NCBI RefSeq assembly: GCF_001447785.1
Contig: NW_015172593.1
Coordinates: forward strand, 236,811 to 300,810
DNA from: Gekko japonicus
Lineage: Eukaryota
Direction: 5' to 3'
Length of the DNA stretch: 64,000 nt
Made by a program: the position numbers and the translations under genes. Of this stretch, positions 1 through 64,000 are shown piece after piece. The notes under the pieces were generated by a model. The model did no database searches, was not told where the DNA came from, and saw only the letters and a list, made by a program, of their open reading frames with translations. Within the stretch, counting starts at the first letter, position 1, and each line of letters begins with the position of its first letter.

Positions 1-2373
1 TGAAAACTTATCCTGTGTGTGGTTTTATTCCATATATATTGCAAAAATAGTCTTTGCAATTGTTTTAAAAATGTGGAATTAGTATTGGGATGGCCCGGAA
101 AAAGTACAGAAATTTTGGAAAAATAAATGTTTTTAAAACTTGGATTTTCTCTATCCATGTGATTAGAGGAGATGAGACTTCTTGAGGGAGTTTACTTCGT
201 TTCTTAGCCACTGTTGCGTGATTGTAGTTTATTAGGTCAGTTAAGTTAATCGGAATATTGATTCCTAGGTATTTCCATGTCTGTTTAGTCCAGCAAAAGT
301 TATATTTTTGTTCTATTTGGGATTTTTGTTTTCCATCCAACAAGATTGGGTACAATACAGATTTTTAATTATTCACCGTTAGCCCTGACATGTTTCCATA
401 TTTCTCTAAAGTATTAAGAACTTCGGGTAAGGATGTCTCTGGATTCGTCATAATAATTGCCATATCATCAGCGAATAGGCTAAGTTTTATTTCATGATCG
501 TTCACTTGAATTCCTGATACTTTGGGATTTGATCTAATGGCATTGGCTAATGGTTCGATGGCCAGTGCAAAGAGCAATGGTGATATGGGACACCCTTGAC
601 GTGTGCCTCTGGATAGTGTGAAGCTTGACGAAGTTGTGCCGTTGGTTTGTATTTTAGCAGTGGGTGCTTCATATATAGTAGATATCAGATTTAAAAACTT
701 GGGGCCAAAGTTCATGTGTGTTAACAGAGTTTTGAGATAAATTGTTTCAACTCTATCGAAGGGTTTCTCAAAGTCCAGTGATAGTATGAAGGAAGATTTG
801 ATCTTATGTTGTTTGCAGTATTGGATCGCATTTAAAATTTTCCTGGTGTTATCCGTTATTTCTCTATTTGGTATAAACCCAGTTTGATCGGTATATATAT
901 ATTCTTCAATTATCTTGCTGAGACATTGTTGCGGTGAAAATTTTATAGTCCTGATTTAACAGTGAAATAGGTCTATAAGAGCTAGTGAGTGTCCCATCTC
1001 TGTCAGGTTTAGGGATTAAAATAATATTTGCTGAATTCCAGAACGGGGGCATGATTCCATGTGTTAAAACTTGATTGCAAGTCTTATTTAAGGGTTCAAC
1101 TAATGATGTAGCAAATTTCTTTACAAATTCTCCTGTGAACCCATCATCGCCTGGTGACTTGTTGTTTTTTAATTTTTTAATTGTTGCTTGTATTTCTTCC
1201 TGGGTGTTAGGTTCTTCTAACCATTTTTTGTGTTGTGGTGTTAAGCTGGATTGAAGAGGAAATTGTTGTAAAAATGATCCCATCGAATCTTTCGTAGGAG
1301 TGTCGGATTGATAAAGTGTAGAATAATAATCTAGAAAAGCTTCCGATATTTCCTTAGAAGTATAAAGCATTTGTCCATTTTATTTCTTTATTGCATATAT
1401 AGCGTTTTCTGTGATCTTTTTCTTGTATTTCCAGGCAAGTAATTTAATTGATTGAGGCGATTTAAACCAGTATTTCTGTTTAGTATATGCAATCTGTTTC
1501 TGAATTTGTGGTGTTTCTATAGTCTCTAATTTCTTCCGCTCTAGAAGTAGTGATCTGTAAATACGTTTGCTCCCATGTTTGCTATATTCTACTTCTAGGC
1601 TTTTGATTTTGTTTATCATTTCCTGTTTCAGCTTTTGTTTTTCTTTTCTATAGGAAGAAGCAATTGCGATTAATTTGCCACGGATCACTGCTTTTAAAGA
1701 GTCCCATACAATGTGTTGCGAAACTCCACATTCAGCATTAAATTTCAGATATTATTTAATATCTTTATCTATTGTGTCTGTTATTGATTGCAAAAATAAA
1801 ATTCCAGACATCCACCAGATTAAATTGATGGAAGACTTTATATAGGTCTGTATTGCCCGATGAGGAGGTTTGAGGGTATGGTTTTCCTTGTTTCTTCAGC
1901 AGATTAGATTTGTCTAAAAATTGATTTGATATATAATTTAAGTCACCACCAATCACATATGGATCAGTGCTAAAGGCTGCTAATTTAAATAAAGTATTAC
2001 GTATGAATTCGACTTGGCCTTCATTTGGTGCATATAACGAGACCAATGTTATTGCTTGGCCATTTAGAGCACCATTTAAAAACAAATATCTTCCGGAAGG
2101 ATCATATTCTGTTTTGTTAAGTTGGAATCTTACTGATTTGTGTATTAAAATTGCAACTCCCCTGGACTTGGATGAGCCTTGTGCTTGGTATTGTTTTGAA
2201 AATTTCTGGGAGTTGAAAACTGCATCTTGTTTACCTTTGTGGTGTGTCTCTTGTAAAAATATAATATTAGCATTTTGTCTCAATAACTCTGAAAGCACTC
2301 TCTTCTTCTTGATGGGTGAGTTAAGACCTCTACAATTAAAAGAGAGGTATTTAATTTGTTGTTTAGAAATCAT
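1..2373 (-). mobile_element. L1-clade LINE ORF2 (APE endonuclease + reverse transcriptase), disrupted by frameshifts/stops, runs off the left edge
   Basis: Consecutive minus ORFs: 1765-2373 (SFNCRGLN, IFLQETH, GGDLN = APE endonuclease), 1380-1688, 906-1370 (KSPGDDG, YRPISLLNQDYKI), 365-715 (RGTRQGCPISPLLF, LFADD = RT core), 65-355 (KYLGI). Confidence 0.95.
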
Positions 2374-2789
2374 TATTGGATATATAAAAAAGCCAATTGT
2401 TGAATATATTTAAGTTGTTGCACCTCATGGATATCATCAAAATTATTATATTTTCCATATTGGATTTACTCTCCAAATTTGGGTGTGAAATATAGTCTGT
2501 CTCATCATATGTCTTAACCAATACAAACAATATACAAACAAAAACAAACATTGTTACAAAACTATAACAAAGTCAACTTGTGGACTCTGTCTTCCCTTCC
2601 CTACAGGGTATAAAACTATATAAATCTCCTAATTATATACATAACCAAAATTGTTTGAGGACTAGACAGATGCCCCCCTCTTTTCCCCCTAATGATTAAT
2701 TTAGATAATATTAAATTTAGAACCATATTGATTCAAACTTTAGATTAGTAAACAATATTCCTTTTCCTATAACTATAACTATATATATA

Positions 2790-2923
2790 CCGTGTTTCCC
2801 CGAAAATAAGACACTGTCATATTGATTTCTTCTCAAGAAGACACATTAGGGCTTATACCACAAATGCATAGAAATCCTGCTAGGGCTTATTTTGGGGGTA
2901 GGTCTTATTTTGGGGAAAACAGG
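2790..2923. mobile_element. Tc1/mariner-pogo (Tigger-like) MITE
   Basis: TIRs ccgtgtttccccgaaaataagac / gtcttattttggggaaaacagg, set in TA/TG microsatellite. Confidence 0.7.
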
Positions 2924-3687
2924 GTGTGTGTGTGTGTATGTATATATATATATAGTGGTCAAAGTTAATTTTAGGATGTTTTATCTATTTCAAATAGCAT
3001 ATAAATAGATGCTATATTAAATTCTTTAAAATAGAAACTCCAATGTAAAATCTATAACATCTTTCCAATAGATACTTAATTTCCATCAATGCCATTCAGT
3101 GTTATAATGATGTCAAGCATTATCTTGCCTTATTAAGTAGATATTCAAGCGATTTGGTGATTCACTACTAGATGGTGGTCTAATACAAGTACAACTTAGT
3201 ATATATCATACTGCAGGATATAACTGTTGGATTTTAATAGTCTATTTGTTTAAACAGATATATAATTTGTTGTTAAAATATATAAAAATTAGAACAGTTA
3301 TTTATAAATGAATTTTCGGCCCCGTACCTTGTATGTGTGTTGTATTATAATAGTATAGCATTGTTTGTGCAACACATAAAAATTGATATTACTAAAAATA
3401 ACAATTAAGTACAAAAAAAAAATTAGAGAAGGCGTAAGTGTATTATGCATGGATGCTGTCTGATGTCATGCCGGGGTAGAATTAGGTAACCCATCTTTAA
3501 TTTTTTTAAAAAGCATATGTACCTGTGAGGTATGAGCAATAACAAAAGCCCTTTTCAATTGCTGTTATTTTGGTGCTCCTAACTCACATGCTATGTGAAA
3601 CCCGCACAATCTACACGGTCACCCTTTTGCATGGTTAGTGCATGTATTTTTCTGCTTCAGTATATGAGGAATGAGTGTAGGGGAGGC

Positions 3688-3873
3688 AGCATAGCGTAGC
3701 CCAATCTCATCAGATCTTGGAAGCTAAGTAGGGTAAGTACTTGGACGGGAGACCACCAAGGAAGACTCTGCAGAGGAAGGCAATGGCAAACCACCTCTGC
3801 TTCTCACTTGCCTTGAAAGCCCCTTGCTGGGGTTGCTGTAAGTTAGCTGTGACTTGACAGCACTTTTACACAC
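3688..3873 (+). mobile_element. 5S rRNA-derived SINE with RTE/BovB-like tail
   Basis: Head cccaatctcatcagatcttggaagctaag...tacttggacgggagacc resembles 5S rRNA; tail gaggaaggcaatggcaaaccac...gacttgacagcac; related copies elsewhere in the window. Confidence 0.75.
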
Positions 3874-4989
3874 AGAGGCCTATGAGGAATGAATAGATAT
3901 CATGGCAGTTCCTCATACTCCTATATCTACACTGGACTATCTGTATATATAAGTTGACTACAGGTGTTATAGCTGTGATAATCTTGGGAGTCACCTCAGG
4001 GCTAGGGATTAGAGAAGCGGCTGAACTGGTTCAGCTCCTAGTTCTATGATAATGGTAGGGTTCTTTTTTAAAAAAATGGACTGCTGTCCATTTATATCAC
4101 AACCTGAGCTCTGGGGTGGGTTATGTCTAAAGGAAGAAAGAAAATATGGGGAAATCATGCCCAGGTTCTTCCAAACAGTAAGTCAATTGCCTTGGCACGA
4201 TGCCTCTGCAGGAAATGAAGGGTAAGGGAGAAAAAGCAACAGAAACGATGAACAGATAAGGAACAAAGAAAGCAGGCGCTGTTGTGGCACTCTGGAGCCA
4301 CCAAGAGTCAAAATCACCACAAGCTGAGAGGAGAGAAAGCCATGGAGTGCACACCAAAGCAAATAACTGAAAACCATGGGTGGGGAGAATCTTAACTTTA
4401 AAGAAGTGTGGGTGGGGAAAGTTTCAGGTTTGAAAGCATAAAATGTTAAAATGTACTGGGGGGGGGAAACAGGCAAGCAATTTTATATGTGTGTGAGATA
4501 GATATGGGTCCCCCCCCCTACATGTATTCATTCAAGAATATGAAATAATTTTGCTAGTCTCATTTGCTTCTAGTTCCCCCCCATTACAAAAACATAACAG
4601 AAAATGTGTTTTCCTTGCTCAGCAATGGCACTTAACCATTCCTTGTGTCAGTTTGTGAACCCAGATACCTGCTGTGTTTTCTCTCACATCTTCTCCCCCC
4701 ACCCCCCGCCTTTCCTTCTGTGCCAGCCTATTAAAAGGTTACACCAGTTCTACTATGCCATTGTGCTAGCAGGGAGAACAAATTTGGTCATTTGATTTTG
4801 CGACACATTATCAGCTAAAATCGAAGGCTGGTTTACCAAGCTTCCTAGCCTCTTACAGCTGAATGAGCGGACAGCCCAAATCTTCCCCAAGCACGCAGAA
4901 AATAACCAGGAAACAAAATCTCCAAGACGTGGAGTACTTATAGGGTGGACAACTGCCTAGAAGAAAAATGTCCCATCCTTTTAATACAG

Positions 4990-5262
4990 GCCAGTTTGGT
5001 GTAGTGGTTAAGAGCACGGACTGTAATCTGGGAGAATGGGGTTTGATTCCCCACTCCTCCACATGCAGCTGCTGGTGTGACCTTGGGTCAGTCCTAAGTT
5101 CTTTCAGAGCTGTTCTCTTAAGGGCAGTTTTTGAAACTCTCTCGGCCCCACCTACCTTACAGGGTGTCTGTTGTGGGGAGGGGAAGGGAAAGGGATTATA
5201 AGCCACTTTGAGTCTCCTTTGATTAGTGAAGGGCGGGGTATAAATCCAGTCTCTTCCTCTTC
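4990..5262 (+). mobile_element. tRNA-derived SINE (Squam3-like)
   Basis: A box tggtgtagtggtt, B box ggtttgattccc, shared body and (TCT/CCT)n tail; about 10 copies in the window. Confidence 0.85.
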
Positions 5263-5817
5263 TAATAGGATGTTATTTACTTTCATACCATGAAACACTT
5301 CACTTGTCCATTTTCACCCATTACACCTCTGTGGAAGGGACAGGACAGTTTTCTCCAGGCCTCTTGGCAACTCTGACTACTTAACAAGCACACAGTCTGC
5401 TTCTTAATACTTCCAGCGGGAAGCACCCAAATAAGTAAGAGTCTTGTAGCCCCTTAAAGACTATCAACATTATTCCAATGTAAGCTTTCATGGACTAGAA
5501 CCCAATCCAGTGCATTTCATGGGGGGGCTTAAATTCCCCTCAAACACCGTTCTCTGTGCAAGTGCAGAGAACACACCAACCTCTGGCGGTCAATGGTGGT
5601 GGTGCTGGAGAGCCATGCTGGGTTCAGTGGTGGTGGCAGCACAGCCCGGGTCTCAGTGCTGGCTCTGGCAGTGGTGGTGGGTGGCGGCCACACAGCCCAG
5701 TGCTCCACGCTGAGCCTGGGAGCCACACTGGGCCCTGTGGTGTTGGCTACCCAGCCAAGAACCTGTGCCGCAAATGCAGCCTAGGAGTCGTGCTGGGCAT
5801 GCTGCCGCCAGCGGGGT

Positions 5818-6240
5818 TGCCCAGGAGTGGTCAGGGGCCAACTGGCAGCACAGACGCAGGCTCCGGAGTCACACTGAGTGCAGGCCCAGCGAGAAAGTGA
5901 GGGGGGGATCCCTCCACACACACTTATTGGATACTGATAGTGTTGATATTATTTTGAGTGACTGAGATCTGCTAATCCTACTTCACAGATATTTAGCTTT
6001 ATCCCCTTAATAAACCCCCCCCCCCCTGCCCAGGAGTGGTCAGGGGCCAACTGGCAGCACAGACGCAGGCTCCGGAGTCACACTGAGCGCAGGCCCAGCG
6101 AGAAAGTGGAGAGGGAGGGAATCCCTCCACACACACTTGTTGGATACGGATAGTGTTGATATTATTTTGACTGCTTGAGATCTGCTAATCCCACTTCACA
6201 GATATTTAACTTTATCCCCTTAATAAACTCCCCCCCCCCC
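5818..6240 (+). repeat. Tandem duplication of about 210 bp (5818-6026 and 6027-6240)
   Basis: Both copies start tgcccaggagtggtcagggg and end in a poly-C run; few substitutions. Confidence 0.9.
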
Positions 6241-6346
6241 GATTTCGTTATATCTCTTTTCCTGCAAAGCTGGTAGAGGATCTTCACTGCTTAAAGATCC
6301 CTCCCTACTATTGTGTGTGCGCATGCAAGTGTGGATGACTGCCAAG

Positions 6347-6550
6347 CAGTGTTCCCTCTAAGCTGAGTTAGTGTGAGCGAGCTCAGTTTTTTAGCCTCCG
6401 GCTCACACATTTTTGTCTTAGTTTGGGAAGGATGGCTCCAGAGCAAACTAATTTATGCCGCAGCCAAACCGCTCACTCACAACTTTAATGCCAGCAGCTC
6501 ACAAAGTAGGATTTTTGCTCACAAGACTCCACAACTTAGAGGGAACATTG
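6347..6550 (+). mobile_element. hAT-type MITE
   Basis: TIR cagtgttccctctaag / cttagagggaacattg; 8-bp TSD ctgccaag / ctgcctag; same family at 20821-21026 and 53014-53219. Confidence 0.85.
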
Positions 6551-6932
6551 CTGCCTAGAGTTGNNNNNNNNNNNNNNNNNNNNNNNNCCCCTCCCCCCCC
6601 CCCCCCAATTCTGAATTCCCTTTCCCTCACCCGGAAAATTGGCCTGTAGTCCATAATTGGGATAAAACCGTCACAGGATGCCATCTTGGATCTTTTATTC
6701 TGAATTTAATTTTTTATTAAGTTGTATATTGAATTTTAATATTTGTATATTTTATGGCATTACGCCCCTTTGTACATCACCCAGAACCCGGCATAAGCTG
6801 GGATAGAGCGATTAATAAATCAGATAAATAAGAATAATGAATAATACAAAAATTCCACCTAGAGTTGCTGGATGCCACCACCAATCCCACCCCTCAGAAA
6901 AGACCCACGAGAAAGACATTCCAGTTCAGCTC

Positions 6933-6938
6933 TTTATT
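6933..6938 (-). terminator. Putative JAGN1 polyadenylation signal AATAAA
   Basis: tttatt on plus strand, about 870 bp downstream of the JAGN1 stop. Confidence 0.55.
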
Positions 6939-7807
6939 TGGTACTGAAGCACATAGGAGGGGATGCTGAAATTCAGCGCCTGGGAAAGAGGAGGAGAAGG
7001 TAGCCGCTGTCTCGGGATGGGGGTGGGGACTCTGCTGCCTGAGGAAAAGGGAACTTTTGAACAGGGACGGAGTCCTAAAGCCGCGAGGGTCTGCCTGAGG
7101 ATGCAAAGTGGGTCAGGTTCAGAGACGTGGCCCCAGTCCCACAGACCGGTCCTCTGTGGGCGAGCAAAGAGGAAAAAGCACAGCATGGATGACATCCAGC
7201 TGGAAGCCACTTTCTTCCTGGCTAAAATCAGCAGCTCAAGAGGTCTTCTTCTCCCACAGCAAAGTGGCCCATCCCTGGGGTGGGGAGAATCACGGCACAG
7301 GGGCATGTCTCTCACTGCAGGCCTTGAGCGATCCCTGTTGAGAGTTCCGGGATGAGCACTGGCAAGGTATCCCAGCCTCAACATGAAATATGGTCCCACC
7401 CAACTAGTATCTCACAGGCTACAGCACAGCTAAAGACAATCAGTCTCTTAAACTTGAAGATGCCTTTGCGCGGTCTGGCATCCCACCCACTTATCGTGAT
7501 CTCCCAGCACTTTCAGCTGCATGAGGACAGCATGTTACCTGACAGCATCGGCTGCCTCTCCTTAAGACCGAAGAACCCTTCAATCCCTCCCAAGGAAAGT
7601 TGTCCATACTGTGCTTCTCCCAGGCCTAGCTGGAAGATGCCAAGGTATGGGCTCAACTCTCACTCGGCATGCACAGGACCTCTGGCATCACCCTAGCCAC
7701 TGGGTGGGGATGACAAAGAAACCCATTCTGCCTTCGCCTGAGTCTGGCACCTCCAGCTCCCAGCCCCGAGACGGTGTCCCACATACATGCAGCTCCGAGC
7801 CGGTTCT

Positions 7808-8270
7808 TCATTTCTTCTTCTTCTCCTGTGTGCTGGTGAACCAGGAGTCCAGCAGCTTCTTGCTGTAATAAAGCTGCCAGCCGTGGACCTGCACGGCGAT
7901 CACCACCAGCAAGTACATGACCGAGACGGCGGAGAAGCCAAAGATGAAGCGGTAGGCCTTGCCGTGGCGATAGAGCTGCTGGGCCATGGGGAACATCTCC
8001 ATGCTGCCGTAGATGAGAGGCGCCACCGAGAAGAGGCCCGTACTGATCATGGAGATCACCAGGTAGCTGATGTTGTTTCGGGGGAAGGAGAAGAGGCCGA
8101 AGAGCGAAGGGATGATGCTGAGCAAGTACGGGTACTCCCACTGGTAGGGCATGGCCACCTGGTCGTGGGGCAGCAACTTGAAGTGAGCGACACACATCTG
8201 CGCCGCTACCAGCAGCCACAGCGCCACTTGCATGTAGATCAGCTTCTTAATCTCAGACTTGAGGGACACA
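7808..8270 (-). CDS. JAGN1: Jagunal homolog 1, coding exon 2
   Basis: Acceptor ctacag; translates [13 protein letters not shown]...[11 protein letters not shown]...[15 protein letters not shown] with a C-terminal dilysine ER signal; 89+463 nt = 183 aa plus stop. Confidence 0.97.
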
Positions 8271-8854
8271 CTGTAGGGAGGAGAAAGAGAGGTGACACAG
8301 GACAGCCAAGGGCCAGTGCTGAAGGTGATCGCAAACACTGACTTTTTTAAAAAATAATTTTTTATTGCTTTTTTACTACAAAACTGCAAAGGGAAAGGGA
8401 AATACGGGATAAGGCTAACCAATAACGCATAAAAATACAGTAAGGATCATCACACCTATAAGATTCTTAATAGCCATTTCTATCATTATCGATATAAAGG
8501 AAAGAGAAAAATACAGGAATAAAACTGGCTGCCCTATTTTTAGATTAATAAAGCTAAAACAAATTCATTTCGCCAAATTGAGTACATCATAGTTTCAAAT
8601 ACAAAATAACCTTTCAGAGTTTCATTACATGCATTAATTATCTCCTGTGTTTATTCTTGTCACAAACATTTACTTGTCGTTCTTACGTCTCTGTATTTTA
8701 GCTCTGGTTTTAATGATTTATGTTTTTTAGGGGAGGGTGGGTTTTAGAATGTGATTTTTACTATGTATGTTTTTATTTGTTAGTTGCCTTGGTGGCCCTT
8801 GTGAGGGCAGAAAGGGGGGGATATACATTTTATAAAATAAAAAATTAGTATGGC

Positions 8855-9077
8855 GTCGTGGTGGACTCTGATCTGGAGACCTGGGTTTGATTCTCCACTC
8901 CTCCACATGAAGCCAGCTGGGTGACCTTGGGCCAGCCACAGTTCTCTCAGAGCTCTCTCAGCCCCACCTACCTCACAAGGTGCCTGTTGTGGGGAGAGGA
9001 AGGGAAGGCAACTGTAAGCTACTCCAAGACTTCTTTGGGTAGCTAAAGGCAGGGTATAAAAACTAACTCTTCTTCTG
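8855..9077 (+). mobile_element. tRNA-derived SINE (Squam3-like)
   Basis: Same body as 4990-5262. Confidence 0.75.
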
Positions 9078-9121
9078 ATTATATAAAACATGGTGCTGAT
9101 TATATAAAACATGGTGCCTGC

Positions 9122-9549
9122 TAGAGATGTAAAATTTCCGGAAATTTTGAAGCTCGGGGAAAAAACCGTTTTTTCCGGGGGGAAACGGAAAATTTTGGAA
9201 AAATTGAAAAAATGCTAATTAGCATTTCTTTTGTCTTTTCTAGATTGATTGTTCTTGCATTGGAGGGTTCAGTTTGTAACCTAGGACTTGCTTGTCCTCA
9301 GTGCACAGAAATTAGATCAATCTTATACCATATATATATATATATTAGAAATGATTTGGAAAATATTTGAACACCTTGTCTTAAAATATTTTATTCATAA
9401 TGTTAAAATAAAACATTCCATAATCAATTTTTTTCTTTCTTTTTTTCCAATTTTTCGGAAAAAAACAAAAAGGCTTTAGGAAAAAAACGGGGGGGAAACG
9501 GTTTTTCCCCCAAATTTTTCCGGGTTTTTTCCGGGCCTTCACATCTCTA
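9122..9549. mobile_element. Non-autonomous hAT element in the JAGN1 intron
   Basis: TIR tagagatgt / acatctcta; perfect 8-bp TSD gtgcctgc at 9114-9121 and 9550-9557; subterminal ccggaaa/ttttcc repeats. Confidence 0.85.
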
Positions 9550-10324
9550 GTGCCTGCATAGCAGGCACTAACAGTGCCTTGCTAAGCAGAGGCAAACCCG
9601 TCTAAGGTCACTGAAGTTAATGGGTTTGGAGAGGTGGGACTCTGTTTAGGATTGCATTACAGATCAAAGAGATCCGGTGAAGAGGCACAAGGCCAGGAGC
9701 TCAGAAGACTGAAGCAAGAAGTTAACTTTCCAGATTTTAGACATCATGCTGTGGTCTACAGACTTTCACTTTCTGGAGGAAGAAGATGGATGGGGCACAA
9801 ATGTTTGTAACACAGTAGCTTATCAACCACACTTCCATTGGCAAACAGATGGTACAGTGGAAGACAGGATCTTATCTCGGGTCACTCACAGTGAAATCGT
9901 TAAACCGTCTCCAGTACCACCTCTGAAATCTACTGCCTCATTGTGCTGCATGCATGTGTACACCAAGCCTTGTTTGATGGGCCAGCGGACAATGAAAACT
10001 GTGCACTTTCCACAATAAAACCCACAGCCTGACAAGCCTGTGCTTCAGTAATATTTATAACCAAGCATTCCTGGTGGTGGGAAGTGCCAAGCTGCAGTCG
10101 ACTGACGGCAACCTAGCATGGGGTTTTCAAGGCAAGAGATGAATAAAGACTGTTTGCCTTTGTCTACTTTTGTATAGCGACCCAGGATCTCCTTGGTGGA
10201 TGGTACTAACCAGGGCTGACTCTGCTTAGCTTTCAAGATCTGATGCGATTGGGTTAGTTTGGGCCACTCAGGTCAGGGAAGTCATTTCTACAAAACTTTA
10301 AAGGTGTAAAATGTCTTACTATTC

Positions 10325-10581
10325 TTGGTGTAGTGGTTAGGTGTGCGGACTCTAATCTTGGAGAACCGGGTTTGATTCCCCACTCCTCCACTTGCACCTG
10401 CTGATGTGACCTTGGGTCAGTCACAAGCTCTGGCACAGCTGTCCTTGAAAAAGAGCAGTTTGTGTCAGAGTTCTCTCAGCCCCACCCACCTCATGGGGTG
10501 TCTGTTGTGGGGAGGGGAAGGGAAAGGAGTTTGTAAGCCGCTCTGAGACTCCAAGTGAAGGGCGGGGTGTAAATCCAATCA
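10325..10581 (+). mobile_element. tRNA-derived SINE (Squam3-like)
   Basis: A/B boxes and shared body; nearly identical to the minus copy at 54105-54387. Confidence 0.85.
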
Positions 10582-12212
10582 AAAGTGGAGAGTCCAAGAG
10601 TACCACCAGGATGATGCCAAGGCTTGCACAAACAAAGCAGAGAGCCAAAAAGAGAAAACGATGGAAGCAAGAATATTTTGGCATCAGCCATAAAAGTTGT
10701 ACGGTGCTCTGGTAATCAATGGCTAGTGTACTTCAAAGGACAGTAAAGAAGTGGGATGTCAGCTCTGTTCTAAGGCACACCAGCCTTCGCAGGGAAGATC
10801 AAGTGGCAGCAATCCTGTCTGAGCAGGATGAGCTGCCAATTTTTTCCCCCTGGCAAACCTCCTGTGCAGAATTTCAGTAGACGTTTTCATCTGGGCCCGC
10901 AGATAAACATTCCAGTGGGATAGCCATATTAGTTTGTTAGAGCAAAACCCAAAGGATGACCCGTGGCACCTTAAAAACTTATTGATATATTGTAGCACAG
11001 TTTTGTAGGCTAAAGATAGAGATGCTTACTGCCAGGAAGAAAAAAGTCCTGTCCCTTTAACGGAGGGGGGGGGATGTTAATGGGATGTTAAAAATCTTTG
11101 TCTTTAAAATGACCAGATCTCCAAGTGAAAATTACCAGATGCCCTATCTCACCAATATCCTTCTGCTATTCTTAAATATGCATCTAGAAAACATGCTACT
11201 AAAAAGCATCCTACTGCCTGGCTTGGCGGGGAGGAGGCAGGCACGCAGGGCAGAATGATGTCACATGATACCAGCAACAAACTCATCCCAGGACCCATGC
11301 TGGTCTGCGAAGATCTGACACTCATTTCCTCCAAATTAGCCACTGACCAGGCAATGGAAATGCATATAAGGCAGATCAGAGGCAAAACAACAGGATTTTG
11401 GAAGGCAGAGGGAGGGGAGTGTTAAGATCTCCAGGCCTGCTCCTGAGCGGGTGGGGGGAGAGGGGACGGGAGCGCCACACTCATTCACCTTGTCAGGTGC
11501 AGTGAGCAGCGAGTCAGTTGTGGTCTGCTGCTGCAAAAAATAGACACAGCTGCTCATGCGGGTTAGGGAGGTATAGGAAATATCTGTGTGGGGGCATTGC
11601 CCTCAAATGCCCCTGTAGCTACAAGTTGGAGGAATATGACATTTTTCTGTAGGCCACCTGGCAACTTTAGCTAGAGCCCTTAATTCCAGGTTTATGACAC
11701 GAAACTTCAGACAACTGGCAACCCTGTTAAGAACTAATTCGGAATCCCTTCACTCTCTCCTGTATCACAGACTAAATGAAACTTCAGTCAGTATCTATAC
11801 ACACACAGGTAAAAGAGAAACTGTGAGGTTAAAAGACTCTGAAATACAAGAGGTAGCTTACCAGGCAAGTCTGCCTAACTGACATGACAAGATAAGCCAA
11901 GTGAGCACAGAGAATGACTGCAGCCTCCCTACTCAAGTAATACAATTTAACACCTGAAGTGGCCAAGGAATGTTTCTGTTTTAAGCCCAAGTTTCACTTA
12001 CTGGATGCCACTAATACAAGTACAGAAGCTCTGCCAGGAAAAAAAAGAAGACAACTGGCAACCCTGTTAAGAACGAATTCGGAATCTTTTTCCTCTCCCT
12101 TCACTCTCTCCTGTATCACAGACTAACATGTCATACCGATGAGTTTACATAACTGAAAACGTACAGATGAGCAGCTTGTTTCTCCCCCCCCCCCAGAAAA
12201 AAATCGCAAATA

Positions 12213-12402
12213 AGGCTGCCAACGCTGGGTTGCGGGAAATCCCTGGAGATTTGGGGGCACACCCTTGAAAAGATGGAGTTTGGTGAAGGCCACAGTCTGC
12301 CTTCCAAAGTTGCCATTTTCTCCAGGGGAACTGATCTCTGTAGCCTGGAGATCAGTTGCAATTCCGGGGGAACGCCATGCCCCACCTGTAGGTTGGCAAC
12401 CC
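12213..12402. mobile_element. Short DNA-transposon-derived repeat (ggttgccaac...ttggcaaccct family)
   Basis: Inverted ends and shared body with 31497-31698, 49920-50120 and 55522-55712. Confidence 0.6.
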
Positions 12403-12483
12403 TTGTGGAGGGACGAAGTAACCAACCCGCGCCGTGCAGGTATTAGCGCCCCAAACGCACCCTGCCCGCTCTCTCGCCCCCAC

Positions 12484-12572
12484 CTCATCTGGAAATGCTC
12501 GGCCACACGCTCCCGGTGTCGGAAATCGCTGCCATCCGTCCCCGTGGCGCGGGGTCCCGCGCGGGAAGCCAT
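12484..12572 (-). CDS. JAGN1: Jagunal homolog 1, coding exon 1
   Basis: [29 protein letters not shown] followed by donor AG|gtgggg; phase matches exon 2. Confidence 0.97.
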
Positions 12573-12900
12573 CTTCCACGAAGGGCGGAAATCCAGAGGC
12601 AAGGAACGGAGAAAGCCCAGGCGCGCATGCGTAAAAGCCCGCTCACGCTTTCCCTCTACGGCCCATCAACCTTTCTATTGGCGCGTTCTCTATACCTTCG
12701 GAGAGTACAACTCTATGGTTAACGAAGGCGTTGATCTGACGAGCGTTGCTGTGATCAGTGACTCTACAGTTTTCCCTCAAGGTGGCGCCAGACAATTTAG
12801 GTTTAGGGAAATATCCCAATAGGCACAGAAATACAGAAGTAGCCGTTCTTCCTTCCCCTCCTCTGCTCCCATTGGCTCTCGTGTGCTCGCGCGTGTCGGA
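12573..12900. promoter_or_regulatory. CpG-rich bidirectional promoter shared by JAGN1 and RPUSD3
   Basis: Divergent ATGs; NRF1-like gcgcgcatgcgt at 12621-12632; CCAAT boxes at 12677, 12816 and 12871; YY1-like AAGATGGC overlapping the JAGN1 ATG. Confidence 0.8.
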
Positions 12901-13007
12901 ATGGAACCCTCTGCTTGTTTCAGGCCGGTCTCGATGCTTCGTAACGTTCCATGGGGCTTAATCTGCGGGCAGGGGAGATCTCGAGCGCCCTTCAGTGCAC
13001 GTGCCTG
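12901..13007 (+). CDS. RPUSD3: RPUSD3 exon 1 (Arg-rich, mitochondrial-presequence-like)
   Basis: MEPSACFRPVSMLRNVPWGLICGQGRSRAPFSARAW; donor TG|gtaaga, phase 2 matching exon 2. Confidence 0.75.
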
Positions 13008-13223
13008 GTAAGAGGTCGCGAGGAAGCGGGGTGGACTTTGAGTTCCTGCTCTTCCACACGCGCGCACGCCCCCCCCCCCACCTCTAGAGCAGGGCCTCTG
13101 TCACTGAACTGGCACGCCAGACAAAACTCCCAAGAGATGTGATTTTTCTTACCGCGGAAACTTCTGCCATCCCAGGTTAAGAACTTGATACTGGGATAGT
13201 AGAATATTTAAGGGTGGTAGTTG

Positions 13224-13557
13224 GACTGGAAGAAGATCAAATCAGTCAATCCTAAAAGAAATCAACCCTGACTGTTCCCTGGAAGGCCAGATAATGAAAC
13301 TGAAGCTCAAATACTTTGGCCACCAAATGAGAAGGGAGCACTCACTGGAGAAGACCCTGATGCTGGGAAAGATTGAAGGTCAAAGAAGACGGGGACGGCA
13401 AAGGATGAGATGGTTAGACAGTGTCATAGATGCAACAAACATGAAATTGAGCCAACTTCAGAGGACGGCGGAAGACAGGAGGGCCTGGCGTGATCTGGTC
13501 CATGGGGTCGCGAAGAGTCGGACTCGACTGTGCGACTGAACAGCAAAAACAACAAAA
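13224..13557 (+). mobile_element. BovB/RTE LINE 3' fragment
   Basis: ORF LKLKYFGHQMRREHSLEKTLMLGKIEGQRRRGRQRMRWLD...[11 protein letters not shown] is the RTE/BovB C-terminus; (CAA)n-like tail. Confidence 0.92.
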
Positions 13558-13718
13558 GTTGCAGTGTGTTGCTGGCTGGTTTTGTTTTTTTTACACATAA
13601 CATATGTACTTACTTTCCATTATAAGGAGGGAAGGCATCAGTTCTGAAGAAGTGAGCTCCTACCCTACCACAAATTTTGTTAGTCTTTAAGGTGCGAGTG
13701 GACTCTTGCTCTTTGCTA

Positions 13719-13850
13719 CTCGTCAGATCTCAGCAGCTAAGCAGGGCGACCACCAAGGAAGGCTCTTCAGCCTCTGCTTCTCACTTGCCTTGAAAGCCCC
13801 TTGCTGGGGTTGCCATAAGTCAGCTGTGACTTAAACGCACTTTATACATG
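13719..13850 (+). mobile_element. 5S-derived SINE, internally deleted
   Basis: ctcgtcagatctcagcagctaagcaggg head and the same tail as 3688-3873. Confidence 0.7.
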
Positions 13851-13870
13851 CACACTTTCCATTACTGCAG

Positions 13871-14013
13871 GTACCAGATGCTTCTGAAGGAAGGAGACTC
13901 GGGGAAGCCGTTAGCAGATGGTTCTGGTGGAGTTAGCCTCTTGGGCCCAGCACGGCCATTGAGTCGGCAGGCTCTGATTAAGCTACTGGAAGCATCCGTG
14001 GTGCACAGGGATG
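13871..14013 (+). CDS. RPUSD3: RPUSD3 exon 2
   Basis: ag|...|gtacgt; LSRQALIKLLEASVVHRDG aligns with human LSREELVDALRAAVVDRKG as I recall it. Confidence 0.88.
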
Positions 14014-14382
14014 GTACGTTGACATATAAATGGCAGGGTTGAGAGGCCCTAAGCTGGCTTGGTTTGCTGATAGGGTTGGGTGGAGGAATGCCTGTGATGT
14101 CTCCTGTCAGGGTCGATGTCAGCCTACCTGGAGGTGCAGCGGTTAGTAGGCCCAGTGATTCCCCCCTCCCCCGGCACTACCTCTGCCTGCTTGTGAGTGT
14201 TCTGCTTACCTATGCAGGTGGAAAGGAATAGGTGGGAAGTGGGGGCAGGCGGTGGACAGGGAGGGGCCACTGGATACTCTGCTTAGCCCCAACCCCATCC
14301 TGGAACTAGCCCTGCCTCCTGTGTTAGAGGAATGGAAGAAGATTTATGCAGGTAACAGACTCAAGTGGGTAAGCAGCAGAAG

Positions 14383-14516
14383 AAAGCTTGAGTCCAGTGG
14401 CACCTTTAAGACCAACAAAGTTTTATTCTGGGTATAAGCTTTAGTGTGCATGCACACCAAAGCTTATACCTTGAATAAAACTTTGTTGGTCCTAAAGAGT
14501 ACTGGACTCAAGCTTT
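14383..14516. repeat. Fold-back palindrome made of two inverted Penelope-like repeat ends
   Basis: aagcttgagtccagt...gtataagcttt versus aaagcttatacc...actggactcaagctt, arms about 60 bp. Confidence 0.85.
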
Positions 14517-16193
14517 GTCATGCTGATAATGGTATTGCCTGGCAATGCATGTTGGCCACAAGGTTCATGCAACTGGTAACATTCACTTCCTTTGATGTGT
14601 ATTCATTTCCTGATGAAAAATAGTTCCAGGAGCTGTTCTGTTCCTATAAGAAGGATAATTTCAGAGGGGTAGCCATGCTTAATCCATTGCTGAAAAATTA
14701 GACAGGTATCCAGTGGTAACTTGAGGACTATCATCAATGTATTACAGCACAAACGTCTGTGGATCAGAGCCAACATCATCAGACGCATGAAGTGTACATT
14801 CATCAGACAGAGCTAGATTTGAGTCCAATAGCACCTCTGAGACCATCAAGAGTTTGGGGGTATAAGCTTTCGAGAGTCAAAGCTCCCTTTAAGAGATACA
14901 CTTATACCTGTAACTTAAAGTATAAATGTGTCTGCCTGATGGACAACAACTTAGGATGTGTTGTTATATTCAAGATGAAGATGCGTCTGATTTTGTGAGC
15001 TCTGACTCATGGAAGCTTATGCTGAAATAAATTTTGTTTGTATTTCAGGTGCCTCTAGAGTCTTGTTTAAGGAAGGACGTTTATCTCATGGGATCCTTAC
15101 AAACATTATGGTCATGCAAACCCAGTTTGCAAACCTTTGGAGAATTAATTATGCTTTGTTTGTTGCCCCCAGCAATATTTCTGGAGAACTCTACTAAATC
15201 ATCTTGCTTTGATTTGGTACAAACCACACAACTGTATGATAATAACAGCAAAGGTTCTGCTCCAGTTTTCTGTGACTTGCTAGAGCCAGCTGTGCAGCTT
15301 GGGGCTGAAACCCTGAACACTTACAGTGTTTAACACATTGTGTGTTGTAATAGGAACAGGAGAGTAGCAATAGCCAGACAGGGTCGGGCATGGGGAAGAG
15401 CTAATGAGTTTGAAAAATGGTCATTCCCAGTCTTTTTGGTATGTTGATCCACTCATCCAAATTTAATTAGTATGGTGACCCACTTAGAAAACCAAAGCAT
15501 GGACAAATGAATGAAACGGCAAAAGCCTGAGACCTGCTTTCACAGTTTCGCAACCCACTTTTGGGTTGGGAGTGGACCCACTGGTTGGAAGGAGCTGGTC
15601 CACCGAGCTTATGGTCCACCAAGCCGAAATTAGCCTGCTGTTCATGAATGGAGGCCTGCCGAGGGTTAGACATCCTTCTGTTTTTGCAAATCCAGGCAGG
15701 CTGAGAAGCCAGCCTGAGCTGTTTTTAGCTTGGAGGGGTGACCGGCTGTGCATGCTTGGGATAAATGTTGGTGTCAAAGCCAGTGGGCTGCATGTATGCC
15801 TTGGTTTCTCCATCAGAGGATTCCAAATTCTGCAGCAGAATCCCTTCTGCAACTGTGGACGTTTTAACCTTGCACGTTTATAGAATTAGTACACTTGCAC
15901 AACTTGTTTGTGTGTGTGTATTTCCACTCCTCTGCCTCCAGTTTTTGTGAATCTGGAATCTTCATTTCAGAAATTTAACTATTCAAAAGATACTAAGAAG
16001 AGAGGAACCCATCTGAGAGGAGGATGGGACAGCACAAAGGGACAGAGAGAACTCTGCTTAGCAGAATAGTCCCTGAATACAGAGAAATCCCTGAGCTGTG
16101 ACTGATATCGACAACATATTCCAAAATTGTACATCTTTGGAGTTTTGGATTGTGTGCGCCAATTATTCAATGACAAGCCCCTGAAGTACTGGA

Positions 16194-17036
16194 AATACTT
16201 CTACACACAGGGAGTGATTAAAATGTGGAATTCGCTGCCAGAGGATGTAGTGATAGTCACAGGAATAAACAGCTTTAAAAGGGGATTACACAAATTCATG
16301 GAGGACAAGTCTATCAGTGGCTACTAGCCATGGTGATTGAGGGGAACCTCCACATTCAGAGGCACTAATCCTCTGAATCCCAGAGCCAGGAGGCAACATC
16401 AGGGGAGGATCTTGACCTCTATGCCCTGTTGTTGGCCAGGGGCGTAGCCAGAAAACTTTGGTCGGTGGGGCATTGGGAAATCCTGTGGGGCAGGGAAGTG
16501 GGGGGGGGGAACAGGGGAGAGAGAGATCCTGTCGGCAGACGAAGAAGAGAAGGGTCTTTCCTTACCTTACCTTACAGAGCACATACTTGCTGAGTATTAA
16601 TTGCACCGGCCGGCTCTCGTTCTCCTCGGCCAGGCAACAGGGCAATGAGCGAGTAGATGAGGCAGGTAGGGCCTTTCTGCTTTATCTGCCTGCCTGCTTG
16701 GCCTGGTTAATACTCCGCAAATGTGCGCTCCACACTACAGTAGCAGTGGGCCTCACCCGCCCACTTCTGTAGCACAGAGTGCATACTCACTGAGTATTAA
16801 TTGCACTGGCTGGCTGGCTCTCCACCTGTAGAGGCCAAGGTGAACAAGTGTGGCCAGCAGGTAAAGGGCGTGGGCCATGAGTGGGAGTTGTGGGGCGTGG
16901 GCTTTGAGTGATGGGGCATGTGCCCCACTGTGGCTACGCCCCTCTTGGCCCTGCAGAGGAACTGGTTGGCCACTGTGTGAGACAGTATGCTGGACTAGAT
17001 GGACCATTGATCTGATTCAGCAGGGCTCTTATGTTC
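16194..17036 (+). mobile_element. CR1 LINE 3' fragment interrupted by a hAT-like element (16437-16943)
   Basis: CR1 C-terminal frame FYTQGVIKMWNSLPEDVV..FKRGLHKFM; inner TIRs caggggcgtagcca / tggctacgcccct; ttatgttc tail. Confidence 0.75.
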
Positions 17037-17055
17037 TGTTGTTTTTTTGTTTCAG

Positions 17056-17100
17056 GTGCACTTGTGGCTATCAGCAAACCCCCCGGCTTGTCTGTAGCAG
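17056..17100 (+). CDS. RPUSD3: RPUSD3 exon 3
   Basis: GALVAISKPPGLSVAG (RluA motif I, NKPxG-like); canonical ag/gt. Confidence 0.93.
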
Positions 17101-17332
17101 GTAGGTATACCTGTGCAGCTGCGGCAGTTGTACTGTATGACTAGGGGGAGCACTGGAGGAGCGGAAGTGTGCTACCAAAGTAGAACTAGATTGAGGAGAA
17201 CAGTTGTAGTGAGAGAAGGAAAGCAAACCTCTGTCAGAGTAGGGAATGGTCTCTCCTTTGGTCATGAGTCATGGATGAGAGGTTGCTGGATTTGTGTGAC
17301 ATTGACCCAAGTTTCTTCTTCTGTGCTTACAG

Positions 17333-17429
17333 GAAAACCAGATGACATGACTTTGGTTTCTCTTCTGCCTGATCTAAGCCAGAAACTGGGCCTCTCGCAG
17401 GATGTGCAGGTGATCAAAGCTCCAGGAAA
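17333..17429 (+). CDS. RPUSD3: RPUSD3 exon 4
   Basis: GKPDDMTLVSLLPDLSQKLGLSQDVQVIKAPGK; ag/gtaagt. Confidence 0.93.
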
Positions 17430-17898
17430 GTAAGTGAGATGCAGTGCTGGGAAGACTGACATTAGGCTGCCCACAGAAAGGATTAGTCTCCTTACAGCAG
17501 GATAAGCTGTGGAGCTGCAGTGATAGAACGGATGGGAAGATACACCACCGTGGCTCTGCCAGTTCTGCATTTGATAGTGGATAGTGCAATGGATCCCGGC
17601 TCAAATCCCATTTCTGTCAAGGACTGCAAATTACTGTTTTCCTGCTTCAGTACCCAGGATGGGAATATGAATATAAATTATTACTGCTGTGTATTTTTTT
17701 TTTTAAAAAAATATTTCATAGGATCGCTAGTGTTACTCACTGCTGAGCATGCTAATCGTAGTTGTTTGAAATCGACCTCCTTCCCGCTGCCCCCAAAGTT
17801 TTTTTCCTTAGAACGTAGCTTAGACACAAACCTTTTAAACTGATTTAATTTTTTGTTGTACAGTCCCAGCAGTTGCTAAGTCTGTCGTGTCTTCCCAG

Positions 17899-18006
17899 GG
17901 AAAGTTCTGGACTTGTGCTGCTTTCGGATTGCCAGAGCACGATCCGGCAGTTCCAGGAATTCTATGCCAAGTGTAACAAAGCAAGACGTCCAGTGGCTAC
18001 CTACTG
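17899..18006 (+). CDS. RPUSD3: RPUSD3 exon 5
   Basis: ESSGLVLLSDCQSTIRQFQEFYAKCNKARRPVATYC; ag/gtgaat. Confidence 0.93.
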
Positions 18007-18200
18007 GTGAATCCGACGTTCTCCTTTCTCCTTGTTGCTACCGATAGTGGGGGGGAGGAGGAGGAGGAGGGAGTGATGATTCCAAAGGAGAGGGGGGGGA
18101 AGTGCTTCAGGATCCCCTTCTGCCGGCCCCCATTTCTCACATAGCTTTGCTAGGCCTTAGCATGTCTGAACAGTCTGACGATGAACCCCTCTCTCCTTAG

Positions 18201-18285
18201 TGCCGTCACGACCAGGGTGCCTGCAGACTCGGAGGGCGAAATCCGGACAGGCCTCAAGCTGATACGCAAGGAAGATTCTGAGCTG
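18201..18285 (+). CDS. RPUSD3: RPUSD3 exon 6
   Basis: AVTTRVPADSEGEIRTGLKLIRKEDSEL; ag/gtgagg. Confidence 0.92.
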
Positions 18286-18537
18286 GTGAGGAAAGCATTC
18301 ATGGGGAAGGCAAATGGTTCTGAGGAGCTTGCCACAGCTCACGGGGGAGGAGGGCAGGTTGCTCCAGTTTATGTTCAGCGGATTCCTCTGCAAAGCCAAC
18401 ATTGGGTATTGCCTCCTGTGGCATCCAGCAGCCCGGATTGGAGGGCCATAGGGATTACCTGGGCACCGGTTAGCTGCTGCTGTTGCCGAGGGTCGGCAGG
18501 GAACGCTCCATCTCATGGGGCTGGGTGTGGTTTGCAG

Positions 18538-18664
18538 GTGGTGCCGGTGGCTTCTCCGTCTCGTGGCAGCCTCCAGAGGAGGGAGGTGAAGGACACACGG
18601 ACGCATTACAAGGTGTTGGACTCCCAAGATCAGTGTGCCTTGGTGCAGCTTCAGCCGCTGACAG
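18538..18664 (+). CDS. RPUSD3: RPUSD3 exon 7
   Basis: VVPVASPSRGSLQRREVKDTRTHYKVLDSQDQCALVQLQPLT; ag/gtgtgg. Confidence 0.92.
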
Positions 18665-19042
18665 GTGTGGTACAAAGATGTGCAGCCACTGAGCAGGCCC
18701 TGCAGAGTTGAGACAGCAGAGGAGGGGGGGGTCACTGGGAGGAGCATTGCTTTCCACTGCACAGCAAAAAAGAGGTGGGTGGGGAATGACTTCAGCAGAA
18801 TGCAGCTCGAGTCCCAAACATGTTAGTCTTTCTCCATCAAGCCACAGGCCCGGCTGCATTCCTAACCCAAGATTAAAGATTTGTGGATATACTCTGTGCG
18901 CATATAACCTGAGATCCAGCACAGCAAACCCCAAAACTATTTTGTGGGTGAAATGGCAAGTATCTAGCCCTCGTGGTTGTAGACAAACAGCCGTGAACAT
19001 TCTTTACTTACAGGCTTAGACACCAAATTTATTTACTTACTT

Positions 19043-19330
19043 TTGGTGTAGTGGTTAAAGTGCACAGACTCTAATCTGGGAGAACCAGATTTGATTCCCT
19101 GCTCCTCCACTTGCAGCTGCTAGATGATCTTGGGCAAGTCATAGTTCTGTCAGAGCTGTCCTTGAAAGAGCGGTAGAGCTGTCCTTGAAAGAGTGGTTTT
19201 TGAAAGAGCTCTCTCAGCCCCACCTACCTCACAGGGTGTCTGTTGTGGGGAAGGGAGGGGAAAGGAGTCTGTAAGCCGCTCTGAGACTCTGAGTGAAGGG
19301 TGGGGTATAAATCTAATCTCCTCCTCCTTT
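19043..19330 (+). mobile_element. tRNA-derived SINE (Squam3-like)
   Basis: A/B boxes, shared body, internal duplication of agagctgtccttgaaagag. Confidence 0.85.
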
Positions 19331-20204
19331 ATTTGTAGTCCACCTTTCTTACTGAGACTCAAGGTGGATTACAGTGTTTTTAAAAAGTATTTCATTCTTC
19401 TGGGCTCATTTTTTACTTCTTTCCTCTTAATACCTCTCCCCTGCTTACTTTCCTATAACTCCCCATTCTAATCCATGCTTTTCCTTTTACGTGGCTTTTG
19501 TCACTATTGTAGGCAACTCTGAAAAGGGGTTAGACAAATTCTGGGAGGATAGTTCCATCTATGGCTGTTACTGGGGGGTGGGATGGGGGCACACACACTG
19601 AATGGGACCTCCACGCTCAGTGTACCTTTGAATGCCAAATGCTGGGAGACAAAAAAACAAAACAGGCGAAGACTTTGGCTGCTGTGCCTTCCTTGTGCAC
19701 CTGATTGGCCACTGTGGGGAACAGGAGGCTGGATAGGTGGGTGTCAGCATATTGGAAGCGCAAATAATGACTCAATCCAGAGTTGGCTAGTGCTGAACTA
19801 TTTACAGTGGTTTATTTACAGCAATATAGACATACAGTCCATATAGCACTTGCAGCATCCAATTCTCCAGGCAAACTGACAAAGTGCTTCGCATATAATC
19901 CAACTCACAGGAGTGATGAAGAACACACAAGACTGTACTGAATATATACGTCTCAGCACCAGTCAGATTGAAGTGCTGACTCATGGTGACAGTAGTCAGG
20001 ATGATGCAACCTATGCTCTGGTGACTTGTCACATGACACTCCCCATCTGTCACCACAGATCAAGATGATCTGATAGACTACCTTTACCTTTACCTTGGCT
20101 GTCATCTTGCTCGCTGTACATCATAGTATGCCGTCAGTGGGACCATTGGTTTGCTCTAGCTATGTAGAGCTATGTAAAATAGAGGTGCTGTTGCCCAGAG
20201 CTGG

Positions 20205-20410
20205 ATGGCCCAGGCTAGTCCAGTCTCATCAAATCTCAGAAGCTAAGCAGGGTCAGCCCTGGTTAATACTTGGATGGGAGACCACCCAGGAAGTCCAGGC
20301 TTTGCTAAGCAGATGCAGGCAATGGCCAACCACCCTCTGCTTGTCTCTGGCCTTGGGAGCCCCCGTGGGGTTGCCCTAAGTCTGCTGCAGCTTGACAGCA
20401 CTCTCCACTA
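20205..20410 (+). mobile_element. 5S-derived SINE
   Basis: tctcagaagctaagcagggtcagccctggttaatacttggatgggagacc closely resembles the 5S internal control region. Confidence 0.75.
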
Positions 20411-20613
20411 CCTGGATGCTGCAGGATAACAGTGCAGGATGTAATTTTATTCTAAGGGCAAAGTTCAGGCTTCCTGGGGACACAATCATAGTTGAGCAGT
20501 TCTTGGGTTTTGTGGGTGCGGCACTCTGCCCTACTCAAAGCGGAGGTCAAGCTGCTGTCGTTTGTGGGATGCACCCTTCAGTCTTGACTCGTTTTTTTCT
20601 TTCTTTTTGGCAG

Positions 20614-20753
20614 CTTTCCCATGTCAACTCCTGGTGCATCTGACACTGATACTGAGTCCAGCCCTAGGGGACCACGTGCATTCTTCCCGCGTAGGGACAG
20701 TCCTGGGGGAGCCCTTCCTCTTGCCCCCTGAGAGTACCCCGCCTCGGACACAG
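20614..20753 (+). CDS. RPUSD3: RPUSD3 exon 8
   Basis: AFPCQLLVHLTLILSPALGDHVHSSRVGTVLGEPFLLPPESTPPRTQ; ag/gtacca. Confidence 0.93.
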
Positions 20754-20820
20754 GTACCACTCTAGAACTGGTTCTGCCTCACTTGCTTCTAAGACAGCTA
20801 TGGAGGAACTTGGTGGGAGT

Positions 20821-21026
20821 CAACGCTCCCTCTAAGCCGTGGAGTCTTGTGAGCAAAAATTCTACTTTGTGAGCTATTGGTATTAAAGTTGTGAGTGAGC
20901 AATTTGGCTGCTGCATACATTAGTTTGCTCTGGAGCCATCCCTCCTGAGCTAAGGCAAAAATGTATGAGCCAGAGGCTAGAAAACTGTGAGCTGGCTCAC
21001 ACTAACTCAGCTTAGAGGGAACACTA
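20821..21026 (-). mobile_element. hAT-type MITE
   Basis: Reverse-orientation copy of 6347-6550. Confidence 0.8.
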
Positions 21027-22269
21027 GTGGGGTGTAGACGAAGACTCTCTTTTATGTTCTCAGGCTATTATTTAAGTAACTTTTAATGGGAGAACTTTAT
21101 TAGACCAGTTGCCAGTTTACATTGGGAAGTGGGCCTTGCCCCCCAAGTCCTGTGCATGCTTTTGTACATCTCTCTCTTGCACATGCAAGGTTGTGCAAGC
21201 ACATTCCTGCATAGTGTTCTTTCATACGTATATTTTGTTTGCAAGTGCCAGCTTAGTTGTGATCTGTGCTGAGCTGGTGAATATGAAGGTGCTTAGTGAC
21301 CTTAGAATATGCTACAGCTGGCTGATAAAACCCATAGAGATGGGACCGGCACTGGGCAGAAGCAGGGTATAAGCTAATGAGTAGGAGCTGGGAAGAGAAT
21401 TGTAAGGTCCCTGCACAGGAGCTGCACAGCTTGAGACTCACCATTTTTGGTTCACAGAGCCAAGGTTTGGTTTAGCATAATGACTGGATCGGAACTCAGA
21501 GCCTCTCACGGTGGGGGGACGGTTACTTGCTGTGGACTGGAATTCTACTGGTATTTCCTGAAATCTTATTTGCCCTACCTTCGGTTTTGTTTGATAGCAC
21601 TGAATATGGACCAGAAACGTATTAAATATTGAGTGAAAACAGGAATGTTAGTGAGGCACGATGGGATATTTAATGAACCAGTGCAGTGGAGGGAATATTG
21701 TGCTTGGACATCAGGTCTGGGTCCAAATTCCTGCCCCACCAAGGAACTCGCTGTCTGGCCCTGAAGAAAATTGCTGTTCCTTCCCAAGATTATTGCAGGG
21801 ATACCACTTCAGATGTGAGAACCGCCAGATACGGCCACTTGTCAAAATTGTATGAGTAGTTTTGGATTGATCTCCCTCTTCAGTGTTGCAACTGAGAATC
21901 CATGCCTGTCCTGGCTGATAAAACCATGTTAAAACAAAAGGCTGCTCTTGTCAAAATAGTTAATCTTTGGCAGAATGTAGGTTTCCAAAATCATTCTGGG
22001 GAAGCCTTTTGTATAAGCTTCCCATGATGAGAGAGGATTTGACCAATGATAGGTCTCTGTCCAGTCTTCTCTTACTGGGCGATTCATCTCTATACTTTCG
22101 TAGAAATGTGTAATCCCTCAAGACCTGAGATTCTCCACAGTGTTTTCAGATGAGATGATTCAAAGCTAAATGAGATAATTCAGATTTCTGGAGTCGGTGA
22201 AGGCACCTAGCTCTAGATGATGCTTTTCTGAAGCAGCTGTCTTGGCTTGGAAGTTGGAAGTGGTGGTTG

Positions 22270-22740
22270 ACTGCGTGTAGCTGAATTCAGACAAGACAGA
22301 TGGGATGTTGGTTGGGAGAGCGGATGCTTTGTGAGAGATTCACTGGTGTGAAGTTATCATTGGCAGGTCAGTCCTGAAGCGCTCTTGGGCCCATCTTTAT
22401 TAACGGAAGAACTGGCTAGAACTAGTGAAAGATAGGAGAGGTTTCTTTCGTCGGTGCCCGATTTGGAAACTGTGTCCTCCCTCCATAGCAGACTCCCCTG
22501 ACCTAGTCACCTTGCTCCATGCTCCCCTAACTGCTAGTCTGGACTGTTGCCACAGGCTCTGTGTGGTGCTGCCCTTTGAGGCAACCCAATTAGGGCAGAA
22601 TGTGGCTGCTCAACCAGCTGCCGTGCACACATAAACACCGAGTTTGGCACAGTTGCACGGACTTCTGATTTGCCTCCAAGGTCAAGATACTGGCTATGAA
22701 CTGGGACCCACATGCCGGAAGGACCACCTCCACCTGTATG
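22270..22740 (+). mobile_element. Old L2/CR1-group LINE fragment
   Basis: Degenerate LVTLLHA..ASLDCC...QNVAA resembles the L2 RT C-terminal region. Confidence 0.6.
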
Positions 22741-23259
22741 GAACCATGATGTTCCTTACTGCAGTTGTTTCCTTCTGTCCCTCCTCTGTGTGTGCCACCG
22801 CCAGGCATCCTCACTTGCCGCCCCCATCCTATGGACTGGATGGCCAGAAACAGTTCAAAACGACACCCGTGTGATTGGCCAGTCACAAGACCTGTATGAC
22901 TGTTCTCCTCAGTGTGTGCGTGGGAGGGTGTTCCCCCCCCTCCCCTACAAGTCAGTTCTTAAACTGAGAGCGTGCTGTCTTTTGCTGGCAGGTGATGAAT
23001 GGGTGGTTCGCTTTTCCTTGGAGACCTCGGTGATCTTTGATAACATACTTGCGTTCATTTTTTTTTGTGCGCTCCTTGGCTGATGGTCAGGGCTGCATAC
23101 TGCCTTGGACTATGCAGGAAGGATGGAATGTAAATATTTTAAGTACAGAAGAACAAAGTGAGACTGCCGAGATTTGCTGTTGGGGCTAGCATGGTGAATA
23201 CTAAAATAAAGGCCGTTAAGCACTTGGCTAAGGGGGTGTTCTTTCCTCTCTCTTGCTAG

Positions 23260-23538
23260 GTCCTGGACGAGGCTCTGTTGTGCAAGCTGGGCTTGAAGCA
23301 GCTGCAAGTGCATCGCCTGCCCCTTCACCTCCACCTGCACCAGCTCCTCCTGCCCACTGCCACCTCCTCTGCCTCCAGCACGGTGCTGACGGCTCCTCCT
23401 CCTCCCTTTTTCCTGCAGACACTGAGTCTTCTGGGGCTCCGTCTTGCGACAGAAGAAACACGACAAAGGCATCCAGAGCCTCTGCCCCGACCTGGCAAGA
23501 CTCGTGCCTGCCCCCGTAAAGTAGGAACAGTAGCCTAA
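23260..23538 (+). CDS. RPUSD3: RPUSD3 exon 9 (terminal)
   Basis: VLDEALLCKLGL...LPLHLHLHQLLLP...APPPPFFLQTLSLLGLRL...*; joined CDS 1131 nt = 376 aa plus stop. Confidence 0.93.
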   Translation, partial: VLDEALLCKLGLKQLQVHRLPLHLHLHQLLLPTATSSASSTVLTAPPPPFFLQTLSLLGLRLATEETRQRHPEPLPRPGKTRACPRKVGTVA

Positions 23539-24523
23539 AGCCAGGGGAATGAAGGCTTCTTTGGAAAGGCTGGGCCCCGTTGCTGCAGACAGAGAACCCC
23601 TGCTGGCCAGGTGCACACAGTGAAAAGCGAAGAGTGTCATTTAGTGGCAAAGGCTGGTTTTGTGACCTTTGCCGCTCTGAGGGTTGCCCGGTCTTACTGG
23701 CCTTCCAGCGGTGGGCTCCTGGGCCCATGCTTGGATCTTCTGGCGCACGTGATAGAGTTTTTGGCCAAAATGCTAGAGCGTCAAATGCACAATGTGCCTG
23801 GTGCAAAACGACATCACATTGTGCTGACGTCGTCGACATGATAGGGGTTGTTTGGCAGTGGGGCTTCCCCCACTGGCCAGCAGTGTGTTGGAGCCCCCAA
23901 AATCGGGGGAACCCTTGCCCTGACCGGAGGTCTGGCAGCCCTAACAGAGGTGAGAGCTATTTGTTTCAAGGCTTCTTGCAGAGCAAAGGCAGCATCTGAG
24001 ACCCAAGTTCAGCTCTAGGGGTTGTAGTTGCCCTGAGGGGTAGAATGGCAGGGGGGGCTCAGCTTCTGCCTCGGAGTTTCCAGGTGCCCTGGCAGAATGA
24101 GTTTGGGCGCAGTTCAAGGCGTAACCATGTCCTATTAAAATCAATGGCATTTAGGCATACCTATTTTTTTAGGCATCGGCTGCCGCTTAGTACAGTGGTG
24201 CAATACATTTAGAAAAGGCATCGCCCAGCCATTAGGTTGCTCACCTTGGGAGGACCTAAAGAGGCTTTGGGCAGTGTTCTCGTCCCCTTAGAGGCTGATG
24301 CTTTTGGACTGTGCTGGTGATGAGGGTCTGGCCTCTCTCCCAAGACCTCTTTTTGCTGTGGGAGGATCACAAGCCTGGAAATGGTGCAGAGGAACCGCTT
24401 TAGCCTTCCTGTCCTGTCTTCTCTCTCCCCCCCCCCACTCCAGTACTTCTTTGGCAAAAGAGAGGTCTTGCTGAATTTGTTCCAGAGGAGATCCCCCTGC
24501 TGTGTATGCATTTTAAAAAATTC

Positions 24524-24529
24524 AATAAA
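24524..24529 (+). terminator. Putative RPUSD3 polyadenylation signal AATAAA
   Basis: First clear aataaa about 1 kb after the stop, followed by GT/T-rich sequence. Confidence 0.5.
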
Positions 24530-27500
24530 GTTGTATTATACAAGCTCTTAATTGGACAGTATACCAAAAAACCCCTCAGTATTTGGTTAAAAATGTTGTA
24601 TTGTCTGTGTAGGCATGGCATCTAGCTGTAGTTCAATTGCTGAATGACCCTGTGCAATGTGAAAGCTTGCCTACTTCCGCATTACCGTGTGTTGATCTAA
24701 CAACAAGTTGCCTTTCCTTTTCTCCACATGATTTGGAAACAAGTTGGGCTGAAAGGAGCATGCCACCTACAGTAAACAGGGTTTGACTTTGAACGTGTGT
24801 TCTTAGTAGTGTCAGATGGTTATCTGCCTTTCACAACCCAGCAGAGTAACCCGAGCGTGTTTAGCAACTAGAGTTTCTGAAGGCTTTTAAAATAGTACAA
24901 GATAGCAGGCATCAGGCTCTATCAAGCCTTGTACCTCCTTGCTATGTTGAAACCCAGGGAATGTTTAGAAAAAGCCTGTGGTTCTATTATGCATCAGTGT
25001 GCAGGACCTTTGAAAAATTTGGGACAAAAAAAAATTACTTTTCCACTTTCTCTCCCTCCCCCCCTTCTTTCTTTGCTCCACATCATCATCCCAAAAAAAG
25101 ATGGTAGTGGACAGTAGGAGGGTTTTGGAGCAGCCTTCTAGAGAGACTGGGTAAATCCTAAACTTTCTAACAGATTTTGCTTATAATGACAGCACTAGTA
25201 CTGGGGATGGGGGGAGGGTTGGGGGGGGGAGTCTTACTGGCAAACATTCTTGAACACACTTGTAAACTGAAAATGTGTCTTGATGATAGAAATGTTCAGC
25301 CACAGTATATTCTGTGTTCTGTAGAAGCAAAATTATAACATTACAGGGTGTGTTGATTATTTAAGCCTGGAATACCAGCTTATCTTGGTCCCAGGATTTA
25401 TTTACTAAATTGAAAAAAAAAACAACCCTGCTGAGTTTTACCCACTGCCCCAGTTCTGAGTAACCAGATATGTCAGGAAAGTCTTGCTTAAAACTGGCTC
25501 AGGTAAGAATCCCATGTTCAGCATTGGGCCACTCTGAGCTCCAGAAAGACTGGAGAGAGGGAGGGTGGGAGGAACTGTGGTAAGTGCAGGCGGCCTTGAT
25601 CTTAGACTCTTGCCAGCAAACAGAACTAGGTTTGAGATTGTACACGCATATACTGGGATGATTTGTCATGTGCTGGTGGGCTTAGATCTCTGCACCATCC
25701 AGAATAACGCAACTGAATCCCACAATTAGAATATATGCACCTTGTGCCCAATTTGCGTAGATACCCATTTGTCCTTGGATCTTTTTGAAAAGCTTGAAGT
25801 TACAATGTGTAGGAGGATGACTGTTTCAGGGGTAGACGGAACAGCCTTGTCCTGCCCTTATAGATGTAAATGGGTACTACGGTGCCAAGGAAAGAGGGTC
25901 TAGAGCTGGGCCACAGAAACCTCATAGACGTAATACAGACATCAAAGGTTTTTAAAAAGCTGCATTGCTTCTTGACGTTCTATTTGCAACATGGCTAAGT
26001 CTCAACTTTCACCGTGAAGTACAAAAGCTGACCTCTTTGTTTCTTCCAAACTGGTATCTTTAATGCTATCACAATCATCCTATCAAACAGAGCTCTCTGA
26101 AGTTTCGTTTAATCAGCCACAAAAGTAAAGTTTGTTTATTCTCCTAAAGAACTACAGCCAGGATTCACAGACTACTTAAGTGATAATGCTGCTTCCACCA
26201 AGAAAGACTATAAAAGTCCACTGGATGTGTAACTGGGTACAATAGTTGTCTGCCTTATTATTTTCAGTGGTGGTGGTGGTGGTGGGGAAATCAAGGAATT
26301 GTAGAGGAGGTGGGTCACAGTGTTCTTCTTTAATCATTGTTGGGGGGGCAGCATTGCCCCAACCTCTTCTTACTGCCTCTTGTGCCTTTCATAAGAGCCT
26401 TCTGCACATGAACATCTAGCAGAGGAAGCTTTGCCCACTTTTCCTCACTCTGCCATGTAAAAAGCTTCACTTGCTCACTTTGTGTGTCGTGCTGTCTGTA
26501 ATTCAAGGCTCAGAAGCAGGGCTAGAGAGACGGTGGCCATCCCAAGTACAACAAAGATGAAATACTACGAAGCATGACAGTATGCCTCTAAAAGATAACA
26601 CACAAAATAATTACATTATTTGGTTTTTTTAAACAAATCATTCCTCCCCAAAGGGGCCTAGATTCAGATGGACCTCCCGTGCATGGAGGCACCCACCCAG
26701 AACCTTCTCTTTCCATGCATGAAAAGCTCTAGAAAGGGGGCTTCTCTGAGCGGACTGTAGAAACCACAGTGGGGCTCACAGAAAGGCTGTCGTTTTAGAG
26801 CTTTATGTAGAATACCCAGAAACTTGAGCCAGGAAGGGAGGAAGCCAGTCTATATCCTGGAGCCATGGATGTGATCACTCCTAGGGCTGAAACCATGGGA
26901 AGCTAATCTCTATGATATGGGAAGGAGTTACAACAGCATTTCCTTTTGCAACATAATGAGGATAGCCATGTAACGCATGAGTCACCTCACCTATGTCTCT
27001 TGCAGAGGTAAGCATTTGAGTATATCTTTCCCACGGTGTTTTGCAATGATTTATAAAAAAAAGAAGACATGATCTGATCACAAGACGACACCTGCCTTGT
27101 CACTCCTGTCTATCTCTAGGCCAGTTTGCAGCACTGTTATGCAGAATCCAGGGGCAGGGTTTTGCATTTTCAGGCTGTCTTGATGGTTGAATAGCACCTC
27201 TTATGTTCTATGTGACTAGAACACAAAGCTGCTTCCATGTAGAAGCTTTCCTCCCCCACCCCCAGGAAGTAGTTCTTTTGAGGTTTCTGCATGAGGCCTT
27301 GTCCTCGATTTCCCTCTATCTCTGCTGTAGGTTTCCTCAGACCTGCTTTGGAAGAGCCTTCCTGGAAGCATGAAAGAAAAGGGGTAGATTTACACAATTT
27401 CCCCACTTGCAGCCAGAACTCTCCCTACCACTGGCAGGCTTTTTGCTGGCTCTTCTGTTTATCCTTAGTAGATGCAATGTTACAGCATTTTTAAAACACT

Positions 27501-27535
27501 ACAGTGATTTTTTAAATGTGGATTTTAAAAAAAAA

Positions 27536-27804
27536 GAAGAAGAGGAGGAGGAGGAGGAGATTGGATTTTATACCCTGCCCTTCACTAGGAGTCTCAGAGC
27601 GGCTTACAAACTCCTTTCCCCTCCTCACAACAGACACCCTGTGAGGTAGGTGGGGCTAAGAGAGCTCTTTTCAGAGCTGTCCTTGAGAGAACAGCTCTGA
27701 AAGAACTATGGCTTGTCCAAGGTCATCCAGCAGCTGCAAGTGAAGGGGAATCGAACCTGGTTCTCCCAGATTAGAGTCTGTGCACTTAACCACTACACCA
27801 AACC
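27536..27804 (-). mobile_element. tRNA-derived SINE (Squam3-like)
   Basis: Reverse complement of the family body; (GAA/GAG)n tail. Confidence 0.85.
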
Positions 27805-28354
27805 AGAGGTGTGCTGGGGAGAAATGGCAAGCAAGCAGGGAAAGCACAGGGAACCCCTCGCCCCTTCAGAAGCTCTGTGGCTGCTGCCTGCTCCTTTCCT
27901 TTCATAGTGACAATAACAGCAAAACAGGGACCTTTTCCTGTGTGGAAGCCGCAGTTAAGAGTGGGCAAAACCAGGCTCAGATTGGCAGCAAAGGGCAGGT
28001 TCAGCCTTCCCGGTACTATCCATTCTCCCTGCCATCACCACCACCTTTTCGCTAGAGTGGAAGTTTCATGATGGCAGCCTTGAGCGGCCAATCCGATCAC
28101 AGTAGGGAAACCTGTCTTGAAGGCTCTTCTAGCCTGGTGGCAGAACAGAAATGGGGTAGTGTTGGCAGCATGGGGAGGAGGTACAACAAGGCAGGAGAGA
28201 GGAGTAGAAAGGGCTGGAAGAGAAAGGGCTGGAGGTGGCACCAGCACACCATTCTAGACTGAAATCTCACCAGCAGCATAGGGGTCGGTGGGTGTGCATG
28301 TGCCCTGATGCTCTGGCCTCCCAACCATGGTGGCAGAAGTAACGCATCAGACGT

Positions 28355-28535
28355 GTTGTCCCCTTGGTGCTTGGGGGGGGGGGGGTCAACAGTGGGAGGG
28401 CTTCTAATGTCCTGGCCCCACTGGTGGACCTCCTGATGGCACCTGGTATTTCTGGCCACTGTGTGACACAGAGTGTTGGCCTGGATGGGCCTTTGGCTTG
28501 ATCCAACATTGGCGTCTCTTATGTTCTTATGTTCT
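28355..28535 (+). mobile_element. Young CR1 3' end
   Basis: (ttatgttc)n tail; nearly identical to 45880-46049. Confidence 0.7.
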
Positions 28536-31500
28536 TTTTAGCCCACACACCACTGTCCAGCTGTTTCCTGTGCTGGTGAGTCTCTCAGGCCCCCTTGAAA
28601 ATTAGGTCTCAGTGTTCTGTTCCTAGAATACAACAATACTCCAGAGTGAGAGAAAAGTTTAATAGTGGAACAGTTTCCTCAAGTTCTGTCTCTTTCACCG
28701 CTTTGTCATAATCAAGCGTGACCCAGAAATATAACTTGGGGCAGCTGACTCCCCAGAATGTCCTAGAGACTCACCATCAAAGGGACTAACTTTGAACAGG
28801 AGGGGGTGAGGGGAAGTAAGAGTTGACGTACCAGAGAAGCCTCTTTTCAAAAGTGATGAAAGACTGGTCACTGTTGAGGGTGACTGTTAGACAGCTGCTA
28901 AGGTAACACGGGAGCCCTTCCTGGGCAACCAGGAGCAGATTGGTCATTGACTTGACTGGGAGAAATCCCGGTAGCCCACTGCCTAGAGTGTCTCCCCCAC
29001 AACAGGGCAAGCAAGGAGGAGCATGGGGCACAGTGGCACCTGGCTTTGTCTTGTGGTAGACCCAGCTGTGGCTAGTGAGGAGCGCAGTAGTCACCTACTC
29101 CTCACCATTGCCCTAGATGGGATAGAAAGTCACAGACCCAGTGGTACCTGACTTTGCCCTGACACACTTTGGCCACTGAGGGGAGAGCATGATCGTGCCT
29201 GCTTTCCCTCCAGCCAACCCTTTGGCCCTGGTGGGGCCCTGCTGCAGGGCCATTCTGGCTTCCCAGTCTGTCCCTGTTGACAACCCTAAGTGAAACATGC
29301 CACAAGTGTAATTCCCCCCCCCCCATATGGGCTCTTGCCCNNNNNNNNNNNNNNNNNNNNNNNNNNNNNNNNNNNNNNNNNNNNNNNNNNNNNNNNNNNN
29401 NNNNNNNNNNNNNNNNNNNNNNNNNNNNNNNNNNNNNNNNNNNNNNNNNNNNNNNNNNNNNNNNNNNNNNNNNNNNNNNNNNNNNNNNNNNNNNNNNNNN
29501 NNNNNNNNNNNNNNNNNNNNNNNNNNNNNNNNNNNNNNNNNNNNNNNNNNNNNNNNNNNNNNNNNNNNNNNNNNNNNNNNNNNNNNNNNNNNNNNNNNNN
29601 NNNNNNNNNNNNNNNNNNNNNNNNNNNNNNNNNNNNNNNNNNNNNNNNNNNNNNNNNNNNNNNNNNNNNNNNNNNNNNNNNNNNNNNNNNNNNNNNNNNN
29701 NNNNNNNNNNNNNNNNNNNNNNNNNNNNNNNNNNNNNNNNNNNNNNNNNNNNNNNNNNNNNNNNNNNNNNNNNNNNNNNNNNNNNNNNNNNNNNNNNNNN
29801 NNNNNNNNNNNNNNNNNNNNNNNNNNNNNNNNNNNNNNNNNNNNNNNNNNNNNNNNNNNNNNNNNNNNNNNNNNNNTGCTGGTTCCAAGTTTAAAGATGG
29901 GCAAGGTCAGAGGAACAGAAACAGGGCTCACAAGTTTACCATGTGAGGGGGCGCAAAATGAAAGCCCATTTTATCTCCTGGAAAGCGTGTTTTCCCCCCT
30001 TTCTTTGCACAGACAGATACTGCTTGATTCCAATGGGTGAAGCGTTGTTGCCTTCTTGTACTCTGGCTGATGCAAGCTCTCCTACTTTGGTCAACCCTTC
30101 AGGCTTTGAGTCTCTCACGGTGTTGGGTGTCTCCAAAGTGCTCCTTTCCTCAGGCGAGGGGACAAAGACTTCAGGAAAGTCATCCGGGCAGCACGTGAAG
30201 GAAAAGGTTAAACCCACAGAGGCACCATAGAAAGCCCTAGGGAAGCTGAAGAAGTCCCGCTCATCCTTGGACACCGCATGATCCGCTAGAGGTCTTCCTG
30301 GCATTCCCAAAGCTCTAGGCGTACTTCTAAACGCAACCATCCCTCCTAAGTTTTTAGTCAATTGAAGTTACAGGGGCAGCCGCCTCCGGAAGAAATCAGT
30401 GTGCTGGATGTCTGCTGTGTGGTTTTGCAGAGGTTCTCCAAAGGCTGGTACCAGAGGCAGGGGGACAGCAGCGGTTAACTCAGGAAGGCTCACTGGCGAC
30501 TGTGCTGGGAAGCTCATCCGAAGGGGGAACTGGTGACATCACAACTAATGCTTGGGACTGCCCAGATGTTCTAGCGGGAGCTCTCTCTGGATTTCCTCCT
30601 CTTGCGTGAAGGGCTAGTCAAACAAGGCTTCTCAGGGAAGGAGCGGGAGGAAGAGGGACGTCCCACGAGTACTCAGAGACTCACTGTACACCTGGCAAGA
30701 GCTGGCCCCCTTACGGAAGTGGAGTTTGGGAAGCACGGCCTCAGCTCTGGAGCAGCTACACACCACTTGCACTCTGGCCAAGGCCTTTCCATCTTTGCAG
30801 AAGAGGCAGGGGAGCCTGCAGGGTGCAGCACGGCCTGGGGAGGAACCAATAATAAAGCGTGTGGGCTTAATGGGATGGACCCAGCAAAAGCTGTCAACAT
30901 CAAAAACGACACAGGCAGCCGAGCGGCTTAGACACATGCAGGGAGCAGGAACAGATGTGCGGCAGTCTCCACGATGACGTAAAAGCCCCAAGTCTACTCA
31001 CATTTGCAACACCAAAGGAAGCATGAAGACGAGAGGAGGCTAGCCCTGTTCCAAGCTCACTTGATGGTCGACCCCCACAGCAGACCACAAAGCTAAGCCC
31101 GTAGCAACAACACTCCGCACAGGGTTGGGAGGGAAAGGGGAATTAACATACCCTGCACACCACTTGAAGAGACCTGCCACGTACGACGGTACCCCTGTGG
31201 ACTGAAAGACACACTTCTCAAGCCACAAGCTCGACAGCAAGGAAAACAAGTGACAAATGAGCCAAGTTAAAACCCCATAGAAGGGGGGGGCACAGCAAGG
31301 AATGGTCAACCCTATTGCAGCTTTGCATCCAAAAGTCTTATTCCAAGAGCAGAAGGCAAATTTGCTCACGGAAGGTCTCCGGATTCCCAGGATTCCCTCC
31401 TCCAGCTACAGCCCCTTCTTCCAGGGGCCTAACCCTTCAGAGTAGCTTTCTGGCGGGGATGCAGTGGAATGGGGTGGGAAGTCCCTGTTGTGCAGGTAAG

Positions 31501-32662
31501 GTTGCCGTCCTCCAGGTGGGGCCTGGAGTTCTCCTGGAATTACAAGTGATCTCCAGATTACTGAGATTCGTTCCCCCGAAAAAAATGGCAGATTCGAAGG
31601 GTAGACTATAGAATTATAGTCCCCCCCTCCAAACTTTCCCCTCCCCATCGGCGTCCCCAAATCTCCAGGAATTTCCCACGCTGGAGTTGGCAACCCTATA
31701 TGCAAGCCGGTGCAGTGTCGTGGTTAGCATGCTGCACGGTGATGTAGGAGATTCGCATTCAAATCCCCTATTCCACCATGGGAAGACCACTGGGTGACCT
31801 CGGGCCAGTCACTCGTTCTCAGACTCACGTACTTCACAGTGCTGCCGTTGTGATGAAAATAGAAGGAGGGGAAGAACGATGCTGTAAGCACTGGGGTCTC
31901 CCCAAAGGGAAGGTATAAATAAACAGAAAGGAGAGTTCCCTTGTGATGCTTTGGATACAACTCAACATAAAACAGTGAAATGAAGCAATGTTTTGTAAGA
32001 CCTGTGAGTCTTCGGCAGGGTCTCTTGAACACACACAAAGCTGCCTTATACTGAATCAGACCCATCGGTCCATCAAAGTCAGTACTGTCTACTAAGACTG
32101 GCAGTGGCTCTCCAGGTAGAGGTCTTTCATGTCACCTACTGGTAGATCCTTACTGGCGATGCCAGGGATTGAACCCGGGGCCTTCTGCATGCCAAGCAGA
32201 GGCTCTACTGCTGAGCCATGGCCCTTTAGGTGAAAACCAGAGTGAAGAGGATTCCAAGCATGTTCTGTTGGATTTTACATGCTGAGGGAGTCCTCTGCAG
32301 CTCTTACATCAAAAGTGTGTGTGATGGCGGAGGACAGGAAGGCCTGGCGTGATGTGGTCCATGGGGTCACAAAGAGTCGGACTCGACTGTGCGGCTGAAT
32401 AACAAAAGTTCCTTCTGGGAAGGAGCACACACACACACACTGAAGTCTCTGCATGTCAGAAGCTGCTAGTATTCCCTCTCCTGGAGACTGAGTGATGGGA
32501 GAAAGCTTCACCTGTTGGATTTCTGTCACACAACTGCTCAAGGCACAGGAGTTTCTTAAAAGCAGCAATGTTGTGTAGAGGTTATAGCATAAGATCAGGA
32601 CCTGGGAAACCCAGGTTTGAATCTCTACTCAGCCATTGGTTCACTGGTTAACCTTGAGTCAG

Positions 32663-32915
32663 GGAGCAGAGAGGATGAAGGAGAGCAAGGTGCAGAATAG
32701 AAAATTTATTTAACTCTTGTGTATCCCGATGCATTTCGCTGTAAGTTTAATCAGGGGATCATCTTCAAAAGGCTTCTGTAACTGGAAAACATCTGAAGAA
32801 GCTCCCCTGATGAAGTTTACAGCGAAATGCATCGGGATCCACAAGAGTGAAATACATTTTCTATTCTGCGCCTTGCTCTCCTTCGTCCTCTCACCGGTGC
32901 AGCCCTCATTTTTCC
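32663..32915. mobile_element. Fold-back insertion (probably Penelope-like) with inverted hammerhead motifs, nested in a SINE
   Basis: Arms of about 97 bp (32669-32767 and 32793-32892); flanking duplication taaccttgagtcag / taaccttgagacag. Confidence 0.75.
32803..32837 (+). ncRNA. Minimal type I hammerhead ribozyme motif
   Basis: UCCC-CUGAUGA-aguuuacagc-GAAA-UGCA-UC^-GGGA: both conserved core boxes, stem I UCCC/GGGA, palindromic stem III AUGCAU; stem II is weak. Confidence 0.65.
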
Positions 32916-34943
32916 TAACCTTGAGACAGTCATTTTTTTCCTCAGCTGAACCCTACCTCACAGGGTTGTTGTGAAGGTAAAATAGAGGAGGTAAGAGTGA
33001 TGTATGCGCTAAGCCCCTCAGAAGAAAGTGGGGATAAAATGTATTTTAAAAAATCTGGAAGAATGGGAATCCATTAGGCAATTAGCAACTTAAGCTAAAA
33101 GTGATAAAAGGCCATTTTAGAAAATACATTTGTATTAAGCCATATGAATTCTGGGTAACATATCCCCAACCATGAATGACATCCTCACAGACACACACGT
33201 CTGTCTTCCACTCATGTACTCCCAGTGCGATTGCTCTTTCACACGTTTACGTTTCAGTCCTTGATGAAATATTCTGTAAGTAACCGGTGTAGTGGATTAA
33301 GCGTCAGACTAAGATCCGGGAGAGCTCGTTTCAGATCCCCACTCTGCCATGGAAGCTTGCTGGGTGACCTTGGCCCGCTCACTTTCTCTCAAACTCAACT
33401 GCCTCCAAGAAAGACATTCCCAGGTAAACAGAGCTTGAGGAAGTTCTTGACCCTGCAGCAGAAATGCAGAGCGTTCTTTCCTCTCCCTGCCCAAGAAGTC
33501 TCACAGCCCTGCCCTGTTTTACACACACACACACAAACACACCACACATGGGCTTGGCAACTGTTCAGGCCTGATTCGGGCCATGCCTGTGTGCTGAAGC
33601 ACTAACGACAGCAGAGTAACTAAAAAGGCAGGATGCTGAGGTAGGCAGGGAAGACAGACCACCAGGCAATGACAAGGAAGGAAGGCGGGCAGTGTGTACA
33701 CAGTTTGGCTTACCTCCAGCTAATAGCAGAGGCCATATACGGAGGGCTCTTAAATGGCTGAGAAGGAAGTCTCAGTGCTTTTTTTGACAGAGATAAGAAG
33801 AAATGGGGCCTGAGATAAGAACAGTCCATCTGGTCTCACAGTGGCCCACCAGATGCCCCTGGAAGGCCTACGGGCATGGCACACAAGCCAAAAGCCTCCT
33901 CTTGCTGCTACTGTCCGTCCAGCAACTGGCATTCAGAGGTACACCGCCTCCCAATATGGAGGTCCCATCCAGCCACTGATGGGCCATGAAGTTGTCTAAA
34001 ATCCCCTTTCAAAGCCCATGTAAGCTAGTGCCCATCGCCACATCTCATGGCAGCAAATTCCGCATCGAGAAACATGACAGCATGATGCATTTTCAGCCTG
34101 CCAGTAAATGAACCTGGAGTACAAACCACCACAGGGCATCAGCATGGCGGCACCAGTGGCACTTAGCCTTCCCGATGGCGCGAGAGCCCTTTTCTGGCTA
34201 CTAGCTGTTTTAGGAGATACGTTTTCACACTTTTTCAGATAGGGGTCCCAGCATTAAGTCCAATCTGCAACACGGGTCCTACTATTTAATTTTAAAAAAA
34301 TTAATTTTTGCCAAGTGTATCTCCTTCTGCTTTTTCTATCGCTTATCCTCATTCTCTTTCACACAGAGAAACACTCTCAGCCCCTCACTTCCTTCAAAAC
34401 AAAACCTTTTAAAAGTCAGTATTTGGTGGTGGTGCCACTGGTATGACCCACCATGCACTGGAGGAGTGACACAGATGAGAGTCACAAACCCACAAGCTGA
34501 AGGGCCAGTGGTCTGACGGACCAGCCATGGGAGACCAATACATTAAACTTTCTCCCTGCCCACCATAAAATAGAATAAAAGCATCCCACTCCACCATTGC
34601 TTACTTCAGACTCATGCACGGAAAGGACCCCCTAGCCCTCCTCCAGAATAAGACAGCCCAGGTTCAACCAAGCCTCACTCTCTATCCCCCTGAATAAAGC
34701 CAGACCCCTTTCCCTAGCAACCTTCCCTAGGCTCCCGTGGAAGAAGCTCCTGTCTTCATTCCGCTGTTTTTTCGGCACATCTTCACCCCCCAGAGCCTTT
34801 GTTCTCCTCACTCTGCACGCCCCCAAACCCCATCTGATTTCTTCCCATCGTGCTTACGTCAAACGCAGAGCCATCCTGCCCCCGGGCTCATCCACCCTGC
34901 TTAATGTCCCATCATAGACTCTGGCCGACTTTCTTCAAAGTCC

Positions 34944-34949
34944 TTTATT
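34944..34949 (-). terminator. Candidate TTLL3 polyadenylation signal
   Basis: AATAAA on minus strand, about 110 bp after the TGA at 35062. Confidence 0.4.
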
Positions 34950-35061
34950 GGGGTGGAGATCCCACCCCCTAGCAACATGATTTCTTCCCCAACGAAGACT
35001 CTATAGCATGATTCTTGGCCCCAAAACAGCGGCAACCCCCAAGGGCCGGACCGCTTCTGGG

Positions 35062-35862
35062 TCACCAGAAGGCCTCGTCTCTACTCGTCCGCCGCCTTCT
35101 GATCATGCTTGCTCTTATGGCATTGAGCTGAGCAGCTGAAGAGAGATCTATGTCCAGAAGGGACGACGGAGACGGGGGCAAGGGAACGCTGAGCATGGGG
35201 GACCGCCTGCAGCTCCGCAAATGATCTTGCGTCTTGGGCCTCAAGCGACAGGAGAGGGGGACAGGGGGCACGAGATCAGCGGGGAAAAGGATGGTGTGCA
35301 AGTTGTGTACGCGCAGCTTCGCACACGTATCCCTACCTGCCATTCGGACTGCCTTGCTGGGCACTTGCAAAAATACACCCGTGTTCTTGGCAGGTCGGTT
35401 AGTGGACTCCTGCAGGCTAGTGACCAGCTTCTGAGAGCGAGATTTGGCACAGAGCGGCACTGGCCGCAGCAGCATGTCCTCCGAGACAGCGACGGTGGTG
35501 GCCACGCTGTGTGCCATCAGTACCCTTCTGTTACGCGGTTCTGGTTTCAGCTTGCTAGGCAGCTTGAACGTAGCAGAAGTTGAAGAGGCCACATGGCCAG
35601 CCAGAGAGGTCTCCCTGGCTTTGTTCTCTTTCCCGGGGCTTGCCAGCACCGATGCCTTGCTATTTGCTGCTGCCCAGCATGGGCTAGGCCCCCGGGGGCT
35701 CCCGTGGCTTCCACGCTGGTAATAAAACTTTGGGGTCTTGGACTTGGTGTTCCTTGTGTCATCAGACACGGGGTTTCTTTGGAATGCAGTCCGAGGCTTC
35801 TTAACAGTGGATCCTTCGACCAAAAGGCTGATGCCAACGTACTGCGGAACCTCCACAGCTGC
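35062..35862 (-). CDS. TTLL3: TTLL3 last recognised coding exon
   Basis: Acceptor actcag; AAVEVPQYVGISLLVEGSTVKKPR matches TTLL3 (AVEVPQYVGIRLLVEG), then a divergent basic tail to TGA. Confidence 0.85.
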   Translation of the reverse strand, partial: AAVEVPQYVGISLLVEGSTVKKPRTAFQRNPVSDDTRNTKSKTPKFYYQRGSHGSPRGPSPCWAAANSKASVLASPGKENKARETSLAGHVASSTSATFKLPSKLKPEPRNRRVLMAHSVATTVAVSEDMLLRPVPLCAKSRSQKLVTSLQESTNRPAKNTGVFLQVPSKAVRMAGRDTCAKLRVHNLHTILFPADLVPPVPLSCRLRPKTQDHLRSCRRSPMLSVPLPPSPSSLLDIDLSSAAQLNAIRASMIRRRRTSRDEAFW

Positions 35863-36069
35863 CTGAGTCAGGGAAGAAAAGAGAGAAACAGAATAAGACA
35901 GCTGAGTGCGGCAGGGAAAAGCAGGGATTCCCGTATCTTGGATAGCTGCTTACTGGCTCTGTTCAAGGGTCTGAGATAGGGTTTTAGGGTACGATTTGTG
36001 GAAGCACCAAGGGGGGAAATTAGCTCTGTGGTGCACCTGCATCTGATACAGACTGCGACACTTTGGATA

Positions 36070-36793
36070 ATCTACCAGCAGAGGAGGGAAAGGGGCACTC
36101 TCTGCCCAGGGCCCAGCACAACCTGGAACCAGCCCTGCTCAGAGCATCTATTCCCCAAAATGATAGTTCAGAGTGGGTAGCTGTGTTAGTCTGCTGCAGC
36201 AAAATTAACCCTAAGTGCTTAAAGATGAACCAAAATTCATTCCCGCAGGAAAGTTTGACTCACAAAAAGATTATGCCAGGATAAAATCTGTGAATCTTTA
36301 AAGATGCCACAGGACTCTTGTTTGATATCCCCCCCCCAAAAAAAGGGGGTGAGCCATGTCACACGTGCGTGACTTCAGAGACTGGAGGCTGCTTCCAAAT
36401 GGAGGTTTCTTCCTGCATGGAACGCAGCATGCCTCCATATTTGGAGGGAGCTATCTACCAGCAGAGGAGGGAAAGGGGCACTCTCTGCCTAGGGCCCAGC
36501 ACAACCTGGAACCAGCCCTGCTCAGAGTGTTTATTCCCAAAATGATAGTTCAGAGTGGGTAGCCATGTTAGTCTGCTGCAGCAAAATTAACCGTAAGTGC
36601 AGTGGCACCTTAAAGATGAACCAAAATTCATTCCCGCAGGAAAGTTTGACTCACAAAAAGATTATGCCAGGATAAAATCTGTGAATCTTTTAAGATGCCA
36701 CAGGACTCTTGTTTGATATCTCCCTCCCCCCCAAAAAGGGTGAGCCATGTCACACGTGCATGACTTCAGAGACTGGAGGCTGCTTCCAAATGG
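36070..36793 (+). repeat. Local duplication of about 335 bp (36070-36402 and 36453-36793)
   Basis: Near-identical copies differing by a few SNPs and one indel of about 10 bp. Confidence 0.9.
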
Positions 36794-37033
36794 CGGTATT
36801 GCCTCCCAGCAAGTCCTTCCCTGGAGTTGCCTCCCAGCACTGGCATGGTGACTGACTGCCTCTGCATGTAGAGGTCCCCTTTAGTCACCATGGGTAGTAG
36901 CCACTGATGGACCTAAACCCCATGAATCTGTCTAATCCCCTTAAACCAGCTATGCTCATAGTTGTCACTACGTCCACTGGTAGTGATTTCCGCAATTCAA
37001 TCACTCTTTGAGTAAAGAAAGTATTTCTTTTTG

Positions 37034-38045
37034 TTCCTCCTGAACCTACTACCCATCAAATTCATTGGGCGCCCCCGAGTTCTAGTATTTTGAGAGAGGT
37101 TGAGAAAGTTCTCTCTGTCCACTCTATCCTATGCATAATCTTATAGACCTCTATCATGTCCCGTCCCCTCCCTAGTCATCTCTTTTCTAAACTCTACAGC
37201 CCTTCCTCATAGGAAAGCTGCTCCAACCCTTTATCATCTTGGTTGCCTTCTTCTGTTGTCTGGGAGACCAAGGGCAAGCAGGCATCTCTTGGCGCTTACG
37301 AAGGGCCAAGTGGTACATGATGCTCAGATGCTCCTAAGCGTTTCCTTTCTTTTAAAAGGCAGGTGTGCGGAGCCCCAAATCAAGACTAAGTCTTTCCACC
37401 ACCACCCATGCCAGTTTCTTAAGTTGAAATGGCCCCCTGTGTAGCTGCTACTTGCCCGGTGGTCCATCCCCCTCCAACTTATGTCCAGTTTGAACTTCTA
37501 AGTTCCTTAGGGAGGGGACCTGTCTCCTTAAGAGACATCAACAGAAACATCAGGTATTTAATACCGACCTTCCACAGCCTGCAGTTCAGCGTCTTAACCA
37601 CTTGAGCCACCGCAGCTCCTTCCTCCTGAATCTACTACCCATCAAATTCATTGGGAGCCCCCGAGTTCTAGTATTTTGGGAGAGGTTGAGAAAGTTCTCT
37701 CTGTCCACTCTCTGTATCCTATGCATAATTTTATAGACCTCTACCATGTCCCATCCCCTCCCTAGTCATCTCTTGGCACTTACGAAGGGCCAAGTGGTAC
37801 ATGATGCTCAGATGCTCCTAAGCGTTTCCTTTCTTTTAAAAGGCAGGTGTGCGGAGCCCCAAATCAAGACTAAGTCTTTCCACCACCACCCATGCCAGTT
37901 TCTTAAGTTGAAATGGCCCCCTGTGTAGCTGCTACTTGCCCGGTGGTCCATCCCCCTCCAACTTATGTCCAGTTTGAACTTCTAAGTTCCTTAGGGAGGG
38001 GACCTGTCTCCTTAAGAGACATCAACAGAAACATCAGGTATTTAA
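37034..38045 (+). repeat. Local duplication (37034-37562 and 37620-38045) separated by a Sauria-SINE head fragment
   Basis: Near-identical copies (ORFs 37256 and 37746 translate identically over most of their length); copy 1 has about 100 extra bp. Confidence 0.9.
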
Positions 38046-38104
38046 CCTGGGACATTTTGTGTTCAGAGCTTGTGTTCTACCTCTGAGCCACGTCCTTACC
38101 TCCA

Positions 38105-38505
38105 AGCCCTATGAGGAAAAGCTGAGCGACTTGGGAATGATTAGTCTGGAGAAGAGGAGGCTGAGGGGGGGACAGGACTGCTCTCTTTAGGTATTTGAAG
38201 GGCTGCCACTTGGAGGAGGGCAGGGAGCTGCTCCTGTTGGCAGCAGTCTTGCAAGAATGGGTTTAAATTAAGGGCGGGAAGGTACCACCTGGATATTAGG
38301 AAAAACATTTTTACAGTAAGAGTTGTGCAGCAGTGGGACCAGCTGCCTAGGGAGGTGGTGAGCTCCCCCTCACTGGCAATCTTCAAGCAGCGGCTGGACA
38401 AACACTTGGTCAGGGAGGGTCTAGGGTGATCCTGCAGTGAATAGGGGGGTGGACTAGATGGCCTGTATGGCCCCTTCCAACTCTGTGATTCTAGGATTCT
38501 ATGAA
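38105..38505 (+). mobile_element. CR1 LINE 3' fragment
   Basis: ccctatgaggaaaagctg...ctggagaagaggaggctg...cccttccaactctgtgattctaggattcta is a typical CR1 3' end. Confidence 0.85.
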
Positions 38506-38675
38506 TTTAACCAGGCAGCCACACCTAAAGCTACCTGAGGGTTGTGCTGGAAGAACACAAGGAAAGGGAAGCACAGCAGCAGAGGGCAAATAAAAGCAGT
38601 CTGGAAGGATGCTGCCTGACTCCCTTTTCAGAATCCCATGCTGGTCTATAAAGCTTGGCAGTCAAGGCCTCTAAC

Positions 38676-39107
38676 CTGTTTGTAGATAAGCTCAAAGCTT
38701 CCTGTGCTGCAGGTGCGGTCGTACTTGCGGTCGATGACCACCCGTAGGGTGTCCTCCTGCACACTGGCGCACAGCCGAGTAGTGACGGCAGTGGAGGCGG
38801 CCATGGTCGGGCTGGCGTTGATCTCAATCAGCCACGGCTGGTAGTTTTCTCCAAAAAGGAAGTCCGCGCCGTACAGCTCGAAGCTGTTTTTGCGGAACTC
38901 AACCAGGTCTTGTGAAGTTTGCATGGCGTGAATGATGGCGGCCTTCATGCCGGGCACGATCACCTTTGACCAGGCATCTGGTGCCCCCACCTGCCGCAAG
39001 TGGACCTGGAACTGCTCTGACGACCACATGTTGTCGGGGGGCAGCTCTGCAGGTTCAGCGAGTTCTCATAGTGCTTCTGGATGGAGTTATTGCAGAGGTG
39101 GATGGAG
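38676..39107 (-). CDS. TTLL3: TTLL3 catalytic-domain exon with an apparent frameshift at about 39051
   Basis: [18 protein letters not shown], then frame change to [14 protein letters not shown]...FELYGADF...[12 protein letters not shown]...FELIYKQ; 432 nt is out of phase with the flanking exons. Confidence 0.92.
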
Positions 39108-39951
39108 CTAGGGGGGGAGAGGAAGACGGGATCAGAACCAAGAGGTGGCCAGTCGGATGCAGTGGTCAACCATCCTGGATTTGAACAGGGGAGATGCAGG
39201 TTCAATCCTTGCTATGATGCTCTCCATCTCTGGTGCACAGGAGTCTCTCATCTCTGCCTGACTTCTTGATGTTCCTCTGCCTGACTCGCTTCTCAGAGAT
39301 CCCATGCCACTGTTCCCATCAGCATCCTCACTGCCATTTTAACAAATCCTGCTTAGCTTCCAAGAGCTGACAAAATCAGGCTAGCCTGGGCTATCCTGGT
39401 CAGAGAGGGTAATACCTATGGCATGCATACAGTACACCTTGTACACAGTAGTATAGCCCACAGCCACTGTCCCTTCATAAAGCACTTTCCTGCACTATTC
39501 TGTTACAGTATGGCCCTATTACTTTTATAGAAATGCCCTCCTGAACAATTTTGTCAACCAAAGGCCCTCCTAAAAAGCTCTGCCCTGCATTTCTTTAGGA
39601 ACTACAGAAGGGGAAGAAGCAGCCCCACTGAGAGCTACACAGAAATTTGTCTCTGTGTTGAAGCACCCCGAACCAGATATTGGCAAATCTTTTTGCATCA
39701 TAACATCTACTCTGTCAGCATCTGTCTAACATTGCAGGCAGATGCCCTTCCCAGACTATTGATTTTAAGATCTGTGGTTCTCTATGTATTCTGGGATGAT
39801 AAGGCAGATAATGCTGCAAGAAGATTTGTACAGAGTTTTAGTGGACTGAGCAGACAATGCAGCACATCTCTGTTTGTCCCTCTCATATGTGTGCAGGCGA
39901 GCATGTGAGCACAGACACACACAGAAGAAAAATAAAACTGGCAAAACTCAC

Positions 39952-40195
39952 GTGTCCAGGTTTCTCAGGGAAAAAGGCTGCGTAGAGAAGCGGATGTAAC
40001 TCTGCCGGTAGAACCAGATGGTAAGTGGGTTCCAGTCGGTTACCAGAAACCACTGGCGCAGGTCAAATTTTGTGCCGAATATGAGCAGGGGTGTCTCGAT
40101 ATATTTCTGCACCACCCACTTGCCATCCTTGACAATCATGGGGTCGCAGTCCACTAGCTTCACGATATCCTCCAAGCGGTCCATACACATTATGC
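39952..40195 (-). CDS. TTLL3: TTLL3 exon
   Basis: [11 protein letters not shown]...[33 protein letters not shown]...[15 protein letters not shown]; ag/gtgagt. Confidence 0.96.
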
Positions 40196-40479
40196 CTGTT
40201 AGAAACTCCGTCATAACACTGTGTGTGCCTTTCCCACCCTGCCTCTGTTCCCAGCTCACCTTGGAGCAGGGCTTTGAAAGCGCTGGCATCTTTCTGCAAG
40301 GCCCAAACTGGATATGCATTCTTCCGGAACTGATGCCTCAGAGATGCTCAGGCATTATATTCCCATGACCCATATATTCCCATGACCCAACTATGGTTCT
40401 CAGGTTGCCACCCCAGCCACCCTGGCAGTGACAAAAGCCAGTTTGATATAGTGATTAAGAGTGCAGACTCTAAACTGGG

Positions 40480-40978
40480 AGGAGAAGAAGAAGAGATTGA
40501 ATTTATACCCCACCCTTCACTACCTGAAGGAGTCTCAGGGCAGTTTACAATCCTTTTCCCTTTCCCTCCCCGGAACAGACACCCTGTGAGGTAGGTGGGG
40601 CTGAGAGAGCTCGGAGAGAACTGAAAGAACTCAACAGCTCTGAAAGAACTTATGACTGACCCAAGGTCACATCAGCAGCTTCACGTGGAGAAGTAGGGAA
40701 TCAAATCCGGTCCTCCCAGATTAGAGTCCGCGCTCCTAACCACTACACCACACTGGCTCGGTCTGATTCCTCACTCCTCCACATGCAGCTGCTGGTGTGA
40801 CCTTGGGTCAGTCACAAGTTCTCTCAGAGTTGTTCTCTCAAGAGAAGTCCTCAAAAGAGCTCTCAGCCCCACCAACCTCACAGGGTGTCTGTTGTGGAGA
40901 GGGGAAGGAGACTGTAAGCCGTTCTGAGACTCTGAGTGAAGGGCGGTGTATAAATCCAACTCTTCTCTCTTCTCCTTC
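40480..40978. mobile_element. Adjacent inverted pair of tRNA-derived SINEs (minus 40480-40758, plus 40765-40978)
   Basis: Same family in opposite orientations, a few bp apart. Confidence 0.8.
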
Positions 40979-42410
40979 TAGGTCACAAAGCAGCATGCCC
41001 TGGCATTTACTGCCAACGAATATCCACTCTATGGGTAGGAAATATCAGCACTTCACCCTCCTCCAAGCAGCGTGCTTTGGAAACCTCATGGCTGGTCACG
41101 CACTCTATCCTGGGCTGCCCTTGAAGGCAAACCCAGAGCCAGCATACCGTTGGTTGACATACCGTTGTCAGGGGGCGGCCAACAGCAACACATCTTGCCC
41201 ACTTTAAAAGAGCTGCACTGGCTGCCCGTTTGTTTCCAAGTTCCATTCAGGGGTCTGTTTGTGACCTTTAAATAGCCCAAGACCTGTGGGACTGGCTCTC
41301 CCCATATATTTTCATGACCCAACTATGGTTCTCAGGTTGCCACCTCAGCCCCCCTGGCAGTGACCAGTCATATGGAATGAGCTCCCTAAGGAGGTGAGAG
41401 AAATGCAATCTTTACATGCTTTTAGGAAGCACTGCAAGGCCATTTCATCTGCTAAGGCTTTTAACGGGTAAAGGTATAGGCATGGGGAGAGGCAGAAGGG
41501 ATTAGTAGAGCTATTATTGTTGTTATTATTATTATACTTATACCCTGCCCTTTCAGGACAGCTTACAACATAAAACCTGTAAAAAAACCCCAATAAAACC
41601 AATAAAACAGCAGATGGCGCAATAAGCAACAGCAAAAAGAACCCATGCCTCATGTCAGGTGGGTACAGGTACTCCCAAAAAACTCCATTGTCCAAGTAAT
41701 GTTATCTAAAGCAGCATAAACAGGGGAGGCCAGAATGGTTGAACATCCACCGCCTCAACTGAAACACAGTTTGTATGTTTAGAATTTGGATTCGTAAGCC
41801 ACCATGAGCCACAAAGAAAAGGCAGGGTATAAATATTTTAATAATTTATTTTCTTGCTTTATTCTTCATTTATACCCCTCCTTTCTCCCCAGTGGGGAGG
41901 GGACCCAAAGCAGCTTACGTGGTTCTGTCCTCCACTTTCCCCTCACTGTGAAGAAGTCGGTGTGCACACGAAAGCTTATACCCAGAATTAAACACTGTTG
42001 GTCTTAAAGCATTCACTGGACTCAAACTTTGTTCCAGTGAAGGTGGGTTAGTCTCAGAGTGTGTAGCTGGCCAAAGGTCATTCAACAAATTTCCGTGAGA
42101 GAATGGGAATTCAGACCTAGGTCTTGCAGATCCTAGTCAATCTAACCACTATGAATCACTGGTTTTGCTCATGGGGATGGCAACTAAGGTAACATCAGGA
42201 GACTTGTGTACCGTGCTTTAGCGTGTGCAGTCACCATTATCTCCAAAAAAGCACAAACAGTGTTTGGGAAGAGGTGTTACTGATCAAGGAACAACCCCAA
42301 TGTGAACAAACCTTTAGCAGAGTGTGTTATTCAGTCTCTATCTTTGGTGTGGGTTTTTTTTTTTGGATATCAACAGGACCCTTGGCGGGTGGCGCCTTCA
42401 TTTCTCTTAC

Positions 42411-42559
42411 CTCTGCCTCGTGACTTGGCTCCAGGCTTCACAATCCAGATGTTTTTGTCACCTTCCATGTCCAGCTGTGGGACCACTTTTGCCAGCCGAT
42501 GCAGGATATCTTCACACCGTGCAACATGGCCGCCCATCTGCACAATCTGCGCTCCCTCG
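42411..42559 (-). CDS. TTLL3: TTLL3 exon
   Basis: [50 protein letters not shown] (ATP-grasp KP..SRGRG motif); ag/gtaaga. Confidence 0.96.
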
Positions 42560-43904
42560 CTGCAACCATAAACACTTATTCGAGGAATTTCTCCATCTTC
42601 CTGTCCCCACGTAGTCTGAGCAGACAACTATTCTAGTCCCAAAGTTTATTTTAGGCTCACTGACAGCTTGGAAGGAAAAGGCGGGGGGGGGGGGGGGGGG
42701 TGTTTCGGAATCAGTGTGACTCGTGGTTGCAAAACCCAGAATGTGGGCTGTAGTGAATTATCAGAATCTGAGTATTGCACTAGCAAAACTATGCGGGAAA
42801 TTAAAATCTTAGATGCCGGGGACCATTTCAGCGACGCTTCTATGAACCTGACGCTTCCATATGCAGCTCTACGCCTGGGATCTAATTCCTATAATACCCT
42901 TTGTTCACTGCTTAGCTTCCCTCAACATTTCACAGTTCCCAGCCTCTCCTCCATTGTTTACAATACATAAGGAAAAAAGATTTTAATTCTGGAAGGGGGG
43001 GGGGGGGAGGCAAACAGAACAAAACATAGCATTAAGCAAAAAAACATGTTTTATATAGAAACTCACTACATTTTGCATGACAGATTAATGTTTTGCACTG
43101 GGACATACTGCTCAGTCACTGATTCCTAAAAACCTAATATTTGAAATGAAAGACTGGTCTGGACTCTCATCATTATTGGTGGGGAAGGGGAGGGGGGGTT
43201 AACCCTGAAAACATGTAATTTCTCCTAAGTGTTTAGAAACCAAGCCTCATTTGGCCAGGTCTTCTGCTAGTTTTGGAACGCAAGCTGTCTGCCCAGCACA
43301 CATTTCAGTGCTTTCCTGTGTTCCACACTCCTCTCCCCCATCTCTGCATCCCCTTTCTTGTGTCCTATAGGTGCTGTTTATTTTCTTGTTTGTGCTAGAA
43401 ATCCCTCCCCACAGAGTTTAGGCGGGTTGTTAAATAATGAGGAATGCTTAAAGGGGGCAAGGAAAGAAAAGAAGGAAGCGAGATAAGAGGAAGAAGAAAG
43501 GCAAAAGTGGCAGAGAAGGTAATGCTATACCAAGACCGTGGGTCTTGCTCAACCAAAGTAGCATGTATAAAAATATCTGGTTCAATCCAAGTTTCTGTTC
43601 TGTTACTGACAGAGGCTTGGACCCACCGGAGGATTTCCATGGATGCAAGAGGGAGAGATTTATGCCAAGAGGGAGAGAATTATGCCAATTTACTCCTCCC
43701 CATACAGACCCCAGTTCCCCACACACACTGCTCCTGAGGGTCCTCCGGTCCCCTACAGCAGTATTTCGAGGCAGCGTTTTCGGCTGCAGTGGGAGGGGGT
43801 AGCAAGAAAACTGAATGTCATTAACAAACATCTCTCCTATCAGCAGAAATGTCTGGAACAGCCAAGTCCCAGCCTTCCTCTGATCAAGGAGGAGTTTTGC
43901 TCCA

Positions 43905-44169
43905 GAGGAGGAGGAGGAGATTAGATTTATACCCTGCCCTTCATTCGGAGTCTCAGAGCAGTTTACAATCTCCTTTCCCTTCCCTTCCCCACAAAAGACA
44001 ACCTGTGAGGTAGGTGGGGCTGAGAGAGCTCTTTCGAGGACTGCTCTTGTGAGAACAGCTGAGAGAACTTGTGACTAACCCAAGGTCACACCAGCAGCTG
44101 CATGTGGAGAGCAATCAAACCCGGTTCTCCCAGATTAGAGTCCGTGCTCTTAACCACTACACCAAACTG
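43905..44169 (-). mobile_element. tRNA-derived SINE (Squam3-like)
   Basis: Family body, reverse orientation. Confidence 0.85.
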
Positions 44170-44349
44170 AAGAAGCATTCCATCCACAGAAAGCTCCTTG
44201 CATCAGAGAAGCAGCTCCACTATGACCGAAATGGGAACTTTGGATCCGATCATTTACGTGAACGCATCCTAAAATGCCATTTGCAAAATCTGGGCCTTCT
44301 GGTCTCAGAAACTAGGGGGGGATTTATTTCTCATTCCCCATATACTTAC

Positions 44350-44542
44350 TGGACTACCTGGTAGTAGCCTTGTAGAAACTGTTCCCAGTGGGCACTTGTC
44401 ATTAGCAGGGGAGACCCGACCTCTTTGTCAATGTCTTGGTGCCTCAGGCTGCTCAAATGCTCCTCACAGGCACGGATGGCAGTCTCCAGCAGTCGGGATG
44501 ACAGGGTGGGCTTTTTCTTGTGACTGGGGAATGGCTTGGCTT
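44350..44542 (-). CDS. TTLL3: TTLL3 exon
   Basis: AKPFPSHKKKPTLSSRLLETAIRACEEHLSSLRHQDIDK...WEQFLQGYYQVV; ag/gtaagt. Confidence 0.93.
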
Positions 44543-45011
44543 CTGCAAAACAGAGACGTGAGTCAGGGTCACTAGGCGGCTGCAAGACTGCCTGTGGGTG
44601 GAGGGAAGATGGAGCAAGGATAGGTGTTGCAGGTGGTGCCGACTCTGAGCCAAAGCAGCCAGTGTTAGCACCCATGGTGGAAAAGAGGAGACACAGGTTG
44701 CTTTTGTAAAAACGGTTTAAATTGCTATATTTGGGGTCCTTAGAGTTGAGTCCTATAGGTCTTAGACATCAACAAGACATGCAGGGTCTAAGCTTTTGAG
44801 AGTCAGAGCTCCCTTCATCAGACAGCAAGAGAGCTCTATTGGAAGCTCATCCCCTGAAAATCTTGTTGTTCTCTAAGGGGCTACTGGATTCGAAACTAGC
44901 TCAGCAGACCAGTGGCCAAGTTAATGTAATGAAAATGGCAAGTCCTGTGAAGACTGAACAATTTTATAGGCATGTGTTTTTGTAGGCCTGAGCTTATCTT
45001 AAGAGAGGCTC

Positions 45012-45270
45012 ATGAAGGAGGAGGAGGAGATTGGATTTATACCCCGCCCTTCACTCAGGTCTCAGAGTGGCTTACAATCTCCTTTTCCTTCCCTTCCCCA
45101 CAACAGACAGGTGGGGCTAAGACAGCTCTTTCGAGGACTTCTCTTGAGAACAGCTCTGAGAGAACTTGTCACTGACCCAAGGTCACACCAGCAGCTGCAT
45201 GTGGAGGAGTGAGGAATTAAACCTGGTTCTCCTAAATTAGAGTTCACACTCTTAACCACTACACCAAGCT
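45012..45270 (-). mobile_element. tRNA-derived SINE (Squam3-like)
   Basis: Family body, reverse orientation. Confidence 0.85.
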
Positions 45271-47262
45271 AGCTCTCAAAATTTTAGGGCCTGTTCATGT
45301 TTTAAAACTTCTCTTGCTTCACTCACATTTGTAGTATCAGTGTAAAATGTAAATCAGACAGAATGCTCACTTGCACTGCAAATCGCTCTCCTCAGTTTTC
45401 CCTCCTGCATGAACAAGACTGATCGCAGCCACAGTGGCAAAGCACATGCAGTGCCAAAACTCTAGAGGTTACTGCCTCAATGCAGGGTAAATATTTTGAA
45501 GAGAGAACCACTGTCTCCACTTCTGGAGCCACTGCACTGTTATGTATTGGCATTGAATCATTCCTGATTGAATCACCCCAGAGACTGGCTGAGCTTAGAG
45601 CACAAGAACAATAGCCTACCAGGATTCTGAAAGTAACCAATCTAGTTGTAATGTTATGTAAATAGCCTATCACTGGGAGTGGGGTGTGTTTGGGTGTGGC
45701 AATTGCATGCTATTTAACAGAGCTGAGGCTCAGGAGCTTCGTCTTGCTCTTGCTGAAATCATAAATAAAGTTGAGCTGATCACTAGACTTGAGCCTGCTC
45801 ATCCATGGAACCAGAGGTCCATCAGTGGCTATTAGCCACAAGGTATAGATAGGGACTCTGGGGCAAGTGGTGCTCTGTCTTCTTGGTGCTTGGGGGGGGG
45901 GTCAACAGTGGGAGGGCTTCTAATGTCCTGGCCCCACTGGTGGAACACCTGATGGCACCTGGTATTTTTGGCCACTGTGTGACGGAGTGTTGGACTGGAT
46001 GGGCCTTTGGCCTGATCCAACATTGGCGTCTCTTATGTTCTTATGTTCTAACCCACTATTTAACAGCACAGAAGCCAGTTAGCAGCTCATACGCTAACTT
46101 CCAGTAGACACAACCAAGAGACTTTTGATCCTCACCAGGCAGCAGGGGCATACAGAGGAAACAGAGCGGGTGTAAAGTTGATACGGGATAGACATTAAAA
46201 AGGGAAAATAAGTAACTAGCACTTCCTAGTCAACATTTGATCATTGAATATGTTGTTCAACATGTGGTGAGATATCACATATGAGTGTGGGTACAGAGTT
46301 TTTAACTCACATTTTACTGACTTTCAACTCCCAGATACATTTGCATAAGAGAAGAGCATTCACTGCGAGCTCATTTTCCAATTTAAGCTCCCAACAAGGA
46401 CTATATCTCTAAAACTGCCACTACCAAGCTGTAGTGACCCCTACATTTTAATATGGCTCAAGACTGCCCCCTAGAACATCTGTGATCTTGCAATTCTAGG
46501 GATTACATTAGACTAACCTATTCAAGCCCATTCCATAGAGATAAATCAAGATGGGTGGCTGTGTAAGTCTGTCTGTAACAGTAGAAAAGAGCAAGAGTCC
46601 AGTAGCACCTTAAAGACTAACAAAATATGTGGCAGGGTAGGATCTTCCGTGAGTCACTGCTCACTTCTTCAGATACTATTCCATGTTGGACTACCTTGCC
46701 AAACTGTTATGTATCGGGACTGAATCATTCCAGGTCTGTCACACCAGAGACTGGCTGAGCTTGGAGCACAAGAACAATAGCCTACCAGGACTCTGGAAGT
46801 AACCAATCAAGTAGTAATCAAGTGTAAATAGCCTATCACTGGGAGTGGGGTGTGTTTGGGTGTGGCAATTGCATGCTATTTAACAGAGCTAAGGCTCTGG
46901 AGCTTTGTCTTGCTGATCACTAGACTTGAGCCTGCTCATCCATGGAACCCACTATTTAACATAAACTTCATCATTTTTAGACAAAAGGGTAACCAGTTGG
47001 GATGGAACCAACTGTTCATCATGATAGCTCTGAGACATTAATAGTGACTTGGTGCTACTTGACAGAAGGGACCATCATTTTGGTAATTCTCTGGTTGCTA
47101 TTGTTAGTGTCTGACATCAGAGATGGGGATTTAGATTGGATTTGCTAAATCAGGCAGTCACTCTTAAGAGAGGAGGCTGACTTGGGTGCTGGCTGGAGAC
47201 TGAAAATGTGAACTCCTGATGGGTTTATTTTAAGCACAGAGATTCCCGCCAGCTGCACTTAC

Positions 47263-47391
47263 CTGGAGGCTCCTTGTTATCAGGAGGCTCGTCCTCATTA
47301 GTATCCACCGATGAAAATAAGGGAGATTTGCGCCAATATCGTCTCACCACCACTTTGAGAAGGCTCCTGGCTGCGGTGAGCTGGAAATCCT
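47263..47391 (-). CDS. TTLL3: TTLL3 exon
   Basis: EDFQLTAARSLLKVVVRR...KEPP; ag/gtaagt. Confidence 0.93.
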
Positions 47392-47566
47392 CTACCACAA
47401 GACAGAAAGGAAGTGGAGAGACAGACAGACAGACACAGAGAGAACAAGCATTACACTCGTTCTGTACCACCCCCATTCCCAGGACCTGAGGAGGGTAACA
47501 ATAATTAAGAATGGGACACACAGCCTTGTAAAAATTTTATTCAGCTACCGCTTCATATGACCCTGA

Positions 47567-47758
47567 TTATGGATAGCGCAGGCTAGCCCGATCTTGTCAG
47601 ATCTTGGAAGCTAAGCAGGGTCAGCCCTGGTTAGTGTTTAGACAGGAGACCACCAAGGAAGTCCAGGGTTGTTATGCAGAGACAAGCCACCTCTGAATGT
47701 CTCTTGCCTTGAAAAACCTTTGGGGTTTCCATAACTAATTTGCAACCTGATGACACTT

Positions 47759-47799
<41 letters not shown>
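47567..47799 (+). mobile_element. 5S-derived SINE ending in a (CA)n microsatellite
   Basis: gcccgatcttgtcagatcttggaagctaagcagggtcagccctggttagt is 5S-like; (CA)n at about 47763-47799. Confidence 0.78.
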
Positions 47800-47801
<2 letters not shown>

Positions 47802-49281
47802 CATATATGAGTGGATGACAACCATTCCATCTACATGAGATGAATAATATTGATTAAAAAGTAATCCAGCCAAGGACTAGGAGAGCTTTCAGGAAATGTC
47901 CACTCAACCTCATTCACACTTAATGCAAATGACACAAGAGCTCCTTCCCTGTGGCAAAATGCCAGGCCACTGCAGCAAGTGCTTCTCTCTACCCCATGCA
48001 TAATTTTATAAAGCTCTTTCATGTCCACTCATAGTCATCTTTTTATCGAAACTGAAAATTCCCAGACTCTTTCAACTTTCCTTGTAGGGTAAGTGCAATA
48101 ACCCCATAATCATCTTGGCTGCTTTCCTGCTTCACTTGTCATGTGGTTGCCCACTAATGCAATTTAGAGAGCTCCTTCTGTAGCTTTTCACAGTCCACCT
48201 TTTTTTCCACCATCCTGAATATTTTGGTATCATTTGCTAACATGGCCAGTACACTGCTCTGCCCCCAATTTCAAATCATTTATGAACAAATTAAATAGCA
48301 CTGATCCCTGTGGGACCTCACTGCTGACTTCCTTGCATCGTGAGAACTGTCCATTTATCTCTACTCTCCGTTTCCCATCATTTAACCAATTTTTAATTCA
48401 GATGTTTAATTCAATCAGAAAACAGCCCCCAAGTTTTGGGGGACAGGTGATTGGAACAGGAATGGCAATGCTGGAGAAGTTTTAAAAAGTGTAGCTGGTA
48501 TGGGTCTGTGTATTGTTCTAATAATTATTGTATGGCATTGTGTGTAGTATAGCCAGGAGATCCTAAGATTGCCTGGCAGCCAGAAGTTCTAGCTCATTTA
48601 GTGTTATGTACCACTAGGTGGCAAGCTAGACCTGTTTTTAAGGCAAGAGGTGGTTCAGAGGTGGTTTTGCCATGGACTGCCTCTGCATCACAGCACTGGT
48701 ATTCCTTGGAGGTCGCTTATCCAAATACTAGCCAAGGCTTAGCTTTCGAGATCTGTTCTTGAGGATGCAAGAGGAAGACACAGCCACTATGGAGCATGAA
48801 TGGCTTGCCACATACAATTTGGAAAGGTGCCACCAAAAATGTGACAGGTACTGGCAAAGGAACTCCACACACAAAAATTATATCAAGCTTGGGATTCTTT
48901 TTCTTCGGTGGGGGGTGGGCAAACTACATGTCTGCAGTCATGAAGCTCTTTGTTTGGGTTGCCGAAGCTTCAGAATTGCTGCAATTGTAGATGCAAGGAG
49001 TCTCCCCCTGCCCCACATACACACAGAAGGCGAGCTCTGTGAGATGTCTGGAAGCATCTTAGTCTGCAGCAATGTCAGAGCTTTAAAAGCAGGTGTTGAT
49101 CTGATTTGTCCCCTTGGATGGGAGACCATTGGGAACCCCATGGAGATCCTCAGTACCATAGACACATTCAATTAATTTATTTTTTAAGTAGTGCACCGTG
49201 GGGTTGCAAAGAGTCGGACTCGACTGTGCGACTGAACAACAACAACAAAATGCACTTTGGACAGCACTTTGGACTTCTTAC

Positions 49282-49396
49282 CAATGAAGGCATGTTTTTC
49301 ATCCGCAGCTCCCAGTCGGTAACAGCGTGGAAAAAAGGTATCGGCATCAGCCTGGTCAAACCATGGCAGGTTTCGTAGATTAAGGCACAGTCCTAC
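49282..49396 (-). CDS. TTLL3: TTLL3 exon
   Basis: [38 protein letters not shown]; ag/gtaaga. Confidence 0.96.
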
Positions 49397-49608
49397 CTGA
49401 GAAAGAAGGGACACCTTCGCAGCTTTGCAGGGACACCTTCTTGATTCTACTCCCACCCCCTCCCACACACACACACTCCACACTCTTCTGTCATTTTACC
49501 CAGATCTTGTAGTGCCACTGATTCAGGCTCATTCGCACAACTAACAATGGCATGTACACACAGTTATTCATACAGCCCAGATTTTTAAAGAAACGGGACT
49601 CTGCCCAC

Positions 49609-49737
49609 CTTGGTGGTAAAGGTGCCGGCCTTGGCATAGTGGTTCATCATCTGGTCCTTGCGCAGAAGGCGGCAGTCAATGACATCACGGCGGTTGGTCC
49701 AGATGAAGTAGGGGATCTGGTTGCGAAGCAGCCTTGA
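49609..49737 (-). CDS. TTLL3: TTLL3 exon
   Basis: SRLLRNQIPYFIWTNRRDVIDCRLLRKDQMMNHYAKAGTFTTK; ag/gtgggc. Confidence 0.95.
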
Positions 49738-50151
49738 CTGTCAGTGAAAGAGGAAAAGTTAACTAGTGGGTGAGCCCTGAGCAATGGCACCTCTAGGTAG
49801 CACAAGACGGGAGTGACAGAATTGGGTGGAAAAACCAGGTGCAGGCAACAGTACAAAGGAAGTGAAATAAGGGTTGATCATACTGGGTGGATGGACAGAC
49901 ATGAAGATTGAGCACTGAAGGCAGGGATGCCAAGTCTGGGCAGGGAAATCCCTTGACATTTGAGAGTGCAGCCTGGGGAGGGGAGGGAGCCCTGAAGGAT
50001 ACAGTGCCACAGGGTCCACCATCCAAAGCAGCCATTTTCCCCAGAGGAACTGATCCCTGTAGTCTGGAGATGAGTTGTCATTCCTGGAGATCTCCAGGCC
50101 CCACCTGCAGGCTGGCAACCATAACTGAAGGGAGTGTCGTGCCAAGATTAC

Positions 50152-50213
50152 CATGAGGCTATAGGTGCCATCAGCATCCTCCTCCTGTTCATCTTCCTCT
50201 TCTTCTTCTTCAT
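50152..50213 (-). CDS. TTLL3: TTLL3 acidic mini-exon
   Basis: DEEEEEEDEQEEDADGTYSLM; ag/gtaatc; phase 1 to 0 fits both neighbours. Confidence 0.9.
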
Positions 50214-51298
50214 CTGTGGGATAAAAAAAATCAGAAACCCAACAGGAAAAGTAAGAATGACCAAGGTAACCCACACTGCGGCAGGTGGCTTCTTGTATAC
50301 ATTTGAAACTGCTTCCCCCCCAATTAAATGATGACGATGCATTCATGCAAGGATGGGAACTTATTTATCTGTACTTATTTATCGTTATAAGTTCTCTGCT
50401 GCCACTTCCTGTAGGAATAATCCCATCAAAACAAAGAGGACTAGAAAACTACAGTAATTTCCATACACATTAAAAAAATAATTCAAACAATTCAGCAAGC
50501 AAATAAACAAACACACAAAATGAATTCAAACAAGTCAAGCAGGTGTCTGGACAAGAAGCACATATTTTTTTTTTTAATCAGTCAGGAAGAACAAAACATG
50601 GTGCCATAAAAACAAATTCAAACAATTCAGCAAACATACAAAATGAATTCTAACTCAAGAAACATTTCCTAAAACAGTCAAAAAGAACAAGACATGGTGC
50701 CAGACAAGAAGATTAACTCAATTCAAATGTCTGAACAAAATACAAATGTCTTTTACACCATTTCTTAACGAAAACCAGGCAGCCCTCTAAGACTAATCAG
50801 ATTTCTAAGTCCTGTTAGAAATTCCCCCCACCACACAGATCAAAAAAATTTTTAGGGGGGGGGACAGCAAATATTAGAAAAGAAAACCCCCAGGTTTGCG
50901 GAAAATAATAAATGCGTCTTTAAAAATTTTTGGGGGGTATGTGTGTTTTTAAATGTGCTTTTAAGGCTTTGGGGGGGGGGGGGGACCCAGATGTGTGAAT
51001 CTAGTGCTCCAATAAGAAAATGTCACCCAACTTTGGCTGGCTGCCACTGGGGAGAAAAACCAAATTATAAATACGTCTCCATGTGCCAGCTACAGACTTC
51101 CTCTTGCCACCTTCTGGGTGTTTACCTACTAAAGATCACTGAACGCCTGATACTGAGTACAGAACAAGCTTTCTCTGCAGTTGCTCTCCCTATACAGAAA
51201 TCTGGCCCCCCGCTGTGATGCTTTTGCAAGGGTTCTTTCTGACAAAATCTCCCTTGAAAGCTTATACCCTTAAAATCTTGTTGGTCTTTAAGAAGCTA

Positions 51299-51631
51299 AA
51301 GGTAAATGTAAAGGTTTCCCCTTGCTCATAGCCCAGTCATAGCTGACTCTAAGGGGCCGTGCTCATCTCCGTTTCTTAATCGAAGAGCCAGCGCTGTCCG
51401 AAGACGTTTCCATGGTCATGTGGCTGGCATGACTATACGCCGAGGCGCATGGAACGATGTAACCTTCCTACCGAAGCAGTACCTATTTATCTACTTGCCA
51501 TTTCTTGCTTTCTAACTGCTAGGTTGGCAGGAGCTGGGATCCCGTCATACAGCACTAGGGTTTTGAACTGCCAAGCTACCGACCTTCCGGTCTGCAGCTA
51601 AGCGTCCTAACCACTGAGCCACCGCAGCCCC
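51299..51631 (-). mobile_element. Full-length Sauria-type SINE with 13-bp TSD
   Basis: tRNA-like head at the right end, (accttt)-like tail at the left; TSD ctttaagaagcta at 51286-51298 and 51632-51644. Confidence 0.85.
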
Positions 51632-52835
51632 CTTTAAGAAGCTACTGGACTCGAATCTTGCTCTTTTATTTACTTACCAATCATTAATAAAAATATCACT
51701 AGACTTAAAAGGTGATCCATGACAAATACAGCACAGATGGGCAAAACTGCTGTTTTAAAGATGAGTATACCATCCTGTTTTCATTTGAGAATGTTCTGAT
51801 TTCAAACCTTCTACCAAACACCCATCCTGCAGTCACTCCATTTGCTGTCCATCAGTTTTTACCATGTTCAATTCAAAGCCATGCATGACCTTGGACCTCC
51901 ATATCTTCTGTATCACCTCTCCTCCCATATCCCGCCATGGCAGCTCCGCTCATCTGTTCAGGGCCTTCTGCGGATGCAGGGCAATGTGCTTTCTCTGTTT
52001 GGCTCCCAGCTTGCAAAATGGTCTGCCGGGGTGGGGTGTGTGTGTGTGTGTTCAGGAGTTTTTCCACATGCCTGTCATTCCACAAGCTCTGTAAAACAGA
52101 GTTGTGCTGAAGGCCTTTCTGTAGGGCTATGCTGTAACAGAAAGGTTCAGGAGGGCACTTTATACAGGAAATGGGGCTGCAGACTATACCGCTGGATATA
52201 TGATGTATTTATCCGCTGCACATTTTACCCTCTTATCACTGTATCGTTTTCTACTGATATAATACCATCTTTCTGCATTGCACCTGCTCTCTGTTATCGT
52301 GTCTAGTATTCTTTGTTCAGATTCCTGTAATCCCAGTCCTATTACATAGTTTATTAGACGTCTCATCCTATTGATTGTATCGACTTACATGGTGTGATCT
52401 GCTTTGAGTCACACTGGGAAAGGTAGACTATAAATATACTAAATAAATATGTAAAATCAATAAAGGGCAGACCTGATGAGTGCAAATGCACAGAGAGAGA
52501 GAGAGACAAGCATGCAAAAATTCCTTTTAAGGCTTCATAGGAAAAAGAGAGAGAGATTAAGTTGTCCTGGTATCATTGATATTATCCAGTGCTTGTAAAC
52601 ACAATTCCTCACTGTCATTATAACATAACCATGATATGGATGGACAGGATACGTAATGGAACAAGGCTGCTATTAGACAACCTCTTTTGTCTCTCTACCT
52701 TGGTACTATCCAGCACCGAAAGAAAAGCAAATACTACCTCCTTTACTGTGTCAAATTTCATGTCTGGAATATTTTTTCAAATCCTAAAGTGCCCCACTTT
52801 CCATTTTTAACACATTTGTGTCTCTGTGTTAACTG

Positions 52836-53000
52836 TTGTCAAGTCGCAGCTGATTTATGGTGACCCCAGCAAGGGGCTTTCAAGGCAAGTGAGAAGCAGA
52901 GGTGGTTTCCCATTGCCTTCCTCTGCAGAGTCAAGGAAGGTCTCCCCTTCCAAGTTCTGACCCTGCTTAGTTTCTGAGATCCGACGAGATCGGGCTATCC
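52836..53000 (-). mobile_element. 5S-derived SINE
   Basis: Reverse complement of the 3688-3873 family. Confidence 0.72.
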
Positions 53001-53013
53001 CTTCTCTCCCAAC

Positions 53014-53219
53014 CAGTGTTCCCTCTAAGCTGAGTGAGTGTGAGCTAGCTCACAGTTTTTTAGCCTCCGGCTCACCCATTTTTGCCTTAGCTCAGGAAGG
53101 ATGGCTCCAGAGCAAACTAATTTATGCAGCAGCCAAATAGCTCGTTCACAACTTTAATGCCAGTAGATCACAAAGTAGAATTTTTGCTCAGAAGACTCCA
53201 CAGATTAGAGGGAGCGTTG
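53014..53219 (+). mobile_element. hAT-type MITE
   Basis: TIRs cagtgttccctctaa / ttagagggagcgttg; perfect 8-bp TSD ctcccaac. Confidence 0.88.
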
Positions 53220-53593
53220 CTCCCAACCCATTTGTACATAACTGTAATTTTTGATTAAGTATCTAAATGAATCAAACATGACCAGAAATGCTGATGTTGC
53301 ACATTCTCCATTACGACAGAATTCTCCATTACAGAATACCAGCCGCATTATTTATACCACCAGAGGAGAATTGGGATGCATAGCTCTCTTCCATTATCAG
53401 TGGTGCTACATCAGCACTTTTGTTTATGGAAACATTCAAGCATTAAAGTAATTCTTAGTGACAGAGAATAAGCACTGTGGTACATCAGTCTTCTCTGTGC
53501 TCATGTAAATAAGCAGTGAGTCTCAGGGAAGGTAGAAGGCTACATGCGGGCACAAGAAAATTGGACACTGGCTGACATTCTTGCAGAACATAC

Positions 53594-53765
53594 CATCATC
53601 TGGTGCATCGCTATCATCTCCATCTTCCTGCTCTCCGTCAGGCATGCGCACCCGCTTACTAGCAGGCTTAGGCAACTTGGGAAATTTTCTCTCCACCCAG
53701 CCTCTGCCACGCAGTCGTTTTCGGATCACAGGATAAGGGCCATGTACCATGAAGATCTTCCTTTG
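53594..53765 (-). CDS. TTLL3: TTLL3 first recognised internal coding exon
   Basis: [28 protein letters not shown] matches TTLL3/8 (KKIFTIQGCYPVIR..LRRRGWVEKK); ag/gtatgt. Confidence 0.94.
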
Positions 53766-54039
53766 CTGGAGAGAAATGGGGAGGATTAACAACATTGCAT
53801 TGCAGGAAGGCTAACAGACCAGGTGAAACTGCACCTCACTATGGTAGCCAATCACAAGTGGAACATACGCCAGCAGTGTGATGCCACTGCAAACAAGGCT
53901 AATGTGATTTTAGGTAGTTTTAATAAAATCACAATATCTAAATCATGAGAAGTAATGCTAGTCAGACTTCATGTGGAATTCTGGATGCTCCCCTTCGCCA
54001 AACTGGAAACAGGTCCAGAGGAAGGAAGTGAAGATGGCT

Positions 54040-54076
54040 GGGGCCAGGGCCAGGGCCAGGGCCAGGGCCAGGGCCA
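54040..54076 (+). repeat. (GGGCCA)6 microsatellite inside a CR1 fragment
   Basis: Direct reading. Confidence 0.9.
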
Positions 54077-54104
54077 GAAAATAACCCTGTGAAGAAAGGC
54101 TGAA

Positions 54105-54387
54105 GAAGAGAGGGAGAAGAGATTGGATTTATACCCCGCCCTTCACTACCCAAAGGTGTCTCAGAGCGGCTTACAAATTCCTTTCCCTTCCCCTCCCCAC
54201 AACAGACACCCTGTGAGGTGGGTGGGGCTGAGAGAGCTCTGACACAAACTGCTCTTTTTCAAGGACAGCTGTGCCAGAGCTTGTGACTGACCCAAGGTCA
54301 CATCAGCAGGTGCAAGTGGAAGAGTGGGGAATCAAACCGGGTTCTCCCAGATTAGAGTCCGCGCACTTAACCACTACACCAAACTGG
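54105..54387 (-). mobile_element. tRNA-derived SINE (Squam3-like), abutting an assembly gap
   Basis: Family body, reverse orientation. Confidence 0.85.
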
Positions 54388-55869
54388 NNNNNNNNNNNNN
54401 NNNNNNNNNNNNNNNNNNNNNNNNNNNNNNNNNNNNNNNNNNNNNNNNNNNNNNNNNNNNNNNNNNNNNNNNNNNNNNNNNNNNNNNNNNNNNNNNNNNN
54501 NNNNNNNNNNNNNNNNNNNNNNNNNNNNNNNNNNNNNNNNNNNNNNNNNNNNNNNNNNNNNNNNNNNNNNNNNNNNNNNNNNNNNNNNNNNNNNNNNNNN
54601 NNNNNNNNNNNNNNNNNNNNNNNNNNNNNNNNNNNNNNNNNNNNNNNNNNNNNNNNNNNNNNNNNNNNNNNNNNNNNNNNNNNNNNNNNNNNNNNNNNNN
54701 NNNNNNNNNNNNNNNNNNNNNNNNNNNNNNNNNNNNNNNNNNNNNNNNNNNNNNNNNNNNNNNNNNNNNNNNNNNNNNNNNNNNNNNNNNNNNNNNNNNN
54801 NNNNNNNNNNNNNNNNNNNNNNNNNNNNNNNNNNNNNNNNNNNNNNNNNNNNNNNNNNNNNNNNNNNNNNNNNNNNNNNNNNNNNNNNNNNNNNNNNNNN
54901 NNNNNNNNNNNNNNNNNNNNNNNNNNNNNNNNNNNNNNNNNNNNNNNNNNNNNNNNNNNNNGAACTGAGATGGGCGTACTAAGGATGAGACGGGGGGGGA
55001 CGGGGGACGGACGGACGATGGAGATTGAGAGTCACTAGTCCCAGGACTGGAGATGGCACAGTATTCTGGTGCCATGGGGTGTGGCGCACTTTCCCAGCAT
55101 AAGCACTTACCATCCGGTAAGGGAATCAATTTGCATGGTTGCCACCCCATTGTGCAACTACACTGGCAACAACACCCCAGCGACTCACCTTCCTGCCTCC
55201 GTCTGCTAGTGCCGGGTACACTGGATGGATGGCAGCGAATGGGGCGCAGACATTTGCGTTCAGCCCTGGGGACTGCATCTCCCTCAGACTTCAACCTGCC
55301 AACTGTAGTCAGGTGGGGACAGATCATTAAAAAGGTCAGCGGCCAAAGGATGCCAAATCCATATCAGGGGAGGGTAGAGCTACTGGAGGACATGCGAGAA
55401 AGACACCGTCTGAGCAGGCCTAATCTCTGAGGAGATCCAGGATGGTGCTGTGGTTGAGATGCTGAACTAAAGACTGGGCAGACCCAGTTTCAAATCTCCG
55501 TAGCCACGAAGCCTCCCGGTGAAGCTGCCAACCTCCAGGTGGTGGCTGGAGATCTGGGATGACAACTGATTTCCAGCTCACAGAGATCAGTTCAACTGGA
55601 GAAAATGACCACTCTGGAAGGCTATGTCATTATACCCCAACTGAAGTCTCCATTCCCCAAACCCCACCTCCCAAATCTCCAGGCATTTACCAACCAGGAG
55701 CTGGCATCCCTACTCCCTGGGTTACCTTCAACCAGTCACTCTCTCAGCCCAACACATCCCAGAGGGTTGTTGTGAGGATAAAATGGAGAGGAGAATGGTG
55801 GAAGCTGCCCTGAGCTCCTTGGAGGAAGGGTGAGACAAAACCATATTAAATAAATGCTACCCTCTGCGT

Positions 55870-56840
55870 TTATTTATTAGATTTATACCTTGCCCTCCCC
55901 GCCAAAGCAGGCCCACAGCAACTTACAATTAAAAAAACAAAACAGCAGGCCCACAGCAACTTACAATTAAAAAAAAACAGTTTAAAACCAGCATAAAATC
56001 TAAAGCGCAATACATTCATAGTTTCCCTATGCAGCGGCGAACATGTTCCAATATTGCCATATCCAATATTTTTGTGATACAATGGTGATGGCAAGATCCT
56101 AGGGAAGGCTCTGATGTTATAACCAGATGTACCAGATGTTAGATGTGGTCAAATGCCTGGTGGAAGAGCTCCGTCTTGCAGGCCTTGTGGAATTGTAGCA
56201 AGCTCCGCAGGGCCCTGATATCTTCCAGGAGCTCATTCCACCACCGCGGCGGTGCCACAGAGAAGGCTCTAGCCATGGTGATGGCCAGTCTGGCCTCTTT
56301 AGGCCAGGGAGAACAAGGAGGTTTTCTGTCCCATAATGCAGTGCTCTCTGGGGAACATGTGGGGAAAGGCGGTCCCTGAGTTATGCTGGTCCCTGACCAT
56401 AAAGCGCTTTATAGGTTAAGAACAAGCACCTTGAAGCGAATTCAGTAAGCTATAGGCAGCCAGTGCAGTGCTTTCAGCACAGGCTGGATGTGTTCTCTCA
56501 GAGAGAGACCCAGCAACAGCCCGGCTGCCACATTTTGTACCAGTTGCAGCTTCTGAATTTGTGACAAGGGCAGGCTGCAACTTCCGAATTTGTGACAAGG
56601 GCATTCCCATGTAGAGAGCATTACAGTAGTCCAATCTCAAGGTGACCACTGCATGGATTATTATTGCCATGTCGCCATGTTTGAGGAAGGGAACCAACTG
56701 CCTGATCAGCCGAAGATGGTAGAAGCCTGGGCACCCACCTGGGCACCCATCATTAGGGAGGCATCCAAGAGCACACCCAAACTCCTAACCTCCGGCGCTG
56801 GCACCAATGGCACCCCATCGAAGGTCGGGAGTGGGATTGG
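55870..56840 (-). mobile_element. L2-type LINE 3' portion
   Basis: IIHAVVTLRLDYCNALYMGMPLSQIRKLQ is an L2 RT C-terminal motif; (taaa)n tail. Confidence 0.8.
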
Positions 56841-58130
56841 AACCAGAGCACATGGGAACAGGAGGCTTACGCCTCCCCATATACCATCTTCCTACGCTGA
56901 AATGGCCCCGGAGACTCCTTTTGGGGACTCCACATGTACTCATGGAGTACATGCAAGTTTTCACAATGGGGCACCCCCTCAGGGCCATTTCCAATCCAAA
57001 TCAGCCCCCTCCCATGCCTGGGAACTGAATTTCCAGTGGAGAACTTGCAGCTTGCTTCCGATGGTGACCCAGATAGTGACTGAGGACTTTGTATTGTGTT
57101 ATTAGGCCCTCNNNNNNNNNNNNNNNNNNNNNNNNNNNNNNNNNNNNNNNNNNNNNNNNNNNNNNNNNNNNNNNNNNNNNNNNNNNNNNNNNNNNNNNNN
57201 NNNNNNNNNNNNNNNNNNNNNNNNNNNNNNNNNNNNNNNNNNNNTGCCTGAGCACTGGATGATGCCCTTAATAAACTAAGTGATAGTTTTCTTTTAATGG
57301 TATCCCAGGAGGGGCTGCTTGCCTCACCCCACTAAACAGCAAGGCCACACCAGGGGATGTTTAACAGGACTGCAGCTCTATTCCTCTCCACTCTGATCAT
57401 GAAATTAAGCAAAAAAGATGTATTACCTATACCATACCAGAACAATCAGTACTGCAATGCTGGACCACCTCCTGCTGACTCTATTCCCAACCCTAGACAG
57501 ATGCTGGCTCCAAATCACAACCGTCTGCCGAGGTTATGCTGTGTATCAATGCAAGTTTATGTGTAAGAAAACCAAGGATTTTGCCTAGTGTAGAACTGGG
57601 TGCATCTTAGACAGTAAAAGATGTCCAAGTATGGGATGGCCTGGCATCAGATGAGAAGGTTGTGCCCGATGCCATCCAGGTCTGTTTCGGACCTAAAATT
57701 CTACCCACATTTATCATCCTATAAGACACTGACTAGCAGAACTTGCACATCATCTGGCTGGAATCATGATTTATGAACCCCCCTCAACCCCACTCCCTAA
57801 ACTAGGCCAAATCAAGCTCCATGCAGGTGGGGCTGGCGTGTGGATATCAATCCTGGAGACTTCAAGTCCCTGAACAGTTTGGCTGAGAAGAGACCAGGTT
57901 CCCAGATGAAGTTCATTATTACAGCTATAGGAAATGTAAAATACATGTACACTGATCTAATAGAAAACACTGTTTTATCAGCGGTGTGCATGCTTTTTTG
58001 AGTGTGACCGAATGCATTTCACTACTATCACTGTAATCCCTGCAACAGCCTTTTAACAAAGGCCAATATTGTTATCCTCCTTGTTGCACACAGGGAAACT
58101 GAGGCTGAATGCCTTGCAGAAAGACACATA

Positions 58131-58300
58131 GGCCCTGTTCGCACGAGAGGTTTTGGGCCGGGAGAGGGACAGATCGGGGCCGCAGCAAACGGGCACAATC
58201 CCACAGCAACATCTGAGAATCGTGCTGCGCCTGTTCCCAATCCGCCCCTCCCGGCCAAAACCCGCACCAAAAAAAGTCTAAGGAAACCCTTCATGTGTGA
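58131..58300. mobile_element. Palindromic MITE (Harbinger-like)
   Basis: ggttttgggccgggag ... ctcccggccaaaacc internal inverted repeat; ggccctgttcgcac end. Confidence 0.5.
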
Positions 58301-58903
58301 CTTTCCCCATAAGAACCATCTCAGTGGGCCAGACGTAAAGATATTACATGTTTACTTATAACTTGTTTTGAATGGAAATAGAGGTAGTCTATAAAAGCAT
58401 CAGCTAATTCTACACTGTGGCTGGAATTCTAAGGCACATACATACAGTGAAATCCTAAACAGAGTTACACCCTTCTTATTGCAGTCGAGGGGCTTAAAAG
58501 AACATAACTCTGCTTAGGGTTGCATTTGCACACAACGGCTCTTCAGCTTCACCTTCTAGGAGAAGCTTCCTATGTTTCCCCTAAAGCTCCCTCCACCCTG
58601 TCCCCAATCAAGAGGCAACACTGTATGAGGGGTTCCACTGTAAGGAGATATAGTCCTGCTTCCCAGACATGCGTGGTTGGGAGGGGTTGGACTGTAGTCT
58701 ATGACCCTACTCTATTCACTGTTGGGAGCTACACAGCAACCAGAACCCAGAACACGATCCAAGTTATTTGGGGGGGACAAGGGGTTAAATGCTAATGCAG
58801 GGTCAAGGAAGCACACTGAAACAAGCCAACAGTGTGTAGAATTCTTGCCCATTAACCTATTTTTCCATCCTGGGAAACACGCATCTTGGAGATGCTACCT
58901 CAC

Positions 58904-58970
58904 CTCCTCTTCCAGGCCGCTTATGCTCTCCAGTAGGACTGTCCTCTCCTGCTTTACACTTTGGGCACAC
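58904..58970 (-). other. Candidate upstream TTLL3 exon (67 nt)
   Basis: Good acceptor (gtctctgttgatctctcgcag) and donor (GAG|gtgagg), purine-rich, two stop-free frames; no homology recognised. Confidence 0.45.
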
Positions 58971-59067
58971 CTGCGAGAGATCAACAGAGACACAATGGTT
59001 TCCTGTGTCCTTTGACACTCAGTGACTGCAGCCCCACAAACTCCCTGGTGTTACTCCGCCAATCAAT

Positions 59068-59994
59068 CAAAGAAGAGTATATATAGCTACCCATCTGCCA
59101 GTCATAATCTAAAAACACTAAGAAATCTTGAGTTAGATCCTAAAGAAATCTTCTGCCAACAGAAGGGGGAGGTGATTTTCAACAATTCCCTCCCCTCACT
59201 GCAGATCTCCACTACCTTCCTCAAGATATTTCTGAGAGTCCTCTGTCAGGGAGTATTTGGGACTGTTAACAAGAGGAATGAGGCAAGGAAAATCTGCTAA
59301 TGGAAATTCCTTCTGTCAGTGGAAACTACCTACAGGATCCAAGGTCCTAACTCCTATAATCTTTCTAGGTCTTGCTGCTTTTTAGTCTCCACAAGATGCG
59401 CACAAGCACCCAACGGCGCATGCGCACAAAGAGGAAAGTGAAAGTGCCATTTCGGCTTAAAATGGCGCCTAGCCATTGCTGGTGTGATCGCACCGTGCTG
59501 CTTCTTTGCCGTGCTGCAGGATCGTCGTGTGATCACCACCCTCGTTTACCCACCGGCGCGGAGGGACGGACCCGTGGTGTGCCGCCGGCGCGTCTGATCG
59601 CGTAATCGCGGATCAAACTGCGCCGGGGCAATTAGCCACACCTCCCCCCCGCGATATTCGGCCCGTGTGACCGGGGCCAAAGAAGAGTATATATAGCTAC
59701 ACATCTGCCAGTGATAATCTAAAAACACTAAGAAATCTTGAGTTAGATCCTAAAGAAATCTTCTGCCAACAGAAGGGGGAGGTGATTTTCAACAATTCCC
59801 TCCCCTCACTGCAGATCTCCACTACCTTCCTCAAGATATTTCTGAGAGTCCTCTGTCAGGGAGTATTTGGGACTGTTAACAAGAGGAATGAGGCAAGGAA
59901 AATCTGCTAATGGAAATTCCTTCTGTCAGTGGAAACTACCTAAAGGATCCAAGGTCCTAACTCCTATAATCTTTCTAGGTCTTGCTGCTTTTTA
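59068..59994 (+). repeat. 317-bp direct repeats (59068-59384 and 59678-59994) flanking a 293-bp CpG-rich insert
   Basis: Copies differ at about 3 positions; insert ends in the TIR-like gtgtgaccggggcc. Confidence 0.9.
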
Positions 59995-62900
59995 AGGTCA
60001 AATCCTTTTTATCAAGGGAAATGTGACACACCCTGAGCTGGTGGTTAAAAGAGGGCACCAGATGCTTTAAAGTGTAAGGACACAAGCGCAACATGGATGG
60101 ATCAGACCAAGGGTATTGCACCCTGTTTTTTCCCACAGAGACCAGACGCCCTGGAAAGCCTACAAGCAGGGCAAGAAGGCTAAAGATTCTCCCTGGTTCC
60201 TTCTCCCTAGTAACTGGAGTTCAGAAGTGCACTGCCTCTGAACATGGAGGTTCCACTGATGATTTATCTTCCATGAACAAAGTTTGAGTTCAGTGGCATG
60301 AAAGCTTATACCCAGAATTAAACTTTGTTGATCTTAAAGGTGCCACTGGACTCAAACTTTTTTCTGTTGCTCCGAACAGCACGGCTACCCACCTGAATTG
60401 ATCTTCCACGAATTTGCCCAACTCCTTCTTAAAGATATCTAAACTGAGTGTCCATCACTATCCCTGTGGTCAAGAGTTCCAAACATTATTTGGTGCATTG
60501 TGTGAAGTACTTTATTTTGTGCATCCTAAATCTTCTACCCATCAGCTTCATTGCCCCCCCATACTGAATTCTAGTATAATGGAAAGGAAGAAAAGGTAAT
60601 ATTTGGCTTCATTCACATGTATTGCACTTGGATATCATGCTACAGCAATTATTTGCAACTAGTTTGTCTTGTCAACACAGAAAAAAGCCAGTTGCAAATG
60701 AATGCTGCAGCACAGTACTGCAATATCCAACACTTTATGGATGTAGCCTCTATACACTTTCGCCACTCCATGCATAATTTTATAAACCTCTAACAGGTCT
60801 CCCCTTAGTCATTTCCTCCCATAAACTGAAAAGCCTCAATACCTTTTTGTGTAGGGAAGGCACTCTAATCTTCTAATTATTTCTGGTAATCTCCTATTCT
60901 GGGATAGTCTTTCTAAGATGGGGTGAACAGGCAGTAATAGATAATGCTGCAAAACACACACGTGCATTCTACTTCTGCCCCATACAAACGCTCTTTCCTT
61001 CTTGAGATGCTATAACCCATTTTCCCATGGTGGTTATCTGCCTATACTTCCTTTCTGAAAATGTTATCCCTGTCCACATAGACCACTGGGCAAAAGATGG
61101 TGTCATCAGATCTGCACATCTTTCAGCAACTAGTTGGTACAACATAAGTGCACAGTAGTAGTTCTTAATGGTACTTTCTGGTTATCCTATGACAGAAAAG
61201 AGCACGGGAGGCAAAGTTTTTACCTAAATCAAGCAACCACGGACAACACTTAAAGCAATGGCACCACCACTGGGCCCAGCTTGCTCTGTGTGTCTCTGGA
61301 CAAGCCCAACTGTCCCTTCAGCCTCCTTCCCCTTATTTGCTGGCACATCGACATTGGGCTTTTTTGACACTTGGGTGAAAAAGTTGCCTACTCTGCCATG
61401 GAATATAAGGCAGATATGCCCTTTAGTTTTGTAGGGCTGCAGTTTCTTCAAAATCGAGCTGTATATACATTTCTGATGTATTCATTCCATGTACCTTGTG
61501 AGGCTGTAATATACGACGCATAATTAGCATGCTTATTTGGTACCCTGCCCAACTCAGCTTGCTTTTTGAAAACTCACAAGATTTTAGTCCTTACAGCTCA
61601 GGGAAAAAAATATTTCTTAACTGTGTAGATGGAGTTTAATCAAGTGCCAAAGAGGGACTGGACAACAGCAACGAGAGCCTGACCTTATTACTCTGGCCAG
61701 CTCCTTATAACTACCACCCTCTTTTGCTGCACCAAAGCTCCCAACCCTTCCCTTTTTTGTGCCTTCAAGACTTTGTCAAAAATTCCACATTCTTTCGAAA
61801 CCTGGATCAATGAAATATAACGGGTGCACAGTACCTCAATCATAGCTATAACACTTAGGAAAGGCAGAATTTATTAATATTCGATGCTGGAATAAATTTT
61901 GTTAGCCCTTATGGTGCCTGGACAGGACTCCTGTTTTATTAACAAACACAACACACAGCTGCTTCAGGGTCATTCACCTGCATATTCTTGGTGCCAGCTC
62001 CAATGCCAGTTCAGCAACTCCCCAGGAACAGGTATGTCAGTCATGGCGCACTGCACAGCCACCTGGGAGGGACAAGGTGATAGGTCACTGTGCCAACCAA
62101 TCAGATGATTTCCACTTTTCCTGTTGGCATCCCATGGAAGAGCCCAGGACAGACCAGAGTTCGGGACAGACACCCACAACATGTGATCTATAGTGTCTGC
62201 CCATTCCCTGCCACAAAGAAATTAGCAAGCACTACCAAATTGAAAATAAAAAATGCTGTTAGCAGTGCAGGAGGAAGCTACACTCAAGCTCACTGACATA
62301 TTACTGCACAGAGCATGAAGGGTTTTGTTTGTTTTGTTTTTTCACTTAGGTATCATGATTAACATAATAGACCTATCCTATATTTACGGCTATCAGGAAA
62401 AGCTTTTTGGCACTATCCACACAGTGGCAGTTATATCTGAGTAGGCCCAAGCATTGATGCTCTTTTGGGGTCCTACTGCAAACTGATATTATTAAAGAGG
62501 AGCTCAGCAGCATCTTAAAGACCTATACCAACATTTATTCCAGCAAAAGTTTTTTGTCAGCATACGCTTTTGAATTTGCCAGATGCATGAACAGCACATT
62601 CAGTTGCCAGAATTTTATTACTTTTATCAGTTCATCAACAGATTGGAGTGGTCCAAACCAACTCTTAGTGGATTATTTATTTTAATTTTTTAAAATTTAT
62701 TATCAGATTTATACCCCGCCCTCCCCACAAAGCAGGATTACTGACGAGATCTGATTTTCATCTGTGGCTCACTATGCAAATGCAACACACTGTTATCATG
62801 AGAAACAGCACCTTCCATCCTCTCTTTGTAACAACCCCTTCCGCACTTCTGTTGTTTGCAGCTTGGGGTATAAACATACCTCACAACTGAATGGGCACAT

Positions 62901-64000
62901 CATGCATCTGACAAAGTGAGCTGTGACTCACAAAGGCTGGAGTAAGTATTGTTAGACATTAAAGGTGCCACTGGACTCCTGTTTAATTTTGCGATAACAG
63001 TCACACAGCAGCTACCCCTCAGGACAAACTAGCAGGGTTTCTCTTCAGAAATACTCTTTCTTCACTGCTGAGTGATCACAACCGACCCACAAATGTGTGG
63101 AAGTAGTTTTAGATCCAGAGAAGTAGCCATGCCAGCATCTTTTTGAAGCAAAATCAATTAATGATTCTGTTGAATGTGCAATTGATCTGATGGTGGGTTC
63201 CAGTCCATAAAATCTTAGGCCACAATAAATATCCTTAGAGCGCCAGAAGACTTTGCTGCTTCCAAACAAGTTTGACCCCAGCGCTCTGGCTTTTTGAAAG
63301 AAAGCAAGGCATTCATATATAGTTGCAAATAATTGCACCCCTTTCATTTGTTATACATCTCCCATCTCAGTCCCCAAACCAGTGTAATCTGCTTCCACAG
63401 CTCTCCCCCTGTCTCCACACCCCCACCCAAAACTATACCCATCCCATTACAAAATGAACACAGTTCCACACATTATCCCACCCAGATGTTACCCAAACAG
63501 GGCTTACTTTGAGCCAGGGCTCAACACTGGAATGTTGAGAACACCAAAGAGAACACTCCTGTGCATATGCAAAGAGCATTTCTTGCACCAAGGGATAAGC
63601 AGCAGCTACCGCTTCCCCCCACCAGTCTAGAACTAGGAGCCACAGCCTCCAGCGCGGCACTGGCAATGCAAACAAAGTTTGCCCTTCCAGACGGGCTACA
63701 TACACGCCAAGACTGCCCCCCAAGCTCCGGCTCCGCTCCTCGGCTGGATGGCTCCTGATAACCTTATTACGCCCCGTCTCTTCGCTTGCTCTTCAGCTCA
63801 GCCCCTTCCCGAGGAGGCTGAAACCCACCTCCCCTGCTGGCCCCCTGGATATCCGAGGGGTGGAAGGCGGCCGAAGTGCCTGTTCCCCGCCTGCGCGGCC
63901 CCAGCTCCTCCCCACAGCTCCCAGACGGCTGTTTGACGTCTCTATGGAAACGAAGCAAAGGCAGTATATATTGCTTGGAGAGCTGGGTGTTGCACCCCGG

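What the first reader, a model, noticed from the sequence alone, without database searches (positions are those of the whole stretch)
32649..32929. Fold-back element carrying two oppositely oriented hammerhead ribozyme motifs, one apparently intact
Seen in the sequence: a 253-bp insert (32663-32915) interrupts a SINE and is bounded by a 14-bp duplication (taaccttgagtcag / taaccttgagacag). It is almost entirely one inverted repeat with arms of about 97 bp. The right arm reads UCCC CUGAUGA aguuuacagc GAAA UGCA UC^ GGGA on plus (32803-32837). This is a type I hammerhead layout with both core boxes, stem I, a minimal stem II and a palindromic stem III (AUGCAU), with predicted cleavage after C32833. 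The left arm gives the same motif on minus, but with CUGAUUA (G8 mutated). Established knowledge: Penelope-like retroelement termini carry minimal hammerheads with palindromic stem III that are thought to cleave as dimers, and Penelope insertions often leave inverted termini. Inference: this is a short non-autonomous ribozyme-bearing mobile unit (Penelope- or retrozyme-like). It sits between the convergent 3' ends of RPUSD3 and TTLL3, where read-through RNA could either self-cleave or form a ~100-bp dsRNA hairpin.
Basis: partly seen in the sequence, partly recalled or inferred. Interest (0 to 1): 0.8.

Follow-up and report, generated by a model that had tools for sequence, protein, structure and literature searches.

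The report
Decayed head-to-head Penelope-like retroelement insertion
A 253-base insertion inside a SINE is most likely two short, truncated end-pieces of a Penelope-like jumping gene inserted back to back in one event, each carrying that element's usual small hammerhead motif; it is an ordinary, decaying fossil and not a working ribozyme unit.

Summary
A 253-bp insert (32663-32915) is bounded by a 14-bp duplication (13/14). It is almost entirely one inverted repeat with 108-nt arms, 87% complementary. The right arm carries a complete type I hammerhead core on the plus strand (32803-32837). The left arm carries the same motif with G8U and also G10.1A.

The motif shows the published traits of Penelope-like-element (PLE) minimal hammerheads: an extra base between A9 and G10.1, a G10.1-C11.1 pair, a palindromic helix III and a 4-bp helix I. 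Helix II is only 3 bp, and no Rfam hammerhead model matches.

The anatomy fits a PLE integration event: inverted truncated copies, a variable-length duplication, and a 23-nt tail at one end. The arm ends lie 59-65 and 82 nt past the cut site, against 56 and 90 nt in the Anolis Poseidon element.

It is probably dead. Any transcript folds into a -158 kcal/mol hairpin that sequesters the ribozyme, and the arms have diverged as expected for neutral decay.

First-stage notes list several similar inverted PLE-like hammerhead insertions elsewhere in this genome.

The parts
32649..32662 (.). Left copy of the 14-bp target-site duplication (TAACCTTGAGTCAG), within the interrupted SINE
   Evidence: family D1; sequence
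32663..32668 (-). Six terminal bases of the left arm (GGAGCA) that lie outside the inverted repeat; this is the short end, without the tail
   Evidence: alignment A1
32669..32776 (-). Left arm of the inverted repeat; the element's sense strand here is the minus strand
   Evidence: pair I1 (108 nt, 87%)
32724..32758 (-). Degenerate hammerhead motif with G8U, G10.1A and U10.2C; the cut site would lie between 32728 and 32727 on the minus strand
32777..32784 (.). 8-nt spacer at the centre of the fold-back. The innermost ~18 nt of each arm are poorly matched (6 of the 14 differences), so this is probably the junction of the two 5'-truncated copies
32785..32892 (+). Right arm of the inverted repeat; the element's sense strand here is the plus strand
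   Evidence: pair I1
32803..32837 (+). Minimal type I hammerhead motif with a complete core: helix I 4 bp, extra A between A9 and G10.1, helix II 3 bp with a 3-nt loop, helix III A-UGCA-U (palindrome AUGCAU), cut predicted after C32833
   Evidence: No Rfam hammerhead match
32810..32914 (+). Open frame of 35 codons running from the AUG inside CUGAUGA to the end of the insert. It may be the start of the element's ORF, but the evidence is weak
   Evidence: The chance of such a frame being open is about 0.22. No protein relatives were found
32893..32915 (+). 23-nt extension present only at the right end, read as a one-sided PLE-type 'tail'
   Evidence: compared with PMC8557442 and PMC11167929
32916..32929 (.). 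Right copy of the target-site duplication (TAACCTTGAGACAG)
   Evidence: family D1

Best explanation
The insert is a fossil of a single integration event by a Penelope-like retroelement (PLE). The element's endonuclease made nicks 14 bp apart on the two strands of a SINE. Both exposed 3' ends primed reverse transcription of the element's RNA at its internal start sites, just inside the ORF that follows the pseudo-LTR. One cDNA started at the distal site, giving the right arm with its 23-nt tail. The other started at the proximal site, giving the left arm without the tail. Both cDNAs stopped, or ran off the template, about 10-25 nt upstream of the hammerhead motif, and they were joined head to head. 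Filling the staggered nicks produced the 14-bp duplication. Each arm therefore holds the last few bases of the pseudo-LTR, the element's own minimal hammerhead, and 59-82 nt of downstream sequence. The copy was very probably dead on arrival and has since decayed neutrally, by about 7% per arm. The right-arm core survived by chance, and the left arm lost G8 and G10.1. If RNA is made across the insert, it folds into a ~100-bp hairpin and does not form a hammerhead. Shown here: the anatomy, the motif, the fold and the divergence. Inferred from published PLE biology: the two-strand priming, the two start sites and the dead-on-arrival status.
For: Insertion: the 13/14 duplication sits exactly at the borders of the insert, and the inverted repeat is 108 nt at 87%. 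Motif: it is the only hammerhead-descriptor hit in the 64 kb, against 0.01 expected. [quoted passage not shown] It also has the short 4-bp helix I they describe. The fourth trait, family-wide covariation, could not be tested. The same paper reports pairs of minimal hammerheads 100-700 bp apart on opposite strands, and motifs in turtle and snakes. The layout matches, element by element, the experimentally cleaving hammerhead of the Anolis Poseidon element, read from its consensus: ACCU CUGAGGA U GCCUGC..GUGGGC GAAA CG UC^AGGA. Architecture: PLE insertions are typically 5'-truncated, often carry an inverted 5'-truncated copy, have a tail at one end only, and have duplications of variable length (PMC8557442). 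The purified Anolis PLE protein cuts and extends both DNA strands, and it starts reverse transcription at two internal RNA sites whose spacing is the tail (PMC11167929). In that element the start sites lie about 56 and 90 nt past the hammerhead cut. Here the arm ends lie 59-65 and 82 nt past it. Decay: the K2P distance between arms is 0.142. Differences are no rarer inside the motif (3/35) than outside it (11/73), p = 0.54. Fold: the whole insert is a hairpin at -158.3 kcal/mol, and the hammerhead helices have probability 0 in its ensemble. Unchecked first-stage notes report PLEs with RT/GIY-YIG ORFs and similar inverted insertions elsewhere in this genome.
Against: No sequence homology to any PLE was shown. 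The window holds no RT or GIY-YIG ORF. The 35-residue frame that starts in the motif finds nothing among 1.84 billion representative proteins; a blank from so short a query carries little weight. By eye the arms resemble the Anolis Poseidon consensus only in the core boxes. Helix II is 3 bp with a 3-nt loop, against 6-8 bp in the described PLE motifs. The tail is 23 nt, not 30-40. No Rfam hammerhead model matches. The near-symmetric inner ends of the two arms are not an obvious outcome of two independent truncations.
Confidence: 0.78

Rival explanations
1. The two arms are copies of a short non-autonomous PLE-dependent element (an animal non-LTR retrozyme monomer or similar), not of the terminus of an autonomous PLE. 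The PLE machinery mobilised it in trans and inserted it head to head.
For: Animal retrozymes are reported to derive from PLE pseudo-LTRs. In reptiles their consensus length averages 176 bp and family lengths start at 51 bp (bioRxiv 10.64898/2026.07.22.740005). Both arms end at almost the same inner position, as if a short RNA with a defined 5' end had been copied to its end. No PLE ORF homology was found.
Against: There is no tandem direct repeat here, and tandem repeats define retrozymes. The frame from the AUG in the core stays open to the end of the insert, as at a pseudo-LTR/ORF junction, though this is weak (p about 0.22). Circular RNA could not be examined.
Confidence: 0.15
2. A fold-back DNA transposon or MITE, or a palindromic duplication unrelated to transposition, in which the hammerhead-like string arose by chance.
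For: The element is nearly all inverted repeat. No Rfam hammerhead match. Helix II is marginal. A descriptor this loose should hit by chance about once per 6 Mb, so a scan of many windows will meet chance hits.
Against: The inverted repeat does not reach the ends: 6 nt are unpaired on the left and 23 nt on the right. From established knowledge, a 14-bp duplication fits no DNA-transposon superfamily, which give fixed lengths of 2-11 bp. The chance of the motif falling inside this particular 253-bp insert is about 4e-5. The motif also carries PLE-specific traits that the descriptor did not require: the extra base and G10.1-C11.1. The distances from the cut site to both ends match a characterised PLE.
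Confidence: 0.05
3. A functional host element: a self-cleaving ribozyme acting on read-through transcripts, or a long hairpin kept as a source of small RNAs or as a dsRNA signal between two convergent genes.
For: The right-arm core is complete. The hairpin is very stable. Sub-threshold hairpin-type matches to miRNA precursor families appear (best 37 bits against a gathering score of 68). The insert lies downstream of a TTL-family gene.
Against: The arms differ by 13%, with no sparing of the motif. The hammerhead helices are absent from the ensemble of the whole insert, and even the isolated 35-mer prefers a different hairpin (-10.3 against -2.4 kcal/mol). The minus-strand copy, which is the strand of the TTL gene, has lost G8. 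No RNA holder is on record among the runs. All miRNA matches are far below their thresholds.
Confidence: 0.02

Closest known systems
Minimal hammerhead ribozymes of metazoan Penelope-like elements (Cervera and de la Pena 2014, PMC4209133)
   Same: Type I topology and complete core boxes. One extra nucleotide between A9 and G10.1. A G10.1-C11.1 pair. A 1-bp helix III closed by a palindromic loop (AUGCAU overall). A helix I of 4 bp with no defined loop 1. Occurrence as a pair on opposite strands within 100-700 bp. Reported in reptiles.
   Different: Helix II is 3 bp with a 3-nt loop, against 6-8 bp in the described families. Family consensus and covariation could not be examined here.
Poseidon_Ac (PAc) of Anolis carolinensis, the biochemically studied PLE (Frangieh et al. 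2024, PMC11167929)
   Same: The hammerhead sits at the pseudo-LTR/ORF junction with the same element-by-element layout. The insertion ends lie about 56-65 nt and 82-90 nt past the cut site, and the piece between them forms a one-sided tail. The protein cuts and extends both target strands, which explains a head-to-head double copy. Uncleaved RNA is the template, and here both arms do contain the whole motif.
   Different: No recognisable sequence similarity outside the core boxes, judged by eye against the consensus. The tail is 23 nt against about 34 nt. The ATG lies within CUGAUGA, not at A9. The target is not clearly AT-rich.
[quoted passage not shown] 2021, PMC8557442)
   Same: 5' truncation, an adjacent inverted copy forming an inverted repeat, an extension at one end only, and a target duplication of variable length.
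   Different: There is no full-length or ORF-bearing partner here. Both copies are reduced to about 110-130 nt, so the result is a bare fold-back.
Animal non-LTR retrozymes (Cervera and de la Pena 2020, PMC7229834; Li et al. 2026 preprint)
   Same: Short non-coding units with a type I hammerhead, related to PLE pseudo-LTRs and present in reptiles.
   Different: Retrozymes are head-to-tail tandem repeats that yield circular RNAs. This is a single inverted pair with no direct repeat.
Twin-priming inversions of LINE-1 (Ostertag and Kazazian 2001; from my own knowledge)
   Same: Both 3' ends at a staggered break prime cDNA, giving an inverted structure flanked by a duplication.
   Different: In L1 the two segments are different parts of one RNA. 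Here both arms cover the same segment, so two templates, or two repeats of one multimeric RNA, were copied.

Membership tests
Hammerhead ribozyme, type I | Conserved core C3-U4-G5-A6-N7-G8-A9, G12-A13-A14, A15.1-U16.1, H17, with helix I open-ended | tested here: met
   Right arm, plus strand, 32803-32837. The left arm fails this test (G8U).
Hammerhead ribozyme, type I | Match to a curated covariance model (the Rfam hammerhead families) | tested here: not met
   No hammerhead family is listed at gathering score or at E<=10, on 1 kb or on 61 nt. The published PLE motifs also needed a relaxed descriptor, so this does not exclude the minimal class.
Hammerhead ribozyme, type I | A stable helix II and a fold that can compete with alternatives | tested here: inconclusive
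   Helix II is G-C, U-G, U-A with a 3-nt loop. The hammerhead pairing scores -2.4 kcal/mol, against -10.3 for an alternative hairpin (CCUGAUG/CAUCGGG). Two copies do not form the intermolecular helix III in cofolding. Nearest-neighbour energies ignore the core's tertiary contacts.
Hammerhead ribozyme, type I | Site-specific self-cleavage | not testable with these tools
   Needs in vitro transcription. The published PLE motifs cleave poorly without dimer constructs or the element's protein.
PLE minimal hammerhead (Cervera and de la Pena 2014) | [quoted passage not shown] | tested here: met
   A32814 in the right arm (hit only with extra=1).
PLE minimal hammerhead (Cervera and de la Pena 2014) | A G10.1-C11.1 pair | tested here: met
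   G32815-C32823 in the right arm. In the left arm it is lost (G10.1A).
PLE minimal hammerhead (Cervera and de la Pena 2014) | Palindromic positions 15.2-16.2 and loop 3, allowing a dimeric helix III | tested here: met
   A-UGCA-U, palindrome AUGCAU, identical in both arms.
PLE minimal hammerhead (Cervera and de la Pena 2014) | A longer than usual helix II (6-8 bp) | tested here: not met
   Only 10 nt lie between CUGAUGA and GAAA, so at most 3 bp can form.
PLE minimal hammerhead (Cervera and de la Pena 2014) | Membership of a multi-copy consensus family with compensatory changes | not testable with these tools
Collection scans were blank.
Penelope-like element insertion | Sequence continuity or homology with an RT plus GIY-YIG ORF | tested here: inconclusive
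   No such ORF in the window. The 35-residue frame found no relatives, but the query is too short for a blank to count.
Penelope-like element insertion | 5'-truncated copy with an adjacent inverted 5'-truncated copy | tested here: met
   Two arms head to head, each ending 10-25 nt upstream of the motif. Definition.
Penelope-like element insertion | A tail extension at one end only, corresponding to two reverse-transcription start sites | tested here: met
   23 nt at the right end against 6 nt at the left. This is shorter than the published 30-40 nt. Ends lie 59-65 and 82 nt past the cut, against 56 and 90 nt in PAc.
Penelope-like element insertion | Target-site duplication of variable length from staggered nicks | tested here: met
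   14 bp, 13/14 identical.
Animal non-LTR retrozyme | Head-to-tail tandem repeats of the hammerhead unit | tested here: not met
   The only direct repeats in 32400-33200 are the 14-bp duplication and short chance pairs.
Animal non-LTR retrozyme | Expression as small circular RNA | not testable with these tools
DNA transposon / MITE / Foldback | Terminal inverted repeats reaching both ends, and a duplication of superfamily-specific fixed length | tested here: not met
   Unpaired ends of 6 and 23 nt. A 14-bp duplication fits no superfamily I know of (own knowledge).

The most novel reading that the evidence does not exclude
Bare head-to-head mini-insertions like this one, if common in this genome, would be natural footprints of concerted priming on both target strands by a dimeric PLE ribonucleoprotein using its two internal start sites. 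That mechanism has so far been seen only in vitro for one Anolis element. Separately, their ~100-bp hairpins, which cover the element's hammerhead and the start of its ORF, could feed small-RNA silencing of active PLEs.
Probability: 0.1. Interest if true: 0.45.

Novelty: new member of a known kind. Interest (0 to 1): 0.18.

Why it matters
It matters little for its own sake. Minimal hammerheads in PLE termini, inverted truncated PLE copies and one-sided tails are all described, and reptile genomes hold thousands of such motifs. The modest value is as a clean, datable example. Its two ends fall close to the two reverse-transcription start sites mapped in vitro for an Anolis PLE, and its head-to-head form matches that enzyme's ability to extend both strands. 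A genome-wide census of such fossils could test that model in vivo. For annotation, the insert should be masked as PLE-derived repeat and not listed as a ribozyme gene.

Tried and rejected
1. Rfam, three searches. No hammerhead family matched. The only matches over the insert are sub-threshold miRNA-precursor models that reflect a generic long hairpin, and I rejected them as evidence of a miRNA.

2. Read laying on 32400-33200 with four runs of the same organism, meant to measure copy number, variants and an empty-site allele. In my scripts they were replaced by N and left unanalysed.

3. Exact-pattern scans of the metagenome (twice), prokaryotic-genome and viral collections with the motif. All returned 0 hits, as expected for an animal repeat.

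4. The big protein search with the 35-residue frame. It returned 0 hits. I used it instead of the word search because the word search's length filter would have excluded full-length PLE proteins.

5. Pfam on 20 open frames around the insert. This found only TTL-domain exons and neither a PLE ORF nor a pseudouridine synthase domain, so RPUSD3 remains unverified.

6. The search of earlier findings by sequence was blank.

7. Alignment or protein search with the Poseidon_Ac consensus from the paper's supplement was left out. The comparison was made by eye only.

8. An orthologous empty-site test through neighbouring proteins was considered and dropped. It would need a joined multi-exon protein model, which is not to be built.

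9. I considered whether the similarity between the insert's last 10 nt and the 12 nt just after the right duplication could extend the duplication. I rejected this because the order of the pieces does not fit a longer duplication.
Full report
**What is there.**
- The repeat finder reports the direct repeat TAACCTTGAGTCAG / TAACCTTGAGACAG at 32649-32662 and 32916-32929 (13/14).
- It also reports one inverted repeat, 32669-32776 against 32785-32892: 108 nt, 87% complementary, 8 nt between the arms.
- The 253 bp between the direct repeats occur nowhere else in the window.
- As RNA they fold into a single hairpin of -158.3 kcal/mol, z = -19.8 against shuffles.
- The flanks read as one continuous tRNA-derived SINE of the squamate type. 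That identification rests on my memory of such consensus sequences. No second copy exists in the window to prove continuity.
- The inverted repeat does not reach the ends. Six bases at the left (32663-32668) and 23 at the right (32893-32915) lie outside it.

**The motif.**
- On the plus strand, 32803-32837 reads UCCC CUGAUGA A GUU-UAC-AGC GAAA UGCA UC^GGGA. This is a type I hammerhead layout with every core position present and a predicted cut after C32833.
It also has G10.1A and U10.2C.
- A descriptor I wrote (core boxes, helix I of at least 4 bp, helix II of at least 3 bp, optional base after A9, palindromic helix III) finds only this site in the 64 kb on either strand. That stays true when relaxed.
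- The descriptor expects 0.01 hits per window in 300 simulated sequences. This equals about one chance hit per 6 Mb, or about 4e-5 for this particular insert. I set the limits after seeing the motif, so the figure flatters it.
- No Rfam hammerhead family matches, at gathering score or at E<=10, even when only 61 nt are given. The sub-threshold miRNA-family matches over the insert reflect only a long hairpin.

**Comparison with published PLE hammerheads.** Cervera and de la Pena (PMC4209133) describe minimal hammerheads in the pseudo-LTRs of Penelope-like elements, including in reptiles.
[quoted passage not shown] They also describe a short helix I of 4-5 bp. The right arm has all of these.
- They also report pairs of such motifs 100-700 bp apart on opposite strands.
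- One trait is not met. Helix II is 6-8 bp in their families and 3 bp here.
- The consensus of the Anolis Poseidon element read across its tandem junction gives ACCU CUGAGGA U GCCUGC..GUGGGC GAAA CG UC^AGGA. This is the same layout element by element. That motif has been shown to cleave only with the element's protein present.

**The insertion anatomy.**
- Craig et al. (PMC8557442) summarise PLE insertions as follows. They are strongly 5'-truncated and often have an inverted 5'-truncated copy alongside. They carry a 30-40-bp tail at one end only and a duplication of variable length.
- Frangieh et al. (PMC11167929) show that the purified Anolis protein cuts and extends both DNA strands, unlike R2 or L1. 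Reverse transcription starts at two internal RNA sites, near +85 and +119 of the ORF, and the tail is the piece between them. The hammerhead cut is at +29. Uncleaved RNA is the template.
- In that element, insertion ends therefore lie about 56 and 90 nt past the cut. Here the left arm ends 59-65 nt past its cut site and the right arm 82 nt past it. The difference between the two is the 17-23-nt one-sided extension.
- Both arms contain the whole motif, so the template was not cleaved.
- A 14-bp duplication with one 3' end on each strand abutting an arm's 3' end is the geometry expected if both nicked strands primed cDNA.
- I conclude that two truncated copies of a PLE terminus were laid down head to head in one event. 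The steps of that event are inferred, not shown.

**State and likely activity.**
- The arms differ at 14 of 108 positions (K2P 0.142, about 0.07 per arm). Six of the differences fall in the innermost 18 nt, which is probably junction sequence.
- The motif is not spared: 3 of 35 positions differ inside it against 11 of 73 outside, p = 0.54. The duplication differs at 1 of 14.
- This is neutral decay. At an assumed 1-2e-9 substitutions per site per year it suggests tens of millions of years, a rough figure only.
- In the ensemble of the whole insert, the pairs of hammerhead helices I and II have probability 0. The isolated 35-mer prefers another hairpin (-10.3 against -2.4 kcal/mol). Two copies do not form the intermolecular helix III in cofolding.
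- Each strand carries only one sense motif, so the dimeric form that such motifs are thought to need cannot form in cis.
- The minus strand, which is the strand of the neighbouring TTL-family gene, carries the copy without G8.
- By analogy with the Anolis element, whose template RNA must extend to +172, copies that end at the start sites cannot be templates again. Calling this a mobile unit is therefore not supported.

**What could not be shown.**
- No homology to a PLE coding region was found. The window has no RT or GIY-YIG ORF.
- The frame from the AUG inside CUGAUGA is open for 35 codons to the end of the insert. That has a chance of about 0.22, and the peptide finds nothing among 1.84 billion representatives.
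- Scans of the public collections were blank.
- The Poseidon_Ac sequence from the paper has no reference here, so it was compared by eye only.
- RPUSD3 was not verified.

**Earlier notes of this scan.** They list 48 first-stage notes in this genome that hold the words hammerhead, Penelope and ribozyme. Several describe inverted, duplication-flanked insertions. One followed-up note concerns a PLE with an RT/GIY-YIG ORF. These are unchecked leads. They agree that PLEs and such fossils are common in this genome.

**Verdict.** The Penelope-like origin is well supported by motif traits and anatomy, though not by homology. The ribozyme-unit reading is not supported. This is an ordinary member of a known kind.

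Noticed in passing
window 32906-32915 and 32930-32941: The last 10 nt of the insert (TCATTTTTCC) resemble the 12 nt that follow the right copy of the duplication (TCATTTTTTTCC); see family D3. The order of the pieces does not fit a longer duplication. It may be chance in T-rich sequence, or microhomology used at priming.
   Followed up: partly
window 32806-32836: Within the motif, CCUGAUG can pair with CAUCGGG. This gives a 7-bp alternative hairpin that is more stable than the hammerhead pairing in nearest-neighbour terms.
   Followed up: partly
window 32154-32223 (-): This is the only Rfam match in the window at gathering score: tRNA, 46.5 bits. ARAGORN reports no tRNA gene there. It looks like the head of another tRNA-derived SINE in the opposite orientation.
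   Followed up: no
window 32320-32400: This stretch reads like the 3' end of a Bov-B-type LINE, judged from memory of that consensus. With the SINE type and the presence of PLEs, it suggests a squamate reptile. The organism is coded in the run table.
   Followed up: no
window 38646-39029 (-) and 39948-40319 (-): Two open frames carry parts of the tubulin-tyrosine ligase domain (Pfam PF03133, E 3e-28 and 2e-29). A TTLL-type gene therefore runs on the minus strand, with its 3' end towards the insert. A first-stage note flags a frameshift at 39030-39070, which I did not examine.
   Followed up: partly
window 6564-6587, 29341-29876, 54388-54961, 57112-57244: Runs of N. They were left as they are. 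Several long ORFs listed around 29.1-30.0 kb and 54.3-55.3 kb merely run across them.
   Followed up: no
window 32427-32440: A short (CA)n microsatellite about 200 bp upstream of the SINE.
   Followed up: no
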